Made by a program: the position numbers and the translations under genes | Notes under the pieces: generated by a model | Database searches by the model: none | Told to the model about the DNA's origin: nothing | What the model saw: only the letters and a program-made list of their open reading frames with translations | Shown: positions 1 to 64,000 of the stretch, piece by piece | Position numbering within the stretch: the stretch's first letter is position 1 | Layout: every line of letters begins with the position of its first letter | Origin: Methanocaldococcus sp. 28A | GTDB taxonomy: Archaea; AGJL01; Methanococci; Methanococcales; Methanocaldococcaceae | Reading direction: 5' to 3' (one strand) | Assembly: GCA_049852185.1 (NCBI GenBank) | Contig: CP187540.1 | Length of the DNA stretch: 64,000 bases

Positions 1-199
1 TGAATTTCTTTATAGTTATTTAGATTATTTTTTAAATATGAACTAATGTTTTTATCTGAAATTATATTTAGATAGACATAATTCCCTAAATCAACCGTCA
101 TATATACTCCAAATGTGTGTGGAAGTAAGATAAATAAAAACAATAAAGAGAATATATATTTAAAGTGTCTCATTATATCCACCATTTATTAGAAAATTC

Positions 200-979
200 T
201 CAGTTTCTAAAAACATCTACTTCTTTTGGTCTAATTAAATCTTTTCCTTTTCCATCACCAAATGGGACTTTAGCCCCTCTAATTATCACAACAGGGATTC
301 CTTCATCAGCTTCTCCCATAACAACATTTGCCATACTTGCCAACTCATCGGCAATAGCTACTTCAGTAGTTTTTAACTCCCTTCCAAATAAATCTTTTTC
401 TCCTTTTCTATCCCACAATGCTAAGATTCCACTAACACCTATTGCTATTCCAACAGCTCCCTTCCTAAAAGGTCTTCCAACACTATCAGATATTATAACC
501 CCCACTCTTTTTCCAGTTAATTTTTCAATCTCTTTTCTAATTTTTTCAGCACTCTCATCAGGGTTTTTTGGTAGGGTTTTTATACCTAACACATTACTTT
601 CATCAACACCGCTATTGGCACAAACAAAGCCATGTTTTGTTTCTGTAATAATAAAATTCTTTCCAACTTTAACTACTTCTTTAGCTTCATTTAAAATAAC
701 TTGAACAACTTTTGGGTCTTTTCCAGTTTTTTCAGCTAATTCAATAGCTTCTTTTGAAGGAATTATTTTGTCTTTGTCTATTACGTTTCCTTCTAATTTT
801 GAGATTAAAGTTTCTGCAATTACAATAATATCCCCATCTTTAATTGGATATTGGGCTATTAGTTCGGATAAATTTATATCTTCATTTCCTTTAAATATTG
901 GTAGTTCTAAACCAATAACCTCCACTTTTGTCTTTTCTTTGATGTGGTATCCTGAAATTATTTCGCACCTATAATTCAT
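200..979 (-). CDS. cofE: Coenzyme F420-0:L-glutamate ligase; first ~12 codons lie inside an IS end
   Basis: Motifs VCANSGVDESN, IISDSVGRPFRKG and ADELASMANVVMGEADEGIPVVIIRG. Confidence 0.93.
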   Translation of the reverse strand: MNYRCEIISGYHIKEKTKVEVIGLELPIFKGNEDINLSELIAQYPIKDGDIIVIAETLISKLEGNVIDKDKIIPSKEAIELAEKTGKDPKVVQVILNEAKEVVKVGKNFIITETKHGFVCANSGVDESNVLGIKTLPKNPDESAEKIRKEIEKLTGKRVGVIISDSVGRPFRKGAVGIAIGVSGILALWDRKGEKDLFGRELKTTEVAIADELASMANVVMGEADEGIPVVIIRGAKVPFGDGKGKDLIRPKEVDVFRN

Positions 980-1590
980 GAAATCACCTTCATATTATTA
1001 ACGATATTTTCGAAATAAACCTCATAAGGAGTCCTATAATCTAAAGAACGATGTGGTTTTATTTTATTATTCCAATGAGAGCGTAGTGAAGAGCTATGAA
1101 ATCACATTAGTGATTTCATTCAATCTACAAACTCTTCTAAACTATTAAATCTATTTAGTCGATATTCAACCTCTCTATTTATCCGTCCAACTTTTTCTAT
1201 TTAGGTTGTATTTTACCATATTGTTTCAGTATAGTATATATACGATTATGTGGAATATGTATATTATACCTACGTTCGATAAAATGCTCCAAATGAACTG
1301 GGCTTATCTCTTTATATTCCTCGACAGCTTTGAGAATTGTCCCTTCCTGAGTAATTTCTCTCGGCTTTCGACCTCTACGCTTTATCTTCGGAAATTCTCC
1401 AGTCTCTCGATATTTTTTCCATATCTGCTGAACTCTACGAGTAGATATTTCTAACTTCTTATCAATATCTTTCGTTCTAAATCCCTTCTCCTTCTATCTA
1501 ATAATTTTCTTAATATTTTTATCTCAACCTTATATTATTTATGTTATCTTTTTTATTACTTATAGGTGCGAAATATTTTCGGATACAATA
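943..1590 (-). mobile_element. Internally deleted IS481-family (ISA0963-like) element, copy 1
   Basis: Terminal inverted repeats TGTGGTATCCTGAAATTATTTCGCACCTATAA / TATAGGTGCGAAATATTTTCGGATACAATA. The minus strand encodes the HTH fragment KKLEISTRRVQQIWKKYRETGEFPKIKRRGRKP. Confidence 0.8.
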
Positions 1591-1870
1591 AAAATTTAAG
1601 AGTATTTATCGATTTAAAGTCAAAATCGAGGCTAATATACATAGTCATGTAAAAATTACAACGCAATATTAAACGAAATATACAGTAAAGTCATAGTTTA
1701 TAATACTATCCGAGCCATAAAAACTAAATTACCTCTATATGATGAATATGAATATAAAAATAATTTATTTACTCAAGAATCGAACTTGGGGTTCTTAAAT
1801 CTCGATTATAAAAAATTATAACTCCTTTGTAGCCGTTTTATCATAAAAACTTTTGCATAAAACTATAATT

Positions 1871-1931
1871 CCTCGATGATGAGCAATAAAAGCTGATTAA
1901 TATGATGAACCCTTTCGGGGTATCTGAGAGG
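1871..1931 (+). ncRNA. C/D-box methylation guide sRNA
   Basis: CCTC-gATGATGA(C)-gcaataaaag-CTGA(D')-ttaat-ATGATGA(C')-accctttcggggtat-CTGA(D)-GAGG, closed by a terminal stem. Confidence 0.88.
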
Positions 1932-1940
1932 AATTAATTT

Positions 1941-2219
1941 TTATTTAACTTCAATAGTATATTTCTTTGAAGCTTCTTTGAATATCATTGAAGAGGATGC
2001 AAATTTTAAATATAAGAGTGCTTTATCAACATCTATAACCTTTGTTGGGGCTATATGAGTTATACCAAATCCTTTAAATAAATCTGGTAAAGATTGAGCT
2101 GTAGGACCTACTAAAATCTTTAATTTGGCATTTTTAGCCCTATCTAAAACAAAATCTAATGTATCGTTTAATAATGATGTTCCACTTATAAATACGGCAG
2201 TTTCCTTAAAATAGAACAT
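1941..2219 (-). pseudogene. C-terminal fragment of a DUF364-like Rossmann-fold protein
   Basis: ISGTSLLNDTLD...ILVGPTA motif typical of DUF364; N-terminal part absent. Confidence 0.65.
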
Positions 2220-2242
2220 ACAAACAAAATATTATAAAGTGA

Positions 2243-2408
2243 TAGTTCCGATATGTGGAGGAAATTAAGCCCGAATAGGGCTACTATTAAGCTTAAGATG
2301 TGGGGAGTTTCCGTTCCTTCTGATTACCAACCGATGACGTTGGAAGGCTGGAAGGTTATCTTCTACAATCGTTTCAATTGTTCCAAAAATAGCGGAGAAT
2401 CAGAACGG
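2243..2408 (+). ncRNA. Structured GC-rich RNA, HgcC/TnpB omegaRNA-like, copy 1
   Basis: Highly similar to the reverse complement of 56176-56345. Carries the KMWGV-type tnpB 3'-end reading frame and ends in CAGAACGG. Confidence 0.55.
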
Positions 2409-2469
2409 AATAAGTGTGATAGGACTTACATACGATACTTCCGCAACATGATTAAAGAATATATGCAAA

Positions 2470-2870
2470 CTTAAATAGCGATTCGAGTAATAGAAGCCGA
2501 AGTTAAGAAAAAATTCAATTTATCTCCGAATCTGTTGGTTAAAGCTCCGAAGAAACCCTCGCATAATCCTCTTTACCATAGCTCTTTTATCTCTTTTCAT
2601 TTTCTTTATTATTGGCTTGTAGTTGAATTTAACTATTTTATTTAGAGTATCTTAGAGTATCCATAATTATAAAAATATCCCTCTCCATAAGCAAACTCCA
2701 ACTCCGATTTGTCTAATCCTATAGATATTGGAAATAATGTTTTATTTTTTGAATCGTAACGAGTTATAGGATGTATTTTTATCAACTTTTATTCGAGAAA
2801 ACTTTGTTAAGTCGATAAATGTCTTCTCATAATCGAGACTCCATAATTTCCTAAGAATTTGATTTACTAT
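2470..2870 (-). mobile_element. Decayed IS5/IS4-superfamily DDE transposase
   Basis: Minus strand reads YGKRGLCEGFFGALTNRFGDKL (Y-x2-R-x3-E motif) amid stops and frameshifts. Confidence 0.55.
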
Positions 2871-2874
2871 AGAT

Positions 2875-3201
2875 TTGTTTAGAATTTACAGCAATTTTAT
2901 TAGATTTTCTTATGACCCAACAGAAAATTCAAAAAATCTTTGTGGTTATGACAAAGAAAGATTTATGAAAAGTTTAGGAGAATTTTCTAAGTATTTTAAT
3001 AGAAAAGAAGTTTTAATTGTAGAAGAATTTTGGAGTTTTTTATCTGAAGAGAAAAATACTATAAAAAAAATATTGGAAATTATTAATTCAATAGCAAAAC
3101 CTGATTTTAAAGAAAAGTTTGATTTTATAAATCCATTAATAATCAAGATAAGTTATATACTAAAGAAGCCATTGATGAACAAAAATTCAAAAAATATATA
3201 G
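2875..3201 (+). pseudogene. Probable C-terminal fragment of a type II restriction endonuclease (TdeIII/MjaII-like)
   Basis: YDP...EVLIVEEFWSFLS resembles the YNP...GEEFWDFL signature; no N-terminus. Confidence 0.4.
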
Positions 3202-3265
3202 AAATTCTTCAAGAGTGGAATCTATATTCTGAAATTTGCTAAAGCTGTAAAAGAAATGAGCACAT

Positions 3266-3379
3266 TATAGTTGTGTGCAAAATGAAATAAACTTTAAAAA
3301 GGATAATTTGAATGCCTTCCTTAAAGAAGGCATTCACTAATTCCTTATTTTATTTAAGATAGTTTTGCACACAACTATA
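3266..3379. repeat. Palindromic MITE-like repeat, family B
   Basis: TIR TATAGTTGTGTGCAAAA...TTTTGCACACAACTATA with central AATGCCTTC/GAAGGCATT palindrome. Confidence 0.9.
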
Positions 3380-3516
3380 AAATTGCCATCAAGGGATAGA
3401 AGAACTTTTGAAAGATTGATTAATAATTCAATGTTTAACAATAACAAATACAACGAAAATAGGAAATTGAAAATATTAGAACTATATAATAAACATATTT
3501 AAAAGTAGGGATAACT

Positions 3517-4632
3517 ATGTATGATTTTGCAATTATTGGTTCAGGAGTTGCTGGCTCTACAGTAGCTAAAGAATTACGTGAAAAGTATAAAGTGGCAGTA
3601 ATAGAAAAGGGAAAAAATCCCATCTATGCCTCAGAAGGTAAAAATATAGAAATAAATTATGCCTATGGATTAGGAGGTAGTGCAGTTTATTCCTTAGGAA
3701 ATGCTATGAAGATAGATATTAAAGGCTACAAAATAGATAAAGAAATATATAAAGAAATTTGGGAAGAGCTAAACATTAAAGTTCCAGATGACAATTTTTT
3801 AAATGATATTGACAAAAAATTTATTGAATTAGGGTTTAAAAAGATGGAAAAGTTTATTGATTTCTATAAATGTAATAAGTGTGGAAACTGTGCAAGGAGG
3901 TTATGTAATGCAAAATGGACTCCTTTAAATTATTTAAAAGAGTCAAAAGCAGATATACTCACTGAATTTAATATAAAAGCAATAAATTATAATGGATATT
4001 ATGTAATTTTTGATGAAAATGGTAGAAAAATTAAGAGTAGAAATATAATAATTTCTGCTGGTGGAATAAACAGCCCAAGAATTTTAAAAAAATTAATTGA
4101 TGATGAAAATATTGGAAAAAATCTGTTTATAGATACTTTTGTTACTGTTGGAGGGATTTTAGAAGATAGTTATTTAAATAAAGATATTTCCATGCTTGTT
4201 TATAAAAGATACAAAAATTTTATATTGGCTACTCATTATTCAAAACTCTTACTTAGCGAAGTAAAAAAAGATTATAAAGATGTGAAAGAGAAAGATATTG
4301 TAGGGATTATGATAAAGATTAAAGATGAAAATAATGGAGAAGTTTTAGATAAAGAGGTTAAAAAAGAAATAACTAAGGAAGATTTTAAAACTCTTTCTAA
4401 GGGAATAGGAAAAGCAACAAAATATTTATACAAGTTAGGTGTTGATGATATATTCACAACTATACCAAGAGGCTCACATCCTGGAGGTAGTTTAAGTTTA
4501 GTTGTTGATGAATTTGAAGTTAAAGAAGGGCTGTATGTTTGCGACGCTTCTATATTTAAGGAAGCTTTAGGAGTTCCGCCAATAGTCTCTATTATCGCAT
4601 TAGCTAAGAAATTCACAAGAGAGATTTTATAA
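3517..4632 (+). CDS. GMC-like FAD-dependent oxidoreductase with Fe-S motif
   Basis: GSGVAG dinucleotide fold, CxxCxxCxxxxC motif, C-terminal HPGGS...DASIF. Confidence 0.8.
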   Translation: MYDFAIIGSGVAGSTVAKELREKYKVAVIEKGKNPIYASEGKNIEINYAYGLGGSAVYSLGNAMKIDIKGYKIDKEIYKEIWEELNIKVPDDNFLNDIDKKFIELGFKKMEKFIDFYKCNKCGNCARRLCNAKWTPLNYLKESKADILTEFNIKAINYNGYYVIFDENGRKIKSRNIIISAGGINSPRILKKLIDDENIGKNLFIDTFVTVGGILEDSYLNKDISMLVYKRYKNFILATHYSKLLLSEVKKDYKDVKEKDIVGIMIKIKDENNGEVLDKEVKKEITKEDFKTLSKGIGKATKYLYKLGVDDIFTTIPRGSHPGGSLSLVVDEFEVKEGLYVCDASIFKEALGVPPIVSIIALAKKFTREIL

Positions 4633-4682
4633 ATGATACATTGATACATATAATTTATATATTTTTATAAGGTGGGGATAGC

Positions 4683-6137
4683 ATGGGAATTTTTGATGTA
4701 ATTTCAGGGATATTTAAAAAGAAGCCAAAAATTGCCTACGCAAAATCACAGAGTGTTGATTTAATTGAGCTAAAGAAGCAGCCATATTATATAGTAGCAT
4801 CAGTTGAGTTAGGAAATACAACGACAAAATCTATTATTACTGCGACAAATATGGATACTGGAAAAACCTATATTATTAGCAAAGCTGTAAAAATGACAAG
4901 AGATGTTAGGAAACCTAAAAAAGGGGAGGAAGTTTTTGGAGAAACTTTATGGGGTGTTAAGTTAACAAGAGATGCTGTTGCAGATATGGTTAAAGATGTA
5001 TTATTGGAAAGTTTAAAGAAAGCTGGGCTAACTGTTGATGATTTACACTTCGTTGTTAGGAGTACTGGAGTCACTGCTGGTTTTGCTTCTCCAGAAGAAG
5101 TTGGAGAGATGATTATCGCTTTAGCCCAAGGTTGTATGAAAGCAGGAGTTCCACCAGCAAAGATGACACCAGCAATGAGTAAAGAGCAACTACCAAAACC
5201 ATTTGACAAATATTCTTTCTTAGATAAAATTATCTTTGATGGTGCGGTTACTGGAGTCCTCCCTCCTACAGGAAAAGAAGTAGTTGCTAACGAGATGGAA
5301 GGAGAGCTTGTAACTGCGGGAATAAAAGTTGGAAGTAAATGGACAAATGTTGATTTTAGAAATCCATGTATGAGTATTGACTTTGGAACTACTTTAGCCG
5401 GAAGAATTACAAATGACACTCTACCTTATGCAAAGGTTATTGGTAATTTATGTGGGTTAGCAGGGGGTATAGCGGATGCAATTGCAAGAGGTTCTGGAAA
5501 AATAAATAAAAAGACTGGAGCTGCTTTAGATTTATCAAATATTAAAGGAAAACCAAATGAAGAATTAGCAAGAGAATATGCAGAAGAGATTCATAAATAT
5601 ATAATAATTAAAGAAGTTCCAAAGGATGTGGAAAGATTTGGAACTGTCCCAGTTGATCCAAAATCTGCTGAAAAAGCTGGTACAACATTACTTGGATGTG
5701 ATGTTGGTAAGAATGGTAGTGACTTAATAAAATTGGAGGAATTGGGAAGAGAATTGGTTGAAAAAAGTGATATTCCAACATTGATGTGTTGCTTAGATTA
5801 TGTTATGAGTGAGGTAGTTAGGAGATTGGTAGAGTTAGCTTATAAGAAAGGATTAATTAGCGAAAAATCTGCTGTAGGTATCACAGGAAGAGCTGGAATA
5901 ACAGGAAAAAAACCAGAGTTGATTATAGAAAAACTTAAAACCTTAGGAATTTGGGATAAAGTTGAAGATAATGTTGTGTTTGTTGAAGATGGTTTAGCTT
6001 TAGGAGCTTCAGTTATGGCAAGATGTATGAACTGTTTAGGAACTCCACAAGTACCTATTGGGGGCGTTAGAGGAGGGGGATGTATATTAAGTTTAAGAAG
6101 GAAATGGCAAAAAGAAAGGGGGATGATAAGAGATTAA
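4683..6137 (+). CDS. Methanogenesis marker protein 14 (DUF2114)
   Basis: ASVELGNTTTK and SIDFGTTLAGR (ASKHA-like) motifs. Confidence 0.85.
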   Translation: MGIFDVISGIFKKKPKIAYAKSQSVDLIELKKQPYYIVASVELGNTTTKSIITATNMDTGKTYIISKAVKMTRDVRKPKKGEEVFGETLWGVKLTRDAVADMVKDVLLESLKKAGLTVDDLHFVVRSTGVTAGFASPEEVGEMIIALAQGCMKAGVPPAKMTPAMSKEQLPKPFDKYSFLDKIIFDGAVTGVLPPTGKEVVANEMEGELVTAGIKVGSKWTNVDFRNPCMSIDFGTTLAGRITNDTLPYAKVIGNLCGLAGGIADAIARGSGKINKKTGAALDLSNIKGKPNEELAREYAEEIHKYIIIKEVPKDVERFGTVPVDPKSAEKAGTTLLGCDVGKNGSDLIKLEELGRELVEKSDIPTLMCCLDYVMSEVVRRLVELAYKKGLISEKSAVGITGRAGITGKKPELIIEKLKTLGIWDKVEDNVVFVEDGLALGASVMARCMNCLGTPQVPIGGVRGGGCILSLRRKWQKERGMIRD

Positions 6138-6171
6138 CAGATAAAATTATTTTGTTGTACGTAAAAACCTA

Positions 6172-6240
6172 CCCTCATATCTTTGGCTTAATAACAATCC
6201 CCTTCGGGCTTCTTATTTGTCTATATATCGGGACTACCAC
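6172..6240 (-). ncRNA. Truncated third copy (5' domain) of the HgcC/omegaRNA-like RNA
   Basis: Minus strand GGTAGTCCCGATAT...AAGCCCGAAGGGGATTGTTATTAAGCCAAAGATATG aligns with the 5' part of the other two copies. Confidence 0.45.
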
Positions 6241-6484
6241 ATTATAGACATAATGTTTATATTGTATAGACAATCTACGAATATGCATTAGACATACCCA
6301 ACCGAGTATTACGAATTTCCATGATTGAATAATCGAACTCCTCTAACAACTTATATATTTCGACGGATGAAGAATTTTAAAGAAATATTTATTACGAATT
6401 TTAATACAAAAGTTATGAATAACATCTCTAGGCATAAAAAGGAACAACCTAACTTTTAAAGAGGTTGATTTCGTTTTAATAGTT

Positions 6485-6961
6485 CTGACGGTGTGATTAC
6501 GATAGTTCATTCTTTATTAGTTCTTTACAACACTACTACACTTTTTAATTACTTTATAGAAAGTGTTATTTATTGTAAATATTCTATACAATTGTGAATA
6601 ATCGCAACAAATTTAACAAAACCGATATTGCTTTTTAAGGTTAGATAATTACTTTCACATTGAATCAACTATCTCAACAAAAAACTATCTCAACAAAATT
6701 TTTATCTATCGTCATCTAAAATATTGGAAAAGTTAGATAACTGATTATATAAGCAATAGATATCCCTTTAATCGTCTTTATCGGCGTTAATGTCCTCACT
6801 ACCCCATACTAAGAACATATCCTCAAACTATTTATAGAATCAACCAGTATATCATTAAATGCTACTAACATACAAGTATCACCGTTTTTTAATATATTAT
6901 TTAACCTCATCCTATTTCTGTTTTTTGCTTTTAAGACTCTTTTCGTTAATTCACATGTCAG
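6485..6961 (-). mobile_element. Non-autonomous DDE IS derivative with CTGAC(A/G)GTGTGA termini, copy 1
   Basis: Inverted homologue of 40640-41159, with TIRs at both ends and a transposase N-terminal relic MLVAFNDILV. Confidence 0.7.
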
Positions 6962-6964
6962 TAA

Positions 6965-7464
6965 ATAAATAAAAAGGTTGTTAATGAAAGCATTATAGAT
7001 TATTTGCTGTATAAAAAAATATAAGATAATAAAAAAGAATAGCACTATATAACTTCAACAAAACTTGAAGCAAATAAGAGTATTAAATGTTATTTATGGA
7101 ACTAACTCTTTTATCCTTAGTATTGTATTTTATAATAAATATAACTCATTCATATATCAACATTTTTTCTTATATTTTTATTCTCATTTATTTATGAAAA
7201 ATTCAAACCTACGTCTGGAACTGTAAAAATTTATAAAGAAGGAGTTGCAATATGTATTAAAATATTTGACAATTTAAAACTATTCTTAAATTATTATCTT
7301 GTTTTACCATGGAAATTTTTTAAAGGATAATATAAAGTAAAATCTAAAAATAAAAGAAAGTATATCATTCTAATTCCAAAATCAAAATTATATTTTAACA
7401 TCCATATAATAGACAACGACAATATTGAAGAAATTATCAAAAATTATTTAAATCCTATCCAATA
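6965..7464 (+). pseudogene. Degraded membrane protein gene next to the IS
   Basis: Coding-like fragments KIYKEGVAICIKIFD...PWKFFKG*YKVKSK...IEEIIKNYL with stops. Confidence 0.35.
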
Positions 7465-8005
7465 AAAATTTTTTAAATTCTTCAAAAGCTCTTTTTCTAT
7501 GGGATATTTTACTCTTTTCTTCTGTAGTCATCTCTGCAAAAGTCCTCTCTTCTCCTTCAGGAATAAAAATACTATCATAAGCAAATCCATATCCTTTACT
7601 TCTTATTTCTTCTGAAACTCTCCCTCTTATAATACCTTTAAATAATTTAACTCCATTTTCATCACAGTAGCCAATAACTGTTTTAAAATAGGCATTTCTA
7701 TTATCCTTATCTTCTAAAAGTTTTAAAATTCCTTCATTACCTATAGTTTCTTGAACAAACTTTGAATATGTTCCAGGAAAACCATTTAAAGCTTCAACAA
7801 AAAACCCGCTATCTTCAACAATAACTGGCTTTTTTATTTTTTCATAAACATATTTTGACCCAAATTCTGCAACTTCTTCTAATGTTCCCTGAATTTCAGG
7901 ATATTCTATATTTATTTGCTCAATCTCAATATTTTTTAAATCTTTTAAAATAATATTTGCTTCTTTAATTTTATTTGGATTTCCAGTAGCAAAATAGATT
8001 TTCAT
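7448..8005 (-). CDS. rdgB: dITP/XTP pyrophosphatase (HAM1 family)
   Basis: [20 protein letters not shown] and KISHR motifs. Confidence 0.96.
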
Positions 8006-8029
8006 GCTCTCACCAAAATTTTATAAAGG

Positions 8030-8104
8030 TAATGTCCCCCCAGTTTAACACCCTCTCTCATCCTTAGCTCTGCCAGGTCAAGAGAGCTAACCCACTGGGG
8101 GGAT
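8030..8104 (-). ncRNA. H/ACA pseudouridylation guide sRNA
   Basis: Minus strand: CCCCCCAG..CTGGGGGG basal stem followed by ACA box, internal pocket, and upper stem CTCTC/GAGAG with K-turn (TGA..GATGA). Confidence 0.75.
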
Positions 8105-8106
8105 AT

Positions 8107-8180
8107 ATAAGACCTTCGTAGGAATGAATTTCATTATTGAATATGCTCCTTACTTAATATGCCCACTGAGAAAGCCCTAT
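8107..8180. repeat. Degenerate palindromic MITE-like repeat, family A
   Basis: Ends ATAAGACCTTCGTAG / CTGAGAAAGCCCTAT. Confidence 0.6.
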
Positions 8181-8268
8181 AAATACTCTAAAAAAAAGAG
8201 CTATTTAATTATTTACCAAATGTATCTATTAATTCAAATTGGCTAATATTATCTTCTAAAATAAAAAA

Positions 8269-8356
8269 TGGTGCAGGGGAGGGGATTTGAACCCCCGAAC
8301 CCCTTCGGGACCGGATCTTAAGTCCGGCGCCTTTGGCCAGGCTTGGCGACCCCTGC
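8269..8356 (-). tRNA. tRNA-Leu(UAA), CCA encoded
   Basis: Cloverleaf with anticodon arm CCGGA-CT-TAA-GA-TCCGG, long variable arm, T-loop TTCAAAT and 3' ACCA. Confidence 0.97.
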
Positions 8357-8387
8357 ACCACAAGCGAATTATAGAATAGATAAACTC

Positions 8388-8404
8388 ATATATAAACTTT
8401 TCGG
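8388..8404 (-). promoter_or_regulatory. BRE/TATA promoter of tRNA-Leu
   Basis: Minus strand CCGAAAAG-TTTATATA about 33 nt upstream of the mature tRNA. Confidence 0.75.
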
Positions 8405-8405
8405 T

Positions 8406-9043
8406 TGAGGTATCCAAAAATATTTCGCACCTATAAATAATAAAAAAGATAACATAAATAATATGAGAGGAGTAAAACTTGGAAAAAGGATTTAAAACAA
8501 AAGATATTGCTAAGGAGTAGGAAATAAATATCTACTCGTAGAGTTCAGCAGATATGGAAGGAATTTCGAGAGACTGGGGAAATTCCGAAGATAAAGCGTA
8601 GAAGTTGGAAACCAAAGGAAATTACTTGAGATGAGGTAGATATTGTTCTCAAAGCAGTTGAGAAATATAAAGGGATAGGTCCAGTTCATTTGGAACACTT
8701 TATTGAACGTAGATATAATAGGAATCTCTCAGGTATAAATAATATTAATGAAATTTGATGCCTTTGGCATCATTTTTCCTTAATTATATAAACTGTGAAA
8801 GTCTTGCTATAAGAAAAGTTGAACGGATAAATAGAGAGGTTGAATATCGATTAGATAGATTTAATAGTTTAGAATAGTTCATAATTTGAATGAAATCACT
8901 AATGTGATTTCATAACTCTCCGCTACGTTCCGATTGGAATACTAAAATAAATAGAGAATATCGAGGTTTATTTCGAAAATACCGTTAATAATATGAAGGA
9001 GATTTCATGAATTATAATCGCGAAATAATTTCAGGATACCACA
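8406..9043 (+). mobile_element. IS481-family derivative, copy 2, with nested family-A repeat at 8718-8807
   Basis: Same TIRs as copy 1, inverted orientation; STRRVQQIWKEFRETG fragment. Confidence 0.8.
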
Positions 9044-9101
9044 TCTTTATAACCAAACTTAATTAAAATTAAAAAATATTAAAAACTATGGGGGTGAAAA
9101 A

Positions 9102-10001
9102 ATGATTTACGATACAATAATTATTGGTGCTGGACCTGGGGGATTAACCGCTGGAATTTATGCCATGAGAGGTAAGCTAAAAGCTTTATGCATAGAAAAA
9201 GAAAATGCTGGGGGAAGGATTGCTGAAGCAGGAATTGTTGAAAACTATCCAGGATTTGAAGAGATTAGGGGATATGAATTAGCTGAAAAATTCAAAACTC
9301 ATGCTGAAAAGTTTAAACTTCCTATAGTTTACGATGAGGTTGTTAAAATAGATACTAAAGATAGGCCTTTCAAAGTAATAACAAAAAATTCAGCCTATGA
9401 AACTAAAACTATAGTTATAGCTACGGGAACAAGGTCTAAAAAACTTGGTTTAAATGAAGATAAATTTATAGGTAAAGGTGTAAGTTACTGCACAATGTGT
9501 GATGCATTCTTCTATTTAAATAAGGAGGTTATTGTTGTTGGAAGAGACACTCCAGCAATAATGAGTGCTATAAATTTAAAAGACATTGCTAGAAAAGTTA
9601 TTGTAATTACTGATAAATCAGAGTTAAAAGCTGCTGAGCCGATAATGTTAGATAAGCTTAAAGAAGCTAATAACGTTGAAATAATATACAATGCAAAACC
9701 ATTAGAAATCATTGGGAATGAAAGAGCAGAAGGGGTAAAAATATTAGTTAATGGAAAGGAAGAAATAATAAAAGCAGATGGGATATTTATAAGCTTGGGA
9801 CATGTTCCAAATACTGAATTTTTAAAAGATAGTGGAATAGAATTAGATAAAAGAGGATTTATTAAAACAGATGAAAACTGTAAAACAAATATAGATGGAA
9901 TTTATGCTGTAGGGGATGTTAGGGGGGGTGTTATGCAAGTAGCAAAAGCTGTAGGAGATGGATGTGTAGCTATGGGGTCTATCCTACACGGGCGATTATA
10001 G
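9102..10001 (+). CDS. trxB: Thioredoxin reductase, probably the F420-dependent Methanococcales type
   Basis: GAGPGG, CTMC redox motif, GRDTPA in place of the NADPH-binding GGGxxA. Confidence 0.9.
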
Positions 10002-10008
10002 TCTAAGG

Positions 10009-10758
10009 CTAAGAATTGTTATTATTATTAATTATAATTACAGATTTGTCATTAAATGGATTTGCTCTTAAACATAACGAGTAGAGATATGGGTACTTAT
10101 CTTTTAAGTGCATTAAGTAATTTAACCATTGGATTACTAATAATCTATAAACTCTAAGAATATCGTTCTTTAAATGGTATAAATCGCTTTTTGGAAGATT
10201 ACTTAAATCTTCTCTTTTATGTAACTCATCTGCTAAATGAAAAACTGCTAATAACAGCTCAGTAAAGTCTTCATGCTCCAATAGTAAAGGATTTTCCATT
10301 AATCTTAAAAGAAATTCTTTATTTTTTTCTAATAGACTTTTAAGCTCGTATAAATCAATTTTTTCTATATCTATATTATAATCATAATTTTTTAACAGTT
10401 TTTTAGTTTTTTCATACATCTTGTTATCCCAATCTTCTGATATTTTTAAATAATCTTTTATATTATCTATATTTGCTTTTAAGATTATTTTTAAGAGCTC
10501 TTCACCAACACAACTAAAAAAAGAACCAACAACCATATTTAATTTTTCTAACTTTTTCTTTTTCTCCCTATAATCTAAAATTCTCTCAATAATTAAACTT
10601 ACAATTAAAACTTCAATAGGAACGAACGCCAAATGCAATAAAAAATAGCTTAATATGTAATCTATTTTTCCAAAAATTAAAAAATGTATTAAGTAAATCA
10701 ATATGGATAAAAAAATTAAACAAATACCTGTTGTTAAAATATACTTTTTATCATTCAT
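10009..10758 (-). CDS. Conserved membrane protein
   Basis: Two N-terminal TM helices; LLENPxLLEHExFTELLLAVFHL-type motif. Confidence 0.75.
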   Translation of the reverse strand: MNDKKYILTTGICLIFLSILIYLIHFLIFGKIDYILSYFLLHLAFVPIEVLIVSLIIERILDYREKKKKLEKLNMVVGSFFSCVGEELLKIILKANIDNIKDYLKISEDWDNKMYEKTKKLLKNYDYNIDIEKIDLYELKSLLEKNKEFLLRLMENPLLLEHEDFTELLLAVFHLADELHKREDLSNLPKSDLYHLKNDILRVYRLLVIQWLNYLMHLKDKYPYLYSLCLRANPFNDKSVIIINNNNNS

Positions 10759-10759
10759 C

Positions 10760-11257
10760 TTATCCCTTAAAGTTCCAAATCTTGTCCCCTAAATAATGAA
10801 GATTTTTAATGGCTTTCCCTTTATCAGCTTCTTTCATCTCTTTTCCATTCATTAATGCAATTCCTACACATATTGGTTTTTTGTGATTTTCATCTACAAC
10901 AAAAACAATATCTTCCTCTTTAATATTTTCATCAGCCTCAACAATTCCCGGAGCCATTACATCTGCTCCATTTATTAAGAATTTTATAGCACCCATATCA
11001 ACTACAACTAAATTTTTATTAGGAAGAGATTTTAATAATAATTTTAATGTAGGAATTACTTTATCATCTTTTTTAAATGCAATTGGCTCTTTATCCACTA
11101 ATATTATCTCAAAATTATCAGTTATAGCTATCTCCACATTACTTTTTTTTGGAATTATTTCATCAACATTTTCAAAAAAATCTTCCAATTCTTTTTTTAT
11201 TTTTTTGACATCTTTTTTGCTTAAAAAGTATCTTTTTTTTATTTCCAAACACATCAC
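10760..11257 (-). CDS. PUA-domain RNA-binding protein (MCT-1/Tma20-like)
   Basis: VVVDMGAIKFLINGADVMAPGI PUA motif. Confidence 0.9.
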   Translation of the reverse strand: MMCLEIKKRYFLSKKDVKKIKKELEDFFENVDEIIPKKSNVEIAITDNFEIILVDKEPIAFKKDDKVIPTLKLLLKSLPNKNLVVVDMGAIKFLINGADVMAPGIVEADENIKEEDIVFVVDENHKKPICVGIALMNGKEMKEADKGKAIKNLHYLGDKIWNFKG

Positions 11258-11302
11258 CTTTTGTTATAATAGAGATTTTGCAGAAATGTTTTATTGAGTA
11301 AA

Positions 11303-12067
11303 CTACGGAAATCCTATATAATGAAAGAGGTTGATTGATGCTATAATTACTATTAGAGCACCAACTCTTGTTATTTCATTTGAAGCCCCTAGTATATCAC
11401 CATTAACCCCGCCAAAATGCTTTTTAGCTATCTTAGCCATGCATAAACCAATAATTATTGCCGTTATTATGGCTATTATAACGATTTTCCTTTCAATCCC
11501 TTCAAATATTAAAAGTAATGGAAGAGTTAGGATAATACCAATAGTTAAAAACTTTTCATCACTTTTCTTAACAAAGTATCTTCCAGTTCCTTCAATTAAT
11601 GGATTACCAAAAGTGGAACAGCTCAACATCCCAAGCTTTGCACAAACCTCTACAACCAATAAATATAAGATAGAAATCTCTAAAATATAAGAGATGGATA
11701 CAATTGCCAGTAAATTAACAAATATTGCAAAAATTAATCCACCACAACCAACATATCTATCCTTCATAGCCATTAATTTTTTTCTTTTATCTCCTACAGC
11801 CATCCATCCATCTCCAAAATCAATTAATCCATCAATATGGTGAAAACCATTTAAATACTCAACAAAGAACAAAATTAAAATAGCGGATAAAAGATTAGGC
11901 AACAAAAAACTAAAAACATAGCCAAATATTAAACTAAAAATTCCAAACACATAACCAATCAATATAATTAAATAGAAATGATTTGCAATATCTTCAAAAT
12001 TAAAATCTTCTACATAGATAGGAATCCTTGTAAAAAATGATAACAGTGCTTTAAACTCTTTAATCAT
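11303..12067 (-). CDS. cobS: Adenosylcobinamide-GDP ribazoletransferase
   Basis: [18 protein letters not shown] and [11 protein letters not shown] motifs. Confidence 0.93.
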
Positions 12068-12076
12068 AGTCTCATC

Positions 12077-12763
12077 TTAGCTCTTTTTTAATTTTTTAAC
12101 TATTTCTACGAGCTCTTGAATGGAGTTTGTAATATAATCGCTATACCCATTATCTTCTAAGTCTTTATATTTTCCTTTTAATATTCTAACTGTAATCATT
12201 CCAAGCTCTTTTGCTGGTTTTATATCTTTATCTACTCTATCTCCAACATATATAGTTTCTTCAGGTTTTAAATCCATCCTACTTAGTCCATATTTAAAAA
12301 ACTCTAAATGGGGTTTTCCTAAACCAAACTCCTCTGAAGTGATAACATCATCAAAAAATGGATGTATCCCCAATCTAATAAGTTTTTCCCACTGCTTTAT
12401 AGTTAATCCATCAGTTATTACACCTAACTTCAATCCCATTGCTTTAAGCTCTATCAATGTCTTTATTGTGTGTGGATAGGGTCTTAGTAATGCTACTTTA
12501 ACATTATGGTAAGTTATTATTCCAGTAGTTATTATTTTTGGGTCATATTTTCCCAAAACAGCTTTAACCAAGTCATCAAAATGCTTTCCATAGTTTGAAC
12601 CTTTATCCCTAATAATTTTATTTAATATATTCATTGCTTCTTCAAAAGATATATTTAAACCAGCATCTATCATTGATTTAACTGCCTCTCTTCTTGCAAT
12701 TTCTACAAATTCTGATGAATTGTATAAAGTATCATCCAAATCAAACAAAATTCCCTTTATCAT
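12077..12763 (-). CDS. HAD-superfamily hydrolase
   Basis: DLDDTL, ITDG, KP and GDRVDKD motifs. Confidence 0.9.
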   Translation of the reverse strand: MIKGILFDLDDTLYNSSEFVEIARREAVKSMIDAGLNISFEEAMNILNKIIRDKGSNYGKHFDDLVKAVLGKYDPKIITTGIITYHNVKVALLRPYPHTIKTLIELKAMGLKLGVITDGLTIKQWEKLIRLGIHPFFDDVITSEEFGLGKPHLEFFKYGLSRMDLKPEETIYVGDRVDKDIKPAKELGMITVRILKGKYKDLEDNGYSDYITNSIQELVEIVKKLKKS

Positions 12764-12846
12764 AATTTTTTCCCTTTTAGCATTTTTTACGCTATATGGG
12801 CTACATTCCGTTATTGGATATACTTATGTTTGTATATATTAATCCT

Positions 12847-13131
12847 CTATGGTTTTTTTACCTTCTCTTTAACCATCTGAAACAATCCAACAAAATCATC
12901 ATCCTCTGTAACTGGAACAACAATTAATCCTAACTTTTTATGTCTTTCTATCCAACCTTCATCATAAGCAGGAACTTCTATTTTTATTGGTTCATCAGTA
13001 GGATTCCCAACTATAACATTTCTGTATGGGAAGGGCTTTACTTCCTCATCTTCTTCATAAGGAAATGTTGTCTCTCTAATATATCCTCCTAAAGCCATAG
13101 TCATTCTTGGCAATAAAACCATCTTTGGCAT
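12847..13131 (-). CDS. ehbP: Energy-converting hydrogenase B subunit P
   Basis: LGGYIRE...FPYRNVIVGNPTDEPIKIEVP signature. Confidence 0.75.
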   Translation of the reverse strand: MPKMVLLPRMTMALGGYIRETTFPYEEDEEVKPFPYRNVIVGNPTDEPIKIEVPAYDEGWIERHKKLGLIVVPVTEDDDFVGLFQMVKEKVKKP

Positions 13132-13160
13132 TTATTACCCCCTTAGTTTATTTTAAAAAT

Positions 13161-13263
13161 TATAGTTGTGTGCAAAATACACTAAACTTTTAATTTGAAT
13201 GTCTTCCTTTTGGAAGGCATATACCTTATTTTAAATATTAAGATAGTTTTGCACTCAACTATA
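13161..13263. repeat. Palindromic repeat, family B
   Basis: Same TIR and central palindrome as 3266-3379. Confidence 0.85.
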
Positions 13264-13380
13264 ATGTGTTATTCACTTAAATTTAAACTTAACTAAAAAT
13301 AGTATAGAACTTTTGCAGGTATAAATACATAAGCGAATATTGATGCTTTTGAGCATCTAAATTTCTTAAAGAATAATAAA

Positions 13381-13991
13381 AAGGAAGATATGAAACTTAC
13401 GATAGAAATGCTAAAGAGAAGTTGATAGAGATTAAAATTTTTTGTATTATTTGGGATTATCGTTAAGAGGGGTAGGTTTGTTTCTTTTTCAATTCGAGAG
13501 TATAAGCCACGAATCGGTTAGACAATATTACCACAAGATTAAAGATATTTTAAACGAGCCTGAAAGAAAGACAAGAAACCTAATTGCAATCGATGAAACT
13601 AAACTAAAGCTTGGAAATGAAACTATTTATGTATGGTCTGCTATCGATGTGGAATCTAAAGAATGTTTAGGTATCTACATCTCTAAAACAAGATGCTATC
13701 TCGATACTATCTTATTTGTAAGAAGTATATTAAAATTTTGCTCGAATAAACCAAAAATTTTGGTTGATGGTGGTAAATGGTATCCGTGGGCACTACAGAT
13801 ATTAGGCTTAAAATTCGAAAGAGTTCGATTCGGTTTAAGAAATTGTGTTGAAAGTTTCTTCTCTTTACTTAAACTTAGAACTAAATCTTTCTATAATAGA
13901 TTTCCTAATAATTCTAAATTCTTAACCGTAAGTTAGCTCGAACCTTTCTCCTCTTTCTATAACTTCTTCCTTATCTTATCTTGACAACCTC
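13381..13991 (+). mobile_element. IS6-family element with a disrupted transposase
   Basis: [16 protein letters not shown] and [11 protein letters not shown] motifs. Right TIR CTTATCTTGACAACCTC at 13975-13991; 5' deletion and premature stop. The left end abuts a half family-A repeat starting at 13304. Confidence 0.88.
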
Positions 13992-14201
13992 TAACATTTC
14001 AACAAAAAGTTTTTATAATAGGACATTTGCAGAACTAACTATCACTTTGGTTTATACTCTTTAAACATATAAATTCTAACGTAGAAACATAAAATACGAT
14101 AAATAAACTTTATAGAGAAAATTTTAATGATGACGTTCTTTTAAACATTCATTAATGTTTTATTCATTATACGTCTTTTAAATATTCTAAGAGGGATATT
14201 T

Positions 14202-15062
14202 ATGCTTAAAGATTATGCTCTCAAAATACTAAAAAAATCGTTAGAGTATGATGTTGGATTTGGCGATATCACAACAAATTCCATAATTCCAGAAGGTTTA
14301 AAAGCCAAAGGAGTTATTAAAGCTAAAGAGCCATGTATTGTTTGTGGGATTGATTTTATAGTTGCATTTTTTGAAGAATATAACATAAGATGTAAAAAAT
14401 TATTTAATGATGGTGATGAAGCTTATGGAAATATAGTAGAGCTTGAAGGAGATGCGAGAACAATATTAATGCTTGAAAGAACCGCTTTAAACTTACTTAT
14501 GCATTTGTCTGGAATTGCTACAACTACAAACCGAATAATTAAAAATATTAGAAAGGTAAATAAAAAAGTTAGGATTGCTTGCACAAGAAAAACTCTCCCT
14601 CTATTATCCCCATTACAGAAATATGCAGTATATATTGGTGGGGGAGATACCCATAGATTTAGATTAGATGACTGTGTTTTAATTAAAGATAATCACATAG
14701 CAGTAGTGGGAATAAAAGAAGCTATTAAAAGAGCTAAAGAAAACATTAGTTTTACAAAAAAGATTGAAATTGAAGTTGAAAACTTAGAAGAGTTGAAAGA
14801 TGCCTTAGAAGAGAGAGCTGATATAATAATGCTCGACAACTTTAAACCTGAAGATATAGAAAGGGCATTAAAAATAATTGATGACTTTGAAAGAAGAAAT
14901 AATTTTAGACCCATAATTGAAGTTAGTGGAGGGATTAAAGAAGATAATATTTTAGAGTATGCAAAATACAACATTGATGTCATATCTTTAGGAGTTTTAA
15001 CTCATTCAGTAAAAAGTATTGATATGAGTTTAGACATAACATTTTCAAATAATAAAAAATAA
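14202..15062 (+). CDS. nadC: Quinolinate phosphoribosyltransferase
   Basis: GDITT, TRKT, LIKDNH, IMLDNF and EVSGGI motifs. Confidence 0.96.
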   Translation: MLKDYALKILKKSLEYDVGFGDITTNSIIPEGLKAKGVIKAKEPCIVCGIDFIVAFFEEYNIRCKKLFNDGDEAYGNIVELEGDARTILMLERTALNLLMHLSGIATTTNRIIKNIRKVNKKVRIACTRKTLPLLSPLQKYAVYIGGGDTHRFRLDDCVLIKDNHIAVVGIKEAIKRAKENISFTKKIEIEVENLEELKDALEERADIIMLDNFKPEDIERALKIIDDFERRNNFRPIIEVSGGIKEDNILEYAKYNIDVISLGVLTHSVKSIDMSLDITFSNNKK

Positions 15063-15214
15063 ATTGCTAAAAAATATAAAACACAAAGAATTTAAAATAA
15101 GAAACTCATTTATATATCTAATTGAACTATATTTGATTGTACCCTTGATTAAGAAATATTTTTTATTATTAAATAAAAAGTGTTGAATAGAATAAAGGGT
15201 TTTGGGGTTATAAT

Positions 15215-15508
15215 ATGGGTATCATACTAATCATTGCAATATTGCTATTATTGGTGGGTGTTGGTTTAGCAATAGCATTGATCTCATTAAATAAAAATAA
15301 AATTAAAACCACTGCAGAATATAACAGAATACAGAAAGAAAAGGTTGACAGCGAAATTAAAATGTTAAAAAATTTAAAAAATAGGTTGTATTCTGAAGCT
15401 TCAGACGAGGTTATTAACAGTATTCTAAATAGCGAAAATACCATTTTAGAAAATGCACTTAATGATAACTTAGATGATATAGATATTTCTAAAAAACTAA
15501 GGAGGTAG
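15215..15508 (+). CDS. Small protein with N-terminal TM anchor
   Basis: GGGGT SD before the ATG; hydrophobic N-terminus. Confidence 0.7.
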   Translation: MGIILIIAILLLLVGVGLAIALISLNKNKIKTTAEYNRIQKEKVDSEIKMLKNLKNRLYSEASDEVINSILNSENTILENALNDNLDDIDISKKLRR

Positions 15509-15925
15509 TATAATTCCTACTACTTCAATAAATTTTGGATTTTTTAATTTCTTATCAAAATACATACAAATTCCAACCATTATATTTCTTTTTTTGGCAA
15601 TAATGTAATCACACTCACATCCAATCATTTCAAAACTCTCTTTCATTCTTTCAAAACCAAAAGTGTCTGGGTAGAGAGGGTTTTCATTTAAAATTTCATT
15701 TATTCTATTGACAAACTTATCTATTTCATCAATATCATCAACTATGTCAAATCCCTCTTTTTTCAGTTTTTCAGTTAAATAATTTTTAATATTATCATAT
15801 TTTTCAAATTTTTCATCTCTGCAAACTCCTTTAACCATTAACATATCATCAGTTTCAAATAATGGCTTAGAGCCTTTAAAAGCATTTAAAGCATGCATCA
15901 ATTTTCCAATATTTGCTTTCCACAT
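15497..15925 (-). CDS. Methanogen-specific hypothetical protein (DUF2120-like)
   Basis: AFKGSKP and DTFGFERMKESFE motifs; in operon with mdh. Confidence 0.7.
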   Translation of the reverse strand: MWKANIGKLMHALNAFKGSKPLFETDDMLMVKGVCRDEKFEKYDNIKNYLTEKLKKEGFDIVDDIDEIDKFVNRINEILNENPLYPDTFGFERMKESFEMIGCECDYIIAKKRNIMVGICMYFDKKLKNPKFIEVVGIILPP

Positions 15926-15937
15926 GATAACACCAAA

Positions 15938-16891
15938 TTATAAATTTTTAACTTCCTCACAGTATTTTTTAATAATTTCAACTGATTTTCTAAATGCAAT
16001 TAACTCATCTCTGCTAAGTTCAATTGATACAATCTCCTCTATTCCCTCCTTCCCAATCTTTACTGGAACTCCAATACATAAATCTCTAATTCCATCAAAC
16101 TCTCCATCTACATAGGCTGATAGAGTTAGTAACCTCTTCTCATTATTTACGATACATCTAACTACATTTAAAATAGCTGCTGCAGGTCCAAATTCAGAAC
16201 CACCTTTTAATCTAATAATCTGCTCTCCTTTTGTTTTAACATCTTCTATAATCTCTTCTATTGGTAGTTCTTTAAATTCTTCAAACTTATAAATTGGGAT
16301 TCCTCCAATAGATGTAGCACTCAATAAAGGAACCATACTGTCTCCATGCTCTCCAATAATTCTTGTCCTAACTTCATCAATATGCACTCCAAAGAATTTA
16401 GCAATAGCTACCTTGAACCTTAAAGAATCTAAGTGAGTTCCCAAACCAAAAACCTGATTTCTTTCAAATTTTGAATCCACTAAAGCTTTATATGTCATTA
16501 CATCTACAGGGTTTGTTATAATAAATATCTTTGTATCACATATCTCAGCTATTTTTTTAGCATACTTTCCAACAATTTTTGCATTTGTTTTTGCTAAATC
16601 CATCCTACTCATTCCCTCTTTCCTCGGAACTCCACTTGTTATTATAACAATATCACTTTCATCAATAATCTTTAAGTTTTCATCACTCTCAACGTATATG
16701 TTTGCATCACTTCTTGTCCCTGCTAAAGCATCATAAATATCTCTTTTTAATCCTTCTAATTTATTTATTGAATGTTCTCTCCCAATTAATACCAAATCTT
16801 TCATAAAAGGTTCTTTAGCTAATAATAAAGCTGTTGCACTTCCAACTTTACCAGAAGCTCCTATAATTGTAACTTTCATATTATCCCTCAA
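15938..16891 (-). CDS. mdh: Malate/L-2-hydroxycarboxylate dehydrogenase
   Basis: GASGKVG, PRKEGMSRMDL, ITNPVD and GEHGD motifs. Confidence 0.95.
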   Translation of the reverse strand: MRDNMKVTIIGASGKVGSATALLLAKEPFMKDLVLIGREHSINKLEGLKRDIYDALAGTRSDANIYVESDENLKIIDESDIVIITSGVPRKEGMSRMDLAKTNAKIVGKYAKKIAEICDTKIFIITNPVDVMTYKALVDSKFERNQVFGLGTHLDSLRFKVAIAKFFGVHIDEVRTRIIGEHGDSMVPLLSATSIGGIPIYKFEEFKELPIEEIIEDVKTKGEQIIRLKGGSEFGPAAAILNVVRCIVNNEKRLLTLSAYVDGEFDGIRDLCIGVPVKIGKEGIEEIVSIELSRDELIAFRKSVEIIKKYCEEVKNL

Positions 16892-16976
16892 AAGTTAGTA
16901 AAATCACTGTTTCAAATTTCAAAGAAATTATTGTTTTATTTTCTAAGAATATCCTATACAAAATAAAAACTAAATA

Positions 16977-17771
16977 TTAGAGCACTTCTTCAATAAAAGA
17001 GTAAATTAAATTAACGTTATTTGAAAGTATCTCTTCAGCTTCATCTAATACATCATTTAATGTGCTTATTGTTATAGCTGGCTGTGAAATTTCTGATAAA
17101 AATTTGTGGATATCTTTTTCATGGAATAAAATTCCCTCATAATATCTCAGATTTGGGATAGCATATAAAACTCCATCTAAGGATGTTATTTCTCTTGAAG
17201 CATCAACTATTGTATCAATTGTTAAAGTCATAGTTCCAGATGTTTTTGAAACTCTCGCCTTTCTGTATGTTTTTAAAACTCCAACTTTTGCCTTTTCAAT
17301 GAATGGAGCTATTCTTTTGTATGTGTTGTCTGCCTCATAAATATCAACATCAAAAACCCCCTTAGGGTCCTCAACAATAAAAACCTTTGGATTAAATTTA
17401 GCCAAAAATTCTGGCTCAACACCTCCTAAACCTGTCAAATCAACAATTAAATCTGGATTTACTTCATTTTTCATAAGCTTTAATTTAAATTCATTTAAAT
17501 TTAAGAATTTTATGCTGTTGTTGTTTGGAACAAATCCTTTCATAAATTCGTGTATATCAACTAAATAAACTTTATCAGCATATTTTGAGAGATTTTGAGC
17601 CACATAATTCCCCCACAAATAAACTCCAAATATCACAACCTCCTTAAACTCCTCCCCTTCCAAAAAATTTCTAATTGCATGATACTTTTTCTTAGCTATT
17701 TCATTTATTACATCAATAACCTTTGTTTTTGTGTCAATTGTTTTCACTGTCTCAGTTATCCCATACTTCAT
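16977..17771 (-). CDS. hcgC: FeGP cofactor biosynthesis methyltransferase
   Basis: YGITE N-terminus, DLTGLGG and KTSGTMTLT motifs. Confidence 0.88.
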   Translation of the reverse strand: MKYGITETVKTIDTKTKVIDVINEIAKKKYHAIRNFLEGEEFKEVVIFGVYLWGNYVAQNLSKYADKVYLVDIHEFMKGFVPNNNSIKFLNLNEFKLKLMKNEVNPDLIVDLTGLGGVEPEFLAKFNPKVFIVEDPKGVFDVDIYEADNTYKRIAPFIEKAKVGVLKTYRKARVSKTSGTMTLTIDTIVDASREITSLDGVLYAIPNLRYYEGILFHEKDIHKFLSEISQPAITISTLNDVLDEAEEILSNNVNLIYSFIEEVL

Positions 17772-17797
17772 AACTCCACCTCCAAAATGAAAAGGTA

Positions 17798-18280
17798 TTA
17801 AATAAAAATATTTATTCCTAATCTCCTTAAAGCTTCAATCATCTCTTTCTTTATTCTCTCCTCTATATCCTCTTTATGAATAACTGATGAAGGAGATAAA
17901 GATGCTGTTAAAATTCTCCCTTTCTCATCTAATATTATAAGCATTGAACCAGAGCCTGGAACTCCCAATCTTCCCCTCGCAATATATAAATCAGCTTTTT
18001 CTACATCTAAAGCGATTAATCCTTTAGTTAAAGCTGGCATTCTTGTTAAATCAGCAAATCTTGTATCTATGTCAAGCTTTTTAATTTCAGCATTACAAAC
18101 TTTTAACATAATATTTCTTATTACTTTAAATTTCTTTTGATTGTTTGTAGCAACAACAATTTTTTTGGCATTGATTATCTTTTCCTGGAGTTTTTTTAGC
18201 TCTTCTACTTTATCCCCTCTTCTAATATTGTTAATTGATTCAATAAAAGCATTTTTAATAATTTCCTCCATTACAATCAC
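17798..18280 (-). CDS. hcgB: FeGP cofactor guanylyltransferase
   Basis: RRGD, DLTRMPA, ARGRLGVPGSGS and LSPS motifs. Confidence 0.88.
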   Translation of the reverse strand: MIVMEEIIKNAFIESINNIRRGDKVEELKKLQEKIINAKKIVVATNNQKKFKVIRNIMLKVCNAEIKKLDIDTRFADLTRMPALTKGLIALDVEKADLYIARGRLGVPGSGSMLIILDEKGRILTASLSPSSVIHKEDIEERIKKEMIEALRRLGINIFI

Positions 18281-18281
18281 A

Positions 18282-19733
18282 TTAAACTCTTTTCAACCAA
18301 TCTAAATCATTCTTATGTAAATCTCTAATGTCTGTTAATCCAAATCTAAGCATAGCCAATCTACTAAACCCTATACCCCAAGCCAAAACTGGCTTTTTAA
18401 TACCAATTGGTTCTAAAACTTCAGGTCTAAATATTCCCGCTCCTAAGATTTCTAACCATCCCTTTCCTTCTAAATATACTTCCGCCTCTAAAGATGGCTC
18501 GGTGAATGGGAAGTATGCAGGTCTAAACCTAACTTTTTCAAAGCCCAATCTATTTAAAAATTCTTTTAAAACCCCAATTAGATTGTTGAAATTAACATTA
18601 TCATCCATTATAATTCCTTCACACTGATAAAACTCTGGCAAATGTTTATAATCAATTGCTTCATTTCTAAATACTCTATCTATACAAAATACTTTATGAG
18701 GTCTGTTCTTTTCTTCATCTGATAATGAAGCTAAATATCTTATTGATGATGCAGTTGTATGAGTTCTTAAAATTAATCTTTTTGAAATATTTTCATCAAA
18801 TTTGTATTTCCAGCATCTTTCATGCACTTCTTTAACCTTATTTAGTAAATCTTCTGAAATATTTCCAACTTTTGGATACTTTAAGAAGAAAGTATCTTGC
18901 ATTTCTCTTGCTGGATGGTCTTGAGGTTCAAACAACATATCAAAATTCCAAAACTCGGTTTCTACAATTGGGCTCTTAATTTCTTTAAACCCCATTGCCA
19001 ACAAAATTTCTTTAACTTCTCTAATAATTCTTGTTAATGGATGTATCTTAGCAGGATATATTGGCTTTGTAGGAACTTTTACATCATAAGGTCTTATATA
19101 TGCCTTTTTCCACTTTCCACTTATTATAATATCTCTTGTTAATTGGGTAATCTCTTCTTCAATCTCTATTGGTTCTTTTATGAACTCTTTTCCTTTTTTA
19201 GTTAATCTTATCTTTATTTCTTTCTCTTCGTCAAAATCAATATATCCTCTTTTTTTCAAAATCTCTATACTTTTCTTTTCATCTTCATTGAAATTGTTTA
19301 TGTATTTATTTTCTTTGATTTTTTGTAATATCTCTTCTTCAACATCTTTATAATCTAAGTTATCAAAAATAATTTTTCCTTTTTCAATCTTTGCTATTCC
19401 TTTTCTTTTTATAGCTCCTAAGGCAGCATTAATTTCTTCTTTTGGCAAAATATCTTTTAATTTTTTAATTTCTACCTCATTTGTATTTTGTTGCTTTAAA
19501 TATTTAGCAATCTTTCTCTCTGGAAAATCATCCTCTTTAATAATTTTTACTATTTTTTTTACTTTTTCTTCTGTTTCTACCAAATCTTTACCTTTTAACC
19601 ATAAAGAAACTCTCAAAATCTTCTCTTTTGGCATAAATTTTTCTAATTCATTCAAATAAAACTCTTCTCTTTTCTGATTTTGAAAAATCTTTAACAGCCT
19701 TTTCTCGTCTATATGAAGTTCCATAATCATCAC
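18282..19733 (-). CDS. pheS: Phenylalanine-tRNA ligase alpha subunit
   Basis: [16 protein letters not shown] and YFPFTEPS motifs. Confidence 0.97.
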
Positions 19734-19838
19734 CGCATATCCCTTAAATTATTTATGTTAGTATAATACCATTCCCTTAATAAATAGATAACTATGTTTA
19801 TTAACTATGTTTAGTCCAAGTTTATTTTTTCTATTTAT

Positions 19839-19919
19839 ATAGAACTTTTTGATTTAATTCTGACTTTTATTCATTAGCATTCTTATTCAATAAAAAATTC
19901 ATTCCTGCGAAAGTTCTAT
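19839..19919. repeat. Palindromic repeat, family A
   Basis: ATAGAACTTT...CTGCGAAAGTTCTAT ends. Confidence 0.65.
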
Positions 19920-20034
19920 TAAATACTTAAATTTTAATAATTAATCAACCTTTCATGTTAATATTTGAGATTAATTTATATTAATGCAATGAAACAAATA
20001 TTATTAGATTAGTGTAGCTATCATATTATTCGGT

Positions 20035-21003
20035 TTGGGGGTTATTATGTTTAATGATGAAGATACTAAAATAATTGATGAAATTTATAAAGAAGGTTAT
20101 TTATTTGCTCAATATGGAATCTACATAAAGAAAAAATTTAAAGAAAAAATTTTTAAAATTCCAGTTGATATAGGGCTTGGCTGTCCTCACAAAAAAAATG
20201 ATGGATGTATTTTTTGCCCAGAAATGGGAAGGCCGATATCTGTTAAATACTGCAATGCAAAAATTCCATTAAAAGAGCAGATTGAAAAACAAATGGAAAA
20301 TCAAAAAAAGAAGGGGTTTAAAAAATTCTATATCTATTTCTATCCTGGAACTAATACCTATGCTCCAGTAGAAAAACTAAAAGAAATTTGGGATTTTTGT
20401 TTATCTTATAAAGATGTTATTGGATTATCTATAGGCACAAGACCTGATTGCTTAGAGAAAGAAAAACTTGATATATTAGCTGAGTATGTTGAAAATGGCT
20501 ATGACATTTGGATAGATTTAGGGATTCAAAGTATGCATCAAAAAACTCTTGAAATTTTAAATAGAGGGCATAATGTATCTGATATAATAAGAGCTATAAA
20601 GGAATGCCATAAAAGGGAAATAAAAGTTTGTGGGCATATAATTTTAGCTCTACCTGGGGAAACTTGGATAGAGATGATGGAAACTGCAAAAATTTTATCT
20701 ATATTAGAAATTGAAGCTGTTAAAATTTATCCATTAGTTGTTGTTAAAGGCACAAAATTAGAAGAATTATATTGGAAAGGAGAATATAGAACGTTAGATG
20801 AAAAACAATATATAGCTTTAGTTTGTGATTTTTTAGAACATCTCTCTCCTTATGTGCTAATTCAGAGATTATCCAAAGATAAAGTTCCAGAAAATATTAA
20901 AATCTCTCCAGAATGGGATTTAAGTAGAATTAAGGTTATGAATAAAGTAAATGAAGTGTTGAGAAAAAGAGGAACTAAGCAGGGGGCTAAATATATCCTT
21001 TAA
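20035..21003 (+). CDS. Radical SAM protein, YhcC/TIGR01212 type (likely start ATG 20047)
   Basis: C-x7-C-x2-C variant cluster motif, TNTYA and IGTRPDC. Confidence 0.88.
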   Translation: MGVIMFNDEDTKIIDEIYKEGYLFAQYGIYIKKKFKEKIFKIPVDIGLGCPHKKNDGCIFCPEMGRPISVKYCNAKIPLKEQIEKQMENQKKKGFKKFYIYFYPGTNTYAPVEKLKEIWDFCLSYKDVIGLSIGTRPDCLEKEKLDILAEYVENGYDIWIDLGIQSMHQKTLEILNRGHNVSDIIRAIKECHKREIKVCGHIILALPGETWIEMMETAKILSILEIEAVKIYPLVVVKGTKLEELYWKGEYRTLDEKQYIALVCDFLEHLSPYVLIQRLSKDKVPENIKISPEWDLSRIKVMNKVNEVLRKRGTKQGAKYIL

Positions 21004-21004
21004 T

Positions 21005-22012
21005 CTATTCATCATCAATCCCATAAGGATTTTTGCTATAGTATTCAACTGTTTTTAATGCAGAGCTTACAACCATTTCTCTAATGTTTGGAATCTCTTC
21101 TTCCAATTTTTCTAAAATTTCATGACATCTTCTCCTAATACTATCTCCTCTATCTCTACTGTATGGGCAGATATCTTTATCTCTATAATATTCTATTCCA
21201 CACTCTTCAAGGGCTTTTATTATATCCCTCTCCAACACAGGAAGCATAGGTCTAATTATTGTGCATTCCTCCAAAGGTATTTTAAAGCTTTGATAATCAA
21301 CTATATTGGATTTAAATCTTGTTAATGGCCTCATAAACTTTAATCTCTCCCCTTTAAAGATATTTGCTAAGACTGTATCTGAGTTGTCATCTAAATTATG
21401 CCCATAAGCTAATTTAACCTTTTCATAAGGAATATTCTCTTTTTCAGCAATTTCCTTAGCCAATTTTCCTAATAAATGCCTTTTAATTACAGAGCAAGAG
21501 AAGCATGGTGAAAATTCCATTCCTTTTGAATTTTTTGTTAATATTTCAGATAGCTCTACAACATCCAAATCATTTTTTAATAATAAATGAGGAACATCAA
21601 GCATTTCACAGTGGTGTTTTATTAACTTAACTCCTTCTGTATTCTCTTTCCATGGTCTAACTCCTCCAATATTCACATCCACAGTCACAGCTATTAATTT
21701 TATTCCATATTTCCTTCTATAAACCTCCAATAAATGTAATAATAATAAACTATCCTTTCCTCCACTTAATCCAACTATAACAACATCCCTTGGAGCTATA
21801 ATTTTATGCTTATTAATAAACCTCCCAACCTTTGTTGATACATATTCATAAGTTTTTGAATACACTACTGGAATTCCAAACTCTTCCTCAATTTTATCCA
21901 TCTTTGTTCTTGATAATCGTGCCATTCTCTTGTTATTAACTAAAATTTTATCCTTTCTTATTGTTAAAAAGAATGGATTTGCATATTTCTTTAAATCTCT
22001 TAAATTAATCAT
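21005..22012 (-). CDS. TtcA/Ncs6-like PP-loop tRNA thiolation ATPase
   Basis: SGGKDS PP-loop, PCFSCS and GHNLDD motifs. Confidence 0.8.
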   Translation of the reverse strand: MINLRDLKKYANPFFLTIRKDKILVNNKRMARLSRTKMDKIEEEFGIPVVYSKTYEYVSTKVGRFINKHKIIAPRDVVIVGLSGGKDSLLLLHLLEVYRRKYGIKLIAVTVDVNIGGVRPWKENTEGVKLIKHHCEMLDVPHLLLKNDLDVVELSEILTKNSKGMEFSPCFSCSVIKRHLLGKLAKEIAEKENIPYEKVKLAYGHNLDDNSDTVLANIFKGERLKFMRPLTRFKSNIVDYQSFKIPLEECTIIRPMLPVLERDIIKALEECGIEYYRDKDICPYSRDRGDSIRRRCHEILEKLEEEIPNIREMVVSSALKTVEYYSKNPYGIDDE

Positions 22013-22038
22013 TATAATCCCTCTAATATTGGTTTTAA

Positions 22039-22131
22039 ATAGGATTTCCGCACTCCTTATAATAATAAGGAAAAAATGATGCCAAAGGCCTCAAACATGT
22101 CATATAATATTTATTTCTGCGAAAATCCTAT
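22039..22131. repeat. Palindromic repeat, family A, overlapping the cobQ 3' end
   Basis: ATAGGATTTCCGCA...TGCGAAAATCCTAT. Confidence 0.8.
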
Positions 22132-23593
22132 TTAAATTAACATTTCTCTCTAAAACTTCAGCAAAGTAATTTAAACTTTTTTCTATACTATCTTTATATG
22201 CATCTCCATCAATTTCCTCTAATCCCTTCCTCTTTCTAATCAAATTAATAATATAATTTCTAAACTCATAATTTTCAAATATTCCATGGAAGTATGTTCC
22301 TATAGCCAATCCATCACCAAATTTCTTAATAGCTCCATCAAAACCGTTTCCACAATTTCCAAAGCCTCTTTCAATTTTTATGAGAGGTTTTTCTTTTGAA
22401 ATAGTATAACCTTCATGTATCTCATAGCCTTTAACGTTGAATCTCTTATTATCTATATCTAAATAACCATAAGAGTTCTTAACTACTTTATCATTTCCAA
22501 AGTATGTTTTTGCATCAAATATTTTTAAGCCCTCAATATCTCCAACATCTGATTCTTTCTTATCTTTATCAATCAACTCTTTTCCTAAAACTTGATATCC
22601 CCCACATATACCAATAACAATCCCTCCTTCTTTTAAAAATTCTAAAACTTTTTCATCAAAGTTGTTTTCTTTTAGATAATAAGCTTCTTTAGTAGAGCTT
22701 CTTGTTCCTGGAAGTATTAAAATATCTCCAGTTATATCATCATCAAAGTCAATAAACTTTATAAATGCATCATACCTTAGAGGGTCTAAGTCTGTAAAGT
22801 TAGATATCTTTGAGAATCTAACAACGTTAATTTCTACTCCACTTTTTGCATTTCCAAAACTTCTCATACTCTGCAAAACTTGACTATCTTCCTCTGGTAA
22901 AACAAGGTTTTCATCATAAGGTAATATACCTAAAACAGGAACACCAGTTAATTCTTCAATTTTTTCAATTCCTTCTTTTAAAACCTCTGCATTTCCTCTA
23001 AATTTATTTATAATTATTCCTTTAATAAGCTTCCTCCAATTTTCAGGCAATAGTTTTATGGTTCCATATATTGAGGCAAAAACTCCCCCCCTATCAATAT
23101 CCGCCACTAATATAGCTTTGGCATCAACCATCTCTGCTATCCTTAAATTTGCTATATCATCCTTCAACAAATTTATCTCACAACAACTTCCTGCTCCTTC
23201 CATAATAACATAATCATATTCTTTATCCAAAATATCCAAACTTTCTTTAATTTTTTTTATAAAAAAACTCTTATTTTTTCTATATTCATTGTAATCCATA
23301 TCCTTGTATGGCCTTCCATGGACTATAACTTGAGATATAAAATTACCTTTTGGTTTTAATAAAATTGGGTTAAAATGGACTGACGGCTCTACTCTACAAG
23401 CTAAGCTTTGAGTATATTGAGCTATAGCTATTTCTCCATCCTCCTTTGCTACTCTTGAATTTAAACTCATATTTTGAGATTTAAAAGGAGCTACCTTATA
23501 TCCTCTATTTGCTAAAATTCTACATAATCCTGCAGTTATTGTTGTTTTTCCACTGTTTGAAGAGGTTCCAACAACCATTATAAACTCTGCCAT
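22100..23593 (-). CDS. cobQ: Cobyric acid synthase
   Basis: [25 protein letters not shown] and YEIH motifs. Confidence 0.96.
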
Positions 23594-23675
23594 AGTGTCA
23601 CCGAAGGTTTTATAATCAAAAACTAAAATTTTAGGTTATAGACTATCTTTAAATTATTCATTAAATATCTTTTGT

Positions 23676-24656
23676 GTGATAGTCATGTTTGATTTAGAAA
23701 CAGAAAGAGTTATAAAAGAAATTGAAAATTTAAATAAAAAGAAACCAAAAGTAGTTTTTCAAGCTCCAGAAGGTTTAAAATTATCTGTTGAAAAAGAAAT
23801 TGAAAAAATTAAAAGATATTTTAAAGAGAAGGGAAAAGAAATTGAGATATATCTATGGGGAAATACTTGCTTTGGTGCGTGTGATTTAATAGATAGTCAT
23901 GTCAAAAACCTAAATATTGATTTAATTATACATTACGGGCATGAAAAATTAAGCTATGCAAAGCCAGAGATTAAAACACTCTTTATTCCTGCCTATCATT
24001 TATTTGATAAAGATGAAGAAGAGAAAATTTTGAATGATATAAAAGAATTTATAGAAAAACATGAAAATGAAGGAAAAAAGGTAAGTTTAGCAACAACCAT
24101 ACAATATAAAAAACTTTTAAAGGATTTCAATCCAAGTATAATCTTAGGTTGCAGAGGGGAAGTTAAAGAAGGGGATGTTATATTATTTATAGGAACTGGG
24201 AGGTTTCATCCCCTAATGCTTGCTTACAAATACCAAAAAGAGGTTTTTATATACAATCCTGTATCTAAATGCTTTGATAGGATATATGAAGAAGAGATTA
24301 ACAAGTTTATTAAAAAGAGAATTTCAGCAATATCTAAATTAATTCTAAATATGCCAAAAAAAGTAGGGGTTGTTTTATCAACAAAAAAAGGACAATTTAG
24401 AAAAAAGATTTTTGATGAGATTATAAAATTATTAGAAAAAAACAATATCAACTATATCTCAATAATTGTAGATAACATCTCTCCAGATATTTTATTCTAT
24501 GATGTTGATTGCTATATAATAGTTGCATGTCCAAGGGTTGTGTTAGATGACTATATATTATACAAAAAACCAATTTATACTCCAGAAGAATTCAAACTCT
24601 TCATAGAAAATAGCTTTGAATATAAGTTTGATGAAATTAAAGAAAGTGATTTTTAA
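23676..24656 (+). CDS. dph2: Diphthamide biosynthesis enzyme Dph2
   Basis: QAPEGLK, CFGACD, ILGC and VACPR motifs. Confidence 0.93.
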   Translation: MIVMFDLETERVIKEIENLNKKKPKVVFQAPEGLKLSVEKEIEKIKRYFKEKGKEIEIYLWGNTCFGACDLIDSHVKNLNIDLIIHYGHEKLSYAKPEIKTLFIPAYHLFDKDEEEKILNDIKEFIEKHENEGKKVSLATTIQYKKLLKDFNPSIILGCRGEVKEGDVILFIGTGRFHPLMLAYKYQKEVFIYNPVSKCFDRIYEEEINKFIKKRISAISKLILNMPKKVGVVLSTKKGQFRKKIFDEIIKLLEKNNINYISIIVDNISPDILFYDVDCYIIVACPRVVLDDYILYKKPIYTPEEFKLFIENSFEYKFDEIKESDF

Positions 24657-24679
24657 GTTTCCATCCTTGTTTTAATAAA

Positions 24680-24787
24680 CCCATAGAGGGGGCAAAGCCC
24701 CCTCTATTGGTATACTCCCCGCACCATAGGGCTTCGCCCTATTGGTATACCCGGGATGCATTGCCTCGCTTCGCTTGGCAATGCCTC
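24680..24787. repeat. GC-rich tandem hairpin cassette in the array trailer
   Basis: Hairpins ATAGAGGGGGC-aaa-GCCCCCTCTAT, ATAGGGC-ttc-GCCCTAT and GCATTGCC..GGCAATGC. Confidence 0.75.
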
Positions 24788-24937
24788 TTAATAAATGCTA
24801 TTAAAAAACAGTTTCCATCCTTGTTTTAATGGACTAACGATTCAAACGGGACGACAGGTAAATATATATATTGATTTAAATGAGTTTCCATCCTTATTTT
24901 AATGGACTACTTATTCAAACTTGAACATGGTGATATT

Positions 24938-25234
24938 ATGAATAAAACAATTAAGTTAGTTATATTTATATTTTTGTGGATAATGGTATTAATGTTAATT
25001 TCGGTTATTGGAGTAATATACGATAATAATATTCATATATTACTATTATTGGCGGTATGTTTTTGGCTTTGGATAATTTTTGGGATATATTTAGTAATGA
25101 AATGGTTGTATAAATCTGGGTTGATATGGATTATATTGCTTGTAATTTTATCAGCAATATTTCCATTATTTGGATTAATTATAATTTTAGTGTTGATATT
25201 ATATTCTATATTATCATCAGATGGGGGAGTCTAA
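24938..25234 (+). CDS. 98-aa hydrophobic multi-TM protein encoded inside the CRISPR array
   Basis: GGTGA SD at 24929-24933, ATG at 24938, intact frame, 3-4 hydrophobic segments. Confidence 0.7.
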   Translation: MNKTIKLVIFIFLWIMVLMLISVIGVIYDNNIHILLLLAVCFWLWIIFGIYLVMKWLYKSGLIWIILLVILSAIFPLFGLIIILVLILYSILSSDGGV

Positions 25235-25958
25235 TGATTGATTTGTGTGATGAGAAAAATTTATAATTTTTGTTTTTGATTGCAATTTTATTTATTTGTT
25301 TGGTTTGTATTTAGTTTCCATCCTTATTTTAATGGACTAACGATTCAAACCGGAGATATAGATATATCTAAAGAAGATTCTATATTAGATATAAGTTTCC
25401 ATCCTTATTTTAATGGACTAACGATTCAAACTAGGCGATAAAGTTATTGTTGGAAATTCTGATGAATAGTTTCCATCCTTATTTTAATGGACTAACGATT
25501 CAAACATTATACAGAGATTATAAAGATGCAATAAATTTCACAAATGAAAGTTTCCATCCTTATTTTAATGGACTAACGATTCAAACTTATTCCAGATATA
25601 AAATTTAAGGATTTGGAAAATTGGTTTCCATCCTTATTTTAATGGACTAACGATTCAAACACTCCCCTAACGCCGATAATAACGAACCGAGAGAGAGTTT
25701 CCATCCTTATTTTAATGGACTAACGATTCAAACTGTCTATAAAACCTAAGTATTTCCTCATAATAGCCAGTTTCCATCCTTATTTTAATGGACTAACGAT
25801 TCAAACGTATCCAGATTCCATAAAAATAATGATTACGAGAGACGAATGTTTCCATCCTTATTTTAATGGACTAACGATTCAAACAAGCTTATAATAATAA
25901 CGAATTAGGACACAATAACGAGTTTCCATCCTTATTTTAATGGACTAACGATTCAAAC

Positions 25959-26400
25959 CCTACCAACTATTACCTATTTAATACACAAACTCCTATATAA
26001 ATCTTTCTTTTTAACATCGATTTTTCTGACTGCCCAATTATTGAAACCTTTATAAGAGTAAGAAAGATTGTGCAAACTCTTTATAAATAAAATGCACAAC
26101 CATAAACAAAAATCTCAATAATCAGACATTATTTTATATAAAATAAATCTTATTTATCTATAAAATCTACACAATAAAAACAAATAACAAAAATCTCTAA
26201 AAAATCTAAATTTTAATCAGAAAAAATTAGTAATACTTTTTATCAATTTTCTAGTACCAAAATTAAGGCAGGGGTATATAAAAGCAAGAAAGTAAAATTA
26301 ATATTTCTAATGCCTAAATTAAGTTTTTTAATAAATAACAAAATACACTTTGTCCTTATAAAAGTTTATTTTATTTTGCACAAAACTACAATTAACCAGA
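25959..26400 (-). promoter_or_regulatory. Leader of CRISPR array 1
   Basis: AT-rich non-coding stretch; minus strand AAAGAAAGA-TTTATATA about 36 nt before the first repeat. Confidence 0.75.
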
Positions 26401-26476
26401 ATAAATAAAAATAAATATCAAATATTTAAATTTTAACTCAAAAATTTTATATCCACAAAGCAAAACTTAAATATTT

Positions 26477-26773
26477 TTAACAGAATGTCCTATTTGTTGC
26501 TGGTATGCAAAGAGTTTCATTACAGTTTGGACATGTTATAGTAACTTTATCTTTTTCATAGTATGCTTTAAATGGTTTTTTACAATATGGGCAGAAATAT
26601 ATCCTTCCACCAGTTTCTTTACACTCCCCAACTTCCCCAACTGTTGGATATCTTTCAAAAGTAATTTTACTTTCTTTATTTTGGTATTTAAAAAATTTTT
26701 CAACTAAATTTAAGTAAATATTAACTGCAACTTCATTTACACAATCTTTTCCACAGTATGGACAATTATACAT
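26477..26773 (-). CDS. Small Cys-rich zinc-finger protein
   Basis: CPYC, CPYC and CPNC motifs; GAGGTGA SD. Confidence 0.8.
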   Translation of the reverse strand: MYNCPYCGKDCVNEVAVNIYLNLVEKFFKYQNKESKITFERYPTVGEVGECKETGGRIYFCPYCKKPFKAYYEKDKVTITCPNCNETLCIPATNRTFC

Positions 26774-26866
26774 AAAATCACCTCAAAAACTTATTTATTG
26801 TTATTTGTTATTTATAATATTCTATACATTTATATTATAAATATATTCCGTTTCATTTAACAATGT

Positions 26867-27508
26867 TTGTTCATGGTTTTTCATTACAATGTTGGTGAAA
26901 TCATGTGGAAAAAGTTGGAAAGCTTAACCAGTAAAATTTACGAAAAGGCGAGAAAAAAAAAGGGAGAACATAGAATTGCACTATTAATTGATGGTCCAAA
27001 CATGCTTAGAAAAGAATTTAATATTGATTTAGATAAAATTAGAGAAGTTTTAAGTGAATTTGGTGATATTGTTATAGGGAGAGTATATTTAAATCAATAT
27101 GCATCAGATAAGTTGATAGAAGCTGTTATAAACCAAGGTTTTGAACCAAAAATATCTGCTGGAGATGTTGATGTTGAAATGGCTGTAGATGCTACTGAAC
27201 TCGTTTTTAATCAGAATATAGATACTATAGCTTATGTAACAAGAGATGCTGACTTTCTTCCAGCTATTAGAAAAGCAAAAGAGAGGGGAAAAAAGGTTAT
27301 AGTCATTGGAGCTGAACCAGGTTTTTCTACAGCTTTACAGAATATCGCCGACTATGTTATCAAAATTGGGGAAGAATTTCAATTAGATAGAGAAAAATTA
27401 GAGAAAAAGAAAAAAAGCAAATTTTTAAAGGTTGAAGAAAAACCAGAAAATAATGAAGTAGATAATAAAAAAGATGAAAAAAATAAAACCATTCATCTAA
27501 TTAATTAA
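26867..27508 (+). CDS. NYN-domain protein, TIGR00288 type (likely start ATG 26903)
   Basis: [15 protein letters not shown] and TRDADF motifs. Confidence 0.88.
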
Positions 27509-27518
27509 ATAATAATTA

Positions 27519-28115
27519 TTATTTTATTCCTAATATTTTTCTTAAGACTGTTGATATTGCAAACGAACAGAGTATATACCAACCTAACCATCCTAAGGCA
27601 GTGTTAGAAACTATTTTAAAACCTCCTTTATATAATATAGAACCAAGCCAATGCCAAAAATCAACAAACAAAATTTTTGACAATATTGTTGGTAAATATA
27701 CCACAACACCATTCCAATTTGGATTCAGCTCTTGATATATTCCACCAAATCCATAAACATGCCTTAAATAAATAAATATCAAAATTATTGGAATCCAGGT
27801 GTATATCATTGGTTTAAGACTCATTTTCATTAATTCAGCGTTAAGTTGCATAATTCTCTGATATTCTTCCTGGAGTTTTTCTGCCATTTCAGGATTTTTA
27901 GCCATCTTTTTAGATTTTACTTGGAATTCTTGAATCTCTCTTTTTAGCTCTGCCACTCTTTCCTGGTCAACTAAAAGTTTTGTAGCTATATTGATAATTA
28001 GAGATACGATTATTGCAATAATTAAAATTGCCAATGCAGGATGTAAAACTTTTATTATAGGCATGAAAATTGCATCTAACGTACTATAGTAGATATTTGT
28101 TATGGTTTCAAACAT
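27519..28115 (-). CDS. DUF106 / EMC3-TMCO1 (Oxa1-like) membrane insertase
   Basis: TM-coiled coil-TM layout, [10 protein letters not shown] motif, position after adk. Confidence 0.9.
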
Positions 28116-28167
28116 ATATTCACCTTAAAATAGTTATTTAATATAAAAAATTAAAAATTTAAAGAAT

Positions 28168-28752
<585 letters not shown>

Positions 28753-28802
28753 TCACCTCACTAAGAATTTTATTAATTTAATTTTTAAGAATTTCAATAA
28801 CT

Positions 28803-30125
28803 TCACTTATTTAACAATTTTGCTATTGATGGGTGTAACTCACTTACCTTATCTTTTAAAATTTGTTCATACATTCTATATACAATTGAGACGGTTAATA
28901 AAACACCTGTACCTCCACCTAAAGCCCCAATAAAATTAGCTATCGCTGCCAAAAACCCTACAAATGCAGCACTCATAACTGTTAGTGGTGGAATGTATCT
29001 TCTTAATCTCTGCTCAATTGCCTTTTCACTCTTTCTAAATCCTTTAATTGCCATACCTAATGAGCCAATTCTCTTAGCCATACTTTTTGGGTCTAATCCT
29101 GTAGTTTCAACCCAGAATATACCAAAGATTATACAAAAGATAATCATTGCTATAATATATACTATAGCATGTAGAGGGTCTGAGATTACACTTGTTAATC
29201 CATAAGGAGTTGATAGATAATAGGCTATCCCATCTATAGGCCTTCCTCCTTCATAATGTCCAAGAATTGGAATTCCTAACCTATATAATGCCAAACCCCA
29301 AAGTTGTATATTTGCAAATAAAGCAGAAGTTAATATAACTGGAATGTTTGAGACATATATAAACTTTATAGGATATTTTCCAACTGCTCCTTTAATTCTT
29401 CCATGTGCTAATGGAATTTCAACTCTTAAACATTCTGCATAAACAACAATTAAGAAAACAATTATTGTCCCAAGTATTGGAGCAATGTATTCAATGTTTG
29501 GCATTCCTTGAATTAATGAATTTAAAAACTTCCATAAATATCCTTCTGGCCCAAATGCTCCAACAAATATAGTTTGTGAAACACCAGCTGCAATAAACAG
29601 CCCTATTCCTGAACCAATTCCATATTTTGAGACTATCTCATCTAAATATATTAAAATTATTGAACCCAAGGCAATCTGAATAATAATTAAAAATGCCAAC
29701 AATGGTGTTAGTGCTCCAAACGCTCCTGCTCCAACAAACAAAACTGCCTCAACAAAACACATTATTATAGATAAAAGCTTTTGACATCCTTGGAACAAAG
29801 CTCTATTTTCTGGAATTGATAAATCCATTTGAATTATTCCAGCTCCAACCAACAACTGCATGATAATTCCAGCTGTAACTATAGGCCCAATACCTAAAGT
29901 AATTAAGGTTCCTATTCTTGAAGCTGTAATTGTTTGCCAAAATTCAAATATGGCTGGAATTTGAGCCCCTGCTGTATAAATGTCTATAGTTCCCATAATG
30001 AAATATAGAACCAAAACTATACCTGTCCATTTAAGCTTTTCTTTAAATGACAATTCCCTAATTGGTAATTCAACCTCTGGAATCTTTTCCAATATTGGAA
30101 CTAATTTTTTCATATATTCTTCCAA
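28803..30125 (-). CDS. secY: Preprotein translocase SecY
   Basis: LGIGPIVTAGII, GSGIGLFI and GGTGVLLTV motifs. Confidence 0.98.
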   Translation of the reverse strand: MEEYMKKLVPILEKIPEVELPIRELSFKEKLKWTGIVLVLYFIMGTIDIYTAGAQIPAIFEFWQTITASRIGTLITLGIGPIVTAGIIMQLLVGAGIIQMDLSIPENRALFQGCQKLLSIIMCFVEAVLFVGAGAFGALTPLLAFLIIIQIALGSIILIYLDEIVSKYGIGSGIGLFIAAGVSQTIFVGAFGPEGYLWKFLNSLIQGMPNIEYIAPILGTIIVFLIVVYAECLRVEIPLAHGRIKGAVGKYPIKFIYVSNIPVILTSALFANIQLWGLALYRLGIPILGHYEGGRPIDGIAYYLSTPYGLTSVISDPLHAIVYIIAMIIFCIIFGIFWVETTGLDPKSMAKRIGSLGMAIKGFRKSEKAIEQRLRRYIPPLTVMSAAFVGFLAAIANFIGALGGGTGVLLTVSIVYRMYEQILKDKVSELHPSIAKLLNK

Positions 30126-30415
30126 GTTCTCACCTTATTAAGGGATTAAATGAATTTATTAATATATTCTGCCAATATTTTCCTATTTAAACATACTTTT
30201 ATAATAAAATAGACCCATAATAAGTTAAGTAGGAAAATAGAGAATATATTACTAAAATAGTAAAATTCAATCGATTTCTCGTAAATTCTTTTAAGGAAGT
30301 ATTTAAATTTTTAATATATTTAATTTTCTGTAAAAAAAGAGATACTCTCCTCTCATCTAAAAATTTTTCATGTTCAGAATCAAAAATTAAAAATAAAAAG
30401 AAAACTACTAATAAC

Positions 30416-30847
30416 TTAGAGTTCAACAACCTCTCCACCTACTGCCTCAATCTTCTCTTTTGCTTTCTCTGAAACTTCAATTGCTTTAACAATCATTGGA
30501 ATTGTAACTTTTCCTTTACCTAAAACTTTTTCATAACCTAACTCAATTACATCAACAACAAATTTATCATCTTCTTTTTCAAATTTATCAGGGTTTTTCA
30601 ACACAATTTCTTCGAGTTCTCCAACATTTATTGTTTCTAATCTTTTAATTAAGCTTGGGTGTCTCTTGAATCCATACTTTCCGAAGTAGTCAGGCATGTA
30701 TTTTATAATCCATGTCCATTTGTGCTTATGCCCACCTGCCATTCCTCTTCCTCCTCTGTTTCCAGCCCCTCTTCTCTTCTTGTGGCTACCTCCTCCACAA
30801 GTTCTTGAACCTCTAATTTTTTTAACTTTTTTCTTTTTTCTAATCAT
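30416..30847 (-). CDS. rpl15: 50S ribosomal protein uL15
   Basis: RGAGNRGGRGMAG motif; operon order. Confidence 0.97.
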   Translation of the reverse strand: MIRKKKKVKKIRGSRTCGGGSHKKRRGAGNRGGRGMAGGHKHKWTWIIKYMPDYFGKYGFKRHPSLIKRLETINVGELEEIVLKNPDKFEKEDDKFVVDVIELGYEKVLGKGKVTIPMIVKAIEVSEKAKEKIEAVGGEVVEL

Positions 30848-30858
30848 AAACTACCACC

Positions 30859-31332
30859 CTACATCATTTTTTCTAATAATTCATTAATTTTTTCTCCTCT
30901 GTAACCTAAAGCTCCACCAACACTAAATGGTTTTTTAATTCCTCCTCTTTCAAATCCTTTTCTTGGTGGATGTAATCTAAAGACAGGCTTTAATGGAGTT
31001 TCTTTTAATTTAATTTCTCCTTTTATAATCTTTTCTGCTAGTTCTTCAACATCCATTCCTGTTAATTCCTTTATAATTTCTGGACTAACTCTTTTATTTC
31101 CTGGTAATCTTCCTCTCTTTAAAATTAATTTAACTAATGTGTCCTTATTAATTTCTCCATAAGTTACATAATCTTTAACTTTCTGCAACATTCCTTTAAA
31201 GGTATCTGTTTCTGGAACTATTACACAGTGATTTACTTTGTGTAATCTCAACATTTTTAGAGTATCTGCTATATCTCTTCTTACACCAATTCTCCCTCTT
31301 ATTCTAATAACAGCATAAGCCATATCTATCAC
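30859..31332 (-). CDS. rpl30: 50S ribosomal protein uL30
   Basis: FRLHPPRKG motif; operon order. Confidence 0.96.
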
Positions 31333-31388
31333 CTTATTTAAAATAAAAGTTTTAAAATAGCTCTAATTTTAAAATGAGAAAAGTTAAT

Positions 31389-32045
31389 TTACAATACTCT
31401 TCCTTCAACAATTCCTAATTTCTCTTTGTGTTTAACCATGGTTCTTGTAAAGTTTAAGCTTTTTAGAGCTTCAAATGTAGCCATTGCAAAGTTGTATGTT
31501 GTTCTTGTTTCTCCAAATGTCTTTGTCCAAACATCTTTAATTCCAGCTAATCCTAAAACTGCCTTAGCAACATCTCCAGCAACTAAACCAACTCCCTTTG
31601 GAGCTGGCAATATCTCTATTACAGTACTTCCACACTTTCCATATCCTTTGTATGGAATTGAGTGGGGTGTTCCACAACCACACTCCCAAGAACCGCAACC
31701 TCTCTTAACTCTAATAATGTTTTTCTTTGCTTGAGCTATAGCTTTTCTAATTGCAGGCCCTACTTCTTTAGCTTTACCTTTTCCAACACCAACATAACCA
31801 TTTCTGTTTCCTACAACAACGGTAGCTCTAAACCTTGCTCTTCTTCCTGACTTGTGCATTCTCTGAACTAACTTAACGTCTAAAACTTTCTCTTCTAAAT
31901 CTGGAAGAAGAGCATCTACAATTTCAGGCTCTAAAATTGGTAAGTTGTTATCTAAGATGTAATCAATGTCAGTAATTTGTCCTTCTTTAACCATTCTTCC
32001 AACAGTTGTTTTTGGTTCCCACTCGTCTATGTTGAATCTCATCAT
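31389..32045 (-). CDS. rps5: 30S ribosomal protein uS5
   Basis: WEPKT and [11 protein letters not shown] motifs. Confidence 0.97.
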
Positions 32046-32051
32046 CTCACC

Positions 32052-32639
32052 TTAGAACATGCTGTCTATCTTTGCCTTTATTTCTTCAAAGTGTTCAGGT
32101 AATTTTTCTGGCTCTAAACCTTTCTCTAAGTATTTTGAGAACTGTTTCTTGTATTTTTCTTCATCCTGTTCTTTTAACATTTCAGCATAAGCTTTTATGT
32201 GTTCTCCCCTTATTCTATCTTCTGATGGCAATATCTCTTCTCCATGTGGAATTTCCATACCAGCATCTAAAGCTCCTTTTAATATTGCAAATACGGCTGC
32301 TCCTTTTGTAGCTCTGTGCAATCCAATATCTAAAACTGCCTCAGTGTAGCCTTTAGCTAATGCCTTCTTCCCTAACAAATAACCTGTTAAGTAGGCTGAT
32401 GGCAAGTTTCCAGTATGCCCTTTATAACCTAATTTAATTAACTCTCTTGAATGAGCTGAAACTACCGTTCTATCTCCTTTCTCATCATACAATATAATTT
32501 GAGCAATGCAATGATTTAATGACTTTCTTGCTACCAATCTTGGTTTTCTTGATAATAGTAATCTTAATCTTTTTCTGTAATCAGTTTTTGCTTCTCTTCT
32601 TCTTCTAAATTTAACTCTATAAGTTGGACCTGTTGCCAT
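32052..32639 (-). CDS. rpl18: 50S ribosomal protein uL18
   Basis: [10 protein letters not shown] and [10 protein letters not shown] motifs. Confidence 0.97.
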
Positions 32640-32672
32640 ACTTCCTCACCTTCCCACTAAAAATTGTTTTAA

Positions 32673-33143
32673 TTATTTTAAGAGTTCGTGTTCTTTTAAG
32701 TATAGGAAGAGGTGGCTTCTACTTCTAAATGCTCCTCCTTTTGCCATTCTATAAAGCTTTCTGTAAACTATTCTATCAATTTTTCCAGTATCACTTAATT
32801 GTTTGAGTGTTTTTCTTAAAGCTCTAATTGTAGCCATCCATTTTTCTTTTTGTGGAGTTCTTGCTCCAGCCGCTCCTCTTCTTGAACCTGGACCTCTTCT
32901 TCTACCCTTCCTTCTTTGCTCCTTTAATTTTTTAACTCTTGCACTGCTAATTCCTTTTTTCTGTTTCTTCTGGATAACTCCTTCTTTAATTAAAGCTCTT
33001 ATGTCATCTTTTGACATAGCCATTTTAACTCTTTCTAATTGTGTTGGGTCTATCCAAACTCTCTCTATCCCGCATTTTAATATCTCAGCAGCCAATCTCC
33101 TTTGAACAGATACATCCATAATTATCACCCATGATAAAAGCAA
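32673..33143 (-). CDS. rpl19e: 50S ribosomal protein eL19 (likely start at MDVSVQ)
   Basis: QRRLAAEILKCG and YRMAKGG motifs. Confidence 0.96.
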   Translation of the reverse strand: MLLSWVIIMDVSVQRRLAAEILKCGIERVWIDPTQLERVKMAMSKDDIRALIKEGVIQKKQKKGISSARVKKLKEQRRKGRRRGPGSRRGAAGARTPQKEKWMATIRALRKTLKQLSDTGKIDRIVYRKLYRMAKGGAFRSRSHLFLYLKEHELLK

Positions 33144-33188
33144 ATTATCTTTAAAGAAACCTGCAATGATGAGAGAAAAGCAATTTAT

Positions 33189-33614
33189 TTATTCATTATT
33201 TTCATTATTTTTTTCAGCTAATTTTAATAACTCTTCCTGTTTTTCTTCTGAGATGTTTAATATTCTTATTCCTAATTCTCTTGCTCTTTTGATAATTTCA
33301 ATTTTCTTTCTTTTACCAACGGTTGAAGCAATTCTTGCTCCTTGTGTTTTTGGATTTAGCTTTTCTAAATCTTTTACATTATAAACTAAAACATCCTCTA
33401 ATCCACTTGGATGTAATCCTCTAACAGCCTTTGGCATTCTATATCCAATTTCAACAACAGGTGGTTTTTCTTTCCACTTTAATCTCATCTTGCTGTGTCT
33501 TCCTTTTGGTCTTCTCCATTTTTCTCCTAATCTCTTATGTCTGTGTGCCTCTTGTCTTATAAAGTCAGGCTTTTTCATTTTTAATTTAAATCTTAATCTT
33601 AATAGCCTATCCAT
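33189..33614 (-). CDS. rpl32e: 50S ribosomal protein eL32
   Basis: [10 protein letters not shown] and GLHPSG motifs. Confidence 0.96.
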
Positions 33615-33653
33615 ATTTCATCCCTCTCGCTTAAATTTTTATTTAGTTTTTAT

Positions 33654-34202
33654 TTAGATAGCTTTTCCAGCTTTTTCTACAATGTAAATTCCATCTTGGA
33701 AGACTCTTGGGTCCCTATTTTTAATTCTTGTTGCCTGCTCTATGTTTGCAGCTGTTTGTCCTACCTTTTCTTTATCAATTCCAGTAACTATAACGTCCTC
33801 TCCGCTAATCTTAACGGTAACTCCTTCTAAAATTCTTGCTCTTCTTGGGTACTTCTCTCCTAAAAAGTTTTCAATTATCACTTCATTACCTTTAACACTA
33901 ACTTTCATTGGGAAGTGTGCATATCTAATCTTTAATTTATATGTAAATCCTTCAGTAACTCCTTTAATCATGTTGTTTATATGAGCCCTTATAGTTCCAA
34001 CCATTGCTTTATCTTTTCTTCTTGGATATTCACAAGATATAACAACTTCATCTTCTTCCTTTTTAATTACAATTTTTGGATGCTCAAATTTCCTTCTTAA
34101 CTCTTTTCCTCCACTTTTTACAACAACTTCATTGTTGTTTATCTCAACTTGAACATTTTCAGGGATTTTTACCCTTTCCTCAATATAGGCGGCAACTGGC
34201 AT
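33654..34202 (-). CDS. rpl6: 50S ribosomal protein uL6
   Basis: NFLGEK and [10 protein letters not shown] motifs. Confidence 0.97.
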
Positions 34203-34240
34203 AAACTCACCTCAAAATTTAAATTTAATTTAAAACGTGT

Positions 34241-34633
34241 TTAATAGACATAAGCTAATAATCTTCCTCCCAATCCTCTCTTCTTAGCTTCTTCGTGGCT
34301 CATAACTCCCTGTGTAGTTGAAACAATTAATATACCAAAATCTCTTGCTGGCAAGTATCTTTTTTCAAACTTTTCATATCCAAATTTTTTAACAGGGAAT
34401 CTTGGTTTTATAGCTCCACACTTGTTTATCTTCCCTATTAATTCAACTTTAAATATTCCCGCTCTACCATCCTCTATAAATTCAAATTCTCCTATATAGC
34501 CATTATCTTGCATAACTTTTAAAACTCTTCCAATCAATTTAGACGCTGGTTTTATATAAACTACCTTTTTACCCACTCTTTCACAGTTAGAAATATGGTT
34601 TAATGCATTTGCTAGTGGGTCCATTAAACTCAT
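34241..34633 (-). CDS. rps8: 30S ribosomal protein uS8
   Basis: DPLANAL and GGRLLAYVY motifs. Confidence 0.97.
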
Positions 34634-34679
34634 GTTTTCCCTCCATTAAGAATTTTTAATTTTGGCTGAGTGTTTTGGT

Positions 34680-34841
34680 TTAATCTAATTTTTTAAATCC
34701 TAATTTGTGAGCGATTTCTCTAAAACACTGTCTACAGAGGTTTAATCCATACTTTCTAATTAAACCTGGTCCTACATGTCCACATCTTTGACATGGTCTA
34801 ATTCCATAACCATACTTCTTTTTCCATGGTTTTTTTGCCAT
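34680..34841 (-). CDS. rps14: 30S ribosomal protein uS14 (53 aa, absent from the ORF track)
   Basis: Manual translation [53 protein letters not shown]. Confidence 0.95.
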
Positions 34842-34854
34842 ATACATCACCTTT

Positions 34855-35427
34855 TTATTGTGTTTCTTCTTCCTCTTCTAACAATACTCTCTCAACTTTA
34901 AGTCCGAAGGTTTTTTCTATAAATTCAATTGCTTCTTCTCTTGTTAATCTATGTCTTCTTGGAATTTTAGCTCTACATCTCTTTCTTCTTTTAACTCTAA
35001 ATCCTGGCCTTTCTAAGGTAACACAAACGTCCATTCCAAAAATTCCAATCATTGGGTCGTATTTTTGCCCTGGAAAATCTATATGTTCATGAATACCAAA
35101 TGAGAAGTTTCCATAATCATCAAATGAATAATCATATAACTTCTTACCTTCTTTTTGGAATGCTTCAAATGCATTCTTTAAAAATTCCTCAGCTCTCTTC
35201 CCCCTTAATGTAACCTTTAATCCAATTGGTAATTTCTTTCTAATTCCAAATGATGGGTTTGTTTGCTTAGCTCTTGTTCTTATTGGTTTTTGTCCAGTCA
35301 ATTCTTCTATAACCTGAGCTCCTTTTGTTAATCTATCTCCGCTTTCTCCTACCCCAAAATTAACAACAACTTTTTCAATTCTTGGTTTTAACATCGGATT
35401 CTTTTGCCATAATTCTTCAAAGCTCAT
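34855..35427 (-). CDS. rpl5: 50S ribosomal protein uL5
   Basis: GVGESGDRL and GNFSFGI motifs. Confidence 0.97.
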
Positions 35428-35458
35428 GTTTCTCCCTCATTTATATCTTATAGAGAGT

Positions 35459-36193
35459 TTATAATTTAATAATTGGTTCTTCATCTCCTACAACGAAGAC
35501 ATAATCCTTAACTGTTTTAAATTTATCTCCTTCTAAGTTTTCTAATGTAACTATATCTGGATAAATTCCTCTTTTCTCTATTTCTACAATTCTTGCAAAA
35601 TCACCAACGTGTTTTCCTCCTGTAATATAAGCTAATTTACCTACTTCAAATGGAATGTGTGCTTTAATTTCTTGTTCAGGAATTGAGATTAATAAAGTAT
35701 CTCCTGTTTTATAAACATCTTCTTCAGCTTTTGTTGGGTCAGAAACTTTTATAACAATATTTCTTCCATCATGTAAGTTTAATTGAATATGCCCTCCTTT
35801 AACAACTGTCTTGTTTTTAATTTTACATAATTTAACATCCGGATTTTCTGTTGGTTTTAATTTAATTCTTCCTTTTCTATCAAAGAGAACTCTGTAATTT
35901 TCGTTTGCATCAGGTAATGAGACAACATCCATTAATCCAACAGGCAACTTTTCTTCTTTTCTAACTCTTCCATCAACTAAAACTTTACCCATCTTAATAA
36001 TTTTTTTAGCTTCTCTTGCATTATCAGCATATTTTAAAATATCCCTAATAACTAACAATAATGGTATTGACTCACTCATTGGGTGTGCTCCTGGTAATGG
36101 CCTAACTGTAAATTTAGCCACTTTTCTTGGTAACTCCCATCTAACTGGAGCTGCTAATCTTTTTAAATGTCTTTTTGGACCTTTTTTTGCCAT
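35459..36193 (-). CDS. rps4e: 30S ribosomal protein eS4
   Basis: HLKRLAAP and QLNLHDGRN motifs. Confidence 0.97.
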   Translation of the reverse strand: MAKKGPKRHLKRLAAPVRWELPRKVAKFTVRPLPGAHPMSESIPLLLVIRDILKYADNAREAKKIIKMGKVLVDGRVRKEEKLPVGLMDVVSLPDANENYRVLFDRKGRIKLKPTENPDVKLCKIKNKTVVKGGHIQLNLHDGRNIVIKVSDPTKAEEDVYKTGDTLLISIPEQEIKAHIPFEVGKLAYITGGKHVGDFARIVEIEKRGIYPDIVTLENLEGDKFKTVKDYVFVVGDEEPIIKL

Positions 36194-36202
36194 CCTTTCA
36201 CC

Positions 36203-36574
36203 TTATTTACTTTTAATATGTTTGAATCTTCTTTCATCTTTGTCATACAACTTAATAATCATAACATTTGAAGGGTGTATTGGATAAGGAACTTCTTTTC
36301 CATTCTGTCTTTTGTTGTTTGCTCCTTCAACATATATTCTGTATCTCTTTAAATCAACTTTAATTACTTCTCCTTCTAATCCTTTAAAGTCTCCTCTCAT
36401 TATTCTAACAACATCTCCCTTTCTAACAGGGATTGCATTTCTTCCCAATTTTTCCTTCAACTCTTTTGATAACATTGCAGACATAACTTTCCTTCTTAAG
36501 TGTAGAGGAGCATTAAATAATGCTTTCCTCTGTTTTCTTGGCTGTTTTGACTTTGTAAAAGCCATATTTTTCAC
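36203..36574 (-). CDS. rpl24: 50S ribosomal protein uL24
   Basis: SKQPRKQRK and PIHPSNV motifs. Confidence 0.96.
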
Positions 36575-36597
36575 CTTTAAGATTTGTTTAAATTGAT

Positions 36598-36996
36598 TTA
36601 TACAATTATCTTAGCGATTCTTGCAATACCTGGCCATCTTTCAGCTGCTTCTTTTGCTACAGGACCTTTAATATCTGAACCCTTTGGGTTTCCATCTGGT
36701 GTTACTATAACAACTGCATTATCTGCAAACTTAACTCTTGTTCCATCAGGTCTTCTAATTTCTTTTTTTTGTCTAATAACGATTGCTGGCAAAACCTGTT
36801 TTCTCATCTCTGGTGTTCCTTTTTTAACTGTAACTACAACCATATCTCCTACTCTTGCTGTTGGTAATCTTCTTGCAACCCCTTTGTAGTTTTTCACAGC
36901 TATGATTTCAACTTCTTTAGCTCCAGTGTTGTCAGCACAAATGCATCTTGCTCCAACAGGTAATCCTCTTACAGGTTTTGAACCAATTGCTTTCAT
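36598..36996 (-). CDS. rpl14: 50S ribosomal protein uL14
   Basis: CADNTGAK and KFADNA motifs. Confidence 0.97.
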
Positions 36997-37018
36997 ATTT
37001 TTTCACCTTTAATCAAAT

Positions 37019-37372
37019 TTATTCTTCTCCTTTAATTTCATTAACGTTTCCTAATTTTTCAACGACAACGAATGCTTTTGTTTTACTTATAGGTCTACAT
37101 TCCATAACTCTTACAATATCTCCAACTTTTGCGTTTATGCATGGTGGATTGTGAGCTGCTAATTTTGATGTTCTTCTCTCATATCTTTCATATTTTTTGA
37201 GGTATTTTACAACTTCTCTCTTAATAATGACTGTTTTTTGTGGTTTATCGCTAACTACAACTCCAACAAAGCTTTGCCCTCTTACTGGTAAAGTTCCGTG
37301 GAATGGACAATTTTTATCATCACATTCTACTTCTGGAGCTTTAACTGGAATTCCAATATTTCTTGCTACCAT
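37019..37372 (-). CDS. rps17: 30S ribosomal protein uS17
   Basis: CPFHG and ECRPISKTK motifs. Confidence 0.97.
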
Positions 37373-37653
37373 GTTTTTACCTCCTATTTGCAGATTTTTA
37401 AGCTTTATTTTATTGAATTTTAGAGCTAAAGATGATTAAATAGGACAAAAATATAATATCTATTAAGGAAGTTTTAAAGTTAAAGCTTCATAATTTAATA
37501 AAAATATATTATTTTTGCATTCAAACAGTTACACTTTAATTGATATATAATGTGCGAAAGTCATATATAGAAACCCATATATTACTTTAACGGTTGGGGC
37601 AAAAATAAGCGTTATTATCTCTTTTTCTACAAAACACTTTTGAAAACCTACTG

Positions 37654-37941
37654 CTAATATGGATAAAGTATCTTTATCTTTTTCTTTAATCTCTCTTCTG
37701 GCCTCCCTATCAGCAATCTTCCATCGACTTTCACTTTACATCCATTTAATTCAAATAAGAATACTGCAATATCTTTTGGAATAGTCACTTCTTTGCCATT
37801 CTCTTTTTCTATCACTAATGTATTTCTTGTTTCATCCACTACTCTCCCTTTAATCCCTATCATCGCTTTGTTCTTTGCATCAACAATCTCTACTCTAAGC
37901 CCTATAAGTTCATGCCTAAGTATGTTGTATGGAGTTATCAT
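37654..37941 (-). CDS. rnp1: Ribonuclease P protein component 1 (Rpp29)
   Basis: HELIGL, GRVVDETRNT and RPEERLK motifs. Confidence 0.95.
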   Translation of the reverse strand: MITPYNILRHELIGLRVEIVDAKNKAMIGIKGRVVDETRNTLVIEKENGKEVTIPKDIAVFLFELNGCKVKVDGRLLIGRPEERLKKKIKILYPY

Positions 37942-37960
37942 GATGCCCCAACCATTTTAT

Positions 37961-37998
37961 GGGGACGGGGTGTGCCCTTTCAGGGCATCCGCGTCCCC
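37961..37998 (-). promoter_or_regulatory. GC-rich mRNA hairpin between sui1 and rnp1
   Basis: Minus strand GGGGACG-cgga-TGCCC-tgaaa-GGGCA-caccc-CGTCCCC. Confidence 0.55.
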
Positions 37999-38046
37999 TC
38001 TATTTCATTTAATCCAAAATAAAATTAAAAAGTTAAAAGTTGAAAT

Positions 38047-38355
38047 TTATCTAATTTCAATTGAATCTCTTGAGAAACCCATTTTAACGAGTTCTTCAGC
38101 AACTTTTTTTCTATGATCACCCTGAAGTTCAATAGAATCTCCTTTAACAGTTCCTCCACAAGCACAAATATCTTTTAATTTCTTAGCAAGCTCTTTTAAG
38201 TCTATGACACTTGTATCAAAACCTTCAATTATGGTCATTAATTTACCAAATCTTCTTTTTGTAACATATATTTTTATTTTTTGTTCCTCTTTAGCTATTT
38301 CTTCACAAACACATAATTCTTTTGGTAATCCACATCTTGGACAAATTTCTGGCAT
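38047..38355 (-). CDS. Translation initiation factor SUI1/aIF1
   Basis: [19 protein letters not shown] and IELQGDHR motifs. The true start is ATG 38355 after GAGGTG; the ORF-track extension runs into a repeat. Confidence 0.93.
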
Positions 38356-38374
38356 CACTGCACCTCTATATTTT

Positions 38375-38469
38375 ATAGGACTTTCGTAGGGATAAATATT
38401 TTTATTGAACATGGACAACTTAAAGGTGTCTAAATTTCAACATTAGTATATAAAGTGCAAAACTCCTAT
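38375..38469. repeat. Palindromic repeat, family A
   Basis: ATAGGACTTTCGTAG start; similar to 59878-59972. Confidence 0.8.
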
Positions 38470-38552
38470 AAAAGTATTAAGTAATATAGTAAATAATATT
38501 TAGATAAGGTATTTAAATTTTTCCGTAGATGTTTTGATTTAATTTTTGTTAA

Positions 38553-38765
38553 TTATTGTGAAGCCATTCTTTTCTTTTCATTCATTATTGTTAATATTCT
38601 TGCTATTGTTCTTCTAATTTCTCTCATTCTACCTGGATTTGAAGGAGCTCCAGCAACAGCTTTACTTGCTCTCTCTTTTAACAATTCCCTTTTCAATTCT
38701 ACGAGTTTTTCTTTTAATTCTTCTATTGACATTTCCCTTAACTCATTAGCTCTTAATATAGCCAT
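38553..38765 (-). CDS. rpl29: 50S ribosomal protein uL29
   Basis: [17 protein letters not shown] motif. Confidence 0.96.
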
Positions 38766-38777
38766 GTTTATTCACCT

Positions 38778-39404
38778 TTATTGTTCTTCTTCAACTATAT
38801 GCTTAACTTCCATATCCTCTTTAATTATAATTTCATCTGGTAATAAGACATCTGGTCTCATGATTTTTACTGTAACTCCTATAACCCCTGGCTTTGTTTT
38901 TGCTATTGCTCTTCCCTTATCAACAAGTTCTTCAGCTGGTTCTCCACAGTGTTTCATGTATCCAGCCATGAACTTTTCAGTTCTTGCTCTCTCTCCAGTT
39001 AATTTACCTGAGATAATAACTATAACCCCTTTAGCTCCAGCGTTCATAACTCTTCTTACAGCTGTGTGCCCAACCCTTCTAAAGTGCAACCCTCTCTCTA
39101 ATGATTGAGCTACTTTTTGAGCAACAACTTGAGCATCTAAATCAGGATTTTCAACAGGTTTAACATCAATTTGTGGTTTTTCAACACCAAACTCCTTAGC
39201 TAATTTCTCTGTTAATTCTCTAATTCTACTACCTCTTCTACCAATAACAAAACCAGGTTTCTCAGCATAGATGATAATTTTTGTCCCTATAGGTGTTTTT
39301 CTTATATCGCAGTGGCTGTATCCTGCTCTACTTAACTCTCTCTTAAAATACTCATCAATTAACAATCTCTTAACATTTTCTTTAACAAATGTTCTCTCAA
39401 TCAT
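38778..39404 (-). CDS. rps3: 30S ribosomal protein uS3
   Basis: [12 protein letters not shown] motif. Confidence 0.97.
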
Positions 39405-39429
39405 CTATTCCACCTTTATATCTTATTTT

Positions 39430-39900
39430 TTATTGGTATTCTTCTAAGATGACTTGTATATGAACTGTTTCTTGGAACTTAGGTGTAGCTCTACCAAATG
39501 CTCTTGGCATATATCTTTTGATTGTTATTCCCTTGTTTGTTGAGATATGTTTTATTCTCAATTTTTCTACATTTAAACCTTTGTATTCAGCATTTGCCTT
39601 TGCATAGTTTAATATCTTTAAGATAGCCTTAGCTGCTTTAACTGGATACCTACCAGCAGGCCATCCTAATTTACCTTTTCTGTGCCCTACTTTCTTGCAG
39701 TGTCTTCTAAAGAGAACTGGTCTTTTCATTGCAATAACATCTTCTAAGAACCTTATAGCATCATCCAATTTCATTCCATTTATTGATTTACATATCTCCC
39801 TTGCATGTTTTCTTGATATTGGAATATTTCTCCCCATAGCCCTTGCTGTTTTTTCAGGATTGACTTGTATCTTATATTTTAATTTAGCCATCAATATCAC
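39430..39900 (-). CDS. rpl22: 50S ribosomal protein uL22
   Basis: GRYPVKA and PRAFGRA motifs. Confidence 0.97.
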   Translation of the reverse strand: MILMAKLKYKIQVNPEKTARAMGRNIPISRKHAREICKSINGMKLDDAIRFLEDVIAMKRPVLFRRHCKKVGHRKGKLGWPAGRYPVKAAKAILKILNYAKANAEYKGLNVEKLRIKHISTNKGITIKRYMPRAFGRATPKFQETVHIQVILEEYQ

Positions 39901-40305
39901 CCTTAAGCTTACTTAACTGTAAGAAGTTTATATTACATTTATTTAGTGTTCAACCCTAACAACCCAGAATGCTATAAAATAATAAATATCAAATTGTGAG
40001 CATACTGGGATTTTTCTATTTTCTATATTTGTTTTTGTTATCATTTTCATTTGCCTGTTTATACAATTTAAAGTATAGGTATCTCATCAATGGCAAGAGA
40101 TTTTAGAATGTAAGAATATAAAATAAAAGTGTTATATATAATTTACGAATAAATAAAATAAATAGAGGTTGTTGAAAAATACTAAGCTAACATGATAGTA
40201 AATAATACTAAATATGAAGCGGGAAGAAAATAAGAAAAGGAAAGAGAAAAATAAAAGTTACACGAAACGGACTGGTCCCTAAATAGATATTATTGAATTA
40301 AATTA

Positions 40306-40595
40306 GGGGTTCTCCCAACGTGGTCATATATAGACAATTATAGACATTTAGGAAATTTTAATTAGATATTTTCCGTTATAATTGACTTTATAGACCATCA
40401 GAGGGAAATCTGCGATTTGAACAAAATCCTTCGGATTTTGTAGCTCGAACCTTCGGTTCGATTCCCTTACTGGAAGCTTCGCTTCCACGTTGGGATTGAG
40501 CGTCATCAGTTTCCCAAGGAAAACCTCTGCCCCTGTCGTGGACATAAAAACCTTACGGTTTTTAAGTTCTCGTCGCTTCGCTCCGAGATAACCCC
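40306..40595. ncRNA. Large multi-hairpin structured element (candidate ncRNA or IS200/605-related end)
   Basis: GGGGTT/AACCCC closing ends, 11-bp long-range TCCCAACGTGG/CCACGTTGGGA pairing, several TTCG-loop hairpins. Confidence 0.5.
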
Positions 40596-40639
40596 AAGGC
40601 CACCAATAATTTCTTTAACTTTTCCCAAACCTTTTTTAA

Positions 40640-41159
40640 CTGACAGTGTGAATTAACGATATGAGCTATAAAAGCAAAAAATAAAAATAGGATGAGGTTA
40701 AATAGTTTATTAAAAAAAGGTGATACCAGTATGTTAGCAGCATTTAATGATATATTGGTTTATTCTATAAATAGTTTAGGGATATGTTCTTTGGAAGAGA
40801 TAGCGAAGTATGGGGTGACGAGGACATTAACGCCGATAAAGACGATTAAAGGGATATAAAAGAGTGTTTTAGAGATTGATAGAACGACAGTTATTAAATA
40901 TCTGCAAGAACTGTCAGAAGATGAGTATTGCCTATACAATCAGTTATCTAACCTTCCCGATATTTTAGATGACGATAGATACAAATTTGTTGCGATAGTT
41001 GATTCAATGTTGGGAAGGAAATTTATAGTAGTGTGCAAAACTATTATTCATAATTGTATAGAATATTTAAGCAATAAATATAATATATCATTTTATGAAG
41101 TAGTTAAAGAATGCAGTAAAGAACTAATAAAGAAAGGATTATCGTAATCACACCGTCAG
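40640..41159 (+). mobile_element. Non-autonomous DDE IS derivative with CTGAC termini, copy 2
   Basis: TIR CTGACAGTGTGAATTAACGA / TCGTAATCACACCGTCAG, flanked by TAA on both sides; relic ...YKFVAIVDSMLG. Confidence 0.72.
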
Positions 41160-41164
41160 TAATT

Positions 41165-41656
41165 TTAACTTCTTTTGTAAATTTTTTTAAAATATTTATA
41201 TACTATATTTAAAAATATCGGCATAATATAAAAAACACTAACAAAGCCTGCAATAAAGCCAGTTATAAATCTTAACTCATTAAAGCTTTCTCTCAATCCA
41301 ATTAGTTGAGTGGTTCCATCAATTGCCATGGGAGTTAAAGCAAATATTAAATACCATTTATTGGGAATTTTAAAATCATTTAGTTTTTTTATAAAGGGAT
41401 AAATCAGCATTCCTACTAAATATCCAGTATATATACCAAAACATCTTGCACAAACAGCCATTTTATATCCAAATATAAAATAGCTTCTTTTTGGAAGTTG
41501 GTGGCATATTAAAGAATATGCAGTATAGATATAAAAAGATATTAACTTAAAAATTTCTGAATGCTCACCTAAATATGCAGTATAAGGTGCTAAAAAAATT
41601 CCAATGTAAAAAATTATAAAAGAAATCAACATTAAGGCATAGAGCTTCTTTAACAT
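41165..41656 (-). CDS. DUF2085 membrane protein
   Basis: CHQLPKRS and CARCFGIY motifs. Confidence 0.88.
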   Translation of the reverse strand: MLKKLYALMLISFIIFYIGIFLAPYTAYLGEHSEIFKLISFYIYTAYSLICHQLPKRSYFIFGYKMAVCARCFGIYTGYLVGMLIYPFIKKLNDFKIPNKWYLIFALTPMAIDGTTQLIGLRESFNELRFITGFIAGFVSVFYIMPIFLNIVYKYFKKIYKRS

Positions 41657-41680
41657 TAAAAGCCCCTATTGATTTATTTA

Positions 41681-42055
41681 TTACCTATTCTTTATAACAA
41701 CATATAGTACTCCTCCAACTGCTCCAAGGATTACCCCAAATATTACCCCACTAATCAATCCTACAATCAAAGAACCTCCAATTGCAAATGGTTCAAATCT
41801 TCCAAACATTGGCATAAGTGCTGTCATTATAATGAAATTTAATATTGCTGCTATAACACCCCCTATAACCCCACTAATTGCTCCTACAAGACCGCAATTT
41901 TCGTAATCTAACCTTCCCCCAGCTTCAACATAAAGATGAGCAGCTATAGCTCCACCAACAATATAACCTAAACAACAAATAATTCCTAATATTATATTAA
42001 TAACCCCCCCAATAATTGAAGGTTTTAACATTTTTTCTTTGTCAAAAGTTACCAT
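41681..42055 (-). CDS. Gly-rich membrane protein
   Basis: Several GxxxG TM segments; GAGGTG SD. Confidence 0.75.
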   Translation of the reverse strand: MVTFDKEKMLKPSIIGGVINIILGIICCLGYIVGGAIAAHLYVEAGGRLDYENCGLVGAISGVIGGVIAAILNFIIMTALMPMFGRFEPFAIGGSLIVGLISGVIFGVILGAVGGVLYVVIKNR

Positions 42056-42131
42056 TATTTACACCTCTCTAAAGATTAACGATATTATGTCTATGCGTTA
42101 TACTATATATATTTAATTATAATTAAATATA

Positions 42132-43400
42132 TTAAATTAAATTACCAATTGCTTCAAACAAAACTCCTTTAACTACTGTATATATTGGAAATCCTTTAAC
42201 TTCCCATTTATCAAAGGGGCTAAATTTTGCCTTTGATTTAAATAAATCAACATTAATTTTTCCTTCTTTTTTTAAATCAATAATTGTTAGATTTGCCAAA
42301 TCTCCTTCATCAATTTTGTTGTTTATATCAAATATTTTTGCTGGATTTTTTGATAAAATTCTTATAGCATCAAATAAAGTTATTAATCCTTTATTAACTA
42401 AATTTAAAGTTAAAGGAACTATTGTTTCAATTCCAGGAATCCCTGAAGGGCAGTTTTTGACATCTTTAAGTTTTTCTTCCAATAGATGAGGAGCATGGTC
42501 AGAGGCAATGATATCAACATCTTTGTTTATAATTCCCTTAATTAATGCAATGTTGTCTTCTTTTTCTCTTAAAGGTGGATTGAATTTTCCAAAACCTCTC
42601 AATTCCTCAGCCGTCTCTTTATTTAGATAAATGTGGTGAGGAGTAACTTCAACAGTAATTTTTACATTCTTTAATTCATATTTTGCTTTTTTTATTAAAT
42701 TTAATGCTTCTTTAGTTGAAATATGGCAAAAGTGAATGTGTGGTTTTTTATCATTTAATTTATCAATAATTTTTAAGTTTTTTATAATTTCTTTAACTGC
42801 CTCAACCTCTGATTTCTTATCTCTAATTTTACAGTAGTCTATCCAACTATCTAAGGAATATTTTTTTAAATTTTCCTCTATTATATCTTTGTGTTCAGCA
42901 TGAATGCAGAAAAGTTTATTTTGGTTTAATATATCCTTTAATTTATTATAATCCTCTATAAACAAATCTCCTACTGATTTAACCATAAATATTTTGTATG
43001 CTTTTGCTTCCTTTATATATTCAGTGTAATTTTTCTCTGTAATTCCAAAATTAAGGAATATATTTATCTTACTGCTTCTTTTACAATCTTCTAATTTTTT
43101 ATAAAAAAGCTCTTTTGTTGTTATTGGAGGTTTGTTATTTGGCATGTCTATAGCAAAACAAACTCCTCCATTTATCCCAGCTAAACTCCCACTTAAAAAG
43201 TCCTCTTTTTTTTCTTCTCCCCATCTAAAATGAACATGAGCATCTATAACCCCAGGAATAACAAGAGAGTTTTTTATATCTATCATTTCGTCATCTACTT
43301 TAATATCCTTACTAATTTTTTTTATTCTATTTTCTTCAATTAAAATATCACCTTCAATGATTTTATTGTCTTTTACTATTCTACAATTTTTTAAAATCAT
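42132..43400 (-). CDS. pyrC: Dihydroorotase
   Basis: DAHVHFR, DMPN and ASDHAPH motifs. Confidence 0.95.
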
Positions 43401-43412
43401 AGTAGCACCACA

Positions 43413-45434
43413 TTATAGCAGTCTATACCTTCCTGGTTTTGGTTCATCAATATCCCCATACTTTATCAACTTCTTAATAATATTTTCCAACTCTTCCTCT
43501 TTAATACCTTTCTTTTTAGCTTCTTCGACAATATCTTCATACTCAACAAGCTCAGATTTTTCAGATAATTCTTTAATTATCTCATAAACAGTTGTTAATT
43601 TATCTCTCTCCTTCTTAGATACTCCTAAGATTTTGTCTACATCAAATATTCCAGTTTCTGGGTCATAGGCAATTTCTTTTAAGCATTCAGTGATTATATT
43701 TATTGCTTCTTTAGCATCTTCTTCATCAACAATATCCTTTAACTTTGCCTTTGCATGTGCCTCAGCTATTCTTATCGCCGCCTCTAACAGTCTTGCAGTT
43801 ATTTGATGCTTTTTTCTCATCTCCACATAATAATTAACAAAAATTTCTTTAGCTTTTTCACTAATAACTGGTTTTTTCTGTCTTGCGTAGTAGATATATT
43901 TTATTATAAACTCTTTGTCAATCTTAACTCCATCAACTTCAAAGTAATTTAGACCAATCTTTTTGTTTATCTCCTCATCCAAATAAGCCCTATGCAAATC
44001 TACAATGTATTCAGCAATATCTTTATCTTTATTTTTATCAGAAACATCTCTAATTGGGAATATCAAATCAAACCTACTCAATAAAGGGGCAGGAATATTT
44101 ATCTGTTCAGCTACAGAAACATCTGGGTTAAATCTTCCCCATCTTGGATTGCATGCTGCAAGGATAGCACATTCAGCTGGTAATTTAGCATTAATCCCCC
44201 CTTTACTAATATGAATTGTTTGGCTCTCCATAGCTTCCAAAACATAGCTTTGTAGTTCTTTATTAACAGTTAGCTCATCAATACATGCAGTACCTTTATG
44301 AGCTTTAACCAACAAACCAGGTTTAATAACCCATGTATCCTCACCAATCTCTGTTTTTTCTCTAACAACTGCAGCAGTTAAACCTACTCCAGTGGCAGTA
44401 GTAACAGAACCGTATAAATTACCTGGAATTTCTGCAATTTTTCTTAAAATAACAGTCTTCCCAATCCCAGGGTCTGTGATTAATAATATATGAATATCTG
44501 CCCTTTTTCCTGGTTTTTTAACACCTTTTATCTGTTGTAAGAAAACAGCTTTTTTTATTGCTGAATGTCCTTTAATCTCAGGAATTAATCTATCTGCCAA
44601 TAAATCAACAACATCTTTTCTCTTAGCTATTTTTTTAATCTTTTCAATATCAGAATTTGTTAAATCAATCTTCACTTCACCATCCAAAACTTCACAGTTT
44701 ATTGCCTTAACATAAATATCATAAATTGGCAGTTTTTTGCTCTTTTTAACTCTTATTGGAATACCAGTTATCTTTACCCTTCCAGCATATATTCCAGGGC
44801 TATTTTCTAAGAATGTTGTAATATACTTTGGAGGGTCGTCAGGATTTTCCATTAAATCTGGTGGTTGCTGAACTTTAATCTCTTGAAAATCTGTGTAACT
44901 GCATTTATCATCAATTAAATTTAATTCAGCTCCACATTCACATAAGGCTTTTTCAGGATTTGTTGTAAATATATCAATTTCTTTAACAACTTCTCTTCCA
45001 CATTTTGGACAAATATAATAAGCTTTTTTTAACATTGGCTTTATTTTTGATGCCTTAGCAATAATTCCCTCAAACTCTATCAATCTTCCTAAAGTATCAC
45101 TTTTAATGTCTTCTATTGTAAAAACTTTCCCTTTTTTTGTAGTTTTAAAGATTTCTGGAAGGTTTTTTACAGAAATTATTATATCTGACGGATATTCATT
45201 CCTTAATGTATAGTATGCTTCATTATAACATTCTTTTATAAAATCTATACCTTTTTGAGGATTGTTTATTAAAAATTCTACAAATTCCATCAGTCCAGAG
45301 TTATAAAGCTGATTTAAATCAATTACAACCCTTTCATTATCTAATATAATATCTTCTTGATGAATATTTCTTAGATAGGCAGTTAAATAATCCCTAACTT
45401 CTTCTAAAATTAAGTCTTCATCCCTCAATTCCAT
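43413..45434 (-). CDS. mcm: MCM helicase paralogue
   Basis: Zn finger CPKC..CEC, Walker A DPGIGKT, IDEL, AACNP, LLSRFDL and C-terminal wHTH. Confidence 0.93.
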   Translation of the reverse strand: MELRDEDLILEEVRDYLTAYLRNIHQEDIILDNERVVIDLNQLYNSGLMEFVEFLINNPQKGIDFIKECYNEAYYTLRNEYPSDIIISVKNLPEIFKTTKKGKVFTIEDIKSDTLGRLIEFEGIIAKASKIKPMLKKAYYICPKCGREVVKEIDIFTTNPEKALCECGAELNLIDDKCSYTDFQEIKVQQPPDLMENPDDPPKYITTFLENSPGIYAGRVKITGIPIRVKKSKKLPIYDIYVKAINCEVLDGEVKIDLTNSDIEKIKKIAKRKDVVDLLADRLIPEIKGHSAIKKAVFLQQIKGVKKPGKRADIHILLITDPGIGKTVILRKIAEIPGNLYGSVTTATGVGLTAAVVREKTEIGEDTWVIKPGLLVKAHKGTACIDELTVNKELQSYVLEAMESQTIHISKGGINAKLPAECAILAACNPRWGRFNPDVSVAEQINIPAPLLSRFDLIFPIRDVSDKNKDKDIAEYIVDLHRAYLDEEINKKIGLNYFEVDGVKIDKEFIIKYIYYARQKKPVISEKAKEIFVNYYVEMRKKHQITARLLEAAIRIAEAHAKAKLKDIVDEEDAKEAINIITECLKEIAYDPETGIFDVDKILGVSKKERDKLTTVYEIIKELSEKSELVEYEDIVEEAKKKGIKEEELENIIKKLIKYGDIDEPKPGRYRLL

Positions 45435-45453
45435 ATTGACATCCCCATACAAA

Positions 45454-45564
45454 TATAGTTGTGTGTAAAACTATCTTAAAAATAAGGTATTAATGAATGC
45501 CTTTCTTATAGAAGGCATCCAAATTGCCATTATAAAAGTTTATTTTATTTTGCACACAACTATA
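45454..45564. repeat. Palindromic repeat, family B
   Basis: Inverted copy of 3266-3379. Confidence 0.88.
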
Positions 45565-45633
45565 AATCGTGTTTTAGAGAATTTTAAACAAAAAAAATAG
45601 ATAATTTTACTTTTTAATTATATTATTTCCTAT

Positions 45634-46848
45634 TTATCCATTTGCAGTATTTAAACTATTTATATAATCAACAACCTTTAAAACTCCCATGGCTATTCCC
45701 TCAACCTCTATTCCTCCTCTCCCTTTAGCTCCATCTCCAACTAAATAAAGCTTATCATTAACAATATTGTCAATATCAGTTCCATTAGATGCATGATTTA
45801 CAGGCCAATCATCCCTATATGACTGAATATGTAATATTTTGTAATCTTTTCCTTTAAAGAGATTTTCAATATCCTCTAATCCTAAATCAATTTCCTTTTT
45901 TACATTGTAGGTTAGTTGTGTTTGATGAGTCATAACTAAATGCCATCCTTCAGGGGCTAAGGATTTATCTACATTTGTTACTTGATTTAAACCATTTATT
46001 CTTTCACATTCTGGAGTAAAGAGAACTCCACTATGATTTATAATTCCTTCCTTTGTAGCTATGCTTATCTTTATTCCTTTAGAAGGTTTTGGTTTTGATT
46101 TTAAAAATTTTATGTTGCATATCTTTTGTGTTTCAATTGGAGATATGTTGCTTACAACTACATCAAATTCATAATCATCAATATATACTTTTTCATCAAT
46201 CTCAATGCTTTTAACTTCATATTCTTTAATAATTCTTCCATTGTTCTTTTCAATAATTTTTGAAAGTTCGTCAATAATAGCTTTACAACCCCCTATAGGA
46301 ATTCCAGGCCCTCCAAATTTGTAGTAGTTTTTAGCTATCTCTATGATTTCACTCATTGGTGTTTCATAAGCTGTTAAACTCAAAGCCCATCCAGTAAATG
46401 CATTTCCTACTTTTAGAGCTAAATCAACATCTTCTAAAAACTCTCCAAATGAAATATCTTCATCAACTTTTTCCAACTTTAATTTAGCTGCCATATTTAA
46501 TGCCTTAACTTTCTCTTTGAATCCTAAGAGTGAAAATAGCTCTCTATATAGATACTCTTTTCCATTAACTAAAAATGTCCCATCTGGTTCTGAATTTATA
46601 ATCTTTACTTTAGCTCCTGCTCTTTTTAGTAACTGAGCTAAATAACCATCATTTCCGTGCGGTATCATATGTAAAGCTCCAGTTGTTAGTTGAAATCCTT
46701 CATACTCTAAGTTTGTAAATCTTCCACCCAAAAATGGAAGTTTTTCAAAGATAACTACATCATGATTCTTAGATAACAATGCTCCAGCTAACAAGCCACC
46801 TAAGCCAGCCCCAACAATACCAATTTTCATAATATCAACCATTTTCAT
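45634..46848 (-). CDS. Phytoene-dehydrogenase-like FAD oxidoreductase
   Basis: GAGLGG, GGRF and TTGALHMIPHG motifs. Confidence 0.82.
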   Translation of the reverse strand: MKMVDIMKIGIVGAGLGGLLAGALLSKNHDVVIFEKLPFLGGRFTNLEYEGFQLTTGALHMIPHGNDGYLAQLLKRAGAKVKIINSEPDGTFLVNGKEYLYRELFSLLGFKEKVKALNMAAKLKLEKVDEDISFGEFLEDVDLALKVGNAFTGWALSLTAYETPMSEIIEIAKNYYKFGGPGIPIGGCKAIIDELSKIIEKNNGRIIKEYEVKSIEIDEKVYIDDYEFDVVVSNISPIETQKICNIKFLKSKPKPSKGIKISIATKEGIINHSGVLFTPECERINGLNQVTNVDKSLAPEGWHLVMTHQTQLTYNVKKEIDLGLEDIENLFKGKDYKILHIQSYRDDWPVNHASNGTDIDNIVNDKLYLVGDGAKGRGGIEVEGIAMGVLKVVDYINSLNTANG

Positions 46849-46855
46849 TTATATT

Positions 46856-48136
46856 TTATAATTCCCCAGTCTGTAAATATTTTGAAATTTTCTTAGCTAA
46901 TATCTCCTGGTTATGCCATGTTCCATAAAATATTCCTTTGGGAATCTCATGTCTCATAGCTCTTATTATTTTTTTATCAACTATTCCAGGATTTGCCTTT
47001 GCAAATGGGGTTTGAGGTAGAGGCATAAAGGTGTGTGCATGTATTTTAGCACCCATTTTTATTAAATCTTTCATAACCTTTATTGTTCTCTCAATATCTT
47101 CCTCAGTTTCTCCTGGAAGTCCAAAAATAAAATCTAAATTAACATTAATACCTTTTTTTATTGCAGTAGTTACTGCGTTATATATATCTTCAACTGTATG
47201 CCCTCTGTGACATAAATCTAATATTCTTTGACTTCCTGATTGTGCTCCAACAACTAAGCTTTTATTGTCAGCATATTTTAAAATTAAATCTATTGTCTCA
47301 TCATTAACATGTTCTGGTCTAACTTCTGAAGGGAATGTTCCAAAGAATATTCTCCCATCTTTATTTAAAATTTCTCTAATATTTTCCAACAACTTTTCAA
47401 TCTTATCAATATTTAATGTTTTCCCATCCTTAGAGCCATAGGCAAAAGCATTTGGGGTTATAAACCTAATGTCTTTCAAATCCCTTTCAGCCATTATTTC
47501 CACGTATTTGCAGATATTTTCAACACTTCTATGTCTAACATTCTTTCCAAAGATTCTTGGTGTTTGACAGAAGAAGCAACCATAAGGGCAACCTCTTGTT
47601 ATCTCTATATGTCCAAATTTATTATGCTTTACAGGAAATGGAGGATATTTATTCAAATCAATAGGTTTTCTTTTTCCAGTGTAAATAAATTTATCGTCAT
47701 CTAAGTATGCTATTCCTTTAACTTTTTTATAATCTTCATTTTCATTAATTGCTTTAATAAATTCAGGAAATGTCTCTTCTCCCTCTCCAATGCAAACTAC
47801 ATCAAATCCTAACTTTAACGTTCCTTTTGGGTCGCCTGTTGGATGTGGGCCTCCAGCTAAATAAATAATTTTCTTCCTATAATTTTGATATTTAGCTTTT
47901 AATTCATTAATTAATTCAAAAGTTTTCCATAACTCAGTTGTAAAGAAAGATATTGCAATAATAATTTTATCATAATTTTTTAAAACTCTCTCTAAATTAA
48001 AAATGTCTTTTTTATTGGCAAAATATATTGAAAAGTTATCAAAATATTCATCAACTTCCAAAGCTCCTATCAATGCGTTGAAACTATTTTTATGTAATTT
48101 TGTATAATAAACTACCAAAGCTGTGTTCTTTTCCAT
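46856..48136 (-). CDS. B12-binding radical SAM protein
   Basis: GGPHPT, GEGE and [10 protein letters not shown] motifs. Confidence 0.88.
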
Positions 48137-48178
48137 ATCTTTCCCTAGAAATATTTATCCTCAAATAGGATAATTAAC

Positions 48179-48304
48179 ATAGAACTTTCGCAGAAATAAA
48201 TTTTTAAAGGTTAAATCAAATGGGACTTTCGCACTTTATATAATTAATTAAGGAAAATATGCTACCAAAATCATCATTAATATTTACCTATACGAAAGTC
48301 CTAT
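48179..48304. repeat. Two nested or partial family-A repeats
   Basis: ATAGAACTTTCGCAG, then TGGGACTTTCGCAC...CGAAAGTCCTAT. Confidence 0.75.
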
Positions 48305-48362
48305 GACAAAAACTATATTAAAGCTAAAAATATAAAATAAAATTTTTAATGCTAAAAATTTT

Positions 48363-49544
48363 TTGGTGGAATTTATGGCAATTGGGACACCTCTTTTGAG
48401 GGGTAGTGTAAAATTTTTGTTATTAGGTAGTGGTGAATTAGGAAAAGAAGTAGTTATTGAAGCTCAAAGATTAGGGATTGAGTGTATAGCAGTAGATAGA
48501 TACCAAAATGCCCCAGCTATGCAAGTAGCTCACAAAAGCTATGTTATTGATATGAAAGATTATGACGCGTTGATGGCAATTATTGAGAGAGAAGAGCCAG
48601 ATTACATTGTTCCTGAAATTGAAGCAATAAATACAGATGCATTAATAGATGCTGAAAAAATGGGTTATACCGTTATCCCAACAGCTGAAGCAACAAAAAT
48701 AACCATGAATAGAGAGTTAATAAGAAGATTAGCAGCTGAAAAATTGAAATTAAGAACTGCTAAATATGAATTTGCAGATTCCTTAGAAGAGTTGAAAGAG
48801 GCCGTAGAAAAACTTGGCTTGCCTTGTGTTGTAAAACCAATCATGTCTTCATCTGGAAAGGGGCAGAGTGTAATTAAAAAAGAAGAGGATATAGAAAAAG
48901 CTTGGATAATAGCAAAAGAAGGAGCAAGAGGGATAGGAAATAGAGTTATTGTAGAAGAGTTTATAAACTTTGATTATGAGATAACCTTATTAACTATAAG
49001 AACTAAGGAAGGAACTAAGTTTTGTGAGCCAATAGGGCATATTCAAATAGATGGAGACTATCACGAAAGTTGGCAACCTCACGATATGCTTGATGAATTA
49101 AAAGAACAAGCTCAAGATATAGCTAAGAAGGTTACTGATGCATTAGGAGGATATGGAATCTTTGGAGTTGAGTTGTTTGTTAAAGGAAATGAGGTTATAT
49201 TTAGCGAGGTTTCACCAAGACCTCATGATACAGGAATGGTTACAATGATTACCCAAGAGATGAGTGAATTCGAGATTCATGTTAGAGCTATATTAGGGTT
49301 GCCAGTATCAACAAATCTTATTCATCCAGGAGCTAGCCATGTAATAAAAGCTAATATTAACAAATACGCTCCAAAATATCATATAGAAGAAGCTTTAAAA
49401 GTGCCAAATACTAAATTAAGATTGTTTGGTAAACCAAATGCAAAAGTTGGTAGAAGGATGGGTGTTGCTTTAGCTTACGCTGATTCAGTAGAGAAAGCAA
49501 GAGCGTTAGCTGAAAAATGTGCCCATGCAGTTAGAATTGAATAA
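48363..49544 (+). CDS. purT: Formate-dependent phosphoribosylglycinamide formyltransferase (likely start ATG 48375)
   Basis: [22 protein letters not shown] and PRPHDTG motifs. Confidence 0.96.
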
Positions 49545-49559
49545 TTTAAATATTTAAGT

Positions 49560-49927
49560 GATATTTATCACGCTAAAAGTTTTTTATTTTTAATTTAGAA
49601 ATTTTTAAAGGAATATTTTTTGATTTTAAGGATTTTTAGCTAATTTCTAAGGGTAGTTTATTTTTAATATTTTATTTATTTGGATATATTAAATTAGTAA
49701 GATTTTTAAGAGATTTTAGATAATTATTTTCATATTTTGATTTCCCCGATATATAATTTGATTTTTTAGATTTAAGGGTTTTATTGTTTTAATTAACACA
49801 ATACCGTAAAGTATTTATATTAGTTAGGATATATAAAGAAACCAAGTAATTGGGGGGTCGTAATATACCCCCTATAAAATAAAGATTTAAAAATGCTTAA
49901 TTTCGTTTAATTCAAAAAATGCCTCCT
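49560..49927 (+). promoter_or_regulatory. Leader of CRISPR array 2
   Basis: Long AT-rich region; AAAGA-TTTAAAAA about 36 nt before the first repeat; GGGGG/CCCCC inverted motif at 49851-49872. Confidence 0.7.
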
Positions 49928-50174
49928 ATTAAAATAAGACCGATTCGGTATGGAAACATATTTCATTTCTTCCTCTTCTTTTTTTTTTCTTTTATTAAAA
50001 TAAGACCGATTCGGTATGGAAACTTATTTCGTATGCCACATATAAGGCAATCAACCCGTTAATATTACATTAAAATAAGACCGATTCGGTATGGAAACAT
50101 CACAATATTCAACAATGCATACTTTTTAACAATAATGAACTACAATTAAAATAAGACCGATTCGGTATGGAAAC
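49928..50174 (+). CRISPR. CRISPR array 2: four 30-nt repeats, three spacers (36, 45, 46 nt)
   Basis: ATTAAAATAAGACCGATTCGGTATGGAAAC at 49928, 49994, 50069 and 50145. Confidence 0.96.
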
Positions 50175-50327
50175 TAAAAATCTTATCTATTTTTTCAAAA
50201 ACTATATATCAATTTTATTAATTTAAATATTTATTAAGTTTAATCTATTTTGGATAAAGGTCTTATATTCTGAAGTAATATACAATACTGAAATAAAATT
50301 TATCAATTTTTAAAAATATTCAACTAA

Positions 50328-53300
50328 GTGATTATTATGGTTCATGTTGCATGCTCTGAAAACATGAAAAAATATTTTGAAAACATTGTTAGTGAGGTTA
50401 AAAAACTCTATAAAATAGCTGAAGAGTGTAGAAAAAAGGGATTTGACCCTGTAGATGAAGTTGAAATTCCTTTAGCTGCTGATATGGCTGATAGGGTTGA
50501 GGGATTGGTAGGACCTAAAGGTGTGGCTGAGAGAATTAGAGAATTGGTTAAGGAGTTAGGTAAAGAGCCAGCTGCATTGGAGATAGCTAAAGAAATTGTA
50601 GAAGGAAAATTTGGAAATTTTGATAAGGAAAAGAAAGCTGAACAGGCAGTTAGAACTGCATTGGCTGTATTAACTGAGGGGATTGTTGCTGCACCATTAG
50701 AAGGAATTGCAGATGTTAAAATAAAGAAAAACCCAGATGGAAGTGAATATTTAGCTATTTATTATGCAGGACCTATAAGAAGTGCGGGGGGAACAGCTCA
50801 AGCATTATCTGTTTTAGTTGGAGACTTTGTTAGAAAGGCAATGGGTTTGGATAGATATAAGCCAACAGAGGATGAAATTGAGAGATATGTTGAGGAAGTT
50901 GAGTTATACCAATCAGAAGTTGGTAGCTTCCAATACAACCCAACAGCTGATGAAATTAGAACAGCTATAAGAAATATACCAATTGAAATTACTGGAGAGG
51001 CAACTGATGATGTTGAAGTTTCTGGACATAGGGATTTGCCAAGAGTAGAGACAAATCAACTAAGGGGAGGGGCCTTATTAGTTTTGGTTGAGGGAGTTTT
51101 GTTAAAGGCACCAAAGATATTGAGGCACGTTGATAAATTGGGAATAGAGGGATGGGATTGGCTTAAAGATTTAATGAGTAAAAAAGAAGAAAAAAATGAA
51201 AAGAAAGAAGATGAAGAAGAAAATATAGAGGAAGATATAGAGGAAGAGGAGATAAGTGGATACTGGAGAGATGTTAAAATAGAAGCAAACAAAAAGTTTA
51301 TAAGTGAAGTTATCGCAGGAAGGCCGGTATTTGCCCATCCATCAAAGGTTGGAGGGTTTAGATTAAGATATGGTAGAAGTAGAAATACAGGTTTTGCAAC
51401 TCAAGGATTTCATCCAGCTTTAATGTATTTGGTAGATGAATTTATGGCTGTTGGAACTCAGTTAAAGACAGAAAGACCTGGAAAGGCAACATGTGTAGTT
51501 CCAGTTGATAGCATTGAGCCACCAATTGTTAAGCTAAAAAATGGAGACGTTATTAGAGTTGATACAATAGAGAAAGCTATAGAGGTTAGAGATAGAGTTG
51601 AAGAAATTCTATTCTTAGGAGATGTTTTAGTTAATTATGGGGATTTTTTAGAAAACAATCATCCTTTATTGCCAAGCTGTTGGTGTGAAGAGTGGTATGA
51701 AAAAATATTGATAGCTAATAATATAGAGTATGATAAAGAGTTTATAAAAAATCCAAAGCCAGAAGAGGCTGTTAAATTTGCTTTAAAAACAAAAACTCCT
51801 TTACATCCAAGATTTACATACCATTGGCATGATGTTGGCAAGGAAGATATAATCCTATTAAGAAATTGGATATTAAAAGGGAAAGAAGATAATTTTGAAG
51901 GAAAGAATGTTTGGATTGTTGATTTAAAAACAGAGGAAGATAAAAAAGCTAAGAGAATTTTAGAGTTAATTGGTTGCTGTCATTTGGTTAGAGGCAAAAA
52001 AGTTATAATTGAGGAGTATTATCCTTTACTTTACTCATTAGGCTTTGATGTTGAAAATAAAAAGGATTTAATTGATAATATAGACGAAATTTTAAAATCA
52101 GCCAAAAATAGCATGCATCTAATAAACCTATTAGCTCCATTTGAGGTTAGAAGAAACACCTATATATATGTTGGAGCAAGAATGGGAAGACCTGAGAAAG
52201 CTGCTCCAAGAAAGATGAAACCTCCAGTTAATGGTCTCTTTCCTATAGGAAATGCTGGAGGACAAGTTAGATTGATAAATAAGGCTGTTGAAGAAAACAA
52301 TACTGATGATATTGAAGTTTCTTACACAAGATGTCCATATTGTGGAAAAGTTTCATTATATAGAGTTTGTCCATTCTGTGGAAATAGAGTTGAATTAGAT
52401 GAATTTGGAAAAATTAAAGCTCCATTAAAAGATTATTGGTATTCTGCTCTAAAAAGATTGGGAATAAATAAGCCAGGAGATGTTAAGTGCATTAAAGGGA
52501 TGACATCAAAAGAGAAAATTGTTGAACCATTGGAAAAAGCCATATTAAGGGCTATGAATGAAGTTTATGTCTTTAAAGATGGAACATCAAGATTTGATTG
52601 CACAGATGTTCCTATAACTCATTTTAAACCAAACGAGATAAATGTCAGTGTTGAAAAGTTAAGAGAGCTTGGATATGATAAAGATATTTATGGTAATGAG
52701 TTAATTGACGGAGAGCAGGTTGTTGAGCTAAAACCTCAAGATGTAATTATTCCAGAGAGCTGTGCAGAGTATTTTGTCAGAGTAGCTAATTTTATAGATG
52801 AATTGTTAGAGAGATTTTATAAAGTTGAGAAATATTACAATGTAAAAAAGAAAGAGGATTTAATTGGACACTTAGTTATTGGTATGGCTCCACACACCTC
52901 AGCAGGAATGGTTGGAAGAATTATTGGCTATACTAAAGCAAATGTAGGTTATGCACATCCATATTTCCACGCTGCTAAGAGAAGAAATTGCTTCCCAGGA
53001 GATACAAGGATTTTGGTAAATATAGATGGAAATGTTGAGAGAATAACATTAGAGGAGCTATATGAATTGTTTAATGAAAATGATGAGGTATTTGAAAAAG
53101 ATGCATTCATCAGAAAGAAGCCAAAGAGAAATATTAAAGTTTATTCCTTCGATACAGAAAATAGAAAAGTTGTTTTAACAGATATTGAGGAGGTTTTAAA
53201 AATCCCTTCACCAAATCATTTAATAAAGATAACATTAGATGGTAACAGAGAATTTATAACCACCCATGACCATCCAGTTATGGTTTATGAAAATGGAGAG

Positions 53301-55202
53301 TTTATAAAAAAATTGGCAATGGATGTTAAAGAAGGAGATTTAATTCTTATCCCAAAGATTGATTTTGAAGAGAAAGATATAGAAGAGTTTGACTTATTAA
53401 AAGAGTTTTCAAAGGTAGAGTTTAAAGAGCTATGGAGCGTTTTAAGAGTTAGGGGCATTAAAGATTGGATTAAAGAGAATATAAGCAAAGAGTTAATTAG
53501 AGAGTTAAAATTGAATGATTATTTAAGGTATGATACAATACCGTTGGATAAACTAATGATATTATTGGAAAAATCAAATGTAACAATAGATGATGTTCCA
53601 AAGGATTGCTATATAGCAGTTAGAAGAGATAAGGTAAATATTAAAAGAATGATTAAAATTGAGCCGTTATTAAAGCTTATTGGCTACTATCTCTCTGAGG
53701 GATATGCAAGGGAATCAAAGAGTGTATATCAAATAAACTTCTCAGCCCATGAAGAGGAACTTAGAGAGAACATTAAAAAAGCAATAAAAGAGGCATTTGG
53801 AGATGTAAATATCTATGAAAATAAAGAAGATGGAAAAATAACATTATCATCAAGAGTTGTTTATTTATTCTTTACAAAGGTTTTAAAAATTGGTAAAAAG
53901 GCAAAATCAAAGAGAGTTCCAAGTTTTATCTTTAATTTACCAAAGGAAAAAGTAAGATTAATGCTATCAGCATATTTTGATGGAGATGGAACTGCGTTAA
54001 CAACTACTCCAAGAGTTGCAGTATATAGTGCTAATAAAAAATTGTTGGAAGATATAGATTTATTATTGAATAGATTTGGAATTAAAACATACTGGACTGT
54101 AGAAGAAAATGCAAATGAAAGAGATGAAAGCTGTGTAAAGAAATATTATGAAGAGAGAGGAAAAGAAGTTCCAAAATCCATTGTTTATGCTTTAAATATA
54201 GCAGGACATTATTATGACATATTCTTTAAAGAAATTGGTTTTTTCTTGAATAGAAAGCAGGAGATTTATAAATTACATAAAAATAGGATAATAAAAGATG
54301 ATGTGACAGCATATAAATTTGGTTGGATTGTAGGAGTCAAAAAAACTGAACTAATAAAATCTGAGGATAAATTTATCTATTCATTAAATGCGAAGAAGTA
54401 TCACAATGTAATAATAAATGAAAATATTCAAACATATCAATGTGATGGCGACGAAGATGCCTTCTTTTTGCTTTTAGACGCATTTTTGAACTTTTCTAAG
54501 AAATTCCTGCCTGATAAAAGAGGAGGGCAAATGGACGCTCCATTAGTATTAACAACCATATTGGACCCAAAGGAAGTGGATGGAGAAGTTCATAATATGG
54601 ATGTTGTTTGGAGTTATCCATTAGAGTTTTATGAAAAAACATTAGAAATGCCTTCACCAAAAGAAGTTAAAGAATTAATAGAGACAGTAGAGGATAGATT
54701 AGGAAAACCAGAGCAGTATGAGGGATTAGGCTATACTCATGAAACAAGTAGAATTGATTTAGGACCAAAAGTTTGTGCATATAAAACCTTAGGTTCAATG
54801 CTTGAAAAAACAAATGCTCAACTTTCAGTAGCTAAAAAGATTAGAGCAACAGATGAGAGAGATGTTGCTGAGAAGGTCATACAATCTCACTTCATACCAG
54901 ATTTAATTGGAAATTTAAGAGCTTTCTCAAGACAAGCGGTAAGATGTAAATGTGGGGCTAAGTATAGAAGAATTCCTTTAAGAGGAGTTTGTCCAAAGTG
55001 TGGTTCTAAGTTAATATTAACTGTATCAAAAGGAGCTGTTGAAAAGTATATGGATGTTGCAGAGAAGATGGCTGAGGAATACAATGTAAATGATTATATA
55101 AAACAAAGATTAAAAATTATTAGAGAGGGAATAAATTCAATATTTGAAAATGATAAAAGTAAGCAAGTTAAATTAAGTGATTTCTTTAAAATAAATTCTT
55201 AA
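50328..55202 (+). CDS. polC: DNA polymerase D large subunit DP2, with intein
   Basis: [34 protein letters not shown] and C-terminal Zn fingers. Confidence 0.97.
52989..54440 (+). mobile_element. 484-aa intein with LAGLIDADG homing endonuclease in polC
   Basis: Starts CFPGDT; block B TTHDHP; LAGLIDADG boxes LIGYYLSEG and LSAYFDGDG; ends IQTYQ before Cys+1. Confidence 0.95.
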
Positions 55203-55231
55203 AGTTTATTTTATTTGCATAAAACTATATT

Positions 55232-56122
55232 TTGGGGATTATTATGGAAGTAATTCCATTAGCATCTGAAAGCTTAGGAGTTAGGTCATTGGCAACCTAT
55301 GTTAAAACAAAGGATGTGGGGATTTTAATAGACCCTGGTGTTGCTTTAGCCCCAGATAGATTTGGTTTAAAACCAAATGATATAGAATTTAAAAAATTAA
55401 AAGAACTGAGAAATAAAATCAATGAGTATGCAAAAAAAAGTGATATTATAATTATTTCTCATTATCATTACGACCATTATACACCATTTTTTGATGACAT
55501 ATACTTAGAGTCAAAGGATTATGCCAAAGAACTATACAAGAACAAAATATTACTAATAAAGCATCCAACTGAATTTATAAATAAAAGTCAGATGGAGAGA
55601 GCAAAAAAATTTTTGGAACATGTTAAAAATATTGCAAAAAAGATAGAATTTGCAGACAACAAAACATTTAAATTTGGAAAGACAGAGATAAAATTTTCCC
55701 CACCATTTCCACATGGAAGAGATAACAAGTTAGGATATGTTTTAATAACAACAATTAAAGAAGGTAATTTTAAGTTTATGCACACTTCAGACACTCAAGG
55801 AATATTATTTGATGAGATTAGGGATTATATAATTAAAGAAAAACCAAATCTAATACTTATAGGAGGTCCTCCTACATATTTAATGCATAGATACGGAAAA
55901 AAGAACTTAGAAAAAACCAACGAAAATTTAAAATATATAGTGGAAAATACTGGAGCTGAGATTATAATTGACCATCACTTATTAAGAGATAAAAAGTTTA
56001 GAGAAAAGATAAATATTGATTTCAAAACAGTTGCTGAGTTTTTAGGAGAAAAGAATCTGTTATTGGAAGCATATAGAAAAGAGATTAAGCATGGAAAATG
56101 TTTAGAGGAATTATTTAAATAA
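55232..56122 (+). CDS. UPF0282 metallo-beta-lactamase-fold hydrolase
   Basis: ESLGVRS, SHYHYDH and DHHLLRD motifs. Confidence 0.88.
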   Translation: MGIIMEVIPLASESLGVRSLATYVKTKDVGILIDPGVALAPDRFGLKPNDIEFKKLKELRNKINEYAKKSDIIIISHYHYDHYTPFFDDIYLESKDYAKELYKNKILLIKHPTEFINKSQMERAKKFLEHVKNIAKKIEFADNKTFKFGKTEIKFSPPFPHGRDNKLGYVLITTIKEGNFKFMHTSDTQGILFDEIRDYIIKEKPNLILIGGPPTYLMHRYGKKNLEKTNENLKYIVENTGAEIIIDHHLLRDKKFREKINIDFKTVAEFLGEKNLLLEAYRKEIKHGKCLEELFK

Positions 56123-56156
56123 TTCATAAAAATATATAAAATTTTGAAGAAATAAA

Positions 56157-56346
56157 GCCTCAATGATGAAAGTTACCGTTCTGGTTATCCGCTACTTTTG
56201 GAACAATTGAAACAATTGTAGCAGATAACCTTCCAGCCTCCTAATTTCATCGGCTGGCAATCGGGGGGAACGGGAACTCCCCACATCTTCGGATTAATAG
56301 CAGTCCCATTCGGGCTTAGTTTCCCCCACATATCGGGACCGCTATA
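56157..56346 (-). ncRNA. HgcC/omegaRNA-like structured RNA, copy 2, with putative 19-nt 3' guide
   Basis: Stems ATAGCGGTCCC/GGGACTGCTAT, GGTTATCTGCTAC/GTAGCGGATAACC and CCGTTC/GAACGG; TATA-like TTTTAAATA upstream on the minus strand. Confidence 0.6.
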
Positions 56347-56387
56347 TTACAATCTTGTGGTTGTAGTATTTAAAATTTGTTGTAATC

Positions 56388-56460
56388 AATGCCTCGATGA
56401 TGAAAGTTACCCCCACCGACCTTTTTGGGATGAAGAAATCGGCACTGACTGAGAGGCATT
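56388..56460 (+). ncRNA. C/D-box guide sRNA, probably targeting 23S rRNA domain IV
   Basis: Stem AATGCCTC/GAGGCATT; C box ATGATGA, D' CCGA, C' GGATGA, D CTGA. Guides AGTTACCCCC and CGGCACTG are complementary to recalled archaeal 23S segments GGGGGUAACU and CAGUGCCG. Confidence 0.85.
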
Positions 56461-56463
56461 ATT

Positions 56464-56574
56464 TATAGTTGTGTGTAAAATAAAATAAACTTTTATAATG
56501 GCAATTTGAATGCCTTCCATAAGGAAGACATTCACTAATTCCTTATTTTTAAGATAGTTTTGCACACAACTATA
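56464..56574. repeat. Palindromic repeat, family B
   Basis: TIR and central palindrome as in 3266-3379. Confidence 0.88.
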
Positions 56575-56595
56575 GTCTATATTAATTCTATGTAA

Positions 56596-57951
56596 GTGAT
56601 TTTTATGTTTGTAGATGAGATTATAAACAATTTAAAAGAAAATGAATTCCTAAATACTTCTCTTTTGACTAAAAGTAATAAAAATAGATTATACTATGCT
56701 GTAAAACAGCCAGATGGGAATATAAAAGTTGTTTTGCCTTTTGTTTTTGAAAATAAAAATTTTTTAAAACTTTCTGAATATGGAAATGGAATAGAAGGAG
56801 CTACGCAGAGGGTTATTGAAGAAATAAAAAAAGAAATAATTAATAAAAAGAGATTTTTACCATTAGCAGGATATTTTGGTAGAATATATAAAGCTTTGTA
56901 TGAACCATTAACTGTAGTGAATTGTGATTTAAATTTGGGATATGATTTGTGGAGAGCTGACAAATATAACTATATTAAAGGAAATAAGATGTATCTAATG
57001 CTCAGAATGATTTTTAAAGAAAAAGATGCTAAAGAAATTGCTAAACAAATCAATGCGCTTTGTAATAACTTAGATAAATTTATTAAAAACATTTCAATTG
57101 ATTTATTAATTGATGAAGCTAAAAATATAATAAATCAAAAATATCTTAGGGATAAATTGGATGAACTTGGTTTAGTTTGCTTTATTGCAAATAATTCAAA
57201 GCCAGCAAGAAAATATACTGATGTTAGAAGGCATTACAGAATAGCAGGACCTAAGGAAATAAATATTCCATTTGAATGCCCAGAAGAACTTGAACCAATA
57301 GAGATAAAGCTTAAATATGGTAAGAAAATTAAAGGATTGGGTATAAAAAAGAAAGAAATATTTATAATTACTGGAAGAAATGCTCAAGGAAAAACAACTC
57401 TTTTGCAGGCAATAGATAGTGGTAGAGATGACCACTTAATTGGAGATGGGAGAGAGTTCATTATAACTACTAAAAGCCTATCCAGGGCATCAACTGGGAG
57501 TATGGAAATGAATGGACAAGATATAAGTATGTTTTTCCAAAAACTACCTCCAGGAATTAAAGGAACTCCAAAAGCTGTTTATGGAACTGCCTCAGGCTCA
57601 ATGTATATGGCTTACCAAATACAAAGGTCTATAAAAAATAAAACTAAGCTTATTTTGATAGATGAAGACAACTCAGCTGTAAATTTATTAGTTAGTGGTG
57701 TTTTAAGTAAGTGGTTTGAGGGAGTTAAGTCACTATCTGAAATAATTATAGAAAATAGAGAAAAACTTGGAGATAGCTCTTTTATTATAGTAACAAGTTC
57801 GTTGGATTTATTAACTGCTTTGGGGGATAGGGCAATTTACTTAGAAAACCATAAAGCTAAATATCTTGATTTAAATTATTTTAGAAAAGAGCTTGGGAAA
57901 TATTACTTAGAGTTAGCATCTATGTTATTGTATGGAAAATTTTCTAAATAG
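56596..57951 (+). CDS. P-loop ATPase of the ABC-class (ABC_ATPase) family
   Basis: GRNAQGKTT, GDGRE, TASGS and LIDED motifs. Confidence 0.8.
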   Translation: MIFMFVDEIINNLKENEFLNTSLLTKSNKNRLYYAVKQPDGNIKVVLPFVFENKNFLKLSEYGNGIEGATQRVIEEIKKEIINKKRFLPLAGYFGRIYKALYEPLTVVNCDLNLGYDLWRADKYNYIKGNKMYLMLRMIFKEKDAKEIAKQINALCNNLDKFIKNISIDLLIDEAKNIINQKYLRDKLDELGLVCFIANNSKPARKYTDVRRHYRIAGPKEINIPFECPEELEPIEIKLKYGKKIKGLGIKKKEIFIITGRNAQGKTTLLQAIDSGRDDHLIGDGREFIITTKSLSRASTGSMEMNGQDISMFFQKLPPGIKGTPKAVYGTASGSMYMAYQIQRSIKNKTKLILIDEDNSAVNLLVSGVLSKWFEGVKSLSEIIIENREKLGDSSFIIVTSSLDLLTALGDRAIYLENHKAKYLDLNYFRKELGKYYLELASMLLYGKFSK

Positions 57952-58382
57952 TTATACAGCACCTCCAAACATCATATAGTTATTAAAAAAATAAAATAGA
58001 GGATGATAGAATGAACGACATAAAATTGTTGGCTATAAAATCATTTAATAAATTTAACGAATTCATAAACAACACTCTATGAATTAATCCAAAGATTTAT
58101 CGAGTTGAAGATTATACAAGCCTTCCACAAGGAAAGTATTTGCTAATTCCTTATTTTAATTAAGATATAAATACTATCTTGAGGAGGAATATAAAAAAGA
58201 ATATAAAAAAAGAAGAAAAATGGGAATTCGATTTTAAATTCCAAACTAATACATAATGTGCGAAAGTCCTATTATTAGATGAGTTCGAATATTCAATCAT
58301 GGTTATGCGTAATACTCAGTCATGTATGTTTAATACATATTCGTAGATACTGTATTATTATTAAATTAAATCTGTATTATTA

Positions 58383-59402
58383 TTAAATTAAATCTAATTT
58401 ATATTTTTTTGCTAAGTCTAAAGCAATTACCATCTCCTCATATGTTAAAGTTCTATTTATGTCTGGATAATATTTAGCTTTATATTCTGGACGATATTGA
58501 AACATTACATTAACTACAGCATTGTCCAAATATTTAGAAATAAATTCAAATATTTTCTCTGTGCAACAATAAAGGTGGTTGGGCATTACTAAGTGCCTTA
58601 TAATAACTTCCTCATCTCTTATAAGTAAATGATTTCTACTAATTATATCAAAATAGTTCTCAATTTTTGATAATCTTTTTCCACATTCATTATTTCCAAA
58701 TTTAAAATCTGTTAAGAAAACATCAACGACACCTTTTAATAAACTTAGTCCCTCAACAGTCAGATACATATTTGAGTTCCAAACAATAGGAATATTTACA
58801 TTTAGATATTTTAATGTCTCTAAAATACTTAATAAATGAGGAGTAGGCTCTCCTCCAACAAAATTAACATTTTTTGAAATATTTCTTCTATATTCTATAA
58901 TTTTAGCCATTTCTTTTGGATTATAAGGGATGCATAAATTTGGTATAGAATCATCAAAATATATTTGAGATATGTCCCAATTTTGGCAGAAGACACATTT
59001 AAAATTACATCCACAGAAAAAAATTGTGTGTGATGGCACTAAAATATCTTCTTCACCATAATGTAAGAATTCTGATGAGTAATAGCTTTTTTTTATTTTA
59101 CAAAATCCTCTCTCATTTTCTCTATTTACATAACATCTGTGCTCACAAAAATAACAATTTCTAAAAATTCTTTTAGCAATTTCTATTTTTAAATCTAATA
59201 AGTTTGGTTTAACAAATTCCAAATCTTCAAAATTGATATTAAAGTCTAATTTTTTTATAAGTTTGTTATGTAAGTTCCATAATTCGTTTATTTCCAAACT
59301 ATCAAATTCTTCAACTTCTATACACTTAGTTATTATGAACTTTGCTGGGACTAAATCTTTTGACACAGCTAAATATCTTTCAAGTTTCATAATCTCACAC
59401 AT
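58383..59402 (-). CDS. PflX-like radical SAM protein
   Basis: CYFCEHRC, GCNFKCVFCQNWDIS and VGGEPTP motifs. Confidence 0.88.
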   Translation of the reverse strand: MCEIMKLERYLAVSKDLVPAKFIITKCIEVEEFDSLEINELWNLHNKLIKKLDFNINFEDLEFVKPNLLDLKIEIAKRIFRNCYFCEHRCYVNRENERGFCKIKKSYYSSEFLHYGEEDILVPSHTIFFCGCNFKCVFCQNWDISQIYFDDSIPNLCIPYNPKEMAKIIEYRRNISKNVNFVGGEPTPHLLSILETLKYLNVNIPIVWNSNMYLTVEGLSLLKGVVDVFLTDFKFGNNECGKRLSKIENYFDIISRNHLLIRDEEVIIRHLVMPNHLYCCTEKIFEFISKYLDNAVVNVMFQYRPEYKAKYYPDINRTLTYEEMVIALDLAKKYKLDLI

Positions 59403-59461
59403 TAATAGTTAATTTAAATAAATAAATATATGTAGGATATAAAAAATAAAAGATTAGAGAT

Positions 59462-59851
59462 TTACTCTTTAATTAATATTGCATTGACAGTTCCATCTTG
59501 CCCTGGTCTTGATGTAACTTTTGCCAAACCAAGCTCTGTTTCAATAATTGCTCCTTTTGTTATAACGTTTCTTCTAACGTAGTGGATGTTTGCAGTGTTT
59601 TCTCTAACTTTTATTATTTTAACTTTTTTACAGGTATTTGTTTCTGGGTCTAACACATTAGCAAAGCCTGTTCTAACAACTTTAACCTTTAAGTTTCCTC
59701 CTCTTGTTCTAACCTTCTTTACTTTGATAACATCTTCTACTACGTGTGTTTCAATTGGTTCTCTACCCATTTCATATTTTCTCTTTTTTCTTGCTGGTCT
59801 ATATAATCCTCCTGTTGGTTTTCTTCTACTTCGTCCTTGCCATACACTCAT
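59462..59851 (-). CDS. rps8e: 30S ribosomal protein eS8
   Basis: SRRKPTGG and TSRPGQDG motifs. Confidence 0.97.
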
Positions 59852-59877
59852 ATTAACACCCGGTAATTGTTTTTAAT

Positions 59878-59972
59878 ATAGGCCTTTCGCAGAATAAATA
59901 TTTTATTGACATGGAGACACCTTTAAGGTGCCTAAATTCCAAGATTAATATTATAAACTGCGAAAGGCCTAT
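59878..59972. repeat. Palindromic repeat, family A (perfect TIRs)
   Basis: ATAGGCCTTTCGCAG...CTGCGAAAGGCCTAT. Confidence 0.88.
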
Positions 59973-60167
59973 AAATTTTCAATTAGATTTCTCTCTTATC
60001 CTAATCCTATAACTTCTTTGGAGAATTTATCCCAAATACTATTTATAATTTTATAATTTTTAATTTAAATTTTGTTTTGTAAAAGAGACACGGGTCAGCA
60101 TGCGAGTCTATAAATAATGAATAAATACATAGGATATATAAAAACTTAACTATTATATTATGAGGTT

Positions 60168-60400
60168 GAGGATGTCAAGATAAGATTAAATATATATGTG
60201 CAAATACAGGAAGATATGACACTTATGATAGAAACATTAAAGAAAAGGATTATTAAAGTCAATAAGAGATTAAAATTTTTAGCAGGAGAGTTTGTTTCTT
60301 TCACAGTTTGAGAGCATAAGTCATGAATCGGTTAGGACATATTAAACGAGCATGAAAGAAAGACAAGAAACATAATAGCAATCGATGAAACTAAACTAAA
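60168..60400 (+). mobile_element. Deleted IS6-family copy (left end)
   Basis: Left TIR GAGGATGTCAAGATAAG matches the 13975-13991 TIR; relics SHESVR and IAIDETKLK. Confidence 0.8.
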
Positions 60401-60535
60401 ATATAGTATACTGAAACAATTATAGTAAAATACATTCTAAAAAGAAAAAGATTGAACAAAATCCATTTTGGATTTTATAACTCTCCGCTCACTTTGTGAG
60501 CTCCGAAGCCAAAACGATTAATAAGAAAAAAGAGA

Positions 60536-61789
60536 TTAAACTTGTTGCCAGTTGATTTTTCCAGTGGTTGAGTCCCAGATTCCAACCAACTTCCAACCAT
60601 CTTTTGTTACTGAAAAGATTCCATAGTTTCCACTTGCTCTATCATTCCATTCATTTAATTTTATGTAGCCAGTTACTGATTTAACACCAAACTTACCCTC
60701 TGAATATTTAACTGCATTCTCTTTTATTAATTTAGCTAATAAATCAGCATCGTATTTTCCTTCTTTTTGTAACATTTCAGCATAAGAAATAGCTCCTACC
60801 CAAAACGCATCATAGACGTTTAACGCATACTGGTCAGGTTCTCCGTAACCTCTTTTCTTAAATTCTTCTTTTATCTTTTTAGCTTCATCAGTTTCTGAGT
60901 AGAACATTGTTGAATACAATCCAACTTTTTCAGCTTTATTCTTTACTTCTTCTATAACTTTTTTACTATTTGCTGTTCCATCACATCCTATCCACTTGTG
61001 GTTTAATAGTGGTGAGTTATCTGGAATTTGTGCCAATAGGGTTGCAACTTCTTCATAACCAATGAATATTATTCCTGTATTGTTTCCTTTTCCACTAATA
61101 TCATTTGTTGCAGTTTGAATTATTGGACTCCAATCTCCAATGTTAGGGTCATAAGGTATTTCATCTATTATATTTATTCCATTAGCTTTTAATTTCTCAA
61201 CTGTAGCTTTCTCTAAACCATCTCCCCATGCATCTTTTCTATAAATAATAACAACATTCTTTAAACCAAGTTCTTTAGCTAAATCACCTATAGCATTTCC
61301 TTGGAAGTTGTCTGTTGGGACGAATCTAAAGATGTACTTTTTATCTTCTGGCTTAGCACATCCAATCATTTCTGGTGGAGCTGTTGATGATGGAGATATT
61401 ATTACAAGTTTGTTTGAATTTACGAAACTTTTAATATTTTTAACTTCTCCACTAGACATTGGACCTAAAAAAAAGTTTATTCCCAGAGTATGAAGTGCTT
61501 GTATTTTATCTAAACAAACCTTTGGGTCTGCCTTTGTGTCTTCAACATAGAGCTTGACTTTATAAGGTATTCCTTTCTCTTCAAAGTATTTATTTATCTT
61601 CTCTTCAGCAATTTCACAGATATGCATTTCATTGTTTCCATAGGTTGCTAAACCACTGGATAAATCAACTAACAACCCAACCTTAATAACATTTTCTTGG
61701 GCTGTTGAAGATGTTTGTTGGGTACATCCTGCTAAAAATACTCCTCCAACGATTATTATCCCTAAAAATAGAGCAATTATCTTTCTAAT
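60536..61789 (-). CDS. Branched-chain-amino-acid-type ABC substrate-binding lipoprotein, starting at ATT
   Basis: The frame stays open upstream of the ORF-track start and encodes signal peptide RKIIALFLGIIIVGGVFLAGC; GAGGTGA SD lies 4 nt before ATT 61789; periplasmic-binding type I motifs. Confidence 0.85.
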   Translation of the reverse strand: MRKIIALFLGIIIVGGVFLAGCTQQTSSTAQENVIKVGLLVDLSSGLATYGNNEMHICEIAEEKINKYFEEKGIPYKVKLYVEDTKADPKVCLDKIQALHTLGINFFLGPMSSGEVKNIKSFVNSNKLVIISPSSTAPPEMIGCAKPEDKKYIFRFVPTDNFQGNAIGDLAKELGLKNVVIIYRKDAWGDGLEKATVEKLKANGINIIDEIPYDPNIGDWSPIIQTATNDISGKGNNTGIIFIGYEEVATLLAQIPDNSPLLNHKWIGCDGTANSKKVIEEVKNKAEKVGLYSTMFYSETDEAKKIKEEFKKRGYGEPDQYALNVYDAFWVGAISYAEMLQKEGKYDADLLAKLIKENAVKYSEGKFGVKSVTGYIKLNEWNDRASGNYGIFSVTKDGWKLVGIWDSTTGKINWQQV

Positions 61790-61870
61790 AATATCACCTC
61801 ATTAAAAGCTATAGCAATTTTATTTTTTATGAATATATAATATTTAAATTTTTCGAGATGAATTTTGAAC

Positions 61871-62145
61871 TGTAATATCCTGAAATTATTTCGCAATTAT
61901 AATTCATGAAATCACCTAAATATTATTAACGGTATTTTCGAAATAAACCTCGTAAGGAGTTCTATAATCTAAAGAACGATGAGATTTTATTTTATTATGC
62001 TAATTAATCGATATTCAACTCTTCATTTATCCGTTCAACTTTTCCTATGGCAAGACTTTCGCACTTTATATAATTAAATTAAGGAAAAAATAATACCAAA
62101 GGCATCAAATTTCATTAATATTATTTATACCTGCGAAAGTCCTAT
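61871..62145 (-). mobile_element. IS481 derivative, copy 3 (one end), plus family-A repeat 62051-62145
   Basis: TGTAATATCCTGAAATTATTTCGC end; same IS/repeat junction as copy 2. Confidence 0.78.
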
Positions 62146-62156
62146 TGTAATAACAT

Positions 62157-63212
62157 TTAGATTTTCTTATAAACATGGATGTGTCTAATCAGCCCCTTAT
62201 GGACATATACTTTATAAAGTCCTTCTAATTCCATCTCAAGGTCAATCTTTTTTGGATATGCAAAAACAAAGTAGCCATTTTCTTTAATAACCTCTGGGAG
62301 AGTTTCTAATATCTTTTCAATTTCACCTTTTTTTGCTGTCGATATTCCATAAGGAGGGTCTGTTACAATGGCATCAACTTTTTCTATGTTTAATTCATTT
62401 AAAAACTCTTTTACATATTTGGCATCTAATTTTTTAACTTTTATTACTTTATCTAACAAGTTGTACTCTTCAAGATTGATTAAAGTTCCAGAAGCCATTC
62501 TCCAATCTATATCACAACCAATTAGCTTAGCCCCAATTAAACCAGCTTCAATTAAAAATCCACCAGTTCCACAAAATGGGTCTAAAACAATATCTTCTTC
62601 TTTAACTCTTGCTAAATTTACCATAGCTCTCGCAAGTTTTGGAAGCATACAACCTGGATGGAAGTATTTTCTTAAATGCGGTCTATTTTTTTGGAAATAT
62701 TCTCTGTCTCTCATATATAATACATTGGAAATAAAAAATGTATTTTCTAAGATAACCACTCTAACTAACACATTTGGTTTTGTTAAATTTACTTTTGCAC
62801 TAGTTTTTAATTTTATAATTCCCCCAATTTCTCTCTCAATTTTTAATGAGTCTATGGATTTTGTAAATTCATCTTTGTAGAGTTTTAAAACTCTAACAGC
62901 AAATGATTTGCTCTTATTAATGTCAGGATAATCAATATTTGCTATAAAATCTTTAAATGAGTTTATAAAATCATCAACAATTTTATCTACTAAATCTATA
63001 TTCCTTTCTTCTAAATTGTATTTGAATATTATCCTATGCCCTTCGTCTATATACCCACTTCTTCTAACAACATCTTTAGCTGGACTATCTTCAGTTACAA
63101 CGTATCTTTTTAATCTCTCAATATTTCCATTGTAGTTAAAAATCTCCAATAATGCCATGAGCTCTCCATAAGGGATTTCTTCATGCTCTCCATTTAAAAC
63201 ATATCCAATCAT
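62157..63212 (-). CDS. trmG10: tRNA (guanine-10-N2)-dimethyltransferase
   Basis: THUMP domain, LDPFCGTGG and TDPPYG motifs. Confidence 0.9.
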   Translation of the reverse strand: MIGYVLNGEHEEIPYGELMALLEIFNYNGNIERLKRYVVTEDSPAKDVVRRSGYIDEGHRIIFKYNLEERNIDLVDKIVDDFINSFKDFIANIDYPDINKSKSFAVRVLKLYKDEFTKSIDSLKIEREIGGIIKLKTSAKVNLTKPNVLVRVVILENTFFISNVLYMRDREYFQKNRPHLRKYFHPGCMLPKLARAMVNLARVKEEDIVLDPFCGTGGFLIEAGLIGAKLIGCDIDWRMASGTLINLEEYNLLDKVIKVKKLDAKYVKEFLNELNIEKVDAIVTDPPYGISTAKKGEIEKILETLPEVIKENGYFVFAYPKKIDLEMELEGLYKVYVHKGLIRHIHVYKKI

Positions 63213-63249
63213 AATTATACCTCAAAAATATTTTTTAGTTTTAATTCTA

Positions 63250-64000
63250 TTATTTAGAATATTTGATTAATGTTTTTATTGTTAAAATTCCAAATAGAAA
63301 TGCAAAAATTCCGGATGTGAATTCTCCAGTCACTAAACCTCCATATATTCCAAACATTCCTAACCCTAAAATTATAGCAAATAAATAAGCATATCCTATA
63401 TGACATACTAAAGACCTAAATATAGCTATTATCAAGGATTTCTCTCCCTTTCCAATTCCTTGAAACATTGCAGATGTTGTTAAAATAAATGGAGTAAATA
63501 GTAAATATAATGAAACGATTCTTAAAGCTTTAACAAGTTCTTCATGAAGTCTCATAGAAACTTCAGTGTAAGTAAATAGATAAGACAAAACTGGGGCTAA
63601 GAGCAATATTAAAGCAACTATAACAATTTCCATTAAAATTCCAATTTTTATTGTATAAAAATAAGCTATTTTTAATTTTTCAAAACTCTTTGCTCCATAA
63701 GCGGCTCCTATAACTGATGTAGCTCCACTTGCCAAACCTAACATTGGAATAAAACCAAACTCTGTTATCCTTAAAGCTCCAGTATAGACAGCTAATCCTT
63801 CGCTACCTCCAACAATCATAATTATTGATGTCATTATAAAAAATGATACTGCAACGGTCATTTCCATTAGTGCTGAAGGAATTCCTACTCTAATTAAATC
63901 AACAAAAATATTTAAGTTAGGTTTAAATTTTGATAACTTAACAGTAACATAACATGCCTTTTTTATAAATAAATTGTAAGCTAAAATTAAGAGGGATATA
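63250..64000 (-). CDS. MATE-family efflux transporter, 5' part outside the window
   Basis: [16 protein letters not shown] and FQGIGKG MATE motifs; frame continues to the window edge. Confidence 0.85.

Follow-up and report, generated by a model that had tools for sequence, protein, structure and literature searches.

A membrane-protein gene in a spacer slot of a Methanocaldococcus CRISPR array: a probable gene-bearing pseudo-spacer

We analysed a 64,000-nucleotide stretch of contig CP187540.1 of Methanocaldococcus sp. 28A (assembly GCA_049852185.1), referred to below as the window, in which the place of one spacer in a CRISPR array is taken by 393 nt containing a complete 98-codon open reading frame for a predicted membrane protein. 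The explanation that we prefer, at a probability of roughly 0.55, is that these 393 nt are a gene-bearing pseudo-spacer, that is, a captured fragment of foreign or accessory DNA in which the membrane-protein gene is a passenger; like the other interpretations offered here, it is drawn from sequence comparison. Gene-bearing pseudo-spacers are rare and of an already described kind, represented in the published text consulted by SiL-E1 of Sulfolobus islandicus, which is compared with the present case below.

The array, its leader and its genomic setting

The features of the locus, with positions and strands in the window, are as follows.

24657..26466, minus strand: whole CRISPR cassette, comprising the distal patchwork, the array, the leader and about 160 nt beyond
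24657..24676, minus strand: truncated repeat (first 20 nt of the plus-strand repeat), abutting the stop codon of the dph2-like gene
24677..24792, no strand assigned: GC-rich hairpin elements (24677-24722 and 24723-24792), with BLAST matches
24811..24847, minus strand: repeat R1, with 1 mismatch, a G variant also present in other arrays of the genome
24848..24883, minus strand: ordinary 36-nt spacer between R1 and R2, with an AT-rich TATA-like run at 24860-24872
24884..24920, minus strand: repeat R2, with 3 clustered mismatches at repeat positions 27-29
24921..25313, plus strand: putative pseudo-spacer of 393 nt, 47% T and 4.8% C, single-copy in the genome
24929..24934, plus strand: Shine-Dalgarno-like GGTGAT, 3 nt ahead of the ATG
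24938..25234, plus strand: ORF P0001, 98 aa, intact, with about three hydrophobic segments by hydropathy
25234..25266, plus strand: 10-codon stub, starting in a TAATG overlap, with its stop at 25264-25266
25267..25277, plus strand: two T5 runs, 33-43 nt past the ORF stop, terminator-like
25314..25958, minus strand: nine identical repeats and eight spacers of 36-44 nt, the regular leader-proximal part
25959..26310, minus strand: conserved leader of about 350 nt, with the TTTATATA box at 26001-25994

Allowing up to 3 mismatches, the window has 11 copies of the 37-nt repeat, against none expected from 100 shuffles, and the regular, near-identical direct repeats, the unique spacers, the conserved leader on one side and the cas genes in the genome identify the locus as a CRISPR array. 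The slot between the full repeats at 24884 and 25314 has the coordinates and the length that the initial annotation of the window gave it. This gap (24921-25313) is the one oversized gap among 43 of the 37-nt family in the genome; other gaps are 28-51 nt long, and the nine others of this array 36-44 nt. There is none among the 75 gaps of a second, 30-nt repeat family (10 arrays, same genome), and no gap above 64 nt was found in 22 arrays taken from five other genomes. One of the genome's 15 arrays has a slot holding a gene, and elsewhere in the 37-nt family we found such a slot only in an array on contig C116 of a second species (our genome G005), a rarity more in keeping with accident than with design. 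IMG/VR viral contigs were scanned for the repeat motif and for the G005 ORF family; the repeat core was found at 63 loci, five of which have a full-length repeat-like sequence, at 7-9 mismatches. Two of these five are two-repeat mini-arrays, and the sequences belong to a broader repeat family.

Four observations support the orientation of the array. The leader there has its TATA box 35 nt ahead of the first repeat, is 98.3% identical to that of another array of the same genome (C1:744252) and 86-90% identical to those of three further arrays, and is also conserved beside arrays of other genomes. Terminal repeats are degenerate at the outer end far from the leader in three of the four other arrays of the 37-nt family in this genome, and Rfam CRISPR-DR7 matches fall on the minus strand (E values of 4e-4 to 0.014, below the gathering score). 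The array is thus read from the right-side leader, and the ORF lies antisense to the pre-crRNA, as the initial annotation had it.

The slot itself is near the opposite end. The repeat directly to its right (25314-25350) is a full and perfect 37 nt, and R2, directly to its left, differs from it at 3 positions, so that the flanking repeats are not identical. Repeat positions 27-29, where R2 is altered, are the most variable between arrays and species, and the R2 variant is absent from every other genome in the contig collection searched. The change removes an in-frame TAA, with the result that an ATG at 24902 opens a 110-aa form of the reading frame. The 134-nt pseudo-gap before the repeat at 24811 consists of the hairpin elements and AT-rich filler. 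These elements have 11 and 18 BLAST matches in their own genome (self counted) and are found many times elsewhere in the genus, 83-97% identical; the junction of truncated repeat and hairpin is seen again at the ends of three arrays in G016 and two in G005. The leader-distal 260 nt are a patchwork of this truncated repeat and these dispersed hairpins, and the insert adjoins two variant repeats there.

The cassette is bounded by two convergent genes, one Dph2-like (stop at 24656, matching Pfam Diphthamide_syn) and one encoding a Zn-ribbon protein (stop at 26477). The array and leader form a precise 1.8-kb insertion missing from five relatives (G011, G015, G006, G008 and G007), in which the flanks are contiguous, with 0-80 nt replacing the 1.8 kb (the flanks are 94.8 and 94.2% identical in G011). 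All five of these relatives are without the entire array, the slot included. Precise insertions relative to G011 and G015 were found for all three arrays tested (the window array and those at C1:744 kb and C1:1541 kb), and the 37-nt repeat family is missing from 8 of 10 further genomes of the genus, including the 95%-identical G011 (17-mer search, at most 1 mismatch). On contig C1 the window array occupies 184.7-186.5 kb, the type I-B cas genes lie at about 848.7-858 kb and csm1 at 104 kb. The genome has cas1, cas4, cas8b, cas7, cas5 and cas3 (type I-B), plus Csm1/Cas10. Its assembly is closed and 99.94% complete, with 2 contigs.

The reading frame and the search for its relatives

The initial annotation described an intact multi-TM ORF with a GGTGA-type Shine-Dalgarno sequence, and the frame holds up, with GGTGAT, presumably complementary to the 3' end of the 16S rRNA, at the right distance from its start. 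Lysine placement is a sign of membrane topology under the positive-inside rule, and P0001 is Lys-rich at its N-terminus and in its second loop. ORFs of at least 98 codons arose in 3 of 5000 mononucleotide shuffles and in 13 of 5000 Markov-1 shuffles. The codon log-likelihood of P0001, the best of the six frames, is -3.67, compared with -3.61 +/- 0.12 for gene pieces, and its synonymous codon use (-0.87 versus -0.79 +/- 0.11) is in the gene range. The margin over the next-best frame is 0.16, compared with 0.61 +/- 0.20 for true gene pieces. Overall, P0001 looks coding, with host-like codon usage.

The start codon is 17 nt from repeat R2, leaving no room for a native promoter in the slot. The TATA-like run at 24860-24872, in the spacer between R1 and R2, is a possible cryptic promoter for the ORF; another such stretch, at 24963-24975, had been put forward as a potential leader of the gene's own, a role that it cannot have, being inside the ORF. 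Translational coupling to a next gene through TAATG had also been proposed. The overlap is real, and the "next gene" is just 10 codons long; it may be the remnant of a downstream gene start, or chance. In the G005 slot described below, a real P-loop gene begins at the corresponding position. Archaeal transcription ends at oligo-T, and two T5 runs follow the ORF, a weak case for a terminator since T5 runs also occur within the ORF. On the pre-crRNA strand, the A5 run at 25255-25259 reads as T5.

Searches for relatives of P0001 returned no match in Pfam or PHROGs and no relative in 40 genomes of the order, the organism's own small replicon C2 included. Weak matches in G024 and G034 proved to be shadow frames antisense to a 340-440-aa gene. 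There was likewise no relative in a word-indexed set of 5.8 billion proteins, searched within lengths of 53-172 aa, among 1.84 billion representatives or in metagenome contigs. The check for viral or plasmid relatives proposed in the initial annotation, run with tblastn against plasmids and phages, gave no match. In a 15-billion collection there was no exact copy of P0001, of its 110-aa form or of the G005 protein described below. The ESM Atlas gave a best feature score of 0.83 for P0001, with structure matches under the bar, and we treat these as leads only. The Atlas also contains the P0001 sequence letter for letter, which says nothing on expression. At the DNA level, no match to the insert was found in 60 relatives among the matches listed, and none of the genome's own spacers of the 37-nt family matches it. 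We considered whether the insert might be an IS, a MITE or another self-contained mobile element, and rejected this, as it is single-copy and has no transposase-sized ORF; no terminal inverted repeats were recognised by eye. The absence of P0001 relatives fits a mobile source that has not been sampled.

A parallel in a second species and the route of capture

The G005 array on contig C116, which adjoins a cas6b gene (Pfam Cas6b_N/C), consists of a truncated repeat, hairpins, a repeat, a 451-nt slot, a repeat, a spacer, a repeat and the leader. Its slot contains a promoter-like AT stretch, the hexamer GGTGAT (the same as ahead of P0001), an ORF for a 100-aa membrane protein and the beginning of a Walker-A (P-loop) gene, of which 22 codons are present before it is cut exactly at the start of the next repeat. 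The two repeats flanking this slot also differ from one another. The codon scores of the 100-aa ORF are similar to those of P0001, and members of its family occur outside arrays in G028 (E value 2.5e-10, after a McrBC-component gene), G019, G012, G001 (after a TM2-like gene) and G020; judged from such comparisons, the G005 ORF is a real gene. The family was not found in the viral contigs, and no donor for the G005 insert DNA was matched in 40 genomes. The 22-aa P-loop stub matches only generic N-termini of 170-195-aa P-loop proteins, with E values of at least 0.03. A relationship between P0001 and the G005 ORF was considered and is unproven, with a BLASTP E value of 0.12 and 30 of 99 circular shifts scoring as high; comparison of P0001 with the G005 family profile by hhalign gave a probability of 0.5% (E value 0.11), which does not place it in the family.

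If the insert is a gene-bearing pseudo-spacer, the fragment would fill a single spacer slot exactly, bounded by a full repeat on either side, in the old leader-distal portion of an array whose repeats belong to the type I-B (Cas6b) family, and a slot-precise capture with arbitrary breakpoints would be the most likely route. Two forms of this can be envisaged. In the first, Cas1-Cas2 would integrate an over-long prespacer; in the second, each of two adjacent spacers would cross over with its protospacer in a donor, so that the donor segment replaces spacer-repeat-spacer. Oversized capture, the first of three explanations in the initial annotation, is viable; the accompanying idea of the array as a gene-acquisition platform finds no support, one of the 15 arrays having such a slot. 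The passenger would consist of a ribosome binding site, 98 codons and a T-rich 3' end. Transcription from the leader would cross P0001 in the antisense direction, cutting by Cas6b in the flanking repeats would yield an intermediate of about 430 nt, and the guide left after trimming would represent only the first 35-45 nt beside the 5' tag of that intermediate.

The breakpoint inside the P-loop gene of G005 is what fragment capture predicts. It also disfavours a second explanation in the initial annotation, recombination with a mini-array on a mobile element, since this breakpoint cannot be a repeat carried by the donor. The non-identical flanking repeats in both species argue against fresh integration by Cas1-Cas2, which should duplicate one repeat. 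That no donor sequence was found in the collections searched also counts against the capture reading, in which the foreign origin of the fragment is suggested by the lack of relatives. Two further points count against it. A reading frame still intact in what should be an old part of the array calls for either a recent arrival or constraint, and the finding that two independent slots each hold a small multi-TM gene that is intact, oriented alike and close to the distal end hints at selection or a shared history.

Other explanations, known systems and significance

The slot could instead be a junction of two array lineages, in which an ordinary array-flanking gene was sandwiched, here or in a donor, before the composite was moved whole. 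We consider this unlikely, although several observations agree with it: all three arrays tested against G011 and G015 turned out to be discrete insertions, most of the further genus genomes (8 of 10) lack the repeat family in the 17-mer search, the insert is bordered by unlike repeat variants in this genome as well as in G005, a mosaic of truncated repeat and dispersed hairpins makes up the distal 260 nt, and genes at the distal ends of the four other arrays of this family face their array as P0001 does. The left mini-array has no leader, however, and the ORF starts 17 nt past R2, so a native promoter region would have been lost. The repeat at 25314 is perfect, yet true terminal repeats are degenerate in three of four other arrays, and the right junction in G005 cuts a gene exactly at the repeat start. 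In its simple form, an ordinary chromosomal gene between two independent arrays, this alternative had been raised in the initial annotation and does not fit, since the composite and its leader are one insertion absent from five relatives and the left mini-array is leaderless. The absence of the composite from these relatives also indicates that it was not built around a resident gene of the locus.

A functional module is an improbable alternative. P0001 would here be a membrane toxin or superinfection-exclusion protein silenced by the antisense pre-crRNA or by Csm cleavage, with Cas10 kept inactive through tag/anti-tag pairing, and its role would be to keep the array stable or to come into action once CRISPR transcription is lost. 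The ORF is indeed intact, coding-like and antisense to the pre-crRNA, a second species has a small membrane gene of its own, unlike P0001 but placed and oriented in the same way, and the genome has both type I-B genes and Csm1/Cas10. On the other hand, about 660 kb separate the locus from the cas genes, only two of the arrays examined show the arrangement, and in G005 a truncated neighbouring gene came along, as an accident predicts. Furthermore, a trimmed type III guide would be expected to pair past the T-runs of the ORF and not with its coding part. The addiction or immunity module of the initial annotation would be compatible with the presence of Csm1/Cas10 and gains a little support from the recurrence in G005; it is set back by this predicted pairing beyond the ORF and by the missing CreA-like target described below. 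In a variant of this idea, small membrane-protein genes in the distal slots of Methanocaldococcus-type arrays would be purposely kept as guards, silenced by the leader-driven pre-crRNA with the help of non-autoimmune Csm cleavage, so that a failure of array transcription or a deletion through the repeats is punished. Such a guard would be a counterpart of CreTA internal to the array, with a protein toxin, and could travel with the cassettes; we regard it as distinctly improbable.

Type I toxin-antitoxin pairs consist of a small hydrophobic toxin and an antisense RNA, and the present locus resembles them in having a gene for a small hydrophobic protein across which a convergent antisense transcript would run. 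It differs in that the antisense RNA would be a pre-crRNA and in that P0001, at 98 aa with about three TM segments, is longer than and unlike the known type I toxins, which are mostly shorter than 60 aa with one TM segment.

A precedent for a functional module is provided by the CRISPR-repressed toxin-antitoxin modules CreTA and CrePA (PMC9458426, PMC8501985; bioRxiv 10.1101/2024.01.05.574328), which show that CRISPR-repressed, phage-derived toxins of about 100 aa exist (CreP; bioRxiv 10.1101/2024.01.05.574328). The likeness extends to two degenerate repeats and a spacer-like stretch beside an ORF of about 100 aa, a probable mobile origin and a type I genome. CreTA and CrePA are within the cas operon, however, whereas the 28A ORF is in a working array far from the cas genes, and P0001 is a membrane protein with no KilAC domain. 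The pseudo-spacer of CreA partly matches the toxin promoter beside a PAM; in contrast, no PAM-flanked partial target of the R1-R2 spacer was found near the ORF. A search with the first 19 nt of the guide, in both senses and at up to 3 mismatches, found only the spacer itself and scattered low-complexity sites, none of the latter at or near the locus.

We judge it very unlikely that the insert is a decayed element or other non-coding filler whose T-rich DNA contains a 98-codon open frame by chance. The base composition of the plus strand (47% T, 4.8% C) favours hydrophobic pseudo-proteins, P0001 has no homologue in the searched collections, and its frame margin is small. Against this, frames of this length were rare in both sets of shuffles, GGTGAT is well placed, synonymous codons are in the gene range, lysines are found at the N-terminus and in the second loop, and the G005 counterpart scores alike and belongs to a real family. 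A repeat-mediated mis-join that put the fragment in the array during assembly can be given almost no credence: repeat arrays are prone to mis-assembly, but the genome is closed, the insert is single-copy, and so has to be placed somewhere, with both ends abutting repeats, and the independent assembly of the G005 species shows the same layout.

The gene-bearing pseudo-spacer that we favour is best compared with SiL-E1, about 2 kb with five ORFs between two repeats of CRISPR_2 of Sulfolobus islandicus LAL14/1 (Jaubert et al. 2013, PMC3718332). In literature on oversized or long spacers and on genes in arrays, it is the only gene-bearing slot described in the text consulted. SiL-E1 is 82% identical to pING1-like plasmids and its flanking repeats are identical; its authors proposed either faulty processing of a prespacer or recombination through matching spacers (PMC3718332). 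Both cases have gene-bearing DNA far above spacer length exactly between repeats, with further units beyond and no space for scars of illegitimate recombination, and the candidate routes are alike. SiL-E1 is strain-specific, and for the 28A insert the whole array is missing from five relatives. The differences are that the 28A insert is 393 nt long, holds a single gene, complete and an orphan, and is bordered by repeats with 3 mismatches between them, that a collinear known plasmid exists for SiL-E1 and none was matched for the 28A insert, and that the 28A case has a parallel in a second species.

If P0001 were a controlled toxin or exclusion factor, the locus would represent a new coupling of CRISPR arrays to addiction modules, which the present evidence makes unlikely. 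As a gene-bearing pseudo-spacer, it would add to a very short list a second type, in which the gene is complete and expressible-looking and has a parallel in another species. Spacer slots would then be able to accommodate several hundred bases, cut from their source at arbitrary points, and this would inform on the strictness of the Cas1-Cas2 ruler in vivo or, alternatively, on how often recombination between spacer and protospacer rewrites arrays. The locus may also serve as a test bed, both for the behaviour of Cas6b and of the type I-B and III-A complexes on a repeat-to-repeat unit of 430 nt, and for the silencing of an embedded gene by antisense transcription of the array.

An oversized gap in the CRISPR array

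The closed genome of Methanocaldococcus sp. 28A (G000) consists of a 1.546-Mb chromosome (C1, 29.7% G+C) and a 10.4-kb second contig (C2). Within 24811-25958 of the window a 37-nt repeat occurs 11 times, with none expected from shuffles. The nine repeats at 25314-25958 are mutually identical, that at 24811 (a G variant) has one mismatch, and that at 24884 (R2) has three, which are clustered; a 20-nt truncated repeat directly follows the stop (24656) of a diphthamide-synthesis (Dph2-like) gene. Successive repeats are separated by 36-44 nt, the sole exception being 24921-25313, a 393-nt insert that contains:

24929-24934: SD-like GGTGAT
24938-25234: intact ORF of 98 aa, P0001
3' end of P0001: TAATG overlap, opening a frame of only 10 codons
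33-43 nt past the P0001 stop: two T5 runs

The P0001 ATG is 17 nt from the repeat. The initial annotation described this locus correctly as a complete gene in a spacer slot, antisense to the pre-crRNA, and our analysis of repeats, gaps and ORFs bears out the 393-nt gap; the "TATA-like stretch" that it noted at 24963-24975, however, lies within the P0001 ORF.

Several features indicate that the pre-crRNA is read from right to left. A conserved stretch of approximately 350 nt follows the last repeat on its right; it shares 98.3% identity with the flank of the array at C1:744252 and 86-90% with those of three further arrays of the same genome, and it recurs beside arrays in other genomes. It contains TTTATATA on the - strand, 35 nt ahead of the first repeat. 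Three of the other four 37-nt-family arrays have a degenerate outer end on the repeat farthest from the conserved flank; Rfam CRISPR-DR7 matches the - strand of the repeat, with a score under the gathering score; and the last eight bases of a 30-nt repeat family (10 arrays) are those of the - strand of the 37-nt repeat. P0001 is thus antisense to the pre-crRNA, and the insert is near the array's old end. The 30-nt family comprises 85 repeats with gaps of 28-50 nt, at window 49928-50174 and nine other sites in the genome, and judging by the common ending the two families may share a 5' tag.

Gaps of such size are rare. In this genome they number 0 of 75 across the ten arrays of the 30-nt family and 1 of 43 across the five of the 37-nt family, and 22 arrays from five other genomes (G013, G002, G028, G001 and G032) have none, no gap there exceeding 64 nt. 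The changes in R2 fall at repeat positions 27-29, the most variable positions between arrays and species, and this variant was found in none of the other genomes searched. Over 24902-24937 they abolish the in-frame TAA that follows the internal ATG in the canonical repeat, so P0001 can also be read as 110 aa with a start inside the repeat; the loss of this TAA may be a coincidence.

Coding potential of P0001

When the 393 nt were shuffled 5000 times, an ORF of at least 98 codons appeared 3 times under a mononucleotide model and, in as many first-order Markov shuffles, 13 times. With the genome codon table, the per-codon log-likelihood of P0001 is -3.67, versus -3.61 +/- 0.12 for segments of long genes; its frame scores best of six, by a small margin over the next (0.16 versus 0.61 +/- 0.20), and its synonymous codon choice is within the range of genes. 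Hydropathy suggests about three hydrophobic segments; the N-terminus and the second loop carry lysines. No relatives were found in Pfam or PHROGs, in 40 genomes of the order, in a word-indexed protein collection (entries of 53-172 aa), among 1.84 billion representatives, in metagenome contigs, or in plasmids or phages, a search also suggested by the initial annotation. Two weak matches in genomes of the order were rejected as shadow frames on the strand opposite a large gene. We regard P0001 as a genuine, though orphan, coding sequence, and consider a fortuitous frame in T-rich DNA very unlikely.

A parallel case and the mobility of arrays

In another genome of the genus, G005, an array adjoining a cas6b gene has the order hairpin, truncated repeat, hairpins, repeat, 451-nt gap, repeat, spacer, repeat, leader, and its distal module aligns with that of the window array. 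The repeats bordering the gap differ from one another, and the gap itself contains:

an AT-rich promoter-like stretch and GGTGAT
P0002, a hydrophobic ORF of 100 aa, oriented as P0001
the first 22 codons only of a Walker-A gene, running directly into the next repeat

P0002 belongs to a small, patchy family of unnamed Methanococcales membrane proteins (99-109 aa) with invariant Lys, Trp, Pro and Arg and no Pfam match (L036:1468-1797 (-), L037:1474-1773, L038:1477-1797, L039:1474-1785, L040:1462-1776 (-) and L005:1116-1418). Members also occur outside arrays, following a McrBC-component gene in G028 and a TM2-like gene in G019, G012 and G001, and in G020 as well; a member is inside a CRISPR array once. 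Kinship of P0001 to this family was not demonstrable in the comparisons made.

The leader-distal 660 nt of the window array are a patchwork of truncated repeat, GC-rich hairpins, G-variant repeat, one ordinary spacer, R2 and the insert. The hairpins (24677-24792) are dispersed in the genome (11 and 18 BLAST hits). Such elements, of ~45-70 nt, are also found at G000:C1:744917-744960 and in most genomes of the genus, and array ends in G016 and G005 have the same junction between a repeat truncated after 20 nt and the first hairpin. At window 26350-26393, just outside the conserved leader, is a ~42-nt element with ~100 chromosomal copies on both strands (83-97% identity).

The unit 24657-26466 is absent as a whole from five relatives. 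In G011 (~95% identity in the flanks) the two convergent genes that flank the unit lie directly against each other, and comparison of the junction shows a possible TTAA/TAA duplication. By comparison with G011 and G015, two more 37-nt-family arrays (G000:C1:743871-744956 and G000:C1:1540622-1541286) are likewise inserted precisely; array plus leader act as discrete cassettes in all three cases tested. The 37-nt family is wholly absent from G011 and G015. Of 10 further genomes of the genus, 8 lack the repeat core, G011 among them. The cas genes of the 28A genome are a type I-B set (cas1, cas4, cas8b, cas7, cas5, cas3) and Csm1/Cas10.

Some other CRISPR observations may be mentioned here. An identical 47-nt spacer at G000:C1:847995-848041 and 1541109-1541155, in arrays at different loci, points to segmental copying between arrays. 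The spacer at G000:C1:744824-744859 matches C2:3875-3910 and 7771-7806 at 33 of 36 positions, with the three mismatches at its 5' (leader-proximal) end; this is probably the PAM-proximal end, and such mismatches may explain the coexistence of spacer and C2. The ORFs of C2 reappear with a shift of 3896, so that this contig looks like a ~3.9-kb unit assembled as ~2.7 tandem copies. Mini-arrays of two repeats are present on two IMG/VR viral contigs (L118:627-734 and L119:13334-13442), with a related 37-nt repeat that has 8 mismatches to the window repeat.

Origin of the insert

On the sequence evidence, the preferred explanation of the insert is capture of a fragment, giving a pseudo-spacer, because it exactly fills one slot between full repeats, its gene lacks a native promoter, and the G005 gap ends in the middle of a gene. 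Jaubert et al. (PMC3718332), in their account of SiL-E1 from Sulfolobus islandicus LAL14/1, describe a ~2-kb pseudo-spacer whose five ORFs derive from a pING1-like plasmid, and propose either faulty prespacer processing or plasmid recombination with matching spacers; both routes fit the window insert. That the flanking repeats are not identical weighs somewhat against a fresh Cas1-Cas2 duplication and in favour of recombination between units already present. A donor mini-array, one of the origins offered by the initial annotation, does not suit the G005 breakpoint, which falls inside a gene.

Alternatively, the gene might mark a junction of two array lineages, as array cassettes land as discrete insertions and the repeat variants differ on either side of the insert, but a leader is missing, the repeat at 25314 is perfect, and the left junction is tight. 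That P0001 is a functional toxin or exclusion gene under antisense control is worth testing, given the recurrence in two species and the precedent of the CRISPR-repressed protein toxin CreP, as outlined in bioRxiv 10.1101/2024.01.05.574328. The locus is far from cas genes, however, and a partial target with PAM in the toxin promoter, the defining feature of CreA, was looked for here and not found. An array-internal guard module, the boldest reading, seems unlikely. An assembly artefact is hard to reconcile with a single-copy insert in a closed genome and the same design in the independent G005 assembly.

In the pre-crRNA, Cas6b would free an RNA unit of ~430 nt, of which only the 35-45 nt beside the 5' tag would be a possible guide, complementary to 25275-25313, past the P0001 T-runs. 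The insert is a further example of a known, very rare kind, its modest twist being that the orphan membrane gene is complete and that a second species offers a parallel.

What the first reader, a model, noticed from the sequence alone, without database searches (positions are those of the whole stretch)
56157..56460. Stand-alone omegaRNA-like RNA whose 3' tail matches the adjacent C/D sRNA gene next to a G-rich motif
Seen: a structured 170-nt element on the minus strand ends in CAGAACGG at 56176, exactly where homology with copy 1 (2408) stops. It is followed by TAACTTTCATCATTGAGGC and then a T-rich run. The same sequence recurs at 56391-56409 with 18/19 identity (first 13 nt perfect, mismatch at position 14). 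That site is the 5' end and C box of a divergently transcribed C/D sRNA, and on the same strand it is preceded by TGGGGG. Known: TnpB omegaRNAs come from the element right end and use the next ~15-20 nt as guide; IS607 elements end in GG and their TnpBs use G-rich TAMs. Inference: a protein-less guide RNA that points a trans-encoded TnpB, or a nuclease-dead derivative, at a host ncRNA gene about 45-65 nt upstream of its own start. That would be RNA-guided regulation or self-targeting in an archaeon. Alternative: insertion at GG in the sRNA gene with its 5' end duplicated and restored; a TATA at 56131-56140 precedes the first copy.
Basis: partly seen in the sequence, partly recalled or inferred. 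Interest (0 to 1): 0.85.

Follow-up and report, generated by a model that had tools for sequence, protein, structure and literature searches.

The report
Orphan transposon guide-RNA relic in sRNA gene
A protein-less remnant of a TnpB transposon, keeping only its promoter and guide-RNA scaffold, landed inside a small methylation-guide RNA gene, and its match to that gene is a leftover of the insertion rather than a regulatory design.

Summary
A structured 170-nt element on the minus strand (56176-56345) ends in CAGAACGG. It is flanked by an 18/19 direct repeat, 56157-56175 and 56391-56409. The second copy is the 5' end of a C/D box sRNA and abuts GGGGG on the element's strand.

The element is a true TnpB omegaRNA scaffold. 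In two other Methanococcales genomes the same sequence forms the 3' end of a 404-408 aa tnpB, and copies end at one fixed boundary followed by unrelated flanks. Left-end flanks read NGGG, matching the published IS607 TGGG motif.

The closest relative has an empty site, with an uninterrupted sRNA gene behind the same promoter. So the repeat is a target duplication made when a left-end-less copy entered the sRNA gene. The guide-target match follows from that.

This genome has no cognate tnpB (best 30% identity), no tnpB carrying this scaffold and no serine transposase. Only 1 of 17 genus genomes carries the insertion. I read it as an orphan relic (0.8). RNA-guided regulation is unsupported (about 0.05).

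One twist is worth noting. A second independent left-end-less copy, at the ilvE 3' end in two relatives, shows the same "G-rich motif, target copy, element, target" layout.

The parts
56176..56345 (-). omegaRNA-type scaffold of a protein-less IS607/IS1341-type TnpB element (copy 'c216'); right end ...CCAGAACGG at 56176
   Evidence: Covariance model R1 hit at 56171-56346(-), 197.8 bits. Homologous to the 3' end of tnpB in G038 L027. Five helices, 10 of 29 pairs with compensatory change.
56346..56390 (-). Remnant of the element's left part with its own TATA-like box (minus-strand AAATTTTAAATA, 56378->56367), about 24 nt before the scaffold. The outer left end (GG|C.GTTTCCTTAAA...) is missing. 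The outermost 12 nt (56379-56390) are of unclear origin.
   Evidence: Alignment with full copies that share the TTTTAAATA block. The left-end motif is absent from this copy.
56157..56175 (+). Repeat A: relic copy of the sRNA 5' end, still behind the ancestral sRNA promoter. On the minus strand it is the would-be 19-nt guide following the scaffold.
   Evidence: Collinear with the G014 empty site up to GTTACC. Pattern search.
56391..56409 (+). Repeat B: 5' end (terminal stem half, C box, first bases of the D' guide) of the intact sRNA; 18/19 identical to repeat A
56410..56414 (-). GGGGG on the minus strand: G-rich transposon-adjacent-motif-like run next to repeat B. It is part of the conserved D' guide of the sRNA and marks the original GG insertion point.
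   Evidence: GTTACCCCCAC is conserved in the 16 orthologues shown intact. Left-end flanks read NGGG in 12 of 13 other copies.
56391..56460 (+). C/D box sRNA gene (host gene that was hit)
   Evidence: Boxes read. Matches in 17 of 17 genus genomes. The D' guide is complementary to a 10-nt site present twice in the genome, in a context I recognise as 23S rRNA (recalled identification).
56128..56141 (+). Ancestral sRNA promoter (A/T-rich TATA-like run), now separated from the sRNA by the insertion
   Evidence: Identical arrangement directly upstream of the sRNA in G014. Promoter function is inferred.
2196..2408 (+). Window copy 1 ('c162'): complete 213-bp protein-less element with left end GG|CAGTTTCCTTAAA and right end ...CAGAACGG
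   Evidence: R1 166.1 bits.
6150..6266 (-). Fragment of the same element family
   Evidence: nhmmer hit at genome 166173-166266, E = 1.9e-11. R1 hit at genome 166150-166241, 33.6 bits.

Best explanation
The element is an orphan, left-end-less derivative of a tnpB-only IS607/IS1341-type insertion sequence. It keeps the internal promoter and the omegaRNA scaffold, which corresponds to the last ~250 nt of tnpB minus an 86-nt internal deletion.

It entered a conserved C/D box sRNA gene at a GG within GGGGG|TAAC, inside the D' guide. This happened after the split from the closest relative. The event, or a follow-up rearrangement, duplicated the 19 nt of the sRNA gene that lie between the insertion point and the sRNA 5' end. 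As a result a complete sRNA gene persists on one side (56391-56460). A 19-nt relic stays behind the old promoter on the other side (56157-56175).

In this transposon class the guide is simply whatever follows the right end. The would-be guide therefore matches the restored sRNA 5' end automatically.

The genome has no cognate TnpB and no serine transposase. The RNA, if made, most likely has no protein partner, and the locus is a decaying fossil.

Shown: homology, element boundaries, the empty site, and absence of the cognate genes. Inferred: transcription from the TATA box, how the duplication arose, and inertness.
For: 1. Parent element. In G038 (L027) a 404-aa tnpB (PF07282, 77.1 bits) runs into the same scaffold and ends ...CCAGAACGG. 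G007 has an 85%-identical tnpB.
2. Fixed end. In 19 of 21 loci checked the right end was found and was followed by unrelated sequence.
3. Structure. 93.9% of cells pair, 10 of 29 pairs change on both sides, and 0 of 500 shuffles reach this.
4. IS607 signature. 12 of 13 left-end flanks read NGGG and 5 of 13 read TGGG. Published work reports GG targets, a TGGG TAM and a scaffold ending UCGG (passages read).
5. Empty site. G014 has an uninterrupted sRNA directly behind the same promoter. The sRNA is present in 17 of 17 genus genomes and the insertion in 1 of 17.
6. No general target duplication. Only 2 of 34 right-end-bearing copies repeat 9 nt or more of their 3' flank upstream.
7. Orphan status. 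The best tnpB in G000 is 30.5% identical. nhmmer and model R1 find 9 places or fragments in G000, none at a tnpB locus. There is no Resolvase-domain gene in G000, while 5 of 5 other carrier genomes tested have one. A cognate tnpB (E <= 1e-40) occurs in 3 of 40 Methanococcales genomes, against 14 of 40 with the element.
Against: - The promoter block and all five helices are intact in this copy, so the RNA could still be made and folded.
- Site B keeps a G-rich adjacent motif and 13 perfect motif-proximal bases. A compatible TnpB would probably recognise it.
- G000 encodes at least one TnpB with intact-looking RuvC motifs (genome 448849-450177) that is distantly related to the parent (30% identity). 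Cross-use of the scaffold was not tested.
- Standalone omegaRNAs have been reported to work in trans (passage read).
- How a 19-nt duplication and loss of the left end arise is not explained by known IS607 chemistry, which makes no duplications.
- No expression data could be obtained.
Confidence: 0.8

Rival explanations
1. First reader's preferred reading. The protein-less RNA is a working guide that directs a trans-encoded TnpB, or a nuclease-dead relative, to the sRNA gene 45-65 nt upstream of its own start, giving RNA-guided repression or self-targeting.
For: - Intact promoter-like box and scaffold.
- An 18/19 match next to GGGG, fitting the NGGG flanks of the family and the published IS607 TGGG TAM.
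- Standalone omegaRNAs can act in trans with compatible effectors (passage).
- G000 encodes several TnpB homologues. Two of them have NRQ where the parent has DRD in RuvC-III.
Against: - The match is a by-product of insertion and duplication, given the empty site in G014.
- The insertion is in 1 of 17 genus genomes.
- No G000 tnpB is closer than 30.5% to the parent, and none carries this scaffold.
- The NRQ TnpBs belong to a different family, with their own dispersed 3'-end fragments.
- Cleavage at this site would cut the chromosome inside a conserved gene.
Confidence: 0.05
2. TnpB-independent antisense RNA. The 3' tail of the element's transcript pairs with the first 19 nt of the mature sRNA (terminal stem, C box, start of the D' guide) and modulates its assembly or stability.
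For: The tail is complementary to the sRNA 5' end. The single DNA difference (A/G at sRNA position 6) becomes a G-U wobble, so all 19 positions can pair (read). Transcription units are divergent and the old promoter reads into the element antisense (inference).
Against: - The complementarity is again a direct consequence of the duplication.
- It is not conserved in any other genome.
- There are no expression data.
- C/D sRNA 5' ends are normally buried in the ribonucleoprotein (general knowledge, recalled).
Confidence: 0.05
3. The 19-bp repeat is an ordinary target-site duplication made by the family's transposase at every insertion.
For: Direct repeats flank the inserted DNA exactly.
Against: - 32 of 34 right-end-bearing copies have no flank repeat of 9 nt or more.
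- Full copies abut GG on both sides without duplication.
- IS607-family elements are reported to make no duplications (passage).
- This copy lacks a left end altogether.
Confidence: 0.03

Closest known systems
Standalone omegaRNAs and PATE-like protein-less IS200/IS605-IS607 derivatives (described in passages of PMC10691335 and PMC10055086)
   Same: Mobilised, protein-less copies that keep the transposon end encoding the guide-RNA scaffold. The guide is the flanking DNA. They would need a TnpB supplied in trans.
   Different: The published cases sit in genomes that also hold compatible effectors. Here the cognate tnpB is absent from the genome, and from 11 of the 14 Methanococcales genomes that carry the element. 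This copy also lacks the left end and is flanked by a 19-nt target duplication.
IS607-family TnpB systems, e.g. the Clostridium botulinum IStron (PMC10690162, passages) and IS607 transposition (PMC6188088, passages)
   Same: GG at both element ends and at the target. A G-rich adjacent motif (published TGGG; here NGGG in 12 of 13 copies). The scaffold ends in NCGG (published UCGG; here ACGG). No target duplication in normal copies.
   Different: Archaeal, tnpB-only parent. No group I intron. Linkage to a serine TnpA is not shown. TAM not measured.
TldR, TnpB-like nuclease-dead repressors (PMC10705468; abstract seen in a search listing only)
   Same: The idea that a TnpB-type guide RNA can target a host promoter or gene for regulation.
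   Different: TldR loci pair a conserved dead TnpB with a conserved guide and target. Here there is no cognate protein, no conservation across species, and a match produced by insertion.
HgcC RNA (Rfam RF00062)
   Different: No match to the element at gathering or permissive thresholds. The only weak genome hit (24.8 bits, cut-off 50) lies elsewhere.

Membership tests
TnpB omegaRNA (OMEGA guide RNA) | Encoded at, and overlapping, the 3' end of tnpB in the parent element | tested here: met
   Met for the family: G038 L027 tnpB 403-1617 runs into the scaffold, and also G007. At this locus no tnpB is present.
TnpB omegaRNA (OMEGA guide RNA) | Scaffold stops at the transposon right end and is followed by locus-specific sequence (the guide) | tested here: met
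   In 19 of 21 loci the right end ...AGAACGG was found, each with a different flank. Alignments.
TnpB omegaRNA (OMEGA guide RNA) | Conserved secondary structure supported by covariation | tested here: met
   29 pairs in 5 helices, 10 with changes on both sides, 0 of 500 shuffles as high; slid controls pair at 31-51%. Caveat: the copies are related, and the structure could also serve at the DNA level.
TnpB omegaRNA (OMEGA guide RNA) | Transcribed and bound by TnpB; guides TAM-dependent DNA cleavage | not testable with these tools
   No RNA run was listed. No biochemical tool is available.
IS607-family / tnpB-only (IS1341-type) insertion sequence | GG dinucleotide at both ends and at the target, (G)GG preferred, no target-site duplication | tested here: met
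   Left-end flank plus core reads NGGG in 12 of 13 copies, and the right end reads ...CGG. No flank repeat in 32 of 34 copies. This copy is one of the two exceptions.
IS607-family / tnpB-only (IS1341-type) insertion sequence | Mobilised by a serine-recombinase TnpA | tested here: inconclusive
   G000 has no Resolvase domain. 5 of 5 other carrier genomes tested have one. No tnpA is adjacent to the parent copies examined. G000 has one Y1 tnpA that belongs to another element.
MITE/PATE (protein-less element with both transposon ends) | Both left and right ends retained | tested here: not met
   Not met for this copy: the left-end motif is absent. Window copy 1 (2196-2408) and other G000 copies do have both ends.
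HgcC (RF00062) | Score at or above the Rfam gathering threshold | tested here: not met
Archaeal C/D box sRNA (the target gene) | C, D', C', D boxes, terminal stem, guide complementary to rRNA | tested here: met
   Boxes and stem read. Conserved in 17 of 17 genus genomes. A 10-nt D' guide match occurs at two genome sites in a 23S-like context (the rRNA identity is recalled, not tested). Rfam hits are only sub-threshold.
TldR-like RNA-guided repression | Conserved nuclease-dead TnpB partnered with a conserved guide-target pair | tested here: not met
   No cognate protein. The guide-target pair is present in 1 of 17 genus genomes.

The most novel reading that the evidence does not exclude
The layout [quoted passage not shown] is a natural scar of RNA-guided homing that was repaired imperfectly.

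Proposed steps, in a cell with several chromosome copies:
1. The omegaRNA of a filled allele guided TnpB to cut an empty allele inside the guide-matching segment.
2. The break was repaired by copying from the filled allele inward from the right flank.
3. The ends were then joined before the left end was reached.

One step of this kind yields both the loss of the left end and a duplication that begins exactly at the motif. The duplication is 19 nt here. ISDra2 TnpB is reported to cut 15-21 bp from its motif.

The same layout arose independently at the ilvE 3' end in G011 and G006, with a 9-nt duplication after GTGGGG. In both cases the duplication restores the interrupted host sequence. The route would therefore also explain how such insertions in useful genes become tolerable.
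Probability: 0.15. Interest if true: 0.7.

Novelty: new member of a known kind. Interest (0 to 1): 0.35.

Why it matters
As it stands this is a tidy worked example, not a new system. It shows an archaeal IS607-type TnpB family whose protein-less guide-RNA copies (14 of 40 Methanococcales genomes) are more widespread than the nuclease itself (3 of 40). It also shows how such a copy can appear to target a neighbouring host gene purely through its insertion history. That is a useful caution for scans that look for self-targeting guides.

The part worth a specialist's attention is the recurrent, left-end-less, target-duplicated layout at two independent loci. If it reflects TnpB cutting followed by incomplete copying, it would be sequence-level evidence for RNA-guided homing in archaea. 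It would also give a readout of where the nuclease cuts.

Tried and rejected
- Rfam. There is no gathering-level hit on the element. A permissive scan gave only weak C/D-type hits on the sRNA and noise on the element. HgcC does not match it.
- Expression. No RNA holder was listed for window 55200-58000. This says nothing either way.
- The bacterial promoter/terminator scan is not informative for an archaeon.
- General target-site duplication was rejected: 2 of 34 copies show a flank repeat. An 8-nt prefix match in L032 at -355, and 7-nt matches in L027, L091 and L094, were judged chance or low-complexity.
- I considered that the junction GAGG|CATTG might be a degenerate true left end (GG|CAGTT in full copies). 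That would allow a serine-recombinase event at the GG inside the repeat. The resemblance is only 2-3 bases beyond sRNA-derived sequence, and the ilvE case has no GG there, so I left it open.
- I looked for the origin of the 12 nt at 56379-56390. A fuzzy regex timed out and blastn-short gave only AT-rich noise. It is unresolved.
- The 16-nt extra at the G000 ilvE site fits either a tandem duplication of motif plus target or a deletion footprint. I could not decide between them.
- D-guide target: no 10-mer match outside the locus other than AT-rich coding hits.
- Paper supplements were not requested. TAM logos and element tables in the supplements of PMC10690162 and PMC10055086 might refine the motif comparison.
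- The polyploidy of Methanocaldococcus is recalled. I only saw a reference-list entry.

Full report
**Observation**

- On the minus strand a structured element ends ...CCAGAACGG at 56176. It is followed by a 19-nt stretch (56175->56157) and then T-rich sequence.
- The same 19 nt recur at 56391-56409 with one mismatch. In the 64-kb window the pattern has exactly these 2 matches at up to 3 mismatches. The chance expectation is 0.02, and 0 of 100 shuffles reach 2.
- The second copy opens a 70-nt C/D box sRNA (56391-56460, + strand) with recognisable C, D', C' and D boxes and a 5-bp terminal stem.
- Rfam gives this sRNA only sub-threshold C/D hits. Matches to it are found in 17 of 17 genomes of the genus.
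- On the element's strand the second copy is preceded by GGTGGGGG.
- The 190-nt RNA folds far better than shuffles (z = -5.1).

**What the element is**

G000 (1.556 Mb, 2 contigs) holds the element in 8 places by BLAST. By nhmmer and a covariance model it holds 9 places or fragments. These include window copy 1 (2196-2408) and a fragment at 6150-6266.

All copies stop at the same ...AGAACGG, and the flanks beyond are unrelated. None lies next to any of the tnpB-like loci of G000.

Across Methanococcales the element occurs in 14 of 40 genomes. In G038 it is the 3' end of an intact 404-aa tnpB, which scores PF07282 at 77.1 bits and PF01385 below cut-off at 25.3 bits. In G007 it is the 3' end of an 85%-identical 408-aa tnpB. 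G005 has a 41%-identical pseudogene with three stops.

The parent element is tnpB-only. It starts GG|C.GTTTCCTTAAA and ends ...CCAGAAC|GG.

The protein-less copies consist of two parts:
- the left end, 55-110 nt, including a TATA-like TTTTAAATA block;
- the last ~165 nt of the parent, from the first zinc-finger CPICG codons to the right end, with an 86-nt internal deletion that removes the RuvC-III coding part.

The outer stem covaries between the parent and the short copies. In 17 aligned copies, 10 of 29 predicted pairs show changes on both sides. This is reached by 0 of 500 shuffles, and slid controls pair at only 31-51%.

Taken together, this is a genuine omegaRNA-type scaffold carried by a MITE-like derivative. 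It is not HgcC.

**Transposon family**

The core GG and the two bases before it at the left end read NGGG in 12 of 13 copies and TGGG in 5 of 13. The right end reads ACGG. Normal copies have no target duplication.

Passages I read report the following:
- IS607 inserts at GG, prefers (G)GG, and makes no duplication (PMC6188088).
- In a clostridial IS607-type element both the serine transposase and TnpB specify TGGG, and the scaffold ends UCGG (PMC10690162).

**History of the locus**

The closest relative, G014, has the same upstream gene end and the same A/T-rich promoter region. These are followed directly by an uninterrupted sRNA. The other 15 genus genomes also lack the insertion.

Relative to G014, G000 carries 234 extra bases (56176-56409). 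These are the 215-nt element plus a second copy of the 19 nt that lie between the insertion point (GG|TAAC, inside the D' guide) and the sRNA 5' end.

Repeat A keeps the G014 base at sRNA position 6, and repeat B differs there. So the guide-target match is a target duplication.

It is not a property of the family. Only 2 of 34 right-end-bearing copies repeat 9 nt or more of their 3' flank upstream. This copy, unlike full copies, has lost the outer left end.

**Is it functional here?**

- The best G000 match to the parent TnpB is 30.5% identical.
- Neither nhmmer nor model R1 (E up to 1) finds this scaffold at any tnpB.
- G000 has no Resolvase-domain gene, whereas 5 of 5 other carrier genomes tested have one.
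- The insertion is species-specific, and the repeat has begun to diverge.

I therefore read the locus as an orphan relic.

I cannot exclude transcription, because the promoter block and helices are intact and no RNA data were available. I also cannot exclude cross-use by a distant TnpB. Standalone omegaRNAs working in trans are documented where compatible effectors exist (PMC10691335 and PMC10055086, passages).

**The unexplained part**

IS607 chemistry does not make duplications, yet this copy has one and lacks a left end. A second, independent case exists.

At the 3' end of ilvE in G011, a left-end-less copy starts at the same promoter block. It follows GTGGGG plus 9 nt that are repeated after the right end. 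G006 shares the junction, with the right half moved about 43 kb away. G010, G014 and the other genomes with an alignable ilvE end are empty at this site. In both cases the duplication restores the interrupted host sequence.

The most economical single event is a non-homologous join. One partner is an empty allele, broken 19 or 9 nt past the motif. The other is a filled allele, broken inside the element.

A break at that place is what the element's own guide would direct. ISDra2 TnpB is reported to cut 15-21 bp from its motif (PMC8612924). Methanocaldococcus is, from recall, polyploid. I rate this reading at about 0.15. It is inference only, and the 9-nt case needs extra resection.

**Verdict**

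The identity as an omegaRNA scaffold and the G-rich motif are supported. It is a new member of a known kind, with interest 0.35.

Noticed in passing
window 56472-56576: A second, unrelated ~105-bp MITE with ~17-bp terminal inverted repeats sits just downstream of the sRNA. It is absent from G014. blastn gives 158 hit rows in G000, so it is a very abundant family. The sRNA gene is thus bracketed by two insertions.
   Followed up: partly
L023 1440-1700 (G011); L071 and L091 (G006); G000 genome C1:~242470-242520: The ilvE 3' end is a recurrent site. G011 and G006 carry a left-end-less copy after GTGGGG plus a 9-nt duplication. G010 is empty although it is closer to G011 than G006 is. G000 has a 16-nt extra there that looks like a tandem copy of motif plus target, or a deletion footprint.
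   Followed up: partly
G000 C1:632367-633626 and C1:1519091-1520434 (outside the window); a 3'-end fragment at window ~40351-40545: Two ~90%-identical TnpB homologues have NRQ where the parent and other copies have DRD in RuvC-III, so they may be nuclease-dead or rearranged. Short pieces of their 3' ends are scattered at more than 8 genome sites, one of them in this window.
   Followed up: no
G000 C1:829713-830903: The tnpB next to the only Y1 tnpA aligns GN where the others have E(D/N) in RuvC-II. It is followed by a 124-aa duplicate of its own C-terminal part.
   Followed up: no
G000 contig C2 (10,393 bp): C2 is an exact 3,896-bp unit repeated 2.67 times (100% identity at a shift of 3,896). 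It is probably a small circular plasmid assembled as a concatemer.
   Followed up: yes
window 1941-2219 (-): A 92-aa open frame starts inside the left end of window copy 1 (its first codons are the reverse complement of the left end). In G038 the left end supplies the last codons and stop of the upstream gene. The element ends seem to be read into host frames.
   Followed up: no
window 49928-50174: A CRISPR array with four repeats matching Rfam CRISPR-DR13.
   Followed up: no
G039 (five copies; L026, L038, L047, L087, L088): Five near-identical protein-less copies occur in a genome with four 211-aa Resolvase-domain genes but no cognate tnpB (E <= 1e-40). This suggests recent spread of the guide-RNA cassette without its nuclease.
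   Followed up: partly
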